A DNA stretch of 60,674 bases, filler included, from Diploschistes diacapsis (lineage: Eukaryota), in assembly GCA_023645945.1 (NCBI GenBank). It is 7 parts of 7 records of this genome, joined end to end, with 100 filler letters (N's around TTAATTAATTAA, not from the genome) between each part and the next. Parts side by side here need not be neighbours in the genome. Positions count along the whole stretch, not along the records: positions 1 to 27,968 come from JALAIB010000156.1; 6 more parts are not named here. One strand, given 5' to 3'. How positions within the stretch are numbered: position 1 is the first letter of the stretch; every line of letters starts with the position of its first letter. Positions 1-60,674 of the stretch are shown here, one piece after another. The position numbers and the translations under genes are program-made. Under the pieces are notes generated by a model. That model made no database searches. It worked only from the letters and a program-made list of their open reading frames with translations, and was not told where the DNA came from.

Positions 1-2174
1 GGGTGGGGGAGATGGGTGATGTTTAGGGGAGGTGTCATGTTGGAAGAAGGAGGAGGAGAGGATTGTGGTTGAGGGTCGCCGCTGATTTGAGCTCGGGGAG
101 CAGGATTGCCATTTTCGTTTGCGACGGGCGCTGGGCCGACGCTCTGAGGGGAGAAGAGGCGCTCCCAGTCACAGGCCCAGCCTCGTCCTATCTCGCCTTT
201 TCGCCCGTTTCCCATGTCGACGCTCTCGAATTCAATCCGTCGCCCCTTTGGTTTGCGCTCCCATTTCCTCTTACGCTTCTCGCGCTCCTGCATCTCCCAC
301 TGCCACCCGGCTTTTGTGCCGGGAAAGTCCCCCGGAAACCACGGCTTATTGTTCTCGAAGCAGATCTGTCGCTGCTCGTTGAGGCCGCCGAAGCGCGGAT
401 TGCCGCCACCCGACAGTGGGTATCGCATGACCGAGTACCAAACGGGAAGAACACATTTCCAGGAGAGCAGCAGCGTCCAGGAGCCCTGGGCGCAGCCCTT
501 CTTGTCGTGGTTGTTGGCTAGGAGGAGGACGGGGATTCGAGGATCAGTGGCTAAAGGCACGGGGTGTTTGCCGGGTGGAGCTTCGCCTTTGCGCCTGTTG
601 ATGGACCTTTGACTGGGGAGTCTGCGTGAGGCAGAGAGGCGGGCTTCACGATCAAAGATTGGGTAGATGCCGCACGTCTGCTTCCCTGGCCACTCGGACG
701 TCAACTCGAGAGTTGCATCGGTGAGCGTAAGCTCGGGTTCTTCGAGTTTTCTATGTGGTGCACCCAGGCGAGGGTCCGCGACCGAAAGGCTTAGCATGGC
801 GCCGGAGGGAAGAGCGAAACTGTCTGTTATTGGCGCGATCTTGGACCAGATTTGTGCAGCGGGATTATCTACGTCCATTTCACCTTCGCTCGACAGTGCG
901 CTTGGGCGTAGAATGCCAACAAGAGCCTCGAGCGATGCAGGGCCGGTAATGTCAATACTGCCCATCTCAAACCTCAGGTCGTCAAGCACGACCTGCGGCT
1001 TCTGCTCCTTCTTTATTCTCAGTAGCTCTTCCCAAAGCTGCAAGAAGGCTGCTGGCTGAACACGGATCAAAACGCTCCGCTTGCTCTCATCTTCAACCTG
1101 TGGACCCCAGATGATCATCACTTTCGCAATCCAGCCGTGCTCCACTTCTGCTTCCCTGATCCACCCGTAGAAACTCCTCGCGCCGGCCCTCCACCGCATT
1201 CCTTTCTTTCCGGTCAGCCACTGTTCCTCAATGCCGAGGACTCGGAAGGTCTCCAGTAAAGCCGCTTCGTCCCCTTCAAGCCCAATGGTACTCGTATAGC
1301 TCACGTCCCAGGCGATACAGCCTCTGAGCGTGCTCGCTCGATGCGCGGTCCGATAATCCTTCTGCGTCGGCTTCAGCGGGATGGAGAATCGCCACAAAGG
1401 CTCTTTAGGTGGCGTCATATGCGCTCGCTTCGTGTGGAAGAGGTGTGTGGGCAGCCAAGACTTGTTCATCTGGCGCTTCTTGTGCTTCCCAATGCTCGGC
1501 TTCGGGACTGCAAGTTTGTTCGCATGTCCGACAACCTCTTGTCGCTGATCGCTATCTTCATCTCCTTTACCCTTGCTCTTGGCCTTTTCTCGAGCCTGCC
1601 GTGCCTCGTACTCGGCTTTCGCCTCCTCTCTTCGGAACTCCCTCTCTTTCTGTCTTTCTATGCGGGTAGCTACGCTGGGAATCGTCTTGGCGTTCTGCGC
1701 GCGAAGGCGCTGCTTGGAGGACTTTTCCCGGCGTCGAGCAGTCACAGTGGGTGTGTTGTCCTCCTTCATCTACTTTCAACCTCGTCAACCATTACCATTC
1801 GGAGCGCGCCGAGAAATCTGCCTTACCTCCTTTGCAGCTCGAGCCCTCAGTCTGCGGGGTGCTCGCTTTACATTGTGGCTGGCCGTGCGGCGCCGCAGCT
1901 CGCGTGGTACCTGCTGGAATGCTCGGGTCGCGGCGCTCTGCTTCGAAGCCGCCATGCTGTTCTCCAGGGCTCGGATCTCGAATTCACGAGCTTTGACAAA
2001 AGACGCAACGTTCAACTCTCCCGTCATGTTGTTGATGGCAGGATCGGAAGTCTGCGCGAGGATTTTGCGCGCATCTATCAACTTGGTAAACTTGGGACCG
2101 CGTCCTGTCGCAGCCGCTGCCGATGAGGCAGTCCGCTTTTTAGGATTGGATATCGAGGGCGGTTTCGAAGCCAT
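1..2174 (-). CDS. POP1: RNase P/MRP protein subunit Pop1 (3' end runs off the window start)
   Basis: ATG at 2174. Exon 1 contains FVKAREFEIRALENSM...RAFQQVPRELRRRTASHNVKR, the Pop1 N-terminal motif. A GT-AG intron at ~1826-1770 joins to MKEDNTPTVTARRR; later sequence includes LPTHLFHTKRAHM and WRFSIP. Confidence 0.93.
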
Positions 2175-3578
2175 AGCCAGCACAGACTCATAAGGGACAG
2201 AACACAAACAGCTGCGGACTTGTGCTCTTTGCTAAGTTCAAGAGAAAACCACAAATACAAACTGTGAAGGGGATTGCATCGTTTGAAAACTTGCATCTCG
2301 TCGCGATACCTGCGGATTGAAACTTGCTTAAAATTCGAGCGCTATGCTTGATTGGCTAAAGAAAACACCTTTACCGCGGTATTCTGGGTATTCTCAGGCG
2401 AAAGAGTACCTGCGCTTAAAGTAAATGCTCGTCCTAACCTGGGCTAGCGGGCCGTCATTTTTTTCGAATTCTCCACGATTTCATTCCATTAATACTAAGC
2501 TAAAATCCAAAATCAGTCCTAAATATCATTACACAATCCAAGTTTTTTATCTCGAAAACGTTCCGCTATTCGTGTTTTATGATTTTCAATAACAAGAGAT
2601 ACGAGAAAAAAGATTGGTTATATGTTTTTTTCCCTACCTCTAGAGCTATTATCCCCATTATTACCCCATATTGCCGTCCTGCTAACCCAAGCCGAAAACC
2701 TTGCCTGCCGAGTTGCCGAGTTGCCGAAGTCGACTAGCCCGTCTTAGGATTAATTGAGCCAGGCAGGGTTGCCAAGCCTGGGGAAAGAATGTTCAGCGAG
2801 AAAATAAACGCACGAACCTTTGAAAAAGGTTTCCGCCAGCGTCTTTATCACGAACGCGTCTGATAGGATGGGAACAGTGGGAAAAAACGCAGTTTTACGG
2901 CGTACCCCTTGCACAAATGCAAACGTTGTGCTACTGCCTTCAGCTGCTACCCTGCCGCGCGCAAGGCCGTGGCGTTGTAGTACGGTGGGTTAGGTGCAGT
3001 GATTCCCGCGGCTTCGTTCTGGATCTTGGAAAGCGGTTCGCTGGATGCGGGGAAGAATCTTCCAGCGTTTGATTTGATACCCCTCAGCTGAATTGAGGCT
3101 GGCACGCAACGAGAAGGCGAGTAAGGCAGCAGTATGCTACATTCAAATCCAAACTTTTTCCTTGCCAGAAAAAAGCAGAAAAAAAGTTGGTGTGGGTGGT
3201 GAAGCAATATGTGGCTGATGTTCGAATGTAATTTACTGTATTCATACCGGGTTCATTCTAGTAGTCCCTTGGTATTTCATACGATACCATATTTCGCGGA
3301 CTTGGGCCTGCCTGCTTTCGGCTTGTGATACCATCTCGAGATCCTAGACAGATAAGCGTCTCAGCTTTACTGCCGGACTGCGGCAAGGGTTTGCAGTGAA
3401 CCTATGCTGTGTCTGTTGCTTTAGCTACCGCTCCTATGGAGAGGGTAGACTCAAAATAAGAATAGATCTCACTCTTCGTCGAGGAATCGTAATTACAATT
3501 TTTGCTATTGCTTCAGTTCCTAGCTTCTCGCAGTGCTTATGATGCACATAAGTTCGCAAGCCGTCCCCTAAGCAAGCT

Positions 3579-5406
3579 ATGCATTCAACCACGGCAGTTT
3601 CCGCTATGGAGCACCCCGCCGGTTGGCGTCTTGCCGTGATTTTGCTCTCCTTGAGCACTGGGCTGCTTCTTGTCGCCATCGACAACAATATTAGGCGTTG
3701 CTGTTCCCGAAGTTACGGCTGTCTTCTATTCGCTCGATGACGTGGGCTGGTATGGTTCTGCTTATCTCTTAACCGTGACTGCTCTTCAGCCGTTGTTAGG
3801 GACCTGGCTCAAGTACTTCAATATTAAATGGATCTATCTTGCCTGCGTGTTGATCTTTGAGAGTATGCCTAGCATATAGCGTTTCCGTCCACGATTGACC
3901 TGTCCCAGTCGGCTCTCTGCTGTGTGCTGTGGCTCCTAGCTCCCCAGTCTTTATTGTTGGTCGTGCAGTTGCCGGCATTGGAGCAGCCGGCTTGTTCCAA
4001 GGCGCTATATATATCGTCGCATGCATCGCGCCATTGGTGAAGCGACCGCTGTACCTGGGTCTTGTAGTCAGTGTCTTTGGCGCAGCGACCTGTTTTGATC
4101 CTACCTTAGGGGGCGTGTTGACAACGGACGTTACTTGGAGATGGTGCTTTTGGATGTAAGTGTCTGAGCAGCGAGCGCAACAGCGATTCTGACCAGACTT
4201 TATTAGTAATCTACCAATTGGAGTGCCAGCTTTCTTTCTAATCTTCCTCTTCCTACAACTTCCACAAAAACGAGACGATGCAGCTCGCCAACAACCAAGC
4301 ATGGCCAAAATACGAAGCTTGGATCTCGCAGGCGCTTCGCTCTTCATCGGGAGTATCTGCTGCATAGTGCTTGCATTGCAATGGGGTGGCGTAACCGATC
4401 CATGGTCGTCGTCCAGGGTGATAGGATGTTTTGTAGGTTGTGCAGTTCTGATGGCAGTCTTCTTCTGGGATCAGTGGTACCTGGGAGAGAAGGCCCTCAT
4501 TCCCTTGAGAATCCTGACCAAAGGACGGTGCTATGTGGCTCCTTATTTGTTTTCCTTGTTAATGCCTCGAGGTACTGCCTATTAACCACATGGCTAGGTT
4601 GTCTCAATGCTCGTCTGTGCCATCGTCGGCTCAATTGGCACTGGGCTTCTAAGCACCACTGGTATCGGCACTTCCGCAGCTGCTTGGGCTGCATAACTTG
4701 TTGTTACTGGGCTCAGGATAGGGCGTCGGTGTGCAGATGCCGATGACTGCAGTACAAGTCGCTCTGGCGTAAGGCAGTATGTCCAAGGTTTTGGCCAATA
4801 ATATGACTGACTCTGCCCAGTGAAGCAGACAAACCTATTGATAATGGTGAGTCCCTATCGATTGCAAGCTCCGGCGAGCTCTGGAATAAGCTGATTAGTA
4901 TCTGTAGCCATCGTTGTCTTCTTTATTCAATTCGGCGGGTGCGTTGTCTGAACTTTTCGGCTGCAGCCTCTGCTCCCTTGGCGCACTGCGGTTTCGTTTC
5001 GTTACTTCCCAGTAACTAATGGAGAGAAGGGCCTTGGTTGTACCAATTGGTAACACTATCTTCACCAACGTCCTCTCTACCCAAGTCTCTCGGCTCCTCC
5101 CTTCCGTTCCTACATCAGTAGTCATTCACGCTGGAACTCAAGGCCTGAGCTCTATTACCGGTGAGCCTGGTATGTTACTGGCTTTGGAGAAGGCTTACTC
5201 CATAGCTGTGAAGGGTGTGCTATACCTTGCGACAGCTTGCATTGCACTATCACTTGTGCCGGCATTAGGGACGGAGTGGATCAACATCAAAGCAATTGCG
5301 AAGAAAAAGGAAAGAAAACATCTCCGTGGAAGAAGTAGAGATATCAGGAAGTGACGAGATGGAGTTGAAGAGGATGACAAGTCCAGTGCCTGTGCAGTTT
5401 TCATGA
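3579..5406 (+). pseudogene. DHA2-type MFS efflux transporter pseudogene
   Basis: Motifs LVAIDN/ILGVAVP, DVGWYGSAYLL, FIVGRAVAGIGAAG, TWRWCFW and LALQWGG. Frameshifts at ~3687 (GAC AAC A ATA TTA GGC) and ~4520, an in-frame TAA at 4694-4696, and an apparently missing central TM block after ~4570. Confidence 0.85.
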
Positions 5407-6135
5407 TGTAACTGAATCAGTCAATCAACAACAGTCTTCGTGACGGAGGCTGCAGTGCTGTTAGATTACAACTGAGATATAATCTGAGTTAAGATTTAGG
5501 GTCTGCAGTATGAAGTAAACAGGCGGAATGTAATCGAAGTTAGATAGGTAAAATCCTGGAAGGAAAGGATATGGTCGAAGCAGGTCTGAGAAAAAGAAGC
5601 ATCAAATCTATGGGATGTATGTTTGCGTTAGCTAGTAGATATTGCTTGTAATTTATTTAATAAAACCTAGTGTATTATCTATTACAGGGCCTTTTCTGCA
5701 ATATGATCTGAGCCGCTAGTCCTAATCGGGGCAAAAATCTTATCTCTAGCGACAGCTCCCTTAATAAGAAAGAAATGCGAGAAAGGTACTTTATTTATCT
5801 AAGTATAGTATTGGACATATTGGATGAAATCGTTACCGAAGGTACAAGGTCTCAGATTGAGCACGTGACCAAGCCTCTTGCGTTTGCGTTGTGTGTTGTG
5901 CGAGAGAGATAGAGAAAGAAAGAAGAAAAAGAGAGAATTACGATAGAAAACACTGTCGGCCCTTCCATCGTAATAGATTTGTGCAAGAAAAGATCCTGAA
6001 TTGAGGAGGATCATCAAGGTATATTATTTTTTCAATTTTGTTCTGGATCGCTTATAGTATAGTCTCACGATATGCATTGTATCTATTTCCATGATCTACT
6101 TTCGAGTTAGGACCTTAGCTTCACGCAGCGCAAAT

Positions 6136-7660
6136 TCAATCAACATCCTTCCCACTAAACGTTGCAGCCCTTTTATGCGAAGCTCGTCTGCGGCACCTTG
6201 ACCCCCGAGTGCACGACGTCAAATTCATCGGATCCCGGACCAGCGTATCGCTGCTCCTCGGAATGCGGCATGGCGTGATACCGATTGTGCGTAAACGCCT
6301 TGCCGGTCTCGGTGTCGATAGCTGTTGGATACGAAGAGTGGCGCCTGAGCCTCGTAAGAAGATTACGAAGAGAACTGAAGGTCCTGTTGTACCCCGTTTC
6401 TTATCGTGCTTCTTAAACAGGGACGGAAGGTACGGCATGTTTCCGCAGAGGATGCCCATACTAATCTCAACGACGCTGAGGGCACCGTCAGCGGTTGGTC
6501 GATTATGTTATACGGGAAGCAGCGAATATGGAGCTCGAGGATAGACTTACGCTACCAAAAGCGCCAGGGGGAGGTTCCATATATTCGAGGAACCCGTCGT
6601 ATCGATAACACGGTAATATATACCCACCGAGCTCGCCGCTATCGAGCTAAATATAAATCATCAACGATCCAGGTTCTGACCATCCTTGCCTGAAGTAATC
6701 TTACAGTAACCCAGTAGCGAAGATCAAAAGAACCCCTAGTCTCTTATTAAGCGAGAGGTGAAGGCCTAGGATCACCGGAATCGGAAGCACGAACAGGTAT
6801 ATGTCCGAAAGTAGCCCGAATATCCCCACGAGATACGTGACAGGAATTTTCTCCTTGCAGGCAGTAGGACGACGTCTGGACTTGAAGCCAAGTCTCTCCT
6901 GGTCGGACAATGCACAGTACCGAGTATGCGATGATGGCTGCTGCATAGAAGACAGCGCAGGCCGCTATTCCAAAGTAGATGGCATATCTGAACCACAGCT
7001 TGACCGCAAATGGTCCCAAGTAGAGGAGGAATAGCGAGAGTTTCGTAAGGAAGAAGAGTAGATTAGAGAACACTAGAGCAATGACGAGAACACTAGAGCA
7101 ATGACGACGGAGATCTAGAATAGTAAGTGGATACTGTGACCCGGCTGAGAGCCTCTGAGATTCACTTACAGAGGAAAATAAGGGAGTGATCTTGCTAAGA
7201 GGTACATCCCAACCGTGAGAGCCAATTATAGTTATCTCTGGTACTGATAAGAAGATATCTAAGATCAAGCCGTGTTCACACGTACCCCACAGAACAAAAC
7301 CACAGTAAACGGTAAAGCCAATCTAAGAAGCTCTTAGCAAATACCGGGGAATCCAAATGGAAGGATAGAGTCGTCCTACAATGGCCACTGCGGATGTAGC
7401 TATCGCATTCTATTGTCAGTAAGTCAAGTACATGCTTGCCTGTAGTCTGACATACCATCGTCCCAACCAAAGGACTTTGAGACATATGCTTTGCTATACA
7501 CTCGAAGCCCAAACGCCGGCCATATCAGCGCAAGACAGATAGCTGTGATAGCTATCACAATCGGGGCACGCGTTTCAGGGTTAATGAAGTTGGGCATGAT
7601 TCCCGGGGGCGGAGCCTCGATAGGAATATCCGATAGTGGAAACCCAAGCGGTAACGACAT
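6136..7660 (-). pseudogene. PTH11-like (fungal rhodopsin-domain) integral membrane protein pseudogene
   Basis: N-terminus PPPGIMPNFINPET...LRVYSK...GWDD; also TKLSLFLLY, SDIYLFVLPIPVILGLHL and LGILCGNMP. Disrupted by a 20-bp tandem duplication (7066-7105) and a frameshift near 6850. Confidence 0.8.
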
Positions 7661-9871
7661 CCTGAAAAGATCACGTAAGACTAGCCAGTTGCTTGGATTC
7701 GAAAAGGGACAAAGATGAGAAGAATGGAAACAGAAGTGTCAAGAGCTAGGTCCCTGTACTTTGATAATCTTTTATAAGAGACCGTAAGATCTGAGCCGTA
7801 CTCACGAGGCTCTCAGATCCCAGAAAGGAATGTGCCTGGAGCCTTGGCGGCGGTGTTTCTCGTGGTCTAGCTGAGCGTCAGTGTCAGCATGAAGCTCAGT
7901 CCCTTGTGCTTGAAATACACCCAAAGCGTACGGCTCAGTACATGCCAGTATACGGCTGCGTGGAGCTAGTGATCTCATGTATGCCCTGCAGGAAGTTCTG
8001 AACCAGGCAAGAAGAGGCTGCATGCTAACTACAACCTCAGCAGGTGGGCAGTGCAGCTTGACCATGCAAAGATTCTTAAATTGCTTGGTCAATCAGGAAA
8101 ACAACCAGAAGGTTTCGTACAGAAATTGCAAGTGCGGGAGAGTAAACCCAACCAAACTCGTTTAAAATGAGCAAACTAATGCATGAAATTACAGCTTGAA
8201 AATAAAGATACATCACTACTCGGCCAGCCAGTAAATCTTGAGTCTTGTATATGCCTGAGTTCTCGCAGTATGTCGGTCTTCCAACGAAACGCTTTAGCCA
8301 AAAGCATCTGCACCCTGGAACGGGCATCACGAGATCTCGTGGGCTCTCTCAGTGCCTCCAAGTCCCTACACAGCGTCAGCATCTAAACCTAGATCACGCT
8401 GGAGCCTAACTCACTGCGTTTGCCGTATCCGAGGAGCTGAAAAGCCAGGGAGATAGCGCCAGCGGCCTGCATGATACGTCGATAGCTTATTCTAAGCAAT
8501 ACCATTGAGATTAGGATTGCGAAGAACCATAAGTACATGGAGCCATAGTCTGACGTGCCGTTCGAGGTAGTTGTTGTCCGGAAGGATGCTACTAGCACGG
8601 GATAATGGAGCAGGTTTTGATGGCTCAAAGTCTGTGTGCTAGGCTGTATGCTGGTAATCCCTGTTTCGGCCGATAGAGATATGGATGGGTAGTAAGATAA
8701 TCTGAGGCCTTGTTCATCCTGTTGTATCAGTCTTTTGTAGCCGTTCCTTATAAGCTTGATCTATCCACGTGGAAGTCTGCGCCTCACTCAGGACATTAAT
8801 ATTGCGATCTGTGGTGTACTGGATTCGAGAGCATGATCGTTCTCCAGCGTAGCTGCGCAGCTGCAAAGTCCGTTGCTGCTGCCTAATTCTGCTTTGCCTC
8901 TTAGCCTGCTGAAGTGGGCGCGTTGGGTAAAGACCAATCTGCCTCGATCATACCGCATGAAACGATTCGACGAGGTGAAAACATCGTGCTGAGGTGCTTT
9001 GTCCTGGCCATGCAAGGCCGTGGTATGGCATCGCTACTCAGAACTAGGGAGGGCGTCTTCGAATCCACTAAAAGAGATTCACTAACGTGGTGTAATAGCT
9101 TTGATTCATCAAGGCGCCGTAGCTGGAAGCGTGTGTTGATGGTAATCTTGATCACTTGCCATGCCAGGCATGCGCGCAAGGTTGCACTTTAAGGTGGTAT
9201 GCCTGCGTAGCTGTAAGCGCGTACTGGGGAGCATACGGAAGCATTCTCCGAGCCCAAAAATAACCACCTCCAGGCAGTGCCACCCATATACATTGAGCAA
9301 GAGCAATATGGAGGTCGATGTGGAGATCTGATAGCCTCCTACGACTGGCGATTGGCACAAAAACCGAGATAGTGGGAGCTTCAGAGTATAAGCTGGGTAT
9401 GGATTTCTCGAATGATTTGTTAAGCGGTTGCCTTAGCCTTTTGCCTGTGAAACTTAATAGGAACTTTCAGTCAGCCTGAGCGGCACTTGAGAATTCTGTC
9501 AGTACCACCAGGAGATGATTCGGAACACTACATAAGCGCCTATGCATGCGTGCGTGAATGTTGTATGAATCGTGCGCCTAAAGCTAGATCTGCAGGCGTA
9601 CGCCATGAAATCTTGTAGAAGTTGAACCCCAGAATAACAGGTTAGCGACGATTAGCTGCGACGCCACACAAGCATCGGCGGGCAATACCGGGTTAGCTAT
9701 AGCTAGTAACCTATACCGAAAAGTACGAGTATCTTTAACGGCCCGTCAAGATCTTGTTACACATTCAATTGACGTCAAAATCAAAGTGCAGGCTTCAAAC
9801 ACTCTATCATGGATCGAATTGCAGCCGCTGTCTGTCCTATTGACTTCAAGTACACTCCAGCGGATCATATC

Positions 9872-11450
9872 TCATTTCTTCGACGCCAGGATTCTCGGGT
9901 CTTCGCCTGGCAGAGGAGGCATAATACCCAGAGTTGGCGTCTGACCGTCTACCTTAGGAAAACCTTGCTCTGTGCCGTCCTTCGCAGAGGCCAGGGATAC
10001 GTTGTAACGATGTAGAATAGTAGCGATGAACACTAGAACCTCCCATCTCGCCAAAATCCGCCCTGTACAGTAGGTGATACCTCCGCCAAACGGTCTGAAG
10101 CTTGGGCTCCTGTTCAGGTTCTTTTGCGACAAGAATCTGTCCGCATCAAACACGTTCGGGTTGCTACCAAATGCTTGCGTATCCATATGCAACTGGCGGT
10201 ACGGCACGAGGACCTTGCCGCCCCCCTTGAGCGTATATCCTCCAATGTCTGTGTCAGCTTCGACGCTTCTGATCGACGCCGAGGCGGCAGTGTATCGGAG
10301 CGTTTCATGCCATAAGGACATCAAGGTAGGACAGTCATCAAGTCTTCCCGCGAGGAAGCCTCCCTCCTTTGAGATGACTGAGTCAATTTCTGCTTGGACG
10401 GTAGCTTGAACTTTGGGATTGAAGAGAATATGCGCCATCATCCAGAAGCAGCTCTTATAAGCGTTGCTGTTGATCCTGCGAAGGTCAGCGATAAGCGCAA
10501 AAGGTGTCGGCTCGGAACATACACCCATAGAGGCATGACATAGAGCGCAGCAACGTCATCTTCAGGAAGTCCTAGCTTATGCATCTCAGCTTCAAGCGTC
10601 CGGATAAACCAGATTGCGTCAGCTCGTTCCCTCCTAGGTATCTTGAAGTATTCCTTCAACCCAGAAATGACCTCAGCTTTCGCTTTACAAAGCTCTGGAC
10701 ACATGGACGACGGAACCTTATAATTCATCTTCCAGCTCTCATTATCGAACTTCGTAAAGTGATTCATTAGATCTGGCCGGAGTTCCAGAAGTCGTGCGCC
10801 GATGACGGCTGTAGTAACCGATATCATCAACACCTCTCGAGCCCAGGTGAAGAGCGAGATTTCCTTGGCGTTGTCTCCAGAATGAAGTAAAGCCGTCTTA
10901 GGGACGGTTGCTCCATTCTAACGCTTTAACAATGTTGACTTCAGATTTGCCCCAGAGATCATTCAGTTCTCTGCCGGGTAGAAGCTGGTGACGATAGACC
11001 GAGACGACATCCTGGGCTGAAGTGACAATATAGAGCGTCTGGCCCGCTACCGTTATTGCGAAAGGCTGCCGAGTATTTCCAAAGTAGAGTCTGTCAGGCA
11101 CGAGTGTTACTCAAGCCTACTGCGCTGATGGGCTTAAGCACCTTGCTCGCGTGAACAATGATTCGCTATCCTTAAAGAAACTGTAAGCATGTCCTAGTGA
11201 GCTCTCAGGATTTATTCTTATATCGCAGTTCAGCGGTCGAACGGCATTTACCTACCAATGACTACCTAGGCGGTCAGTACCTCTGGCGTTAGACTCCAAT
11301 GTTCTCGTCCTACTAACCTGGAATCCAATATGGATATTCATAGGTACCAAGCAAGCCAGCCTGCACCAAGGAAAGCGACAGCTATAGAGCTCCACGAAGA
11401 GTTGGCTGAGCCTGACCAACTCAGAACTTGATCGATTATGTTGCTAATAT
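9872..11450 (-). pseudogene. Cytochrome P450 pseudogene (CYP7-like/sterol-hydroxylase-like fungal group); 5' boundary approximate
   Basis: Last exon has ETLR (ExxR), FDADRF and the heme motif FGGGITYCTGR. Upstream parts include PYWIP and YFGNTRQPF. TGA right after the TM anchor (11338-11340), a frameshift near 10905, and no clear ATG. Confidence 0.82.
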
Positions 11451-12398
11451 TGCACTCTCGTATGCAACGACTGACAACGTAAGATAGAGAAAGGTGCAGT
11501 GTGAAGCTTGAGAAGCCATGTTCAGTGTTAGGTGTGCAGGCGAGAGCAAAAGAAGAGCAGGGATACGGATTGCAGCAATGTAGCCTGCCGCCGCACACGA
11601 ACGAAGCCTTGCTGGGCCTCAGAGTGCGTTGCGCAGCAGTAGAATGCAAGTGGGACTGCTTAAAATACATTAATCGTAATGTTACGATTTAATACATGTT
11701 TGTTTACTATCTTTACTAGCGTGTGTTTTGCTCAAAGAATAGTCGCCGCTTATAGTAGCTATATATTATTGTATTTGCTTGAAAGAATTCACAGCTTGCG
11801 CTTAATGGCTCTTATAATTCAGCTGACATACTGCCATCAGACCCACCATCACGTTGCTCCATGCAGAGACTTCCATCAGGCCCGGACAGCTACAGTAGAA
11901 AGCGTCTTGCGCCTTCTGTTGGTCGTAACGTGAGGCTAAAGACTTCAACTCATCTAAATGGCATTGCAGCTGCCGTTCCACGATACGCCGCCCCCTAACA
12001 AGACAAAGATTTGTAACAAACAATCTTCGTGTCTGAGGCCTTAGATCTGAATTCCAGTCAGGCTTTCCTGTGGGTCAGGTAGCCATATGGGGTAGGATAG
12101 CAGTTCAACCTGTTCGCTTTGTAGAGCGATTCGTTTGAGATCAGCGGAGACTCTGCATAGCATAGCCTCTCCGTGCCATAATGGTGGCAATAACAATGAG
12201 GGAGCCTGAAAGCGGATGCTTTGTAGATAAGGTCATGTATGCTTTTAGTTATTATATATGGTACTATCTACTCTTAGCTCATCTCATTGGAAAATAATCA
12301 ACAAACCAAACTCTGATTCCACAATGTTCGAGTTCTTGGTAGAACAAACTATAATCGAGAAGTTTGTTTCGAGGATCAGTCACTTGATCTCCAGCATT

Positions 12399-14519
12399 AT
12401 GGACTTGAATGTCCTTTCATGCTTGTTCACAGCCTCGACCGTACAATCCTGGGTATGGATAACGCTGCTCTTCGGCTGTGGACAGCTGTACCTCGGAGTG
12501 CACTCAATGAAATCTTGTCAGCCAGTATGTATAAGCCTATCTCTAAATGTCTAGGCTCATGGTCCCAAGGGATTGCCACTCTTAGCTTGTGAATCTTCAT
12601 GGTACGCTCAGTTTAGAGCAGCAATCCAGCAGCATGTTATAGCAGAGAAGATGATTCAACGGGCTTATACTAGGGTAATTTTCTGGGCATAGCTTCAAAT
12701 AAGTACTCAAGTACTGTAGGCCAAAGGAAAGGTTTTTGCGCTACCCATTCCGTGGAAATACAGAGTCTATATCACCACGAAAGAACATCTCGAAGACGTC
12801 TTACGAGCTCCAGTAGGGCAGCTTTCCTTCAATGCTGCTGTTAAAGAGGTTAATACTCCTTTTTTGGCATTCTATCGAATGAAACGTTCAGCTTATAGTG
12901 GAACTTCAGCATTTTATGCCTTCTTTAGTCTTCAATGGCTTTAAATTCGATAAGAAGGATCCGCATCATGCCATAGTTTTACACTCGATACAGACAGATC
13001 TGAGAAAACATCTACCAAACTTGATCCCGACTTTTGAGCAGCGGCTGCAGGATGTTCTTCGTGAGAAGTATTCAAACTTGAAAAGAAACAGTCACTCTGG
13101 AGGTATTTGCAGAACGCAACATTGATTATGAAGTTCTAACAAGGCAACAGAATATTCGCTTGTCTCACCGTTCATGCTCGTCGAGATCGCAACCGCTACA
13201 CTTAATAACATTCTAGTCGTTGGGGAACAACTTGGTAAGGGTACTGACCGCCCTGCTGGAGGAACTAGCTGATATCAGTAGCTAGCGATGCTGAGTATTT
13301 CCAGGCTGCTCGCCGCTATACCTTTGATGTAATGATGACAACCGAGATCCTAAGATGGATTCCATCGTTTCTAAAAACGTAAGTGCTAACCTGCCAGCGC
13401 CAACGTACCTGGCTATTGTACTGAATCTGCCGGACCAGTCCCTTTGGTCGGGTTTTAATGAACTGGAGCAACGCCAAGAATGTAGCACACCGTAAGGTCT
13501 TACGAGTTGTTCAAGCAAGGTCGACTATGGGGACAGATTGTGGCCCATCATCGGTTCGTTTCCAAGCGGAGTTACAATTAAATACTGACTTCCTTGAAAG
13601 GACCTCGTGCAATGGATGATAGATGCCAATCGTAAGAAGAGTCCTCAAATGGACATACGGCTCACACAACATGCGATGGGTCTGTTGTTTGGCGCCGCAC
13701 ATCAGACACCAATGGTAGTCCTCATAAGGCTTGATGAGTCTCCCAGCTAACATGAGTCCAGTTCATCTCTTTTGCTTTGTACAACCTCTGCAAATATCCC
13801 GAATATCTGGAGGCCCTTAGAGCGGAGATCCAGTCTCTGGACAGCAAGAACCTCGCTAGCCTCGAGCGATATGATAAGATGGTGCTTCTGGAGAGCTTCC
13901 TTAAGGAAACTGCGCGACTAAATCCGATGACAGCCAGTAAGTCGATTGAGATGGCCTACTGTGATGCTAGAGTTAAGAGGCTGATATCTTTAAAGTGACG
14001 CTCTGGCGCAAGGTTCTCAGTCCTTTCACCTTTTCAGATGGCACGGTGGTGCAGACAGGGAACTGGATATGTATGCCGCAGCAAGCTATTACATTAGACA
14101 AAGAGTACTACCCAGAGCCTCTCGAGTTCAAGGGTTTTCGACTTGTCAAAGAAGAAAAGACAATGTGTGCTGGATCTCGATTAACGACGGCTACTTTTGA
14201 ATTTCCTTTTTGGGGTGGGACCAGACATCCGTGGTAAGTCCACCTCAAAGTCATTTAGCAGGTTGCCCTGCTGCATTCAATCCTCTTCGTTCATGTTGAA
14301 GCCTTGCAAGAGTCGAACTGACTTCTTCGGTTTGAGCAAAACAGCCCCGGCCGCTTCTATGCGACTATTCTCACGAAGATGATAATTGCGCACTTGATCC
14401 AGTATTATGAATTCAAACTTGCTGACAGCAATATCGCGAGCTCGTTGTCTTATAGCTACGCCATCGTTCCGAACCCTCGAATCAAGTTGCTGATCAAGGA
14501 ACGCCAGGAGAAGGTATAG
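12399..14519 (+). CDS. Cytochrome P450 monooxygenase, multi-exon, ent-kaurene-oxidase-like secondary-metabolism type; apparently intact
   Basis: Manual GT-AG splicing gives one continuous frame: MDLNVLS...LLFGAAHQT (I-helix), ESFLKETARLNP (ExxR), FWGGTRHP-C-PGRF with the heme Cys codon split TG|C by the last intron, and stop TAG at 14517-14519. Confidence 0.85.
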
Positions 14520-15454
14520 ATGTCCAACTCGCTGTCAGACATTTCTTCCTTTGAGTATAGAATAGCTGTGAAAGTTAGGCTTATCGACTTTGAAAAGCCC
14601 TTCAGAGGTTGGATGGCCAGTGTGTTGGAAGTATTATAAATACATTGCCCTCGGCTTCGTGGTGTTCTTCATCAGTAGTTCAAAGGAGTAGTCTAACAAT
14701 TTATCACCCATCGTGCGCATCATGCAGGAAGTCAAAGCCTAGCAGTGCTCCTAGGCTATTGTGTGACAGTTTTTTGATGTTGGAAGTGGTGTGAAGCAGG
14801 ATGTATGCGATGTTGTCTGTAGTTAAAAGCTTTTGATTATTAGCCAAAGCTTAGCTACCCGCCCACTCATATTCAACAGCCCTAATGATGCTGACTGCTC
14901 TAATTCTCCCCGCCCCAATTGGCTCCATTACTATGAGCGTGTCTCGCCTAGTTCTTCGCCTAATCCCCAATCGCACATCATCCTTTCCAACTTTCTCGAC
15001 GCTTTGAATCCTTCAGTTAGATCTCAAGCTTTAAATATGCTGCTTCAACATTGCTCTGTCCCGAAGATGAGCCGGATAGGATGGTTAAGCAGTTTCAGTC
15101 TCGAGTGTATTGTTTACACTATTTTAGAAAGGTAATGTATCAAGGGTGTCGTCTTGTGGAGTACTTGTATATAGCAGGCTTCTCTTTCGGTCATTTATGT
15201 ATCGAGTCTTCTGTTGCTCTGTGATTATTAGTCGAGTGTATCGCGCATCCTTGCCCATAGAAGCACCGGGCCTAGTGCTTAGTTTGCGCTCAGACAACCA
15301 ACTGCTTCCCTATATCTTAACATAAGTTACTTCTCCTCTTTCTCATCTATTCGGGAACGACTCCAGTTACGCATGGGGTCCTGAATCCTGAACCGTTGCG
15401 AGCAAACATTGACCAAAGGCCTGGACCTGCTCGCGAACTTCTTAGACTTTAGGT

Positions 15455-17793
15455 ATGAATGCAGGTACCGACACAGCAGCCGCAGCGCTAAGCATTGCAC
15501 TTGCGGCGCTGGCCATTGCAGTGTTTCAATTCCTACAAAAATACATTACCACAGCAGAGGGTTACCGAAGATGCGAACCGTCAGTCATCGAGCGTTGGAA
15601 TACCTTCGTGAAGTGGAAGTTCCATTTTCGTGAGCCAAGGTATGAAACCAGATAGCAGAGTCATCATATCACCATTGGGCCCCCAGAAGCGGGATTCTAT
15701 GATGGATCTTCATAGAACCTCCACCTAGGCTCGTTGGTCCCGAAGCCGTCCGACGAAGCTGATGAAATGACACCATGGGAAAACGGGAAATGGTCCTTCG
15801 ACCCTTCCGAGCCGCATGTCACATCTGTAGTCCGGGCAGCTCTTGGAAGAGCTCTGAAGCACTGGCGACATCTCTTCTTCGGAGAGTGGAGATGCTACTC
15901 GAAAATAGATGATTATTCGCAGACAAAGAAAGCTTTGAGGCCTTGATGGAACAAGCTCTTCAGGTCCTCGTCGGCGAGGGGGAAGAGTGACGATGATGTA
16001 GTTTGCTGGATACCGCTGCTAGCTGAGTGAAAGAAGCTTGAGATCGAAGCTCACGATGAGCTTGTTTTTGAAGAGGTTCGAAACCATCTACCGCACCTTC
16101 AGAAGCCTTTGCGGGAAGGTGGGAACGGCACGGGAAATTTTGGGTACGCGCCTGTTTGCTTGGAAATCGAGACAAGATCTTAGGGAATGCAAAGCAGTGA
16201 CTGCTATAATGGGTTAATAGAAACTCCGGAACACCCGCATCATGTAGTAGCAATAATAGCATTGTGGTCTTACCAGAAGGCCAAGAGATGATCCGGATTC
16301 CCACCCCTATTTCTGCAGTCACTATTCTCAATGCTACTATGGTAATGGCACGACATGCTAAAAGTACTATTAATCACTTATATTCACAGTCCCCAGCTCG
16401 TACGTCTGATCCCATCATCTGCCCTACGAGATGTCATTATATGACACGGGAAAAGCTCCTGCCTTCGAAGGGAGAGCTCGAGGCTAAAAGTAACGGCTAC
16501 AGCATAAGCTCTACCAGTATCCGCGGGCTGGGCACGCTTGTCTCGTTTGTTTGTGGCAGAGGTCGAGTCAGTACCACGGGCTTACAGTGCGTGCCAACAC
16601 GCGGCGCTGGCGCTTCTTGCATCTGGTTACATTCCGATCCACTCCAAGCTCGAAGTACCTGAATTCGAGGATACTGCAATCAACGACCGCTTTTTTGAAC
16701 AATAGGACAGATCGAAGGACAAAAGCCATTTCAAGGCTTTCCAGGAGGACATCAAATCTGACACTATGAAGTATAGCATACCTGATTTCGTAGCTCTGGT
16801 TGCGCCTTTTTTAACCACCATGTACTATCCGTTGTTCCACGCTCCTCGGCGAAGAATATGGAGCGGCGGGTTGAACCATCTTGAAGAATGGACGGCCTTC
16901 CAGAAAGTGCTCGGTATTTGCATTGAAGAAACAGACAAGTCGGGTCCCGTCAAGGTCAAATATCCCTCGCTGCACTGGCTTGTGCCAGAGATGAACAAGG
17001 TGGACCACATCTCCGCCTAGATCAAGGGCTGTCGAATGATGGGAAGCATCAGCGACGTCTAGTGCCGCTTCCAGATGGAACGCCTTCACGAAGAGTGCTA
17101 CATCAAGATAGAAGAGTTTAACAGGATTGTCTTCCTCGTTCCAGACCGGCAGAGCTGTATGCCGGCTACCTCGAACTACTACTAGCTCCTGCAGGTTTTT
17201 GGCACCGCGGGTATTCATCGGAGGGGAGAGGCCCGCGCAAAGACTATGGAGAACAGTGGCGCTCCCTGGGATGCGTTTGGATATAAGTGGGCGCAGTCTG
17301 ATTTATTCTGTGGAAGTGAGTATCAGGCATTCTCCCATCAAAACGTCTCTACTCATTTTCATCGTATCGGTTACATCCTCCATCGCACTCCCATTCTAAA
17401 TCCCCCTTCTTCTCCCCCTTACACATCCTCGACGTCCAATAATAATTAGCCATACGCTAGCACCCACCTACAGTAATGCACCTTCACTGGCACCATCGCC
17501 CGACCTACCACGCCGCGCTCGCCACCGCCCACTGCTTCTCCGAGCACGAGCACGAACCAGAAGAACCCAAGGGAACCGACGAGGACGAAAAGCCCCGAGT
17601 GTCCACCGACATCCGCAACACCAAGTGGCGCTTCAAGCTGGGCGGCCGCTCGCTGTACGATTAAGTCGTGCAGCTGGTGCCCGTCATGATGTTCAAGGCG
17701 ATGCTGTGGTACCGCACGGCAGAGCTGGTGGGCGGGCAGCCGAAGTTGGATGGGTGGTATCGGGAGAGTAGCATCCCGGTTTGTATTGGATAG
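15455..17793 (+). pseudogene. Modin (MOD-A)-like protein pseudogene
   Basis: N-terminal ALSIALAALAIAVFQFLQKYITTAEGYRRC...W...KFHFREPRYETR, internal LEAKSNGYSISSTSIRGLG and DFVALVAPF, and C-terminal MMFKAMLW...SSIPVCIG* fit my recollection of this family. Stops at 15653-15655 and 17662-17664 plus several frameshifts. Confidence 0.6.
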
Positions 17794-20250
17794 AGAGGTA
17801 GGGAGGAGAGGGGAAGAAGGGAGAAAATAGGAAGAAGTTGGAAGGTAATAGAAACTCGGTATAATGCGTCGTCACTAAGCATACAAATATCAACAAACTC
17901 TCTCTCTCCTATACCCAAAGATACCAAAGTAACTTCTGATGGCCATAAAGGTACAAACTTCTACACCCTTACTTATAGTGGAGCGAGGGAAAGCCCTAAG
18001 CGTGTCACGTGCTGACGCGGGCACAGTTGAGGCACGCTGGAAGTAAGTGGTCTAGTCATCTAGACATTCAGCCTACTACGCGTATGGTAGGATATGTTGT
18101 CGGCATTGAACGCGCAGAAAAAACACACACTGGTAAACATTTCACCAAAAGCACTCGATTTCTCCACCATCTATCAGCCCGTTTATCGGATTAAAGCCAT
18201 TTCGGACTCTGCAATATCTTAGTATATAACCCTTCTCGAACTTGTTTCACGAGCCTGCTCAGGTTTTGCTGATTTCGAGGAGCTTCCGTTAGCCGACCCT
18301 CGGCTATACTTTGATATTATTCTCTCGCTTCTTCCCTAGTCGACCTGTAAGCGTATTGCAAATGCGCCCCCGTCATTCTCCCATAGGAGGTGCTCTGTTC
18401 CTTGGCGCAACCAGGGATTATGGACACTCGAGATTCATCTTAAGGGTGGTGCTCTGCCATGTCTGTGGTAGTGCTTGGGAAATGCGATGTCAATGTAAAT
18501 CTATTCCTATGTGGACGCTCGGTTCTTCCTGAAAGGGGGATAATTGCTATTTAGAGCTTTCAGTTCACTCGGGTCTTCAACGGTGGCCGCAATTGAAGTA
18601 ATGGACCTTGCTGGAAGAGTCGTGTATGGTTAGTAAAGCCATGACTATACTGTCAGCAGAGTTATGTGAACTCTGCGCCCGCTCATTTTCTTATCGTTCG
18701 ACAGGTCGATGTAGTTGGCGGCCAGGATCTGTTTCATGTCTATCAACGTACCTCTGCAGGAGCCCTCTCGTTTTTCGAGACCTCAGCTTCGAGTTATGAA
18801 GCCTATTCGCAGGCGATACAGCATCTGCGCTTCTGGCAAAAGTGCAAGTTATAGAACTTCGATTTCTCGGGTGGCTGAACCAACGACAATCTTCTTCAGA
18901 GTTTGGGGATTTTCTTCCAGTTTTGCTAACAAAATACTGGACATCCCACCATTGGTGAGCTAGAACATGTTCCAATTAAATAAGTTCCTTTGCCCCTGCC
19001 CTGCCGCCGTCCTTCGGCCAGCTTTTTCTCGAAATCTGGAAGCGATTACCGTCGGAAAATACTCGCATCTCCAAAGTACTGAATCTGGTCTCAATTGAAG
19101 ATAATTCGTAGCCAACTAAAGAGTAGAAAAATAGTAGTCGTCATTCCTCAGAGACGTGCCTCTTTGCCGCTCCCTTGCATAGTATACGCCCATCTCGTAA
19201 GGAGGTTAGTAGTAAGAGATGGACTGTGAGATGGCATCGTTGAAAAGTAATTTGGGCCCAGAGCTTTGCTTACGAGCTGCTGATGAAAGTCGGACTCAAA
19301 TGCTAGGACATCACGAGGTCCGGAGTGTGAACACGCAAATACAGGTTTGCTTCAGGTTGGCTTATGCAAGTAGTGATGTGCCTTGGATTTTTTAAATAGA
19401 ATTTTGACATTGGACTCCAGCTCAATACCTAGAAAAGGTATAACATGATGGTATGAGATTTTCGCCTACAAGCAGACCTTAGAAGAGAAAATAACCAACA
19501 GACTCGTTATGAGGCTTCCGGTAAGCTTACGACCCTTGCTTGTAACCACCGGCTTCTGCCGTGAACGGAAATCCCAAGTTCCTGCCAGAGGCATGTAAAG
19601 GTCACGGTAAGAATCAGACGAGATCAAAGGTAGTACAGATGCCCCTCTAGTAATCGAACGGTGGTTCGTTACTGGTACAACTCCTTTGGGAGTGAAATTA
19701 ATTCTTGGTTTTCCTTCTGACTATTATCTTGTAGAGTGCGGTTCGTTTCTCAGTGCTTGGATCTTTCAGAGAGCACAATGGATTCCTGATGCGCTTACGA
19801 TCGATATTGAGCCTACTTCAGCTCTTCTCTGTTTTTGTGGATGTCGATACCTAACGAATGCACGGTACATAGTCAAAGCGATATGGTCCAGTACAAGGGC
19901 CCTGTGGTCAGCCAACTCGTCTCGTATGATACCATGATCTTTTATGAATGGTGTAAAGACGACTGCCAAGGTCTTGCGACAAAGGCAGGTCAAATCACCC
20001 AAAATATTGCCACCAGTCACATCTTACGTCTTCCCAACCAGGAAAGCAGCACAAGTACAACATTAAGACTCTTCTCAACCAGAACAAGATCTTCGGGAGG
20101 TGAACTGAATGCCCCTGTGTGAAGGGTGTTTTCTTCCCTCCCTGATTTTGATGTATGAAGAATGATAGAGCTTTAAGTAAACATTAGCATTAGCTTGCCC
20201 AATATCAGAGCTATATAAGACCGTATTTCAAAGTTCAGCTCATTAAACCA

Positions 20251-20385
20251 GCTTCTTTAGCTCAGTTGGTAGAGCGCGGCGTAAGTTGGGAAAGTGGTCA
20301 ATATGTTGAAACTTACTAACAATAATATATAGACTAGTACATCATCGAGATGCCGAGGTCATGAGTTCAACTCTCATAGGAAGCA
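20251..20385 (+). tRNA. tRNA-Thr(AGT) with a 52-nt spliceosomal-type intron (20281-20332) and a 10-nt canonical tRNA intron (20340-20349)
   Basis: Acceptor stem GCTTCTT/AGGAAGC, discriminator A; D-arm GCTC-AGTTGGTA-GAGC; T-arm ATGAG-TTCAACT-CTCAT. Removing both introns gives anticodon stem CGGCA/TGCCG, loop CT-AGT-AA and a 73-nt mature tRNA. Confidence 0.92.
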
Positions 20386-20395
20386 TTTTTTTTTT
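20386..20395 (+). terminator. RNA polymerase III oligo-T terminator of the tRNA-Thr gene
   Basis: T10 run immediately after the discriminator base. Confidence 0.85.
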
Positions 20396-20807
20396 AATTA
20401 GTCAGTCAATACACACATTCTATCTGCCTCTAACTATTAGCTCGCTGCAATGTGTTTTGCCTTCATCCCCACAAAAAGGGTAAGCTGCACTAATATTCCA
20501 ACATCGTGGAAGTTTGCATTTGTCCATTTTTGGGAGCACTTAGTAAAGCGGCAAGAGAAACTTAATCTACCTGTCTACGCGACGCATTCTTCTTTTACGC
20601 GTATTACTGTGAGCTTCTTGTCACACGGTTTGGCCTGTCGCCCTCGAAGTCAACGACGCTTTCAAATCCTAGCGTTGATTATGTATGATGAAAAGCTGCT
20701 TGGTTGACATGATAGCCCATTACAACTTCAATAATTTTAAACAGCTCAGGGAATTTGTGCCTCGGAGTCCAGACTAAGCCGTTTCATTGCTCTATAAGTT
20801 TATCAGC

Positions 20808-22823
20808 ATGGCATGTCGGGTCCCACCAGGGTTCGTGGATCTATCTTCTGCAACGCAAGAAGAGAAGAAGATCTTGAATGTTATTGGCGTGGTGACCGAC
20901 CTGCTTCCTCCAAAGCGGACACAAGGGAAGGATTGGATGTTCACTTTTTCTATTGATGATAACACTGTTTTCGGGACGTACAACAAGGGACAAAAAATTC
21001 GGTTCTTTGGAAAGGAGAACGCTTTGCCACTCATCCACGGCCCAGGAGACGTGGTGCTGCTGAAGCAAGTTCGATGCATGAATTATTATGGCCAGATGTT
21101 CCTTGTATCGACAATCGAGAGCAGTTGGATTGTTTTCCCTGCGCCCATACCGCAAACGATGCCCATTCTTGGTCATCCGTTGAAACAAATCAGATCCAAG
21201 GCTGCTTCAAAGCCTTCCTTAGCCGACATGGAATACGTGGTCGCTTTAAACAATAATCAAAACCGTAGCAACTTTACGGCCCCTCTAAGTCATGAAGAGA
21301 AAGAAAAGTTTAAGGCCACTAAGGATAAGTTCTCTTTGATCAGAGATGTTGGTATCGACAAATTCTACGATCTTGTTGGTCAGGTTGTAAAGGTATTCCC
21401 TCGACAAGAATGCGTTGATTTATATATCACCGATTACACCGAGAATGGCTTTCTCTACAAGTATGGCCCTCAAAAGGAAGAGTCGAAAGAAAGCCAAGCT
21501 GACCCCCAAACGGAAAGGAGATGGCAAGGTCCTAACGGAAAGTACACCCTTCTTATCAATACACGCCCACCCCATTCATACTGGACTCTTGAGAATCTTA
21601 ACGCTGGAGACTTTATACGTGCGCGGAACGTCCGTATCAAGCCCAACTACAACGACAATACAAAGATCGAGGGCAGCTTATGGGAGGACAGTAAGAATCC
21701 AGATCGTGTCAACGTCCAGCTTATCCGAGACAAGAACGACGCCCGAGTCCAAGAACTGCTCACGCGCAAGCATCAACTCGGATTCGACCATATCTTGAGT
21801 TGCACAGCACCAGAAGATACCCCCAAGAGTCGAAAGCGCAAGAGTGAAGAAGATCATGAACCAGACCCGCTGACCTCGAAACGCCAACGCCGTAAGAGAA
21901 AACAAAAACTGGATCAGATGCAAAAGCAGGAGCAACAAAAGCAGCCACAGGCCTCAATATCATCAAATACAACAACCCACTCTGACCCAGAACCTCCCTT
22001 AAGCCAACGCTCAGCAATCCGCCACGCCCTCAAACAACCCAACCAGAACATCCGCTGCAAGCGCATCGACGTGGCCGAGCGCACCGTCGCCGAGATTCTC
22101 GCCTCCGCCAAACCGTCCCCTAACCAAGATTCCAACGCCGATTCCACCATATCCCGCACCACAGTCCGCATCGTAGACTTCAAGCCGCGCTCCCTCGAAG
22201 ACTTTGCGCGACCATGCGCTCCTAAGCCTTCTTCGTCCGAAAACGAACCCGAATCCGACTCCGACCACTCCGTCTGCTCCCTCGCCGAACGCCAACGTTA
22301 CGCAAATATCCTGAGATCAAGGAGAATAAAACACGAGTGGGCGTTTGCCCTCCTCCTTGAAGACGCCACGCCGCCTTCTGCCCTTCTCGATCCTTCCTCT
22401 TCATCCTCTACGAACGGCACCGACTCGTCGCAGTCCAAGCGTGACCGCATGATCGCCTATGTCTGCGGCGCGGACGCCGAGTTCCTGCTCAATGCGAGTG
22501 CGCAGGATCTGCGTGCCGCTCCGCAAGCGCTGGGGCAGTTGAGGGAGAAAATGTTTCTATTGTGGGGGGATTTAGAGGAGAGGAAGGGGAGCGAGGGGAG
22601 AGCGTTGAGGGAGAGGAGTGGGAACGAGGACCACAGGAAGAGCAATAGGGATGGAAACGAAGGCGGCAAGGAAGCCGGAGAGAAAGAGAGCAGGGAGAAA
22701 GCCATGACTAGGCCCTTTACATGCTGCATTAGAGAGTATGGAGTGCAGAATGCGAGTGGGGTGTGGGAAAGGAGATTTGGGATTTGCGAAACGACGATCA
22801 TGCAAGGCGAGGAGGGAGGGTGA
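20808..22823 (+). CDS. POT1: Protection of telomeres protein 1 (OB-fold telomeric ssDNA-binding)
   Basis: Intronless ORF, ATG at 20808. OB1 motifs NVIGVVTDLLPPKRTQGKDW and GDVVLL; OB2 motifs FYDLVGQVVK and LYITDYTEN; C-terminal LREKMFLLWGDLEERK and PFTCCIREYGV. Confidence 0.9.
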   Translation: MACRVPPGFVDLSSATQEEKKILNVIGVVTDLLPPKRTQGKDWMFTFSIDDNTVFGTYNKGQKIRFFGKENALPLIHGPGDVVLLKQVRCMNYYGQMFLVSTIESSWIVFPAPIPQTMPILGHPLKQIRSKAASKPSLADMEYVVALNNNQNRSNFTAPLSHEEKEKFKATKDKFSLIRDVGIDKFYDLVGQVVKVFPRQECVDLYITDYTENGFLYKYGPQKEESKESQADPQTERRWQGPNGKYTLLINTRPPHSYWTLENLNAGDFIRARNVRIKPNYNDNTKIEGSLWEDSKNPDRVNVQLIRDKNDARVQELLTRKHQLGFDHILSCTAPEDTPKSRKRKSEEDHEPDPLTSKRQRRKRKQKLDQMQKQEQQKQPQASISSNTTTHSDPEPPLSQRSAIRHALKQPNQNIRCKRIDVAERTVAEILASAKPSPNQDSNADSTISRTTVRIVDFKPRSLEDFARPCAPKPSSSENEPESDSDHSVCSLAERQRYANILRSRRIKHEWAFALLLEDATPPSALLDPSSSSSTNGTDSSQSKRDRMIAYVCGADAEFLLNASAQDLRAAPQALGQLREKMFLLWGDLEERKGSEGRALRERSGNEDHRKSNRDGNEGGKEAGEKESREKAMTRPFTCCIREYGVQNASGVWERRFGICETTIMQGEEGG

Positions 22824-23190
22824 AAGGAAGGTGGGGAGGTGCAGAAGAGAAGTTCGAGGGAGCCTATCGCTGGTTAACGGACACCAGGGGTTTTCACTGA
22901 CAACCTTTTATTGCGTTTGGTTAGCGTTCAAGCCTATTGCGGTTGGGTCGGTACAATGGCACCAAGACCCTGTCCTACAAGAACGCGAGATTAGTGTCAA
23001 CTGTGAACATGATGATTATTTGAATTGCAGAAAATTGTATGAATAGTTATCTTGTTATTATAGATCTCCCAAGCATCTCCTCCTGGGTCGCCTGGGGGGG
23101 TACCTGACGAAGTAAGGCCACGTTAGAGTTTTTGGGATCGGTCATAAATCTTATAAAATCTTCTGGCGAAGCGAGCTGCTCTGTCAGAGC

Positions 23191-24892
23191 TCAAACTTTG
23201 GTTAGGCGAACAACTTTTGTGTCCAAATCATGCATCTCTTCTGAAAATTTGCAGTGCGGGCCAAATTTGCAACCTTTCTGGCCGTCTGGCTGATACGGGC
23301 ATCTGGTGCACCAGGTCAGCAAGGTTCGAATCGATTGTAGACCGCCTCACCTGTGTCCGTAAATGCATTTCAAGTCATCGCAATCGGTGCCGAAACGACA
23401 AGGGGTAGAGCGAGCAATCTGCCTAAGAATCCCGAGCTCGTTCTTTGTCGGCTTATACTGGTGATCGTGAGTGCAGCGGTCTCCGTACGAGCAATCTTTG
23501 CGAATGTAGTGCACATTGCACATTTTGATGGATTGCACGCGTTTGTAGTCCGTCATATCGACCTTTATCAAAGGGTCGATGCGCTGCCCATGTTTATTTC
23601 TGGGTACGGTTGGAGGCTGGGGCGTAGGAGGCGGAGATGCAAGCTGTGCTTGCACTGGTGGCGCCGACATCGCTTTGGAAGCCCAAGATGCAGGAGCGGC
23701 GCCTGCTGAATTGCTAGTAGATGATGAGGGCGTGCGAGCGAGACCCTGCGAGTACGGAGATACGTACCCGACTGGGTACTGATCATTTGGCACGTGAGGT
23801 ACAGCATTCGAAGTCTTTGGGGATGGTATAGTCGGCATTGATGATATTTGGACGCCGTATGACTGTGGATGGCTATGGGAATAAAGATCGATCTTAGTCT
23901 TGCGGAACAAGTTCTCGAATTTTGTCTTTGCAAAACTTGAGTTTAGCTGAGCAAACTCTCGTTCGAATGGTACACCTTCGAGCAAATTGATCTTTGCAGC
24001 GTCTTGATCTTGAGCAATGTCTTCCAGGAGACGCGCGTAACCATTATCGTGGGAACATCCAAACAGTATATGACGGCAATGAACGTTGCCCAGGTTCAAT
24101 TGAAGTGATGCTATCACCGTTAGTGGGCACCATCGAAATTAGAGGATGGCTTGAGTCACACCGACTATCTTTTCGTCGGCCCTATCTTTTCCAAAGCCAA
24201 CGTCCACAAAATCAAAAAGCTGCTTGCTGCCAGTAAAACCTCTGGCAAATTCCTCAACCATGGAAGCATCTTCCACAATCCCGGCTTTACGGCAGGTTTG
24301 GCCCAGACCTTTCAAATTCGCATACAGACGGGTCACGATTTTATATTCCGTGCTCATACCCGTCAAGTTATTCCGTATGTGTTCGCGTACTGCAGTCCAC
24401 AGTTGGCTGGCTGCCTCTTTCCCGCCTATTTCGCCTTTTTGAATTAAGGCGTCTTCAAATATCATCCCATCCCCGTCAATTAGCACCAGAACGAAGCTGG
24501 CCCGCTCCTGTTCTTGTCAGGTTCATCCAGATCCGTAACCGAGCGGATCTTACTGTTTGACCCCGATGGTCCTTAATCTCTCCTTGAAGCTTCAGCCTTT
24601 CCCGTTGATAATCTCTGTTGAACTGTGTTTCTCGCTCAAGGTCTAATTTTGCTTGCTGGCATTCGTTGTTCAATGTTTGTAGTTGCGTGAGCATTTGCTT
24701 AATGGATTGTAAGCATTGGAGACTCGGCAAGGGATGATAAGACCAAGTGCTCGCGCTTACTTCAAATAACTTATTTTTGGCCGTCTCCATGCCGGACAGG
24801 CTCTGGTAGGCCTGCCAGTAGCTTTCAAGCTGATCGTCCATTGCTGGAGAAGCAGGAAAGAGATCTTGAGGTAGGTTGTGTGTTACTGCCAT
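23191..24892 (-). CDS. CCCH zinc-finger protein with a central NYN/PIN-like domain (multi-exon)
   Basis: Motifs LIDGDGMIF, FARGFTGSKQLFDFVDVGFGKDRADEKI and HILFGCSHDNGYARLL. Zinc fingers CNVHYIRKDCSYGDRCTHDH and CRFGTDCDDLKCIYGH. Last exon ends at TGA 23191-23193. Confidence 0.85.
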
Positions 24893-25190
24893 TGGAGATC
24901 CGGAAAATATTTGTAGCTTTGAAAAAGCGCACAGGTATATGTTTTGGAATAGGATACGTGATTCAACTTCAATCTGGATCAGCTATTGTTGACTGCTGTT
25001 TGCGCTGGTAGGTTTGTGATTTAGGATTCACCCAAAGGTGTTTAAAACTATTAAAAGGCTTGGCGACTTCCGTACCAGTTCCTGAGGATAATAACGTTTT
25101 TATAGAGGGAGAGAAGTCGATGATTTCCACTTAATAGGTAACGAGAGGGAGAGCAAATCGACTATGTATAGTATTATATGTGTTATGTTT

Positions 25191-25290
25191 CTAATTATTT
25201 TTAATTATTTTTAATTATTTTTAATCGTTTTTAATTATTTTTAATCGTTTTTAATCGTTTTTAATCGTTTTTAATTACATTTAATTATAC
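25191..25290. repeat. AT-rich 10-bp tandem repeat (TTAATTATTT / TTAATCGTTT, ~10 units)
   Basis: Read directly; lies in the divergent intergenic region between the CCCH gene and the oxidoreductase. Confidence 0.9.
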
Positions 25291-25707
25291 TTATTTTTGT
25301 TTAATTATATAATTTCAACACCATATGCAATCGAATCTCATCTTAACTAGATCGGTATATCTAGATACTATTATGATAAGGAAGTTGCTCTATCTGATAT
25401 TCATGGTGTGAAGTCCTTTTTCAGTACGCATACATTAGCTTGCCTTTTGAAGGCCGAGGACTTGAAAGCTCCCTAAAGGAATTGACAGACATACAATCAA
25501 TTTGATGGTGTACCCCTCCATATGCCCCGCTACAAGCCAATCTAGAGGAGAGACGGGAATGGCGCCTAAATAGCACGTAAGCGAGGATTGTGGATTAACT
25601 TATGTAGGAGAGAGGTCCGTGACGTAGATGAAGAACTTAAATAAGAACTAAAATGAATCAAAGTATTCTTTTAGAATATTATTCCATGGGAAAGCAAAGT
25701 TATTACA

Positions 25708-27062
25708 ATGTCTTTCGGTATAGGCATCATCGGCGGTGGCATATTCGCCAGAGAAGAGCATCTCGTCCGTCCTCCTCCCATCCTCGTCGCAAGCGGCTGA
25801 AAATCATATCAGCCCGCAGTTGAAGCCTCCCGGCACCTAACACTCAAGGCCGTCTACTCGCGATCGCTGAAGTCCGCGCAAAGCCTGCAGACGGACTCGT
25901 CAAAGGTCGATCTCTACTCGGACGACTCCGGGGATGGGAAGGGATACAAGGACCTGCTTGCGCGCGACGACATCCACGGCGTTATCATAGCGTATGGCCA
26001 GTCCATCCCCAACTCCGCCCCCCCATCAAGCAGCAACGAGAGCTGTATGTAGTAACCTGCCCATGTATCTAGCCTTCCAATCCTCAACCAACCAGAATAC
26101 ATCAAGCAAGCCCTATCCGTCGGCAAGCACGTCCTCTCCGAGAAGCCCGTCGCTGAAAACACCGCGGATGCCGCCGATCTCATAAAATGGTACCATGCCC
26201 ATATCGACACCTCAAAGACAACCTGGGGTATCGCCGAGAACTTCCGCTATCTCAACAGCTTCGACCACGCTAGCTCCATCGCTGCGAAGCTCGGCCGGCT
26301 CCTCAGCTTCCGGGTGCGCAAGGCGACGATGCTCAAGGGCGGCAAATACTACGGTTAGCCATCCCTGCCGTTCTACCCCGCTCCCTCCCACGTTCGGCAC
26401 TAGAATCCCAGAACTCACGTAAAGGCACAGAGACTGAATGGCGTAAAACGCCGTCGCACCAAGGCGGCTTTGTGCTGGACGCGGGCGTGCACTTCGTCGC
26501 CGGGCTGCGGCAAATGCTCGGCTCCGCCGACCGCATGGCCAGCGTGGCGGCGTTTACTACGCAGAATCTGCCACACCTGCCACCGCTAGACACTGTCGAC
26601 GGGTGCCTGAAAACCAAGTCCGGCGGCACCGGCGTGCTATCTATTTCTTTCGGGACCACGCTGAGCGGTAGCGAGTACGAATTCGGCTACGAGGGCGGCA
26701 GCGTCAGCGTGGTGCCCGGCCTGGTGCAGAAGATCGCTCATGGGGAAACGGCGAATAAAAGTGGTGGTACTGTGACGACCGTTATTGAGGGCAAGGAGGA
26801 AAAGGAAGAGGTTGAGGATGAAGGGACGGGCGTGGAGCCGGAGATCAGGGCGTGGGGGGAGGCGTTGGCGGAGGGGAAGCCCAATGCGAGGCAGAGCCCT
26901 GAGGAGGCGCTGGCTGATTTGGAGATTGTAAGTCTTCCTTACCTTGCATTGCAGCCGAGACAAAAGTGGTTTGTTGCTGATGAGCCATAGCTGGAGAATA
27001 TGTTCAAAAGCGGTGCGGCGGGCGGTGCGCCTCAGCAGTGTAAGTTCCAGACTTGGCAATAG
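25708..27062 (+). CDS. Gfo/Idh/MocA-family NAD(P)-dependent oxidoreductase (multi-exon)
   Basis: Rossmann start MSFGIGIIGGGIFAREEHL, then GKHVLSEKPVAEN, WGIAENFRY and GGFVLDAGVH. GT-AG introns; stop TAG at 27060-27062. Confidence 0.9.
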
Positions 27063-27435
27063 AAAGACGACTGCACTGTTGTACCACCACCACCACCGCC
27101 ACCAGCAGGACTCGAACCTGTTATTGTACTTAACCAAAAACATGCATGTTGTTGAAAGCCTGGAAGCGTGTGGAGCGCTGATATCTTGGCATCAAAAACT
27201 GCCCTCTGCCCTCTGCCCTCTGCCCTCTGCCCGGTCCCATCAGCATGATGATAGCAAGTAGATAAAAGAAAAATCCCACGAAGCACTCCCAAGTTCCCAA
27301 ACCCCCCTCTGCACCGCCATATTGATCTTAGCAACAACCATGTATGTACCTACCTAGAGCACCCCGAAGCATCGCGACACGAAAATGCGAGAGTCGCTTT
27401 CAGCCAGCACGCCTCTACATTCCACATTCCACACT

Positions 27436-27436
<1 letters not shown>

Positions 27437-27468
<32 letters not shown>
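27437..27468. repeat. (CA)n microsatellite in a low-complexity contig end that also has CTGCCCT, GCCGC, AGCTCCC and CAG/CAA repeats
   Basis: Read directly. Confidence 0.9.
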
Positions 27469-27474
<6 letters not shown>

Positions 27475-27968
27475 CACATTTCCACTCCCCATTTCATCCC
27501 CTTAGTCCACCCAACATGCCCCAGCTCCGCGCCGCGCCGCGCCGCGCCGCCGCGCCTCTACGTGCGGAACACGTCCCCCATCACACAACCAGCACACAGT
27601 AGCTCCCCAGCTCCCCAGCTCCCCAGCTCCCAGCTCCCAACCCCAGCGTATCCACGCGTCTTGTCTGCAGCCCCTCCAGCACCCATGAGCCGCCGAACCC
27701 CCGCGATCCGCCCACGGCAGCAACAACAACAACAGCAACAGCAGCAGCAGCAGCGACGACGACGTCCCCCAACCCAATCCGAACGGGGGAAAGCGCGGGG
27801 CGCCACATGCGAGGGCCGAAGGGCCGAAGGCCGAGGTCGAGGACGAGGACGAGAGCGAAAGCGAAAGCGAGAGGTATTGTTTTTGCACAGCAAGGGCGCG
27901 GCTGTGTGCCCCGAGATCCGGGGATGGGGGGGATGTTGGTAAGCCGACTCGGCGGGCGGGAAAGAAAG

Positions 27969-28068
27969 NNNNNNNNNNNNNNNNNNNNNNNNNNNNNNNN
28001 NNNNNNNNNNNNTTAATTAATTAANNNNNNNNNNNNNNNNNNNNNNNNNNNNNNNNNNNNNNNNNNNN
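27969..28068. other. Artificial contig linker N44-TTAATTAATTAA-N44
   Basis: Identical 100-bp structure occurs six times and has stops in all six frames. Confidence 0.98.
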
Positions 28069-31000
28069 GTTTTTAATTATATTATAATTAAATTTGCGGT
28101 AGGTTCTGTAAGGTTTATTATAGGTGCTAACGAGCTCGTAAACGGCGTAAATATCGTTATACCCGGTCCGAATTCCTAAGTTTTAGACGAACCTGTTTCG
28201 AAAGCTAAAGCAACTGTTAGATCTAGATCGAACTTTAAAGATCCCGAATTCGTAATCAAATTGTATCCTACAGATCCGATTAGAAACCCTTTCCAGAGCT
28301 TCTTCGCCCAGGCTTCTCTTTTCGGCGGCAAAGCTGCAAGATATCCGGTCTTGCTCCAGCCAAAGTGGGTGTGGTAGGCTCCATCTGTTTCGTAATCTCG
28401 CAGAAAGCCTAAATACAAGTTCTTAAACACAATGATATCTATATCGCTATCATTTTGCACTAAAATGACCCCAATTTCGTGATCGACGATGTAGGCGAAG
28501 GTTATGAAATTCTACTATTAGATCGGTTCAAAAAGGAAGTCTCTATCGTCAGGTAACTTAAACCTCTTTCGTTTCGGTCTATAAATAATAACATTCGTAA
28601 TCGTTTTAATAGGTATTCTGGTTCTATTTTTACTATAAATCTTCGTAAAAACCCTATTGCTATCTATTATAACACAGATCTCTATCTTTACTTTCTTATA
28701 AGCCTCGATAATAGCAAATCCATTCGAAAAATCTATAATAAAATCTTTAGGTTTCAAGATGTCGATCCCGATAAGCGTATTCGCTCGCAAGTCGTCGACG
28801 ACGTAGAATTCGCGTTGAATAATAATTAAATTTTTTTTCGTTAAGATCGATAAAAATAGCTCTATAACAATGTATTCGCTTACGTTATGTTTAATTTTTC
28901 CTACCTTTGTCATTGTTATCGGCGAGGGTATTTCGTGAACCTTAATTTTACCGTCCCCGAAAACCTGTAGGAACTTACGGTCTATTAAGGATATTATACA
29001 TCCAGAATCAACGCAAACCTTATATTCCGGACTAATTAACGAGAACTTAATAACACAAATAACATATCTAAAGCTTTTAAATCTAAAACCTAATATTTAT
29101 AGTTTTATGGCCGTAAATCTGATCAACTTCGGTACTAAGATCTATTCAACGTCTATTATAGAATCCCGAATCGCACCCTTTGTAGCAACTCTTAACCATG
29201 CTTCCGTAATCGTCAAAATCGGTGGAGATAATTCTTTCAGCTTCGTATCTAGATCCGGATCCCTTAGGCCAACTTTTGATAATATGGCCCCGGATTTCGA
29301 AACAACTTGATAATTTTTGCTTTTTAGATGCTTATGCAGCTTATTGTTCGAGGCAAAATATGCATCGTAATTCAAATAAATAACTTCTTTAATCGACAAG
29401 TTCGATATAATTATCCATAAAACATTCGTATTGCTTACTTTATTTAAATCTCGGTTCTTCTTTAACGTTTAAGGGTCGTTTAAGGCGGTCAATTCTTCTC
29501 CCTACTACTGCCAGTATACATCTTAATAGAAGTCGTTTTCAAAAACGTCGTAGTCCTCGTAGTCGTCGTAAGTACGATTTTCGTCTTCGGTATCGTATTC
29601 TATAGAATTACTAATATTATATATAATTACCGGCTCTCTCTTCACTTCTCCCTATTAGTTCTTACGCCCAGGCATAGGCCCTAAAACGTTTGCAGTAGTA
29701 ATTTATAATTACTATCTTTCGCCGAATAATTGTCTTATGGATACCTAAAGGTTTTACTATTATTCGGAGTGAAGCTGTCGCTAATTAACTTATCTATAAT
29801 TATTAAAACCACGTCTATAACCACCCGACGAAGGAAATTAAGGATTATAAGAAGATTGAAAATTATATAGAGATTAAGATTAACGATAGAAAGATTAGAA
29901 AGGAAAATTGGTTTAAAAACTCTACTAAGAACCTGATTAAAACCTGGGTAGAACATTTGAAGAGAAATAGGGTCTCCTCGAGGGAAGACCTTGCCTGTAG
30001 TTCTGAATCCTAGGCGAAAATGGTAGATAATTTGGAAATTCGCTCATGTACTGACCTCTACCTCGCTGTGGAGCCTGACGTCGAAGCTGTTGCTGATTCT
30101 GGCTGTCATCTCGCTTGCGATCGTCTCGCTTATAAAGCTCTGTCCAAAGCGATTTATGAGCTCTAACATTGTCGACAAATGCTTCCCACGTGGTGTTCTG
30201 GTCTGGGGGTGCTAGGTTTTGTCGTAGCCTCGCATCGATCTGCTCATACGCCATAAAAACCTGACTTGCATCCGCAGGCACGATTATAGACTACTGAGCC
30301 TTAACCCTAAAGTCACCAAACCAACGCATGACATCCTTGCCATAACGTATGTCCGCCGCAGAAAGAAACATTTCTTTCAACTATTTATAGGCCAAGCTCG
30401 GGAACATCTTGAAACGTGTTTTTAATATAATGCACCATATCCCTATATTATTTTACAGGTTTAGACGAGATAATTCGTTAAGCTCATTAATATACCATTA
30501 ATTCGCTTCTTTCAACAAGTAGTAGTACAGATTTTTCGTTATATTAGTACCATCTCCAACCTATTCTTCGACTCGGACCCTAATAATGAAAACGAAGACA
30601 TCGTGAAATCGATTATGAAACTCTTTTACCTCTATAACTGGCTATATGTCGTCGGGATCGAAATAGCCGATGAACTTAAAATTAAACCTATTCCTTGAAC
30701 CGAGAACAGCTTCACTAGGTTCTCTAACTGGTCTTACAGGTCCTAATGGATCTTGAGGACCTAAAGTCGGGTTCTGTTACAATTCAGCCATCAAACTCTT
30801 CAGTTAATTCAACTAAGTAGGTATAAACTCCATATTCTTAAAAAAAGGTGCTAAAAGGAGTTATAGCGGTCGTAATTTTAAAAACGGTTGGATCTTATTT
30901 CTTTTTAATAGGGAAAACCCTGATCCACGATTCGTAAACCGATTGAAACCCGGCTAAGATTCTGATATTAACTTAGAAGCTCGTACCTCTTAAAGAGGAA

Positions 31001-32218
31001 ACGGGCTAACTGATAAAAATAAACTTTCAGACGATCTTAAAACAGATTGCTTAGCTTTAGCTTGTATTAAAGATGATTATTTAGATCATACCGAAAACGG
31101 TTTAGCAACTGAGGATGGTTTAATAACCGAAACTGTTTACTCGGTTCGTGTTAATGGTTATTATTCAGATCTTAATTTCAAAATAATCAAAGGAAATGGA
31201 TCGACTTGTTTAATGTCTGGTAGCCCGGTCGGAGAATTATTTACTTAAATATGAGGTAGATTTGCTTGTATTTTCTGCAAATTCTCCTCTAAAACCTGTA
31301 AGCTTTCTTCTATCTTCACCTACTTCTGTTTATCCTTCTTCCTAGCCGACTTCGGCAAAAATGATGAAGGTGATAAATCTTCAAAGCTCTTAGAGCGTTG
31401 GAACAACGATTGAACTACAGTTCTGAACTCCTTAATAGCCTGTCGGAGCTTTGGCAGCTTAATAGCCCATTTAGATGGATATGGGTTTAGTTATTAACTG
31501 GAAAATGGGTCGGTAGCGAGAAAGTCTAAGCTGGTGTGTCTCGAACGGAATGATGCTGCTAATAGTTCTGTATGCTGGTGATAGGCCCTATTAAGGTAAG
31601 AAATCACCGCTAATTTTTTCTATATATTCTTCACCTAATCTATCAGGTGTCTGACCGGTCCGAGTTCTGTTTTTTAATGATAGCCAGCTCTATCGAAGTA
31701 ATCGAGCTGATAAGCTTTAAAGATGTCGTACTGGTTAATTATCGGAGCTGTTATATGTCCGAGCTTAAATCTAGCTTCAAAAGCGATATAGAAGGACAAA
31801 ATCTGCTATATAAAAGATATAGCTCAAAACGAAGCAAACAGGTGTTCAAACAGTAACTAATTTACGATCTTAAAGGTAAAGCAAAAGGATGTTTCAATGG
31901 TAGCCAAAAGCTCTGGTTATGGCAAAAAAACCACGAAAAAAAGGCTTGGTGGGAGGCTGGTAAGTGCTAGTAGGTCAAATCTCACTGCAAAAGCATCAAA
32001 AGCTTCTGCTCAAAAAGACAACTACAAGCAATCTGATGCTCAACCCGGGACAAATGGATCGACAACTAATCGTTACTACCAATGTAACAAGGACAAGGCT
32101 GGTAAAATGGATTGTATTGATAGAAGAGGATGGGCCCCTCCAAAAGACTATGGCCTCTTGGCCCAAGCAACGCCAAGCCTATCTAATCCTATCAGGACCA
32201 CATGCCGGTCCCGTTACA
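28069..32218 (-). mobile_element. RIP-degraded Ty3/Gypsy-like LTR retrotransposon, 5' part (LTR, PBS, gag, zinc finger, aspartic protease), truncated at the contig end
   Basis: Minus strand: gag-like segment AYEQIDARLRQNLAPPDQNTTWEAF (29937-30281), decayed C2H2 YLNYDAYFASNNKLHKHL, protease KVCVDSGC...LIDRKF (~29010) and VVDDLRANTLIGIDIL. TpA-rich with many stops. RT and integrase are not seen, so the superfamily is inferred. Confidence 0.78.
32083..32218 (-). repeat. Putative 5' LTR (136 bp) with adjacent primer-binding site at 32071-32081
   Basis: Bounded by TGTAAC...GTTACA inverted termini. On the minus strand it is followed after 1 nt by TGGTAGTAACG, a TGG-starting PBS-like sequence. Confidence 0.65.
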
Positions 32219-33435
32219 CAGCATGATTTTTCAATTCTTTTTAAAGTAAACGCATGATTCCTGTCTAAAAGGTCTTTTTTAAAATAATCTTGATTTCCGT
32301 CCCTTTAACAATCTTAAGAGCCCATTCTCTTAATAGATCAGTGGTTGCTTTTTCTAAGATCCTTAACTTTCGAACGATAGAAACGCGGGAACGATTTATT
32401 AAAATCCTTCCCGATATATTTCTACTAGATGGAACTATTTATACTTCTCGGCCTACCTTTTTAGGTTCCTCGGCATCTTTTATGATAGTTTTTTATATAT
32501 CCGGCTCTCGTTTTTCCGTATTATCAGATATAACAGGCTGTAGAATGATAGCAGTAAACCTTATATACCTTCCTTTTCTAACGTTCTTGTTCTATAAAAG
32601 TCGTTGTTCTTCGATCGTTTTTTCCTTTAGGACCCGGCGACGCTCGTTAAATTTCGGATTTAAAAAGTTTCTTCGTTTAGATGCATCTTTCTGCTGTTTA
32701 ATAGGGCGTTTTTTAATTATCGTATTAATCTTATATATATTCTAATAATTGACCTCGTATGATTAAATAGAAAAACGTTCCATTATCTTTTCGTCATTCT
32801 TTTCTTCCTCGAAATCTTTAGACCTAAATCCCGTATTAATTACATTATAGGCTAACATTTGGTATAAAAACCTAGTCTAGATCTGTTATGGAAGACGAGG
32901 GTTCGAAAGAGCTTTATTTTATAAATCTTTTTTTAGTTATTAACCTAGGATATAAACTTTTTAATCATCGTGCCCTGCTTATAGAAATTGGTCTATTATA
33001 TTTAAGGGTGGTTATTAAGACCGACGAAGATCTTGTTCTCTCATATGTAGATGTTTCTATTCTAGAAAAGCGGCTGTAACAATGGACAGCGTACCCTATA
33101 ATAACCATCTTTTTAGCAGAAGTAACAGGTTGTAGGGCCTCGATTAAACATAACATCCTAGGATTGTTTATTCTGATTAGGTTAAGTTGGAAAAGGACGA
33201 GTTACTTAAAACTGATAAAGCCTAATAGGTACTAAATAAGGCGCGTTAAGAACAAAAGGCCGATACGGACCGTTAATAACGGGCGTATAATTAATTTACG
33301 CGTTTAGAACCATATTTCCAAAATCTCTTATCATTCCTTCCCTTTTTTTTTTAAATATGTACTTATTTTTCTTTATAAACTTATTTATAAAATTTTTAAA
33401 AAAGTTCTTTAAATTACTTATAAGCTCTATATTAT
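32219..33435. repeat. AT-rich, RIP-like decayed sequence flanking the LTR; unidentified repeat relic
   Basis: TpA-rich with stop-riddled frames; no recognisable domain. Confidence 0.5.
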
Positions 33436-33535
33436 NNNNNNNNNNNNNNNNNNNNNNNNNNNNNNNNNNNNNNNNNNNNTTAATTAATTAANNNNNNNNN
33501 NNNNNNNNNNNNNNNNNNNNNNNNNNNNNNNNNNN
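33436..33535. other. Artificial contig linker
   Basis: N44-TTAATTAATTAA-N44. Confidence 0.98.
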
Positions 33536-33925
33536 GGTGGGGAGTGGGGGAGGTGGGGAGAAGGAGGTGAAGAAGGGAGAGAAGGCGGTGGAAGAAGAGG
33601 AGGAGGAGGAGAAGAAAGGCCGAGAAGGAGCCGGCATAAAAGGATAAATGAGACTTTATTTCGCCGATGCTGGCAAGGGTTTGTCGGCTTATCTGGCGCT
33701 CGAAAGGCGCAAGCCTCGAGGTGGAAAAGGTAGTGAAATAAGCGCTAGAAAGCAGAAGCCTCCCAAGAAGCAGTCAGAAGCTCCAAAGGAAGCATATGAG
33801 AATGTACAGTATTCAACAGAGGAAGACTCAACGAGCACCCCGTGATAAACGCGAGCAAGCACATACAAGTCATGAGTAGGACTCTTAGAAATTTTCATTT
33901 TCACTTTTATTTCAATTCTCTCCGC

Positions 33926-34770
33926 TCAAAAGAACCGCCACCATATAAATACAAGAATAATAAAACCTACCCCCGCAAACGGCCCATACTGCTTCAGCAG
34001 CAGCTCCCAATTAATCCTCACCGCCGCACGCTTGTACTTCCTACTGTCCTCCCTCAACCTCATGCTCATATCACCCATCCTCTCCAGACTATCCCCTCTG
34101 TACAGCAGATCCTCGATATTCTTCGTCATGACCTTGGTCACGTCACGGAGCTCGTCGTTGAGCTTATCTAGATTTGCGGAGGCACGCGAGTCCTGATACG
34201 TTTTCTTCGTGCGCTGGATAAAAGTGTCAAACTCCATGAAGGCGTAAGGCCGGCAGAGCGGCGACAGGAGCTGGGGGAGGGGGTAGGTGGTTGTGAATTC
34301 CGTAGCGATATCGGAGAGGTAGGTGAAGGCGAGCTTGCGCGGGTATGAGGCGTCGCAGATGGCGAGGAAGCAGATTGTTTCTTGGACTAAGTAGCTGATG
34401 GCGTTTTAGCGGGGGCCCCGTTGGGTCAAGTATGCGATATAGTGAGACGAGTAAGGGTGGGATGGAGAGGGGAAGGGGGATCATACTGTATTGTGTGTTT
34501 GCCGCATTCTATCGTTGCTTGGGGTTCAGAGTTCTTGTTGAGCCTCTTGATGATCATCTTGGCTTTGGACTTGGGGTCTGAGAGCTCCGCATCTGACTAG
34601 GCTTGTCAGAGAAGGTGGATTGGTAGATCGAGGGGGTTGAGGGGGCGTACAGATTCATCGTCGACTGAGGCTGAGAGCATGAGTCCTGGGGAAGATTAGC
34701 TATGCGCAGGAAGAGCCATGGACTAGAATGTACCATCTGTCGTCCGAGCAATGAGGGTTGATTTAACCAT
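33926..34770 (-). CDS. SEC22: R-SNARE Sec22 (longin + SNARE + TM), multi-exon
   Basis: Spliced start MVKSTLIARTTDGLMLSASVDDE, then YPRKLAFTYL, RPYAFMEFDTFIQ and VMTKNIEDLLYRGDSLE, with a C-terminal TM. Confidence 0.95.
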
Positions 34771-35653
34771 AGCTGGAGGAATGTAAATGGCAGATTAACA
34801 GGGCGTAGGGCGGCTGCCGAGGATATTAGGGGTAAAGAGAGCGCAGCTCCAATTTCCCTACAGCATCGGCTTGTGTAGTGAATGGATTGCCAGGATGGTT
34901 CTCGGATGTAGAACTTCAACTAGTACTGCACTGCCACGAGCTTTGAAAGTGGTGACAGTATGAATCTCTTCTCAAATGACAAATGAAGAGCTCGCGCAAG
35001 CAATTTTCTCGGCGCGCTCTTGGCGCGCTGTCAAAGTGATACTAGCGTGCCAAGATCACACCATACCGCTTTTACCATGCATCCACGTGATTTGGTTTTT
35101 ACCATCCACAGCCCTCGACCACGTGATTTGAAATATACGTCATTATACCTAATCACGGCGCTCGGACCATCTTTTGGCCGGTTGATGATACAAAATGTAT
35201 GGTATCGTGAACCTTAAGGAAATCAAGTATTGAAAGTCATAGGTTGTCTGCATCATTCGCTAAAGCTAAGGAATTCATTGAAACCAATCCAGTCGATGAC
35301 GGAGAAGAAGATAACTTAGACCTTGATAATCATCTAAGAGCTGGTTATTTAGACCGTGGTAAGCTTGCTCCATTCTATCTATCACTTCTCGTTATCTATT
35401 ATCCGACTTGCAAGTCCTCCTTTATTCTTTTTCAAAGGGAATTTTGCATTGTATGTCATATATGAGCCAGCATAGCGTAGTTCCTATGAGGATACAACAT
35501 GGGGAAGCTATTGTTACTGAATCTTTGCAGAAGAGACTGAGGCGACCGTACCGATCGTACCCACATTTGGGCCAAACAGAGGACTCCCTCGTCTTGTAGA
35601 GGAAGCTTCCTCGAATCTCCCGGACTGGATCCCGCCATCGACCACAGACCCCT

Positions 35654-37189
35654 TTGCTAGACTACTACCGAGCCCTGGTGACTCATTTCTCTGCGCATTC
35701 TCCAAGCGCATACGTCGAGCGGTGTGGAGAGTTCGGAGGTTCTCGCTCCGCGACGCTTTTCAACGACTTAGACAAAGCCTCAGAAGTCTCGCACAACGAA
35801 CCAGATCTCTCTTCTGGCGAGATGAAGACCACTGGGAAGAAGGCGGAGGGTGATGCTAGGGACGAGCAGGCACCAGCACCGAATAACCCAAGAACGCCAA
35901 GGAGAGCTAGGAACCACTTTACGAATGAGAGAGTAGTCTTCGGACCAAAGTCGAAGCTACTAAACATCGATCTTAGCAACTTCTTTATCAATCCACTCGC
36001 CTGGGACAGTCTCACCGAAAGCCAGAGGCAACACTTGAAGGAGCGGTTGCCAGCTCACATCACCTACGAAGAGTCAGGGCGGCCGAGCTTCGATTTCCTA
36101 AAGTATGATATGAATTGGAAAAGCGACTTAAGGAGATTCCAAGAAGAACTAGCCGACGGCAAGTACGAGCCGGAATGGCTGAAGGAAGCACAGCAGGCTT
36201 CGGAAGACCGCGCTGCTGGCAAGTTTGACGCGTGGAAACTAGAGAAATTCGAGGCATACTGGGGCCAGAAGCAAGAGGTCGACAACCACGAGCTCTCAGG
36301 CGCGTTGAATGAGGTGCAGCTCGAACATCTAATCGCAGATGAGGCTTTCAAAGAGGGAGATGTTTGGTTCTACGTCAGAGCGTTTGGCAGGGGGAAGGCT
36401 GTGTTGTTACTAGAATACAATGCAAAGCTTGTGGAGATTGACGACAACGGCAAACTCAAATTTTTCGTCGCGGGCAACCGCGAACCTTCAGAAAAGCGTA
36501 GCCACGATGAGGCATTTGATACAAGCAATAAGCTTTCAGCTTCAGTTACTCCAGCTAAGCTTCCGAGGCGAGGCAACCATGATGCTTCTGCCGACTCTAT
36601 ATCATTTAAGCAAGACATTATCAACGGCACCGAAAATCCATCCTCAGATTCCGCTCCACCCGACGTCGATACGGTTTCTCACCAAGCGCAGTCTAGTTGT
36701 GGCGATATTAATGGTACATCGTCCAGCACAGTTCCACCGACTGTCGATACAATCGTCCTCGAAGTACGATCTGATCAAAGCAACGCCAACGGTACATCTT
36801 CCAATTTAAATCCATTGACTGCCAATACAATTGTCCTCCAAGCACAGTCTGACCATTGCGACGATATCTCAAATATCGACGCGGACTCTCCAAGACGCTA
36901 CAGTACCCGCCGCAACCGTGTCGCCACAATGATACTTGATCCCTCGACTCCACCAAAACCTAAAGTACCCCCTTGCAAGCCGCAATTCCCGCTTACCATC
37001 AAAGTCAACTCGCCACAGGAGCTCGAAAAGAACATCGTCCTCGCAGACGGCAGACGCAGGTGGGATAGCAGGAGTGATTCATGGAAACGCTTCTATTGCA
37101 AGAGAGAGGGCAAGGATATCGGGTCTCTGTGGAGCTTTCGAGAGCAATACTGGCTACGCAAGAACGGAAAGGCACCTTCGAAACCCTGA
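35654..37189 (+). CDS. ASX-homology (ASXH/DEUBAD) domain protein; true start and upstream exons (~35200-35650) unresolved
   Basis: AWDSLTESQRQHLKERLP...FLKYDMNWKSDLRRFQEELADGKYEPEWLKEA...FDAWKLEKFEAYWGQKQ. Confidence 0.8.
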   Translation: MLDYYRALVTHFSAHSPSAYVERCGEFGGSRSATLFNDLDKASEVSHNEPDLSSGEMKTTGKKAEGDARDEQAPAPNNPRTPRRARNHFTNERVVFGPKSKLLNIDLSNFFINPLAWDSLTESQRQHLKERLPAHITYEESGRPSFDFLKYDMNWKSDLRRFQEELADGKYEPEWLKEAQQASEDRAAGKFDAWKLEKFEAYWGQKQEVDNHELSGALNEVQLEHLIADEAFKEGDVWFYVRAFGRGKAVLLLEYNAKLVEIDDNGKLKFFVAGNREPSEKRSHDEAFDTSNKLSASVTPAKLPRRGNHDASADSISFKQDIINGTENPSSDSAPPDVDTVSHQAQSSCGDINGTSSSTVPPTVDTIVLEVRSDQSNANGTSSNLNPLTANTIVLQAQSDHCDDISNIDADSPRRYSTRRNRVATMILDPSTPPKPKVPPCKPQFPLTIKVNSPQELEKNIVLADGRRRWDSRSDSWKRFYCKREGKDIGSLWSFREQYWLRKNGKAPSKP

Positions 37190-37853
37190 GAAGTTGTCGG
37201 AAGATAAGCTGAAAGAGAGCTGAGCGCAGAAAGGATCTATATGATCAGTACCTGGCTAAGCATTTTTGTGAATCTTCAACTGCAGTCTACGAACTTGGCG
37301 TAAACGGTTCACACAGATATCGACAACTTATAGCTCTAATGATGGGAATAAACTCAGCATTAGGACGGTGGTTCACTAGGCACAGCGATATCAAGACATG
37401 GATAATGATTGATGCATGGCAGGAGGTTATGGAAGCATTTGCAGTAAGGCGCGGGAAGGGACGAGCATAGGCATGAGCGTGCATATTCTGGCGTGGATTC
37501 TTCTTCTTCTTTGGGAGGGCTGACGGCTTTGATCTTCGAGATACCCAGTTAGACCATTTGGTTTTACACCGAGCATCTGATAGATTATTTGACAATGGAA
37601 ATACCTCGCAGACTGTGGCATGCGTGAAATCGTGGACCTGGCGATATAGGACCTTGTGCTATACAGACTACACTAGCTAAAGTGAACCGGATGCTCTGGG
37701 CGCCTCTATTGTGGTCTACTCCATCTGGCATATGCTGCGGAACGTTTGGAGTTAGCATACATAGCAATTGATATATGAATCTCCTTCATCTGCGCTACTT
37801 TTCTACCTTCTTACCGTAGTAGGTCTCACATATCTCGCACTATCGCAATCATC

Positions 37854-38115
37854 TTAAACATCTTCAGCATCTGCCAGCCACCAGCTTCGGCAGCGACACA
37901 GCCTGCCAGAGACCTCCAATATCTCCTGGATCTTCTAGAGTCAGAAATTTGTTTGATTACCAGTGGATACTCCATTGAGAAGGACGCTACTAGTTAGGAA
38001 TCTTACGGGGACGTTGGAGACGCTGGAGATCTCTGGAAGGATTTATTGTTGTCGCTGTTCAAGCTGTTTTTACCGCTGTTAAGAGCTGCTGGCAGAAGTG
38101 CTGAAACATTTAGAG
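37854..38115. repeat. Degenerate inverted repeat (MITE-like or hairpin)
   Basis: Left-arm blocks TTCAGCA, CTGCCAGC, CAGCTT, CAGCGACA and CCAGAGACCTCCA are mirrored in order by TGGAGATCTCTGG, TGTCGCTG, AAGCTG, GCTGGCAG and TGCTGAA. Confidence 0.6.
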
Positions 38116-38470
38116 CGTCTTGAAAATACTAGATATGAGCAATGCCTGCGCTGATTATACGCGCATTGTATATGGGCGCAAGTAATCCATCACCTAAGCT
38201 CCATCACAAAACTTTTAAGAGCCAGCCAGCCAGTCAACCAATCAAAAGCCGCTTCCTCACCAAGCTCTCGAAAGCTCGCCGCAAGAGCTCCATCGTCACC
38301 CCTCTACTCTGTAACTCTTTGATACCAGCAAGCACCACGTAGCTTCCTTCAACCCCAGAATTTCAACCGCACCAAGACTCAAGTCATTACCGTCCACCTT
38401 TCTCCCCACGCCTCGCCTTCCCCCCGCATCATCCGCACCAACCAAAAAACCCAGCCTCAAAAAACAAGCC

Positions 38471-38899
38471 ATGGATTCTCCCCACTCCGACCAAACCAAG
38501 CTCGGCAACATGAACATCGACTCCCTCTCCCCCAGCGACCGGCGCGAGGTGGAGCAATTCGCGCGCGTACAAAACACGCAGATGGCTATCAACCAGAGTA
38601 ACTAACCCCTTCCCCCCTTTCACCACTCCCCCTCTACCGCTCTCCTTCCCGCAACCCCGTCACTAACACCCCCATTTCCACCACCAGTCGTCCACGACCT
38701 AACATCCGGCTGCTGGAAAAAATGCCTCTCTCCCCGCGCGCCCGCGCTGTCCGGTCCGCGCCTGACGAGCCAGGAGGAAAGCTGCGCGAATAACTGCGTC
38801 GCGCGCTGGATGGATAGTCAGACAGTTGTGCTGAAGGCGGTGAGCGCCGCGGCGAAGGAGGCGGATGGGACGGGATCGGGATCGGGATCTGGGTCGGGG
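38471..38899 (+). CDS. TIM8: Mitochondrial small Tim chaperone, Tim8-like (stop lies beyond the contig end)
   Basis: LSPSDRREVEQF, one intron, VHDLTSG, twin CX3C motifs CWKKC and CANNC, then VARWMD. Confidence 0.82.
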
Positions 38900-38999
38900 N
38901 NNNNNNNNNNNNNNNNNNNNNNNNNNNNNNNNNNNNNNNNNNNTTAATTAATTAANNNNNNNNNNNNNNNNNNNNNNNNNNNNNNNNNNNNNNNNNNNN
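38900..38999. other. Artificial contig linker
   Basis: N44-TTAATTAATTAA-N44. Confidence 0.98.
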
Positions 39000-41900
39000 G
39001 CCAACAGGCGCGGAAGAGCTAGGCCGAGCTGGAGTCGGTGGGAAAAAATGCTTACTACTTACTATGTGGTGGATTGGATTAACAGCTCACTGCAAAGAGA
39101 AAAGGGCATTATTGTTTTGGAGGAGAGCGACGTTGCAAAAAGAAAAATGAGGTCTCACCACTTGGCCTTTCTACCATGCTAACAACCAGATGTACGCTGT
39201 CGGCCGCCAGGCCTGTTGACAACCCCAGGCTCCTGCGGAAGGCAAGTTTGTTACAGCAACGCCGCCCACGGCCAACGCAAACTTTCTCTGTCAGGCACAG
39301 CCGTGACTCCCGTTGCCTCCTCCTCTCGAGGGATCCACAGTAGTAGGAGATAGTGTGCGAGCAGGCGACATCAGACCCCCCCCCTCCCCAATACAAGAAG
39401 AGTTTGAGGGATGCTTCGGACCAAGTATCCAAAGAGGCCTAACTTAGCCGAAGTTTCTCCCCAGAACTTTCAGGGTTTCTAATATCGCCCTTGGCTGAGA
39501 GTGGGCGGAACAGCAAACGCGATGTGGCTGATTTGTCCCTGCAAGCCCTTCCCCACACGTGAGCAAGGGAGCTCGATATTTTTTTTGCACAGCAAGTGAT
39601 ATTATTATTATCTGCTGTACTAGCTGAAGCTTAACATCTCCACCACCACCACCACCACCACCACACACACGCCCCGATGAGGATTGAGCCCCCAAACCCC
39701 TTTCTTACAGGGCCAACAAGGCTCCATGAATTTGAGCGGGATAGGTAGACCCAGTCCTCATCAGGACTGTCGAGAGGAGGGGACTGGGCAGCTCCTAATC
39801 CAACTCAAAACAATGTTGCATGACGACTCGGGTCAGCCTTTCTCCGAGATTCGCCCCAGCAGCTCAAGGCCTTCTCGCGGGACTTAATGGGTGTCTGTGG
39901 GGGGGGGGCTTTTTGCAAACGCGAAGCGCATTCAAAAGCAGGTATCATCCTCATCGCTATTGAACTTGGAACCAGAAAAGCCCGCCGGATCAGCGCAATT
40001 TTTTTTTGCTGCCCTGCGCTGAAGAAGATAGGCTTTGGGGGGAGAGAGCTCAATCGAGAAATACTCCGAATGTGGCGTCACCCAAAGCGAGAAAACCCAC
40101 GCTGGGGGAGATGATGTGGCAGTGGGCAGTTGTGGCTAAGCTCAAATGCGAATGTCGCGCGTGTACGGCGCGCGTTTCTTGCTACTTCGCATTGGGGGGG
40201 TTTTTTTTTTGTAGACGCGATTTTTTTCCCATCTCGGGCTTAGCGACTGAGGTTCGGATCAAGTATTGTTCCCCATGAAATTGCTTTCGTAGTTATAATA
40301 TCTTCTTGTATCATTTGTTTTCCTTCCTTTACAACGGTCATGTTTCCATTGCAAAACAAAATATAAAAAAAATAATAAATTGGTCACGTAAACGTACGGT
40401 CGAACGAAAGCTTAGATGAGGAGCAAGCTGAGAATTATGAGTTCTGGATCATCAGATTTGGATTGTTTTTCGTAGCTGGTCGTTCAAATGGATAGATTAC
40501 GATTTGAGTGTCGGACAAGCTCGTTACGCCGAGCGGATGGTCTCGCTAGATAGCCCAGGCTTTCGCATAATTTTTATCCCAAAGCACATAGCCCCAGCAT
40601 GACAGGAGTCTGAAATCTAGTAGCAGCCCGTGGCAACCAAGTATAACACGGTATTTCCTGCGAGCTACTTTGTAGTTGGCCAGCTGTCGACTATAGAGCA
40701 GTAAGGCACGAGCGGAGGGAAAGATGGAACGTGCATCCAAGACGTCGATGGGAGGAAAGTATGCATCTATTGCGCCCATGGTCCACCATCCACCCACTCA
40801 ACCCTTAATGGCCATGGCGAAAGGGCGGACGAAAGGTAAGCTGTCTATCGATGCATCTGCAATTTTGCGCACACACAATCAGGTCGTGGCTCATGAGCAT
40901 GCCGACCTTGGTAACAACCCTGGATCTTCGGCACACAAATAGAGTCAGACACCAGGCCTTATACTCTGATGGAGCACTTTCACAGTCCAGAACAAATCGG
41001 GCTCCGGGCGTGCTTCTTGACCCTAAGCCAAATGTTAACGATAGGATCGTAAAGAACGAGCAAAAGAAACAGGAAAACACGAGCGTCGAAGACGAAGACA
41101 AGAACGAAGGCGAATAATTCTATGAGCGCTGGTCACTGATTGCTCCCGAACGTGCTTTTAGGGCTATATAATAACGAAGAATGGAAGGCGCGAAGGATTT
41201 GCGGAAGGTCCAATAACCCGGGTTTGTTTCCCTTAGCGTTGATTCCTCGGCACGTGTGTATAGGAAAGACATTCCTTGTTGTGTTGTCGTGATTGCCCGA
41301 GACAAAGGAGAGTAAGGGACCCTCGTACGGACCCTCGGACGTGTATCTCAATAGTGCGCCAACCCGTTCTAGCACCGTGAAGGAAACTAAATAAAGCCAA
41401 ACCAACTCTATCTTCAAACACAAAGATACATGCGATAACACTAAGCACTATGCGGAAAGTATGACCCGCCAGCTCTTAATTCAACACTGAATCCTCGGCA
41501 TATGAAGCTAGCAAGGCCCCAATCTCCAAACTAGGGCGATTGGTTGCGACATTCGAGAATGAGGTTTCGGGTCCTCCGATGTCCTTGTGAACAGTAAGCC
41601 ATGCCATTGCAACACGGTATCAAGGCTGAAGTAGTATGAACCAAAACAATTCTAACCTTAGACACAGCGACACATGTGCCGGCACAAAGTATGCCAAGGA
41701 TGGTCTGCCACACCGGGTCTTCTTTCCATGCTGAGCCCTCGGCACATAAAAGCGGCAAGACACCAATCTCTCATTCCTGGCGACAGGCCGTCACATTGGA
41801 CAACAGGGGCACGAGACTTTCGCCGCCCTTCTCAATGGTAAGTAAAGTCATTGCAGCACGATATGAAGGTGTGAAATAGAAAGAAACACAACAACTCTGT

Positions 41901-42565
41901 CTTTGGGCGCAAAGACACATGATCTGACACAAGACATCTTGCCGATAGCACGTAGACCTTGCAAGACACCCAGAGGGCCGCGCTTCTTTTCGATGCGCTT
42001 CTCGATAAGCAAGAGCCTTTAGCTGCAGAATCGGTGGGAGAGATGGAGGAAATAAATCAAGAACACATTCAACCATATATACACTGGCAGACCCTCCGAC
42101 ACAAAACATCTGGGGGAAGATCTGGCCCGCCATGTCCACGTCTTTTCACAACGAGAGCTCCTCGGCACGTAAAAACAGCATGACACCAAGCGCTGGCCTG
42201 TGGCGATATGTTGTTGAAACATTGAAGAATGCGGCTCGACCGACGAGCTACGCAACGAGAAGCCAAGCCGTTAGCCGCAGGATCGATACAATAGAATGGG
42301 TGGAATATAAAGAGAACCTCTGGCCTCGGGAACTTGCACAAGCCGGTTCACAGAAAGCCAAGCGCCGAAGATCCGGAATACCATGTCTTTGACTAGCCCT
42401 GGCTTCTTGACGTCAAGCCTTGCAAGACACTAATCTCTGGTGGTTGGCAGGAAACCATTGTTGCAGTTGAGGGTGTGACGGTGCTTCTGGCGTGTTTGCC
42501 GATGATGAATCAGGCTGGTAGGCACCCATAATACAAAAAGGGATAAAAACAAAACCAAAACCAAT

Positions 42566-43031
42566 CTATTCGGGGACACAACTGCAAGCCACCAGACACA
42601 TGATATTGTGCGGATGATGTTGCGTTCCAGGCCTTATTACCATGGTGTTTCTCAGGCACATAAATCGAGCAAGGCACCAATTTCTGGGAGTTGGTGGTAG
42701 CCTACATTGGAGAAGAACCGGGGTCCTCCGAGGTGCTTCTTGATGATGAGCCAATCGACTATTTGCAGCACAATGGGAAAATGGTGAAATCAAACAAGAG
42801 AAGAGTTCCAGCAATGACATGAACAAAAGTAAACGGTAACGTACCTAATGGTTCCAACTCAGCCCGTGGCTTGTTCACTTGTTGGTCGAAGTAATTCTCC
42901 CTTTCATATAGATCGTTGTAAGCTTTGGCGTCACGTCTTTCAAGTGCATGGAAGTTTGGATCATCGCAGTCGCCGCGACCTATGGTGGCAAGGGTGATGG
43001 CTAGAGCAAGAAATGTCTTGGGAGAGACCAT
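42566..43031 (-). CDS. Putative small secreted protein (signal peptide, Kex2-like ERR site); exon structure uncertain
   Basis: MVSPKTFLALAITLATIGRG signal-like start and ALERR. GTACGT donor near 42843. A downstream Cys-rich frame ends CLVACSCVPE. Confidence 0.45.
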
Positions 43032-43894
43032 TTCTGGATGCGGTATAAAGTCTGAAATCTGGTTTCTGAATGCTTGAAGAGACTGATATCTGGCTGGGTA
43101 TGGAGGGGAGATGAGATGAAGCGATAGCTAACAGTTGAATAGGAATATCTGAAGAGACTGATGGCTGGGTTTGTATCGAGATAGGATGCAATGATAGCGA
43201 GTAGCTGGTATGGGAAGCTACTCGAATCCTTGAGAAGAAGACTGGTTTATATCAAATGGAGTCCAAGCGATGGCAGACAAACAGAATAAGAACGGCAAAG
43301 ACATTGTGTTTTATATAAGCGCATGGTTCTAACAAGTTACAGCCGCAGCAGAAGTATTTAGAGAAATATTAAGGTTCAGCGGTAAAGCAGCTCGCAGTAG
43401 TTGAAGCCGCTCAGTTGCTTTAAGCCTTTGAGAAGTTACATGGATATCTGTTTGTCAGTGATTAAGTCCTTTCAGGAGGTGTGCAGCGGATACGCGAGTC
43501 GCCCGCTTGAAGCATGAAACGACCTGCGGTCAGTCAATCTGCAGGACAAAATGGTAGCGATAGGGAGTGAAATGCCATGCAGGAAAAGACACCACACTAC
43601 TAGGGGGCTGAGCCTGATCTGGAAGGATTACATGCTGGCTGGGCATCTGCAGGATAAAAGGTCTCGATTTCGAAAAGCTAAAGAACTAACTATATGGGGG
43701 ACGGCAGAAAATAAAAACCCCTACAGTCAGCCCTATAGGGTTCAGCCCTTGAGCCCTAAAACACTCAGGGTATTTATTATACGCGATATCATGCGATATC
43801 ACGCGATATATGTTTTATGTTGTGGGCTTGAGGACGGTCTGTTAACGAGGCTGCAAGCAATTCTTCGTAGCAAAGTTACGTGGCTGGACCCTAG

Positions 43895-44205
43895 AACGGC
43901 ACTGTGTTTCCCAAGACAATTCCAGCAACCAGTGGGAATGTCAACAATGCTCTTGGTCTCCTTCCCGGTGGTAATGGTCGTGCCGTTCTTTCACGGCCTT
44001 CAACCAGCGACACGATTGACTTTGGACTGAACATCGTTGGATATCTCAACATTACGTTCTTAGAAGCCTCAGCAAACATTCCTGGCCCGCATCGCCTTCC
44101 CTGAAACTACCAAATTCTTGAGCAATAGCTCAGACTTTACGCGCTCTGATAATGGCGACTCAATTACGCCTGGGACGGATCAAGTTGCGGTCAACAGCAG
44201 CGTGG
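43895..44205 (+). pseudogene. Fragment of a fungal alpha-L-rhamnosidase-like (GH78) gene
   Basis: IDFGLNIVGYLNITF...ASANIPG, a frameshift near 44087, then RIAFPETTKFLSNSSDFTRSDNGDSITPGTDQVAV. No ATG or signal peptide and no catalytic domain. Confidence 0.6.
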
Positions 44206-44358
44206 GTGACATCACTGTTTCGGGGGCAGTTATTCTGACCGAAATAAACGCTATTACATAAGTAAATTATCGGAGTTGACACTTCCGATCTTTCTGAATT
44301 TTCTATGTCTTCCCACTACATCTCAATATACGTGCACGGTTTATTTGAAGCAAAGAAT

Positions 44359-44458
44359 NNNNNNNNNNNNNNNNNNNNNNNNNNNNNNNNNNNNNNNNNN
44401 NNTTAATTAATTAANNNNNNNNNNNNNNNNNNNNNNNNNNNNNNNNNNNNNNNNNNNN
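44359..44458. other. Artificial contig linker
   Basis: N44-TTAATTAATTAA-N44. Confidence 0.98.
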
Positions 44459-44788
44459 GGAGGGAGGGGAGGAGATGGAGGAGATGTGAGGACTGGGTGA
44501 GAGGATTGGGGCGAAGGAAACTTGAAGGGCATGTATGGTGTTGGAGATAGATGGCTGCCTGCGGGAGGGGCGCAGAGATAGATGCGATGCAATGCTCAAG
44601 ACCAATGCGTTTTCGCGGACAGACAGGCAGACAGACCGAATGGGTTCGATGAGGCAACTTATGACGACAAGATGAGAAGGAAAGCTTCGGACGGCTTGCA
44701 CTGAGTCGGGATTGTATGCCCAACAAATCAATCCATCATAGATACAAAAAAATCTCGGGTATGATCCGCGCCCCAGCCATGGACCGCC

Positions 44789-46375
44789 CTAAGGCCTCCT
44801 AACATAACGCCTCCAGAAGTACAGCGCCGCCGCAGTGCCCACGACGGTTCTCAACGCCAACGTGACAAAGATTGCGCGCTGGATCTGTTCAAAGTACCCA
44901 TCGAGCATATATCCCGCCGCGCTGAACGCCGTCGACCCAACCTCCCCCACCCTCGACCCGTGCACGCCTTCCTTCCAACCATGTGCACTCTCTCCTTCGC
45001 CCGCCTCTTCCTTCGCCACCATTTCCTCCACCTTAGCATCCGGCGCAGTCCCAATCCCCTCTTCAATCAGCACGGGCGGCTTCGCACCCCTGGCAATCTC
45101 CTCGCGTGCTCCACCGGGCGCTTTGAGAGTGCGCAGCTTCCGCTTCCGGAAATTATAGCCCAGCGCCCACGTCATGAGCCGGATATCCGGCCTCGACAAC
45201 GTCGGCCAGCGCCACCACGTCAGATCCCTGCGCGAGGGCATGAGGCCCAGCAGATCCGAGACGATGCCCTGCGTGAGCCCCCACAGCAACAGGCTGCGCC
45301 GAGGATCGGGCGAGTCTCCGTCCGGAGTGCTGCTGAAAAGGCGCTGGATCCAGGGCGCGTCGTCCAGGAGGCCGTGCGCTAGACTCCTCAGCACGCCCCG
45401 CTCCTTATCCGCTTGCCTGCAGTCCTCGGCAATCTTTGCGGCCTCCCCTTCTTCGTCGCTGTACACGCTCTCGCTCGGCGCTAGCCTGATGGCGGAGTAC
45501 AACATGCGCCCTAGCATGAGCCTGAGGCCCCATCGGGCCGCCGAGCCGCCCCAGCCCAGACCCCAGCGTACGGCGAACCGGTCCACGAGGTCGGCGCGCT
45601 CGTACGTCCTAGCTCCTGGGTCTATCAGGGCGTGGATGGGGACCCAATGCGCGCTGCCGACTTCTGCCGGTTGCAGGCGCAGGACATTGGCCATGGGGTC
45701 GGGAGAAGTGAGTAGGAAGACGAAGGGGCAGAGCACCATGAGTGGGATGGCGCCGAAGTCGGTTGTGATGAGGCGCTGGGGGAGGGGGCCGGCTAGGAGG
45801 ACAGGAGGCCAGGCTTCTTCCTGGGCTTCCTGCTTCCAGCCTGCAGGTTCTGGGCCGTTCCCATGCGGATCCGGGTGCACGGCTGTGCTATCAAGACTGC
45901 CAGATTCGGCGTTTGAAGCAGGGCCTTGAGCGTCGGTGGTAGAGGATAAGTCGATGCCGACTTCTTCCATAGTTTCTCGAATTGCTGCTGCAAGGTTACT
46001 TGCATCGTTGGGGTCTCTTTTACCACCAGGTAGCGCCACATGCGAGGTCCAGCGGTCGCCCCGCCGTGCAGCACGTTTGATGAACAGGACTTCCGGTGTG
46101 CCATTCTGGACCCAAGGGAGAGAGAAAAAGGATTCGAGCTGGGAACGAAATCTGTTGGTGCCTAGAGAGGTAGAGTCTGGCAAAGGTGGAGGCGAGGGAG
46201 CGGTTAGAAAGTCAGGATGCCGCGGCCGAATGCGGATAAGGCAGGCGACGGAGGCGCGCTTCTTGCACTTTGGAGGATTGGGAAGCTCAGGCCAACGGTT
46301 ATCGTGGAGGGTTAGAAGTAGGGGGTGAAGATCTTTGATTATCGGGTTCCTAGTGGTTGCGGAAGGTAAGGACAT
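44789..46375 (-). CDS. Nudix hydrolase (CoA-pyrophosphatase-like subfamily) with C-terminal TM
   Basis: 528-aa ORF with KRASVA, EVLFIKRAARRGDRWTSHVALPGGKRD, Nudix box AAIRETMEEVGIDL and LLWGLT. Confidence 0.9.
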   Translation of the reverse strand: MSLPSATTRNPIIKDLHPLLLTLHDNRWPELPNPPKCKKRASVACLIRIRPRHPDFLTAPSPPPLPDSTSLGTNRFRSQLESFFSLPWVQNGTPEVLFIKRAARRGDRWTSHVALPGGKRDPNDASNLAAAIRETMEEVGIDLSSTTDAQGPASNAESGSLDSTAVHPDPHGNGPEPAGWKQEAQEEAWPPVLLAGPLPQRLITTDFGAIPLMVLCPFVFLLTSPDPMANVLRLQPAEVGSAHWVPIHALIDPGARTYERADLVDRFAVRWGLGWGGSAARWGLRLMLGRMLYSAIRLAPSESVYSDEEGEAAKIAEDCRQADKERGVLRSLAHGLLDDAPWIQRLFSSTPDGDSPDPRRSLLLWGLTQGIVSDLLGLMPSRRDLTWWRWPTLSRPDIRLMTWALGYNFRKRKLRTLKAPGGAREEIARGAKPPVLIEEGIGTAPDAKVEEMVAKEEAGEGESAHGWKEGVHGSRVGEVGSTAFSAAGYMLDGYFEQIQRAIFVTLALRTVVGTAAALYFWRRYVRRP

Positions 46376-47502
46376 GATTAGAGAATCGGAGCTATACGAA
46401 GAAGGTCTGAAATATTAGAGGCTTTGCTATGGTCAATTAAATAGTAGAGAGAGTCTAGCGATCAAGCGCGGTTCAAGAAAAATACAAGAACATATTGAAA
46501 GAGAAGTGGAACGACAATATTTGCTTGTTGATGGACTGAATACATGTATGTATGGAGGAGAATACGGCTTGAACTGACCAATCAGAGCGCGAGGCAGCAT
46601 CGAGGTTTCTGTAAGGCTTTGCAACGTCAATTCTCCTACTTCACTGAGTGTGTACACGGTCTCTGCCACTGACTTCGTCACGATCAGGTAGCTTTGATAC
46701 CCTCCTGTCGCTCTAATCATTTTTTAATTCGACTCTTCTGTAGGGAAACCAAAAACCGTCATCCTCATTCCTGGCTCTTGGCTCCCGGCCCGTTAGTGGG
46801 TTTCCTGACCTTCCTTACCAGGAGTCCTTGGGCTGCAGTGACAAGTTTTCCCACTTTGCAGAATGGAAATCATGGATTACAAGTCTAAGTTTCCGAATCC
46901 TATCAAGGACTACACACAACCTACTTTGCACCCAAACTCTAGTCTGCTGATCACGGTTCCAAGCATCACAACAGCGCCCGGTCGCGAGCGTAGGTATATG
47001 GGATACCTCGAAGGGGCCTTGAAGGAGCCGCGCTTAGCATTCTTCTCCTTTACTTATCTAAAGCCTCTTTTGCTCCATGATGAACATACAGAAAGTCTCA
47101 TACCAATCAATGTTTCTACGCATGGTCTCCTGACAAGCTGCATTTTAGATCCCGAACGTTTTGCTGACTGTTTCTATTGTTCCAAGCATCACTTGCCCCA
47201 TTTGAGCTTCAATTTTCCATTTCATCTGGAGGACTATTCTGCTCAACCCCTCTTTCTTCTCGCCTTGTGCAGCCTGGCACATTTCTCATGCTTCTGTTAG
47301 GCGTTCGTAAGGAAGCCGAACGCAATCCGTATATGCATGACTTCATCAGACACCTATGCCGCATTTGGGATAACGAAACAGGAACAGCTATATCAAGGTT
47401 ATCGAACATTCTCTTCCTCCAGTCTACTTTGGATGATACTCCTGTGTCGAATATTTTGGCAAGCCATTGATTTCGTTAAAGCCGTCTTTCTCGATTTCGG
47501 AA

Positions 47503-48893
47503 ATGGTATTTGCTGATAGCGGACAAGGCACTACTTTGATCGCACTCTATATGGCTTTCTTGTGCCTTGCTATTCTTGCATTTGCCCTACGCCTCTGGGC
47601 CCGTGGATTGCGATACATGCAGCTCAACGACTGGTTGCTACTGATCGCTGTGCTCTTTCAGATATGTCAAAGCATAATCGATGTTCTCAGTATGTCTTTG
47701 AGGAATGTTCAGAGCCTAATCTAGGCTGATATAAGATGGTAGATGTCAAATATGGGAGTCTTGCTCTGCCTCAGGGGCATGTCTCGGATAGTCCATCTTT
47801 TTATGCCGGCAAGGTGAGCTTACCATAGTAAACCGCCTCTACAATCCATTGAAACTCTGCTGACAATCTAGCTCTAGCTCGGTTTCACCAGTGCACTACT
47901 CTGGAATCTCCCAATGCTTTTCATAAAGCTATCCGTGCTTCATTACTATACCATGCTCTTCACGGGTGTTCATAGGAGCTTCTCCGTGGCTTGCAAGGTT
48001 GTTATGGCTGTAGTGACCTTGTACTTTGTTATCTGCACCATGATTGTTGTGCTTAGATGCATCCCTATATCCAAGAGCTGGGACCAGTCTGCACCAGGGG
48101 CTTGTATCAGCGGAAGCGAGCGTATGGTCATCCCTGCTGCATTCAACCTGATCATCGAGGTTTTCATTATAGCGCTGCCGACGCGAGTAATATGGCGTCT
48201 AAGAATTGACCCGTCGAAGCGACTCCTTGTTCTTGTGTTTGGGGCAGGTTGGCTGTTAGTTACCAGCAACTACATTTGACGTCGATCAAGCTAATCGTTT
48301 CCAGTTTCTGTATTGCACCTGCCATACGTATCTACTACGCATCGCAGCAGGACCATTTTCATAAGATAAATTATTATCTCACGACCAACCTTGAGCCTGA
48401 TCTGGGCATCATAGTTGCATGTCTACCACTACTGCGGCCTGTACCATGGAAATTGGCTATACTTTTGCGACTACGTAGCGCAACGAGATCGCCATCCTCT
48501 CAAACCAACGAAAAAGGCTCGATGAACTTGGGTACGAAGGCATCCTCAGCGTCTCTAAAAATAAAGGAGTTTGCATTGTCTCCTAGGACTGAAGGATGCC
48601 TTTTACTACAAAGCCCACTGAGCCCGAAGAAGTCACCCCCGCCCCCTTATAGAAGTGGAAGCCAGCAAAGTCCAACTATCCCCCCTGCTAAGATTATGCG
48701 TTCCCACCAGAATAGCCACCGCGACAATCGCAAAAACTTTGAGGGAATGCTTACCACGCAGGAACAGACCGATGAGATAGCAGGCGTGAAACCGGCCAGG
48801 GATGAGTGTCTAGAACTGAAGGGCGATACGTTTCCGCCCAAGGACAGCCGCAAGAACATCAGCCTCTTTCCAAAGTCAAAACCTTGTAGATAG
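47503..48893 (+). CDS. PTH11-like (fungal rhodopsin-domain) integral membrane protein, intact, 4 exons
   Basis: LRLWAR...NDWL, FIKLSVLHYY, CIPISKSWD...GAC, FNLIIEVFIIALP and LEPDLGIIVACLPLLRP. Three GT-AG introns keep the frame. Confidence 0.85.
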
Positions 48894-49031
48894 AAACTCT
48901 GATCGTGGTGGTCGTCAGTTAAATAAGCAGTTACTGTTGTATCACATATTTCTCTGAAGCACGTCGCCTTTATCTCCCTTCTACTCAGACCTCCTCGCCC
49001 ATCCATATTCTATTGGTCCACCCTATTCTCA

Positions 49032-49800
49032 CTACCTCCTCTTCGCCTCCCTCACCATAAAATACTCCACATGCCCAACATCCTCCATCGCAAACTCACC
49101 AACAACCCGAAATCCGTACCTCTCATAAATCGGCCTCGCCACCACATTAGCCTCCAGATAACACGGCACCTCAAGCCCGTCCGCGCGCTGCAGCCCCCAC
49201 CTAATCATTTGCCCCGCCGCCCCTCTGCCCTGATGCTCCGGCAACGTCGCAACGATCTCCAAATCTGATCACCGGAAAGGTCAGTACACTCGGCCTCCTC
49301 CTTAACCAACACAAAGCATCAAAGACAGGCCAAACATCTGACAAAGGTCGTTTCGTTACTCACAGCAATACGCCGCCTCCCCCATGATCGCCCTCCGCCG
49401 CCGCGCAAGCTCCCCGAAAAACCGATCCGCCAGCTCCACCACCGTGCCGTCCGCCCACTCGGGCAGCGCGTCCGGGTCGTCCCCGCCGCCGCCGCCCCCG
49501 AGACGCCCGTCCGCTTGGCGCACGGGGATGTTCCACTTGGCGTACGCTATGATCTTTCCTTGCGAGTCCGGCGGCGGGGCGGTGGTGCCGGTGTCTTCGG
49601 GGGTGCTTGTTTCGTGGGGGGTTTCCGTGTCTACTACGACTTTGAGAAAGTTGGCTTCGGGCTGGGTGCGGTAGTCTGCTGCGTTGGTGGCCGTCCACCA
49701 GGTGTCGATCGAGGGGAGGGTGAGCGGGTTTCGGGGAAACACGCGGAGGGAGACGGAGTCGTGCGAAAAGGCGGCGAGGTAGAGGGGGGCGAGGAGGGGG
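49032..49800 (-). CDS. GNAT-family N-acetyltransferase (5' end truncated by the contig edge)
   Basis: KIIAYAKW, motif A ATLPEHQGRGAA and CYLEA...PIYERYGF; one intron. Confidence 0.88.
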
Positions 49801-49900
49801 NNNNNNNNNNNNNNNNNNNNNNNNNNNNNNNNNNNNNNNNNNNNTTAATTAATTAANNNNNNNNNNNNNNNNNNNNNNNNNNNNNNNNNNNNNNNNNNNN
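49801..49900. other. Artificial contig linker
   Basis: N44-TTAATTAATTAA-N44. Confidence 0.98.
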
Positions 49901-50753
49901 AGCTCTCCGCTTCCCTGCCCCCCAGCCGGACCGGACCGATCCTTCACCCTCCTTCCTCCCCTCCCCTTCGCCATGGCGGGCAACAGATCGATCAAGAAGC
50001 TGAGCACCCAGAACGTGAAAACGAGCGCAATCACCCACTCCGTCACGGCCGCAGCGTTGCGCGCCGACCTGTTCGTGACGCCAAAGACGATGGCGAGCGC
50101 GACCTCGAGCAGGATGAACGCGAGCTTGACCCAGAAGCTGATGCGCAGGACGCGGTGCTGACGGTTCTTGGCGCCCAGCCGCTGGAACTCAGCGCAGAGG
50201 AAGATGGCGCTGACGACGTACCCCACGATGAAGACCGCGAGGAAGGCGTCGTGCATGCGCGGGTAGTGCGCCGTGTCGAAGACGCTGAGGCAGATCAGGC
50301 CGACAGTGCCGACGAGCGCGGCGAGGATGGCGAGCCCGGAGAGCACCTTTTCGACGACCGTCGTGTTGCGGACGAGGGTGCCTTTGTGCCGCAGCCAGCG
50401 GTCCGCAGCAAAGGAGGCGTCGAGGAAGACGGTTGTGACGCAGGAGCCGGCGATGAAGAGGGGTTTCAACTCGGTGGCGCCGACGTCGGAGATGTAGGCG
50501 ATTGATTGGTTGGATTCCATGGAGGAATAGTGCGGGGAGGAATTGGCGAGCCAGTAGATTAGCATGGCGAGGAGCATGCCTGATGGGTGGGTGGGAGGTG
50601 TTAGCTATGCTGTTCTTTGGATTGTTGTACGTGTTGTGGACTGTACGATCTCGGGGCGGGAGCTTTGTAGAGGGTTGGGGGTGTCTGTGGGGAGTACGTA
50701 CCTATCCAGACGACGGCGCTGATTATGGGGAAGAGCCAGAAGGAGACGAACAT
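49901..50753 (-). CDS. SFK1: Frag1/DRAM/Sfk1-family membrane protein (3' end truncated)
   Basis: MFVSFWLFPIISAVVWI, intron, GMLLAML...IAYISDVGATELKPLFIAG, LSVFDT, SFWVKL and AAVTEWVIA. Confidence 0.82.
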
Positions 50754-51532
50754 GATGAGCGGATGGGGAGGTCGTTGCTCTGGCGTATAGAATTGACTAT
50801 TGATCTCTAAGTCTTGTGGTGGCTTCTGCAGCCAATACAACAGGCTTTGGCAGGAACGATACCGGCTCGAAGACGCGACCCGCTTTTGTTGAGGTTACAA
50901 GAAGTAAACAGTCACTGACAGAAAGACTAGAGATGCACAAGAAGGGTATTCGACAGCTTATGAACCGCTTGTGGATGAGGAGCCAACGCGCAAAAGAGGA
51001 AGCGTCTGGTGGGAATGAGAAACGAGGAAGGATTACAAAAGTGCTTCCCTGCGATGACCGATGACGGATGGCCAATAGGCCATGACGTCGACTCACGCAA
51101 TAAACAAAAAACTGGGCGGTTGAGCCACAGTGGCTGCAGCCATAGTTGTTAGCACAGCCACTTGGATTCGGCTTAAACTGAATGTGAACCCTTGTATGCG
51201 TCGCTTAATGAGGCAAAAAAGCAACTTATGCGATCCGTACGCGATTACCGAAAAGGGGCAAGCCACACCATGCTTGACGTCACTCAACGCCTTTATCCCA
51301 GGCGGGAGCAACTCCAAAGACCAAGCGCTCAACGAGTCTCATAGTTTGAGCATTTCCTTGCGTTTGCCTGTCAATTCAGACTTCTTGGATTTCCGCGGTT
51401 AACGATGCACATTCAGATATTGCTGTGATATTGGCTCAGCGCGCCTCGACCGCGATCCTTCAGAAACGCCGTTTTACGAACCGTTAGACGCCCGTTTCTG
51501 TTTACCTCCCTAGCGCATCCAGGGCGAACACA

Positions 51533-54500
51533 ATGTCGGCGGCGAATGGGAAGTCCAAGGACAATAAACTACCAGATCAAGGTCTGAAGTCCTCCCGATA
51601 ATTCTTGACCATTTTGCTGATATTCACAGCTGCCACCGCTGCACTTTATATGACCGGCGGATCTAAGCAGCATGCATCCAACTATCCTCTGGACGCCGAC
51701 AACAAGTTGTCCTCCGCAAGTGAGTTGAATCCGCGCGACTGTGCTACTTATCTAATCATTTCAAAAAGGCGCTGCCATGTCTCTGAAACGCGCCGATCCT
51801 CGCGACCTGCCCTCCTATCCCGTCACTGGACTCGCAAACAAAGACTCATCTGCCGGAGCGGCAGCAAGTATAGCCGCAGCCAACAAAAAGTCATTTGAGC
51901 ACTGGAAGCCAGGTGTGATTCCACCCGCGAACAAGGCTGCACTCCTTGCCAAGGACTACAAGGCGGCACCGTTGTGGCAGCCCGAAGAGAGCGCTGCCGG
52001 TTCAAAGGCGGCTTTGATAGCGCACAGGAGCGGGGCCCACGTGGAGGCTTGGCATCCTGACGCAACCTCGGATGGCAACTCTGCAGCTGGCATAGCGATG
52101 CGAAGCAAATTGAAGAGCCCGGCTGCCTACGCCGGGGTAGAGGCCGAGTCACACAGCAAGGCCTTAAAGGCCGCGACGGGGGCACTGTCTACGAGAAGAA
52201 GGTCCGGATCTTTACCGGCGGCACGCTCATACGAGTACCCCGATTCCACCAACTCCGCCAAGAATGCGCTCAACGCCGCAACAAAGGCCGCGAGACCCTC
52301 GAAGCCGGCTCAGCCGCCACCAAACGATCTTCCGGGTCTGTCAGACGAGGACGCTACTCGTATACACAATGCCGCGATCACGAACCTGAGCAAGGAGATG
52401 TATACGTCACATCCGCCGGTAAAGCCAGAAGTCGAGGAAAGGAACAGGCAGGCTGGGTTGAAGGCCGCTGCCATGTCCATGGCGAAGACCATGTACGATG
52501 CCCAGCAGAAGGTATTGGAGAATTCCGCTGGCCAGGACTCCGAAAGTCACCAAGCAGCAAGAAGTAGCCATAATCGGCAACCTTCCGTGGAGCCGGACAG
52601 ACGCGAGCAAGCGATGCAGTACATCAATCTGCAGGCTGCCGCGCAGAAGCTAGCTGCCGAGCGACTGGCCAAGCTCGACGACGCGAACGCAGATTATCGG
52701 AGCTACTATGGGACGAATTTACCGACGAGATCGCGAATGTCGCTAAGGGGCCGTAGAAGATCGTCAAGTGATGGCGGGCTGTCCGACACCGACAAAGTAC
52801 GATCAGAAAAGATTCGGTCAGAGATGTCACTGTTCAACAGCAAGTTGGCTGAAGTGGACGCAAAGAAGAGACAACAAGATCGCGATGCCCTCATGGCTGC
52901 TGCCCAAAGGAATGTGGCCAAGAATATGCAAGGCCTCGACGACAAAGTCTTTCAGGAAACTGGCAGGGCGTCTCCCGCAATGCAAGCGGAATGGGAAACC
53001 AAAGCAAGGGAACGGGCCGAGGCGGAGAGCAAAGTTAGGATGCAGAACTATGGCAAAGTCCATATCGGCGGAGGCAAGTACCTTGACCAATCAGATGTAG
53101 ATGCCATTGCCGCAAAGCGAGTTCAGCCTACTTTGGATGATATCACGGAAAAGGCTGAAGAGCAAAGAGCGCTTGAAGAGAAGAGGAGGCAAGAAGCCGA
53201 AGAAGAGCGACGGCTTGCCGAAGAAAAGGCGGCTGAAGAGAGGGAAAGGAATAAGCAGACGAAACATGTCTGGTCACAATTCAAAGGTAATGGCGTACTA
53301 CGAAGCGAAAATATTAAAGCTAACTACAAGCTAGCACAAGAGAAGGAGAAGAAAAAGGCCCAGAAGGAAGAAGAAGCAGCGAACAAGATTTACGAAGCTA
53401 CAGCGGTGCAGCAGGACCGCAGGGCTGAAGCGCACGAGCATCGAGAGGCCACTGTGGAGATGTCCAAAATTGAACAGGAGCGCGAAGCAAAGTCAAAGCA
53501 AGAGTGGCAGCGCTACCAAGGTACACAGTAAAACCAGATGTTTTTGGGATTCTTCGCTGACTATAAACAGACGAAGAGAAGCAGGCAAAAAGGGCGCAGA
53601 AAGAAGACGAGAAAGCCAAGAAAGCGGAGCAGAAGCGTGCCCGTGAAGCCGAGCTAAAGGCTTTGAAAGAGCAAGAGAAGACGAGAAAGGAGGAGGAGAA
53701 AGCGAGGAAGGCGCAGGAGAAGCGAAAGTCAAGAGGCGCTTCTCTTGCTACCATGGCCACTGTAACTGGTATTGGCGAAAGGGAGAAGGAGAAGGAAGAT
53801 AAGAAGGAAAAGGAGACAGACGACAAGAAGGAAGCCAAGGGCAAGTCACCGGAACGTATCGAGACACAACCTCATATTATCGAGGACAAGTCTTCAGTAC
53901 CTATTGACCACTGGGTCGACGAAGAAGCCCCAGAACCCAACGTCCAGCTGCAGCCGCTGGAAGGAAAAGCTGCAGAGCCCAAAACGTCAGACGAAGCAGC
54001 CGTCACCTCCGAACCAGAAGACGCACCAGCCGAAGAACCAAGGAAGCCGCTTATGGAAGCCCCCAAAGCCGGCATCCTCCAAGCCGCCACCATCGGCATT
54101 GCCAAACCCGCAGCTCAGCAAACCAGCTCCACCGGACCCAAGGAAGAGCACACCTCCCCTCGCGAACAAGGCCGCGTCAGCTCATGGTTAAAATCGAAAT
54201 TCGGCCGCCGCGGCTCTCGTTCCGCCAACGCCTCCGAATCTGGCCCCTCTTCCTCAAAACTCACCAAATCCCCCGCGCCCGTCTCCCGCGAGAAACCAAA
54301 ATCTCCCGCAACGACCACGATAGAACCAATCACAAACCTTCCCATCGACCCCGCCAAAGCAACTCCCGGCTTCGGCACAGACAATATCCCCCATATCGCC
54401 GCGGCCTCTGAATCCGCCGCCCACGACCACGACCACAACCATCCCTCATCTTCCTCCGCCACCGCCGCCAAATTTGAACCCGACACCGCGCACGACCGCG

Positions 54501-55237
54501 AGCACTCCCAAACCGCCGGCCCAACAACCGGCCTCCCCATCGCCCCCTCGAAGTCCAACCTCGACTTCGACACAGACTCTGTCCCGCACGACCGCGACCC
54601 GGCCAACCCCTCGGAGGCCGTGGGCGCCGGCAGCGGTCGCTCTGCCGCCACTCCCGAGCACCCACAGACCCGCACCACGACGCTCGACTCAGAGCGGGAA
54701 ATCGCCCTCGCGGGCCGCGGTGCGCTGGTGTCGCACCCCGTGCCCGGCACCACCGGTGTCAGAGTTGCAGGCGAAGGCGTGGCGGCCGAGCACCATCATC
54801 GCCGCAGCAACAGCGAAAGCAGGGACTCGGAAGCGGGAGCGGAATCGAGCGAGATCTCCTCGCTCTCGGACTCGGACGAAGATCTGGACACGTTCGTGTC
54901 GCCGGACGCCGAGCGGGAGATGGAGATGGGGACGGAGATGCCGACGCACGCAGCGGCAGCGGCAGCGGACGGCTCGGCCTCAGGTCTCGCCCCGCAGGAC
55001 GCGGCACCGGGCAAACGAGAAGCAGAAGCAGACGCGGACGCGGACGCGGACGCGGACGCAGACGAGGGGCCAGCGGGAGGGAAACAGGCCGAGGAAAAGG
55101 CACAGCGAGAAGGAGACGCGGGAGAGGAATTCGAAGAAGCCCGCGACGCGTTCGACACCGAGGAGATGCTGGCGCCGCGGCCGCGGTTCGTGGAGGAGGA
55201 GCGCGCGCTGATGGGGCGGGGGAATCCGAGGGGGAGG
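51533..55237 (+). CDS. Eisosome protein 1 (Eis1/Seg1-like) coiled-coil protein, multi-exon, 3' end truncated
   Basis: AATAALY, KLSSA-SAAMSLK, INLQAAAQKLAAERLAKL and GKVHIGGGKYLDQSDVDAIAAKRVQPTLDDI, followed by an E/K-rich coiled coil. Confidence 0.8.
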
Positions 55238-55337
55238 NNNNNNNNNNNNNNNNNNNNNNNNNNNNNNNNNNNNNNNNNNNNTTAATTAATTAANNNNNNN
55301 NNNNNNNNNNNNNNNNNNNNNNNNNNNNNNNNNNNNN
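55238..55337. other. Artificial contig linker
   Basis: N44-TTAATTAATTAA-N44. Confidence 0.98.
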
Positions 55338-55772
55338 CTGATACTGGGGCTTGAAGTTTGCGGGGTTAGAGGACGATTGATGTTTTATGTACGGATCCGC
55401 CTCTGTCAAGTAGATGAGGGAGAAGGGGGGGGGGGTTGATTCTAGAATTGTAATGGTTTAGGGTGGGTTGCGGAGCAGGATCTGGCTGCATAGGCTGGGT
55501 TGTATTATGGGATATATGTTGTGATAGAAGGTGGGCATGATCATGGTGTGTTGTGCGTTTTGGGGTTTCTTCGGATTCATATAATACTGCCTCTGTAGTA
55601 CCTCTGTAGTTTACGAAAATCAATGTAAATATTTACTAGACGATTGGTCAATGGATGCTGGAGGCTGGAGAAGTCACGCACTTGCGTGCTCGCAACCGTA
55701 TACACGCCTCATCTGATGTAGTGCTACGCTGTGCTCAAAGGTTCGAAAGCTAAGAGCCAGCCTCGTCTGCTG

Positions 55773-57409
55773 CTATCCATCACACCTACCCACCCATCTG
55801 GGCCAAGCCACAACGTCCCTCACGCTCTCTTCACCACTCAAGTAACAGAGTAGCCGGTCGAATCCCAGCCCAAAACCACCATGCGGCACACTCCCCCACC
55901 GCCGCAGATCAAGGTACCAGTCCAGGTTGCCCCCTTTGTCTCCCGATAGTCCGTGCTTCCGCATCGAGGACACAAGATCCTCGAGCCTGTGCTCTCGTAG
56001 AGAACCGCCGGCGACTTCGGCAACATCCGGAAGGAGGAGGTCGAAGTTCGCGACTGTTTTGCCATCCTTATGAACATTTCCTTCCATATCATCCGTGGAT
56101 GCCTGCGCGCCCCTTGAGGTTGTGTCTGAAGGAAGCATATAGAAGGGCTTCAAGTGTCTTGGGTAATCCGTCACAAAGACAGGCCCACCCAGGCCCACAG
56201 CCGAGGCGAGATGCCTCTCATGCTCGAGCTGCAGGCTCGTGCCCCAGGCCACGCGGTGTTGAAACACAACCCTCCCTTCGGTGACGGCAACCTGGAGCAG
56301 TTCAATGGCGCGGGTGTAGGTGATGCGAGGCCAGAGTGCGGCTTTCAGACCGGCCAAGCGCGAGCGGAGGGCTCGTGCTTGGCTAACGTCGTCTTCTCTT
56401 CCGGCCCCGTGTGCTATGGAGGTCTGCAACAGCTCGTTGCCAACGCGAGAATTGCCAACTTTTGTCGCTACGTATCGTATGAGACCCTCGACCAAGTCCA
56501 TTACTTCATCAAGTTGCTCGGTGCGTAGCTCCGCCTCGAGCATGTAGAACTCGCTCAGATGACGGGGTGTGTCGCTGCGCTCCGCGCGGAAGGTCGGTGA
56601 AAGGGTCCATACGGCTCGATGCTCGTGGACATAGGCCTCCAGGTGTAACTGGGAGGAAACGGTAAGGTATTTGGACGTGCGGAAGTACTCTTCATTCTCA
56701 CCCTCCCTTGCAACTTTGTCGTGTGGGCGGATGGTGAAGACCTCCCCAGCGCCTTCGCAGTCGGAGGACGTGATGAGTGGTGGATGTACGCGGACGTAAG
56801 AGCGGGTGTTCAAAAACTCGGCAATGTACCACTCGCAGTCAGAACGGAGACGGGCGAGGAGGGCGTTGAAGGGGGTACGGAGGCGGAGGTGTGGGACAGT
56901 GCGTAGGTATTCAGACGTGTGATATTTCTTCTGGATGGGGTACGTCTCCGGATTGGCACTACCTACAATCTTGACCTGCTCTGCGTGCAGCTCGTGGGAT
57001 TGATTCAGCCCCGGAGGGCACGCGCGCAAGTGCCCGATTATGCTGACCGCGGTTCCGGTGCCTATACTAATTGATAGATCATAAGCCGAGAGCGTATTCA
57101 GAGGTCAAGAGATAGGACATACCCTTTAGCTTCGGAAGGTTTGATGATCACCTGAAGCTCCTCCGTTGTTGAACCATCACCAATCTTTGCGAATGAAATC
57201 CGCTTTTGGTTTCGAATGGTTCGAACATGGCCGCTGATCTCAGTAAGGTGCCGCTCATCCTGGTGTATATTGGCCTTTGCCGAGTCGAGAATGGCAGCTA
57301 TGGTTTGTTTTGCATTGTGATCTTTGGAAAACTTCCTCAACGAGATTTCTTGCGCACATTTGATGTTGAGTTGCGACAGGGGTACTCTACTTATAGAGCG
57401 CCATAGCAT
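55773..57409 (-). CDS. SLM5: Mitochondrial asparaginyl-tRNA synthetase
   Basis: Arg-rich presequence MLWRSISR, OB-fold FAKIGDGS, SSDCEGAGEVF, YLTVSSQLHLE, PTFRAERSDTPRHLSEFYMLE and motif 3 PHGGFGLGFDRL; one intron. Confidence 0.92.
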
Positions 57410-57753
57410 CCTCAAGCCTGCGAGACTTCCCTGTATCTATACTGCCACCGTTAGATTGTCAAGTCGAAGGCAGTATTCACTCTTTGGTAGTCGGGCGTTA
57501 GGCAAAAAGGCCCAACGATGGGCTTGCATTGGGCGGTCGCCAATTGCAGCGGAAGGCTTAAGGAGTCGAAGAGCTGTACTTTATATCTCAAGACTTCTGG
57601 AAAGCGCGCAGCCCAGACTTGGGCATTGAAGACGAAATCTACCGTATATAGGGCCGACAAAGGTGTTGCTATAACAGAGTAAGCATTGAAGGAGCGGCAA
57701 ACCGACAAGTCGTATATATATATAAGCGAAAACAATTATTCGGCGGATATACG

Positions 57754-57776
57754 TACATACATACATACATACATAC
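57754..57776. repeat. (TACA)n microsatellite in a divergent promoter
   Basis: Read directly. Confidence 0.8.
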
Positions 57777-57992
57777 TTTCTTCTTCCGCGCACGACTCTT
57801 TGATAGCACACTTTTGCAAACATCTCAGAGGTGTTAGATAATTTTGATACAGTCTAATCTACTGTGAGGCATCTATGCTGTTATTCAAACGGCAGCCCTC
57901 CGTTGATGCCTAATCTCCACGAGACTTGACTCTCCTCCCTAGAGTCTCTCGACGTTGACATCATCAGTTCACCAACCATACCGATAGCCGAA

Positions 57993-60107
57993 ATGGGTGC
58001 CCCACGCAGGAGGAATCTCATCGCGAGCAGGAGGAGGATGGACGATGACGGGGAAGAGGAGGGTTCTGTTATTGTTGGGCAAGAGGATGACCTCTCCAGC
58101 TTGGGGTCTGCGCCAAGTGAGGGCGATGTCGACGCTGATGCCGATGGCGAAGGCAGCGATGGAAGCGACGCCGCAGCATTTCGGAAAGCTGGAGCGAAGA
58201 GAAGGAACGGCTATAGTACTACACGCGCCAGTACTGTGAAGATGCCGGAACAATCATCTGCTGCCAAGCCTACGGATTTGTCCTCAAAAACGACGGATAC
58301 CGAAGCCATGATGAACGGCCTAAAAATATCTGACAATCTAGACAAAGCAGAGACTATTCACTTTGACGACCCTGCTCAAAACTCCATCGGCGCTGAAGCC
58401 CAAGCGGAAAACGCCGAAGAGCCCACTTCAACAAAGATAGAATCTCTTGCAGAGCGACGCAAAAGGGAGCATGAAGAATACAAGAAAAAGAGGGATGAAG
58501 ATCCCGCTTTCGTCCCAAGCCGAGGTGGGTTTTTCATGCATGACCAGAGGAATTCCGCCGCAGGCCAAAATAGCTTCAGACCAGCTACAAGAGGGCGAGG
58601 CAGAGGACGTGGGGGATTAGTAGCGTCGGCTCCCTTCAAGTAGGCATATTTGGACCCCAAAAAGATATAAAAAATTAACATCTGGCAAAGCCCAAATCCA
58701 GCGTCGAACCCTACCGATGCACCATGGGCACATGATCTCCATGAGAGTGTCGCAAATGCGAAGCCGCCAAAGCCCGATACTGCTAAGCCAAGTCAACCCG
58801 TCGTGGTCACTCAACAATACAAATCGTCTGTTCCGGCGCTGACGACACCGCCGCCAAACCGATCTTTTTCACGGTCCACCCACGTTGGTAATGTTCAGTT
58901 GCGGGTTTTCATCCCCGGCATGAAGGATCCCGTTATCTTTTCGGGCGTTCCAGTGCATCAACATACACGGCTTCCTCACCACCGCCCTCCGTTGAGAAGA
59001 GACAAGCCTGTCAGGGTTTCTTTACCCGAATTTCCGCCACGGTATATTTTCCCGGCAATGGATCGTTCATTCATCTTCATTCCTAGGGCGATGAGGCCGA
59101 ATCAGCAAGGATTTGGACGCGGCAGAGGAAGGGCAAGCTTTAGTGTACACGGTGGTTTCGCTAGTGCTCGAAACAGCATCTTTGGTGGTAGTGCGTACAG
59201 CCCGAGCGTTGAGATGAGTAGAAGATCTTCTATCGCCCGAGAGCTGGGTAGGGAAGGCATGGCTTCGCCCGCCGGCTCGGTTATATCAAGAAATCGCAGC
59301 GTGATCATGGACGCGGGCAAACCAGTCGTCCGTCTTCCGCCAAGCATTGACCAAGCTGCCTTCCCCGGTCCGCTTTCTCATCAGCCTCAGTTTGGGGCGA
59401 ACCAGGCCCCTGTCGTAAACTTCCCTCAACCGCAATTTTATCCTCTCCCGCAGAGACCAGTTACTCAGAACTGGACGGGGGCCTTGCCGATGCACCAGCC
59501 TCGACCTCAGAAGCAGGTCTCTGTCGCGGAGATCGAGTCACCTGCTGCGCTCAATTTCCCACCACCACAGCAACAGCAGCAGCAGCCTTTCCACCAACAG
59601 ATGCCCGCGGTGCTAAATGGGCAATCATTCCCGCAAGATCCCAATCTGATGGCCCATTCACGACATCCCTCTCATCCAAGCCAAAAGGGCACTCCGCTAT
59701 CGCAAATTCCAGAGCGCGCTATACATGCTCAACCTTTCCAACCTTATCCATATCAGCAGCCACCTTCGCTCTATCCTCAGCAGTACCCGACGCCCGTTTA
59801 CTATTACGCTCCACCTGGCCCATCAATGGCACCACCTCCTATGGCACCGCCATCCGTGTCTACCCCGGCCTTTGTTACGGGGCAACAGTATGCTTACATG
59901 GTACCGGCAGCAACAATGCCTGCTCCAGCCGAATCGACCAATCAATCGGGCATGGTGGCGCACGAAAGCAACGGCATGGTCTACTATTACGATTCCTCGC
60001 AACTGGCGGCAAACGCGGAAGAAGCAACAAACTACCAACAAATGGCCTTCGTGCCTTCGACAGGTTACATGCTACCTCAAGGCACCGTCTTCTATCCTCC
60101 CCAATGA
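57993..60107 (+). CDS. Btz/CASC3 (Barentsz eIF4AIII-binding) domain protein, 2 exons
   Basis: DPAFVPSRGGFFMHDQR and, after the intron at ~58640-58690, PWAHDLHE. Also HTRLPHHRPPLRRDKPVR and MVAHESNGMVYYYD. Confidence 0.87.
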
Positions 60108-60674
60108 CACACCCCCGGCTTTCTCTCAGTCCCAACCAGGTCGCTGCTTCTTCCTCATAAATGTATTACTGGCGAGAAGACTTGGTTACAGTTGCATTTG
60201 CAAGCGGGTTCATTTGGGTCGTTTATTTCCCGAGCAGGTGTGGCTGGCGAACGAGATTTAGCTGTCATATTCCTATATTTTTGGCAGGCGGCTCGTGGCG
60301 ATCCCTATGCGGACACAGGTCCAACTTAGGAAGACACTCTTTTGCGAGGCGTTTCGGCGAAAAGCTCTTCTGAATTGGCTAGCTGCATGGAAAACAGCAC
60401 TGCCAGTATTATTAGCCAGTCGTAGTAATATTGACTGCCTCTTCCACATTATTATTATTATTATTGTATTATTCTAAGCATCGATAAGGACTCGGTCATG
60501 ATCAGTATCTACTACTTCCCAATCTCCCAGTCCACTCCAATTCCAGATGCATTCTTCATATGTTTGAGCATCTACTAGAGTGTTGCCCCTAGTAACCGAG
60601 CGGACCCTAGTAACCGATCATCCATAAGCGCTTTTTACACCTAAAATGCCCTCCCCTTTTTTATTCATTATAAG

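Follow-up and report, generated by a model that had tools for sequence, protein, structure and literature searches.

We consider it fairly probable that the DNA described here holds a functional nuclear tRNA-Thr(AGU) gene whose RNA polymerase III (Pol III) transcript loses a U2-type intron to the spliceosome and then a second intron of the endonuclease type. The gene lies within a stretch of 60,674 bases, referred to here as the window, that derives from a lichen metagenome, and its host is a lichen-associated ascomycete, probably the lichen's own fungus. In the pathway that we propose, the precursor would carry two introns of different kinds, the larger of which, a 52-nt U2-type (GT-AG) intron, would split the anticodon stem between tRNA positions 30 and 31. 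The spliceosome would excise this intron post-transcriptionally from the Pol III transcript, as a lariat branched at A20319, and the 5-bp anticodon stem would be able to form only once it is gone. The tRNA splicing endonuclease and a ligase would then take out the remaining 10-nt intron at position 37/38. We infer that splicing occurs, that the spliceosome performs it, that its substrate is made by Pol III and that the two steps follow in this order. We draw this from the anatomy of the gene and its splice signals, the lack of a bulge-helix-bulge (BHB) at the ends of the insert, the cloverleaf obtained in silico, the recurrence of the insert across three assemblies, and a contrast between exons and introns in a related sequence.

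Anatomy of the tRNA-Thr(AGT) locus

The layout of the locus was read from the sequence together with an Rfam search, which places one tRNA (RF00005) at 20251-20385 and scores it at 48.4 bits, the gathering score being 29. Running along the + strand, the locus comprises a first exon, the 52-nt insert, a second exon, the 10-nt intron, a third exon and a run of ten T residues (T10). The RF00005 match spans model positions 1-71, and 71 nt are present where the model has 9, a surplus of 62 nt. Exon 1 (20251..20280, tRNA positions 1-30 in the Rfam alignment) supplies the 5' strand of the acceptor stem, the D arm and anticodon-stem positions 27-30, and includes the A-box region (TAGCTCAGTTGG, 20258-20269). 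The insert itself (20281..20332), delimited by reading of the sequence and by pattern scans, falls between positions 30 and 31, which bears out its placement in the preliminary description of this DNA. Exon 2 (20333..20339, positions 31-37) contributes position 31 and the anticodon-loop positions 32-37, with the anticodon AGT at 20336-20338. Exon 3 (20350..20385, from Rfam) contributes position 38, the 3' strand of the anticodon stem, the variable loop, the T arm with the B-box region, the 3' strand of the acceptor stem and the discriminator A.

Between exons 2 and 3 lies the 10-nt intron CATCATCGAG (20340..20349), which sits at the canonical position 37/38 and whose third-last base, G20347, can pair with C32, as had been proposed. 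These features support its reading as an ordinary 37/38 tRNA intron.

Directly 3' of the discriminator base, the T10 run (20386..20395) resembles a Pol III terminator and is among only six runs of eight or more T residues on the + strand of the window. Upstream, direct reading reveals a TATA-like element (TATATAAG, 20212..20219, + strand) located 39 to 32 nt before tRNA position 1, which may act as a Pol III promoter element upstream of the gene; X3, one of the related assemblies discussed below, lacks a base at 20219. The acceptor, D and T arms, the A- and B-box regions and the T10 run are all intact, as previously claimed, and the covariance model match, the box regions and the T run are, on the sequence, those expected of a nuclear Pol III tRNA gene.

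Deletion of 20281-20332 and 20340-20349 in silico yields a 73-nt tRNA-Thr(agt) that ARAGORN finds without its intron option, and the same program, likewise without that option, reports no tRNA in the native sequence. The MFE fold of the 73-nt product is a clean cloverleaf (-23.0 kcal/mol) with a 5-bp anticodon stem and the loop C32-U33-AGU-A37-A38. The earlier proposal that a cut exactly at GT and AG restores both the stem and the AGT anticodon holds in silico. Collectively, these results support the view that the gene is a real and otherwise intact tRNA-Thr(AGT) gene. When introns are allowed, ARAGORN instead offers a Ser(cga) parse with a single 62-nt intron at 33/34. We rejected this parse, as it requires A at position 33 as well as an intron at a non-canonical site, and it also places a class-II (serine) anticodon on a class-I body that has no long variable arm. 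A contig of a further assembly, X4, was likewise set aside as a candidate for the same locus: only 34 nt of the 3' part match, and the Thr(AGT) gene on this contig, which belongs to another organism, lacks introns and differs in its anticodon stem, so that it backs the isotype assignment only. Across the whole window, at E values up to 5, the Rfam search found no second tRNA or split RNA gene, and its five other rows lay far below their gathering scores.

Splice signals of the 52-nt insert

The insert opens with the 5' splice-site consensus GTAAGT (20281..20286), contains the branch-site consensus TACTAAC (20314..20320) with a putative branch A at 20319, and closes with the 3' splice site TAG (20330..20332), so that it ends 13 nt past the branch A. 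All three signals were read directly from the + strand and agree with the preliminary description; they correspond to the GTRNGT-type donor, CTRAY branch site and YAG end of a candidate U2-type GT-AG intron. The strict pattern GTAAGT..TACTAAC..YAG has a single match on both strands of the window, which is the insert. Under relaxed criteria (a GTRNGY start, CTRAY 6-30 nt before the end and a YAG end), 3 of the 119,432 52-mers in the window fit, the insert among them, and when the insert was shuffled 11 of 2,000,000 sequences fit these criteria and none fit the strict pattern. The tRNA fold alone is compatible with two registers, since G20281 could pair with T39 too, and as only one of them is GT-AG the chance figure has to be doubled. 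For all three signals, coincidence has a probability of roughly 1 in 100,000.

An ORF-joining scan of the window returned 31 rows at 16 donor sites as ab initio candidate mRNA introns, with examples of 51 nt at +4156 (GTAAGT..CTGAC..TAG), 63 nt at +26928 and 47 nt at -10522. The clearest of these candidates are 47-63 nt long and combine GTAAGT, GTATGT or GTGAGT with CTGAC or CTAAC and a YAG end; the full TACTAAC appears in 0 of the 31 rows. Judged by these predictions, the insert is of the size and signal class of the candidate introns in neighboring protein genes. The exon bases at its junctions (C before the insert, A after it) differ from the usual proto-splice site, a point against the spliceosomal reading.

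Other properties of the insert are less distinctive. The earlier statement that it contains no T run longer than 2, and so would not stop Pol III, is accurate as to the run length and is uninformative as evidence, with no run above 2 in 30% of shuffles and none above 3 in 76%. Folded alone, the insert is not unusually stable (z = -1.6; 15 of 200 shuffles are as stable). No second copy was found in the 60.7-kb window, where the best other match is 14 nt long (11759-11772), and reading of the insert's ends revealed no target-site duplication. We considered the 14-nt match as an introner copy and discarded it as an AT-rich chance match, with a GTATGT 72 nt upstream and the branch consensus absent.

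Related assemblies and competing explanations

The 52-nt insert is common to contigs of X1, X2 and X3, three assemblies from three studies, and is therefore not an assembly artefact. The most informative comparison is with the X2 contig, which is 166 nt long and covers 20235-20393, though differences at approximately 20379-20385 are too near the contig end to be listed. Twelve differences were counted in this contig, of which two, near the ends, are unlisted and might fall within the final ~7 bases of the tRNA. The listed differences, 10 substitutions and one deletion, all fall in the 62 intron bases, and none fall in the 66 checkable exon bases (Fisher p = 0.0005). Seven of the substitutions and the deletion lie in the 52-nt insert, where they leave GTAAGT, ACTAAC and TAG untouched; only the first T of the branch site is altered (20314 T>A), and the distance from branch A to insert end is 12 nt rather than 13. 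Loss of the splice signals in an orthologous locus, which the preliminary description would have taken as counter-evidence, is not seen in X2. The 10-nt intron carries the three remaining substitutions (20342-20344) and retains both its length of 10 and G20347. No difference is listed in exon 2 (20333..20339) or exon 3 of X2, nor in exon 1 in either the X2 or the X3 contig, and GTAAGT is the same in X3, whose contig stops at 20326 and has one unlisted difference.

The X2 changes at 20302, 20308 and 20324 break three of the eight pairs of the insert's predicted terminal helix, with the partner bases the same. Since the signals are left intact and helix pairs are broken, it is the signals and not the structure that appear to be maintained. 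The signal-conservation test is weak by itself, given that eight changes in 52 nt would miss the 15 signal bases by chance with a probability of 0.05, and X2 and X3 are close relatives whose two common changes are not independent. Against the well-assembled flanks of X2, in which 9 of 342 and 6 of 389 bases differ, zero exon changes are unremarkable; the contrast between exons and introns derives from the introns, together with the more diverged interval 20391-20539, where the contigs have 4-6 differences per 52-61 nt. Neither decayed exons nor a loss of constraint, the marks of a tRNA pseudogene, was found relative to X2, the relatives compared being close. None of the X1-X4 contigs contains the intron-free joint, although the exons are so short that its presence could be missed. 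Exon identity could alternatively reflect gene conversion from other Thr(AGT) copies.

These comparisons bear most directly on the main rival explanation, which we regard as unlikely yet worth serious attention. Fungi normally carry Thr(AGT) genes in several copies, so that a single copy would be dispensable. The locus may be a disabled or redundant tRNA-Thr copy that was hit by intron-like DNA or RNA and no longer yields tRNA, the inserted piece being a reverse-spliced intron, an introner-like element or repair filler, and any splicing of it occurring only in chance Pol II read-through transcripts. Its exons could appear intact through the closeness of the relatives, through gene conversion, or through a remaining role of the A and B boxes in TFIIIC binding or as a chromatin boundary. 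Such a view accords with the usual treatment of non-canonical insertions in eukaryotic tRNA genes as pseudogenes, according to PMC4090602, and the divergence of the X2 flanks deprives the unchanged exons of significance against those stretches. What counts against it is the distribution of listed changes within the same 166-nt X2 contig, 0/66 in exons versus 10/62 in introns, together with the integrity of all 73 nt, which extends beyond the A and B boxes, and the retention of the terminator T run. Conversion from intron-free copies would furthermore tend to remove the insert, which three assemblies retain, and random filler is not expected to bear three perfect splice signals placed precisely at its ends.

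A functional tRNA could also be released from a Pol II precursor, such as a longer RNA, non-coding or 5'-UTR, that begins upstream of a POT1-like gene, with the insert spliced co-transcriptionally like an mRNA intron and RNase P and RNase Z then freeing the tRNA. The POT1-like gene lies on the same strand, its first in-frame ATG (20808) being ~410 nt downstream of the tRNA gene, and a Pfam search of 12 ORFs around the tRNA gene assigned a family to none (0/12), with no other coding gene recognized in the 3 kb upstream. Spliceosomes normally act on Pol II transcripts, as PMC8527467 and PMC12530127 state. We nevertheless judge this explanation improbable. The T10 run directly after the tRNA, together with an X2 alignment that extends through 20393 and into that run, points to a Pol III-type end, and the scarcity of such runs in the window, the TATA-like element at -39 to -32 and the intact A- and B-box regions match the make-up of a normal Pol III tRNA gene. 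There is, moreover, precedent for splicing in RNAs made by Pol III (U6) and by Pol I (rRNA).

Removal of the insert without the spliceosome, either by the tRNA endonuclease at a non-canonical site or by another nuclease-ligase pair, would make the splice signals incidental, and this appears to us very improbable. PMC4090602 records that some eukaryotes excise non-canonical tRNA introns, with two or three per gene, and that archaeal introns at 30/31 exist. In the predicted precursor the acceptor, D and T arms are retained and the anticodon arm is extended as one long irregular hairpin, which could be compatible with such a route. The precursor MFE fold, on the other side, has the 5' cut site paired within a helix. 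The insert departs from the canonical endonuclease intron in its position, which is 30/31 and not 37/38, and its ends admit neither a BHB nor a relaxed BHB, CGCG-type exon bases standing opposite ATAT-type intron bases. When the ends were examined for a pair of 3-nt bulges, one per cut site, enclosing a 4-bp helix, all four central-helix pairs formed in none of the nine bulge registers, the best having three of four. The insert's predicted helix is not retained in X2, and the fungal endonuclease measures distance from the tRNA body (PMC4090602), a spacing that 52 extra nucleotides in the stem would disturb; the three signals would, in addition, have to be the roughly 1 in 100,000 coincidence estimated above. 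Taken together with the splice signals, these features support the reading that, in its sequence hallmarks, the insert matches fungal spliceosomal introns throughout and endonuclease (BHB) introns in no respect.

The remaining explanation, that the insert reflects a chance resemblance or an assembly error and has no biological reality within a tRNA gene, is close to refuted: it can draw on the failure of default ARAGORN to report a tRNA and on the alternative Ser(cga) parse, but that parse is implausible for the reasons given above, and the occurrence of the insert in three assemblies, the Rfam tRNA score and the shuffle and window counts argue against coincidence and artefact alike.

Precedents and possible significance

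Current reviews keep the two classes of intron apart, with tRNA introns removed by a protein endonuclease and spliceosomal introns residing in Pol II transcripts, and the few exceptions that they name to the Pol II rule are U6, further snRNAs and certain fungal rRNAs (PMC12530127, PMC13149111, PMC5855946). Spliceosomal introns are listed there in Pol III-made U6 and also in U1, U2, U5 and rRNA (PMC5855946), the fission-yeast U6 snRNA carrying an mRNA-type intron (Tani and Ohshima 1989, 1991, as cited in PMC5855946). The candidate intron described here is like the fungal U6 intron in being a short GT-AG intron with a branch site in a small, highly structured RNA that is made by Pol III, presumptively so in our case. 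Like the U6 intron, for which a reverse-splicing origin has been proposed, it would require post-transcriptional removal by the spliceosome; the preliminary description raises reverse splicing as a possible origin of the insert too. Unlike a tRNA, U6 resides in the spliceosome's catalytic center, which explains how reverse splicing could put an intron into U6. The host here differs further in being a tRNA with an additional endonuclease-type intron, and splicing has been demonstrated for U6 whereas it is predicted here.

Lichen-fungal rDNA provides a second parallel, as it contains spliceosomal introns (Bhattacharya et al. 2000, as cited in PMC8527467), one of which, a 57-bp intron from Cladonia grayi, is removed by yeast from Pol I transcripts (PMC8527467). 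These introns occur in the same ecological, and probably the same taxonomic, group, they are similar in length (57 bp in Cladonia grayi versus 52 nt here), and they too combine mRNA-like signals with a structural RNA gene of the translation apparatus outside Pol II. The rDNA introns lie in Pol I transcripts of several kilobases, whereas the product here would be a 73-nt Pol III RNA; the term tRNA has 0 occurrences in PMC8527467. With respect to architecture, tRNAs of Cyanidioschyzon merolae, nucleomorphs and Crenarchaeota also have two introns per gene, one canonical and one in the anticodon stem, and 30/31 is among the archaeal intron sites listed (PMC4090602). As described there, however, those introns are of the BHB type, cut by the endonuclease and devoid of GT, branch-site and AG signals, which is the opposite of what is found here. 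In the open-access literature, a body that leaves most subscription journals outside, we found no published spliceosomal intron in a tRNA gene, in keeping with the preliminary description, whose author knew of none.

Should the insert be spliced as proposed, no earlier tRNA would be known to require the spliceosome, and this would be the first example of a composite maturation in which the spliceosome is followed by the endonuclease, the two splicing systems working one after the other on a single precursor of 135 nt. Such a tRNA would bring in a third polymerase class and a host smaller and more tightly folded than any so far, and would prove that spliceosomal introns can colonize tRNAs and persist in them. 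The gene would also offer a compact natural substrate with which to ask how the spliceosome finds introns without coupling to Pol II, and a handle on whether new introns enter genes by reverse splicing or by DNA insertion.

More speculatively, and in our estimation rather doubtfully, lichen-forming fungi may place spliceosomal introns in Pol III tRNA genes as well as in Pol I rRNA genes, thereby braking translation. If this were so, ribosome and tRNA supply would hinge on spare spliceosome capacity, a built-in translation brake akin to the one proposed for lichen rDNA introns in slow growth and desiccation tolerance. It would widen the idea, put forward in PMC8527467, that introns in the translation apparatus throttle lichen growth.

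Two further searches returned what a fungal gene would lead one to expect or a chance match. A Thr-specific 5' half followed by GTRNGT had 0 matches among prokaryotic genome contigs, as expected for a fungal gene. The sole match in JGI metagenome contigs to the D arm with GTAAGT and ACTAAC (L001) proved to be an ordinary bacterial tRNA that fits by chance, its GTAAG lying within the anticodon loop and its ACTAAC downstream of the gene.

A putative tRNA-Thr gene with two introns

The window holds a single tRNA gene on the plus strand (20251-20385), which matches positions 1-71 of the Rfam model RF00005 with 48.4 bits (gathering score 29) and has an anticodon arm 62 nt over model length (71 nt vs. 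9). Read from the sequence, exon 1 (20251-20280, tRNA positions 1-30) gives way on the same strand to an insert of 52 nt (20281-20332). Positions 31-37 come next (20333-20339, seven bases; the AGT anticodon is at 20336-20338), then an intron of 10 nt, CATCATCGAG, at the canonical 37/38 site (20340-20349), exon 3 (20350-20385) and a T10 run (20386-20395); upstream, a TATA-like element occupies 20212-20219 (+). From its initial GTAAGT the insert runs through TACTAAC at 20314-20320 to a final TAG, which ends 13 nt past the branch A. The preliminary description had proposed a tRNA-Thr(AGT) gene split by an intron of this type, and its coordinates and motifs agree throughout with the sequence and the Rfam match. 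We consider this probably to be a functional tRNA-Thr(AGU) gene, with a precursor that would be spliced in two steps, the spliceosome removing the 52-nt insert and the tRNA endonuclease and ligase then removing the 10-nt intron. This proposed reading draws good support from the sequence and from a short-range comparison.

ARAGORN at default settings finds no tRNA in the native sequence. With the insert cut out by coordinates the 10-nt intron is still required, and with both introns cut out a 73-nt tRNA-Thr(agt) is returned with no intron option required; its minimum-free-energy fold is a clean cloverleaf (-23.0 kcal/mol), bearing out in silico the claim that a GT/AG cut restores a tRNA with an AGT anticodon. 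The fold alone is compatible with two registers of the insert, because G20281 could pair with T39 too, and only one of these is GT-AG. The intermediate lacking only the 52 nt is predicted to form a cloverleaf with an anticodon stem lengthened by loop-intron pairs, as is typical of eukaryotic pre-tRNAs. A pair proposed earlier between C32 and the third-last intron base, G20347, is possible, though the minimum-free-energy fold of the intermediate puts the last intron base opposite C32 instead. When introns were allowed, ARAGORN offered tRNA-Ser(cga) with a single 62-nt intron at 33/34, a parse that we rejected because it has A at position 33 (universally U) and a non-canonical intron site, and combines a serine anticodon with a tRNA body lacking the long variable arm.

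Conservation in related assemblies

A disabled or redundant gene copy is a rather unlikely explanation in our view, to be weighed with the accessible text of PMC4090602, where non-canonical insertions in eukaryotic tRNA genes are held to be probable pseudogenes except in nucleomorphs and Cyanidioschyzon merolae, and with the pattern of change among relatives. Contigs of four sequencing runs (X1-X4) were compared with the window at 80% likeness; all sampled words of the stretch are shared with a lichen metagenome, possibly its source, 0.34 of them with a run from a coded organism and 0.24 with a rock metagenome. The X1 contig is identical to the window and may be its source. X2 supplies a 166-nt contig over 20235-20393, reaching into the T run, at a depth of 84 vs. 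77 and 78 in the flanking contigs. Its listed substitutions are all intronic (10 of 10), falling in the first intron (20288, 20299, 20302, 20308, 20311, 20312, 20314) and the second (20342-20344), and its single deletion (20324) is in the insert, as against no listed change in 66 exon bases (Fisher p = 0.0005), these being the bases distant enough from either end of the contig to be listed; of the 12 differences counted, two are unlisted, lie within about 15 nt of the ends and possibly affect the last seven tRNA bases. Since the well-assembled X2 flanks diverge little (9 differences in 342 bases and 6 in 389), this exon contrast rests on the introns and on a diverged stretch just downstream of the tRNA.

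The splice signals hold up at the orthologous locus of this close relative, X2 keeping GTAAGT, ACTAAC and TAG, with the first T of TACTAAC alone altered; the sparing of these 15 signal bases taken alone gives p = 0.05. The 10-nt intron retains its length and G20347. In X3, whose contig covers 20145-20326, the 106 nt preceding the gene contain five substitutions and three indels, exon 1 contains none, and the insert has two changes, both common to X2; one more difference near a contig end is unlisted. The insert is thus real DNA, shared by three assemblies that come from three studies. It is older than their divergence, since which the exons have held while intron interiors drifted; the relatives compared are close. 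Of the eight pairs in the insert's predicted terminal helix (20301-20308 with 20323-20330), three are altered in X2 without compensation; the signals have been kept, not the structure. None of the four runs yielded a contig skipping the insert, the exons being too short for this absence to carry weight.

Several side observations concern this locus. Over 20391-20539, X2 has a set of short contigs that are alternatives to one another (52-61 nt, each with 4-6 differences), with a summed depth up to ~217 vs. ~77 in the flanks, a pattern resembling a bubble caused by polymorphism or by several strains in the sample. The 5' flank (20142-20234), where X2 depth is 0 over 20170-20206, evolves much faster than the gene, judging by the upstream changes in X3, one of whose indels drops base 20219 of the TATA-like element. 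AACTTAC (20310-20316), a stretch that takes in the first bases of the branch site, reads as the exact reverse complement of GTAAGTT (20281-20287), and the 5' splice site and branch site could in principle hide one another in a stem of 7 bp; X2 alters 20311, 20312 and 20314, so this pairing is not conserved.

Transcription and route of removal

A POT1-like gene on the same strand has its first in-frame ATG ~410 nt downstream of the tRNA gene, an arrangement favorable to a Pol II-made precursor, but such an origin is improbable given the ordinary Pol III make-up of the tRNA gene: intact A and B box regions, the TATA-like element and T10 directly 3' of the discriminator, one of six runs of at least T8 on the window's plus strand. 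The boxes and terminator had been correctly described as intact; the absence from the insert of any T run longer than 2 was also correctly reported but is weightless as evidence, 30% of shuffles being likewise.

Removal of the insert without the spliceosome is very improbable. In the bulge-helix-bulge that the tRNA endonuclease cuts, two 3-nt bulges, one at each cut site, flank a 4-bp helix. At the insert ends full 4/4 pairing occurs in none of the nine registers tested, exon G+C bases face intron A+T bases, and the 5' cut site falls within a helix in the predicted precursor fold. The fungal endonuclease sets its cut sites by distance from the tRNA body, according to the accessible text of PMC4090602, a measure that a 52-nt stem insert would be expected to upset. 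Folded alone, the insert is not unusually stable (z = -1.6). For a self-splicing intron it is far too small.

The strict pattern GTAAGT..TACTAAC..YAG has a single match on both strands of the window, the insert itself, and relaxed criteria (GTRNGY, CTRAY 6-30 nt before the end, YAG) retain 3 of 119,432 window 52-mers, the insert among them. Shuffles of the insert satisfied the relaxed criteria in 11 of 2,000,000 cases and the strict ones in 0 of 2,000,000. An artefact or chance is scarcely credible, a chance origin of the signals being of the order of 1 in 100,000 after doubling for two registers. Joining ORFs across the window produced 31 rows of candidate introns from 16 donor sites; the clearest are 47-63 nt long with GTAAGT, GTATGT or GTGAGT, CTGAC or CTAAC, and YAG, and in size and signals the insert therefore matches these ab initio candidates for the organism's own mRNA introns. 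Full TACTAAC occurs in none of the 31 rows, and the branch site of the insert is stronger than theirs.

Precedents and genomic surroundings

In its accessible text, PMC12530127 distinguishes three intron types that are unrelated, with spliceosomal introns assigned to Pol II transcripts, and that of PMC5855946 lists them in U6 (Pol III), U2, U5, U1 and rRNA, with tRNA absent from the list, and terms the determinants of such non-mRNA insertions unclear. Lichen-fungal rDNA carries spliceosomal introns, and a 57-bp Cladonia grayi rDNA intron is removed by yeast from Pol I transcripts (PMC8527467, whose accessible part lacks the word tRNA, as that of PMC4090602 lacks 'spliceosom'). Reverse splicing is discussed in the accessible part of PMC11146597 as a possible intron transposition route. 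We found no report of a spliceosomal intron in a tRNA gene in a search of open-access literature, and nothing further in the accessible parts of PMC5647799, PMC6652019, PMC10680797 and PMC11782384. Spliceosomal introns in structural RNA genes outside the Pol II class are already known; the present gene would add tRNA as a new and unexpected host, with a canonical tRNA intron alongside.

Neighboring ORFs encode fungal-type proteins (POT1, POP1, eisosome protein 1, ASXH domain, NUDIX, class II aminoacyl-tRNA synthetase), and the organism is probably a lichen-associated ascomycete, presumably the lichen's own fungus. Twelve ORFs around the tRNA gene gave no protein family. The POP1-like subunit of RNase P/MRP (3-1769, minus strand) and the class II (Asp/Lys/Asn-type) synthetase (55773-57029, minus strand) are taken as coincidental tRNA-related company. 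A low-GC block at 28001-34000 (0.34-0.39 vs. about 0.45-0.58 elsewhere), in which a number of long T runs also occur, is possibly repeat-degraded or transposon-derived. Twelve 44-base N runs over 27969-55337 form six pairs ~5.46 kb apart (the first at 27969-28012 and 28025-28068), a regularity that suggests masking, not assembly gaps. An exact 14-nt copy of the insert tail, from branch A to TAG, at 11759-11772 on the minus strand (blastn-short E = 0.012), has GTATGT 72 nt upstream and lacks a branch consensus, and is probably an AT-rich chance match.
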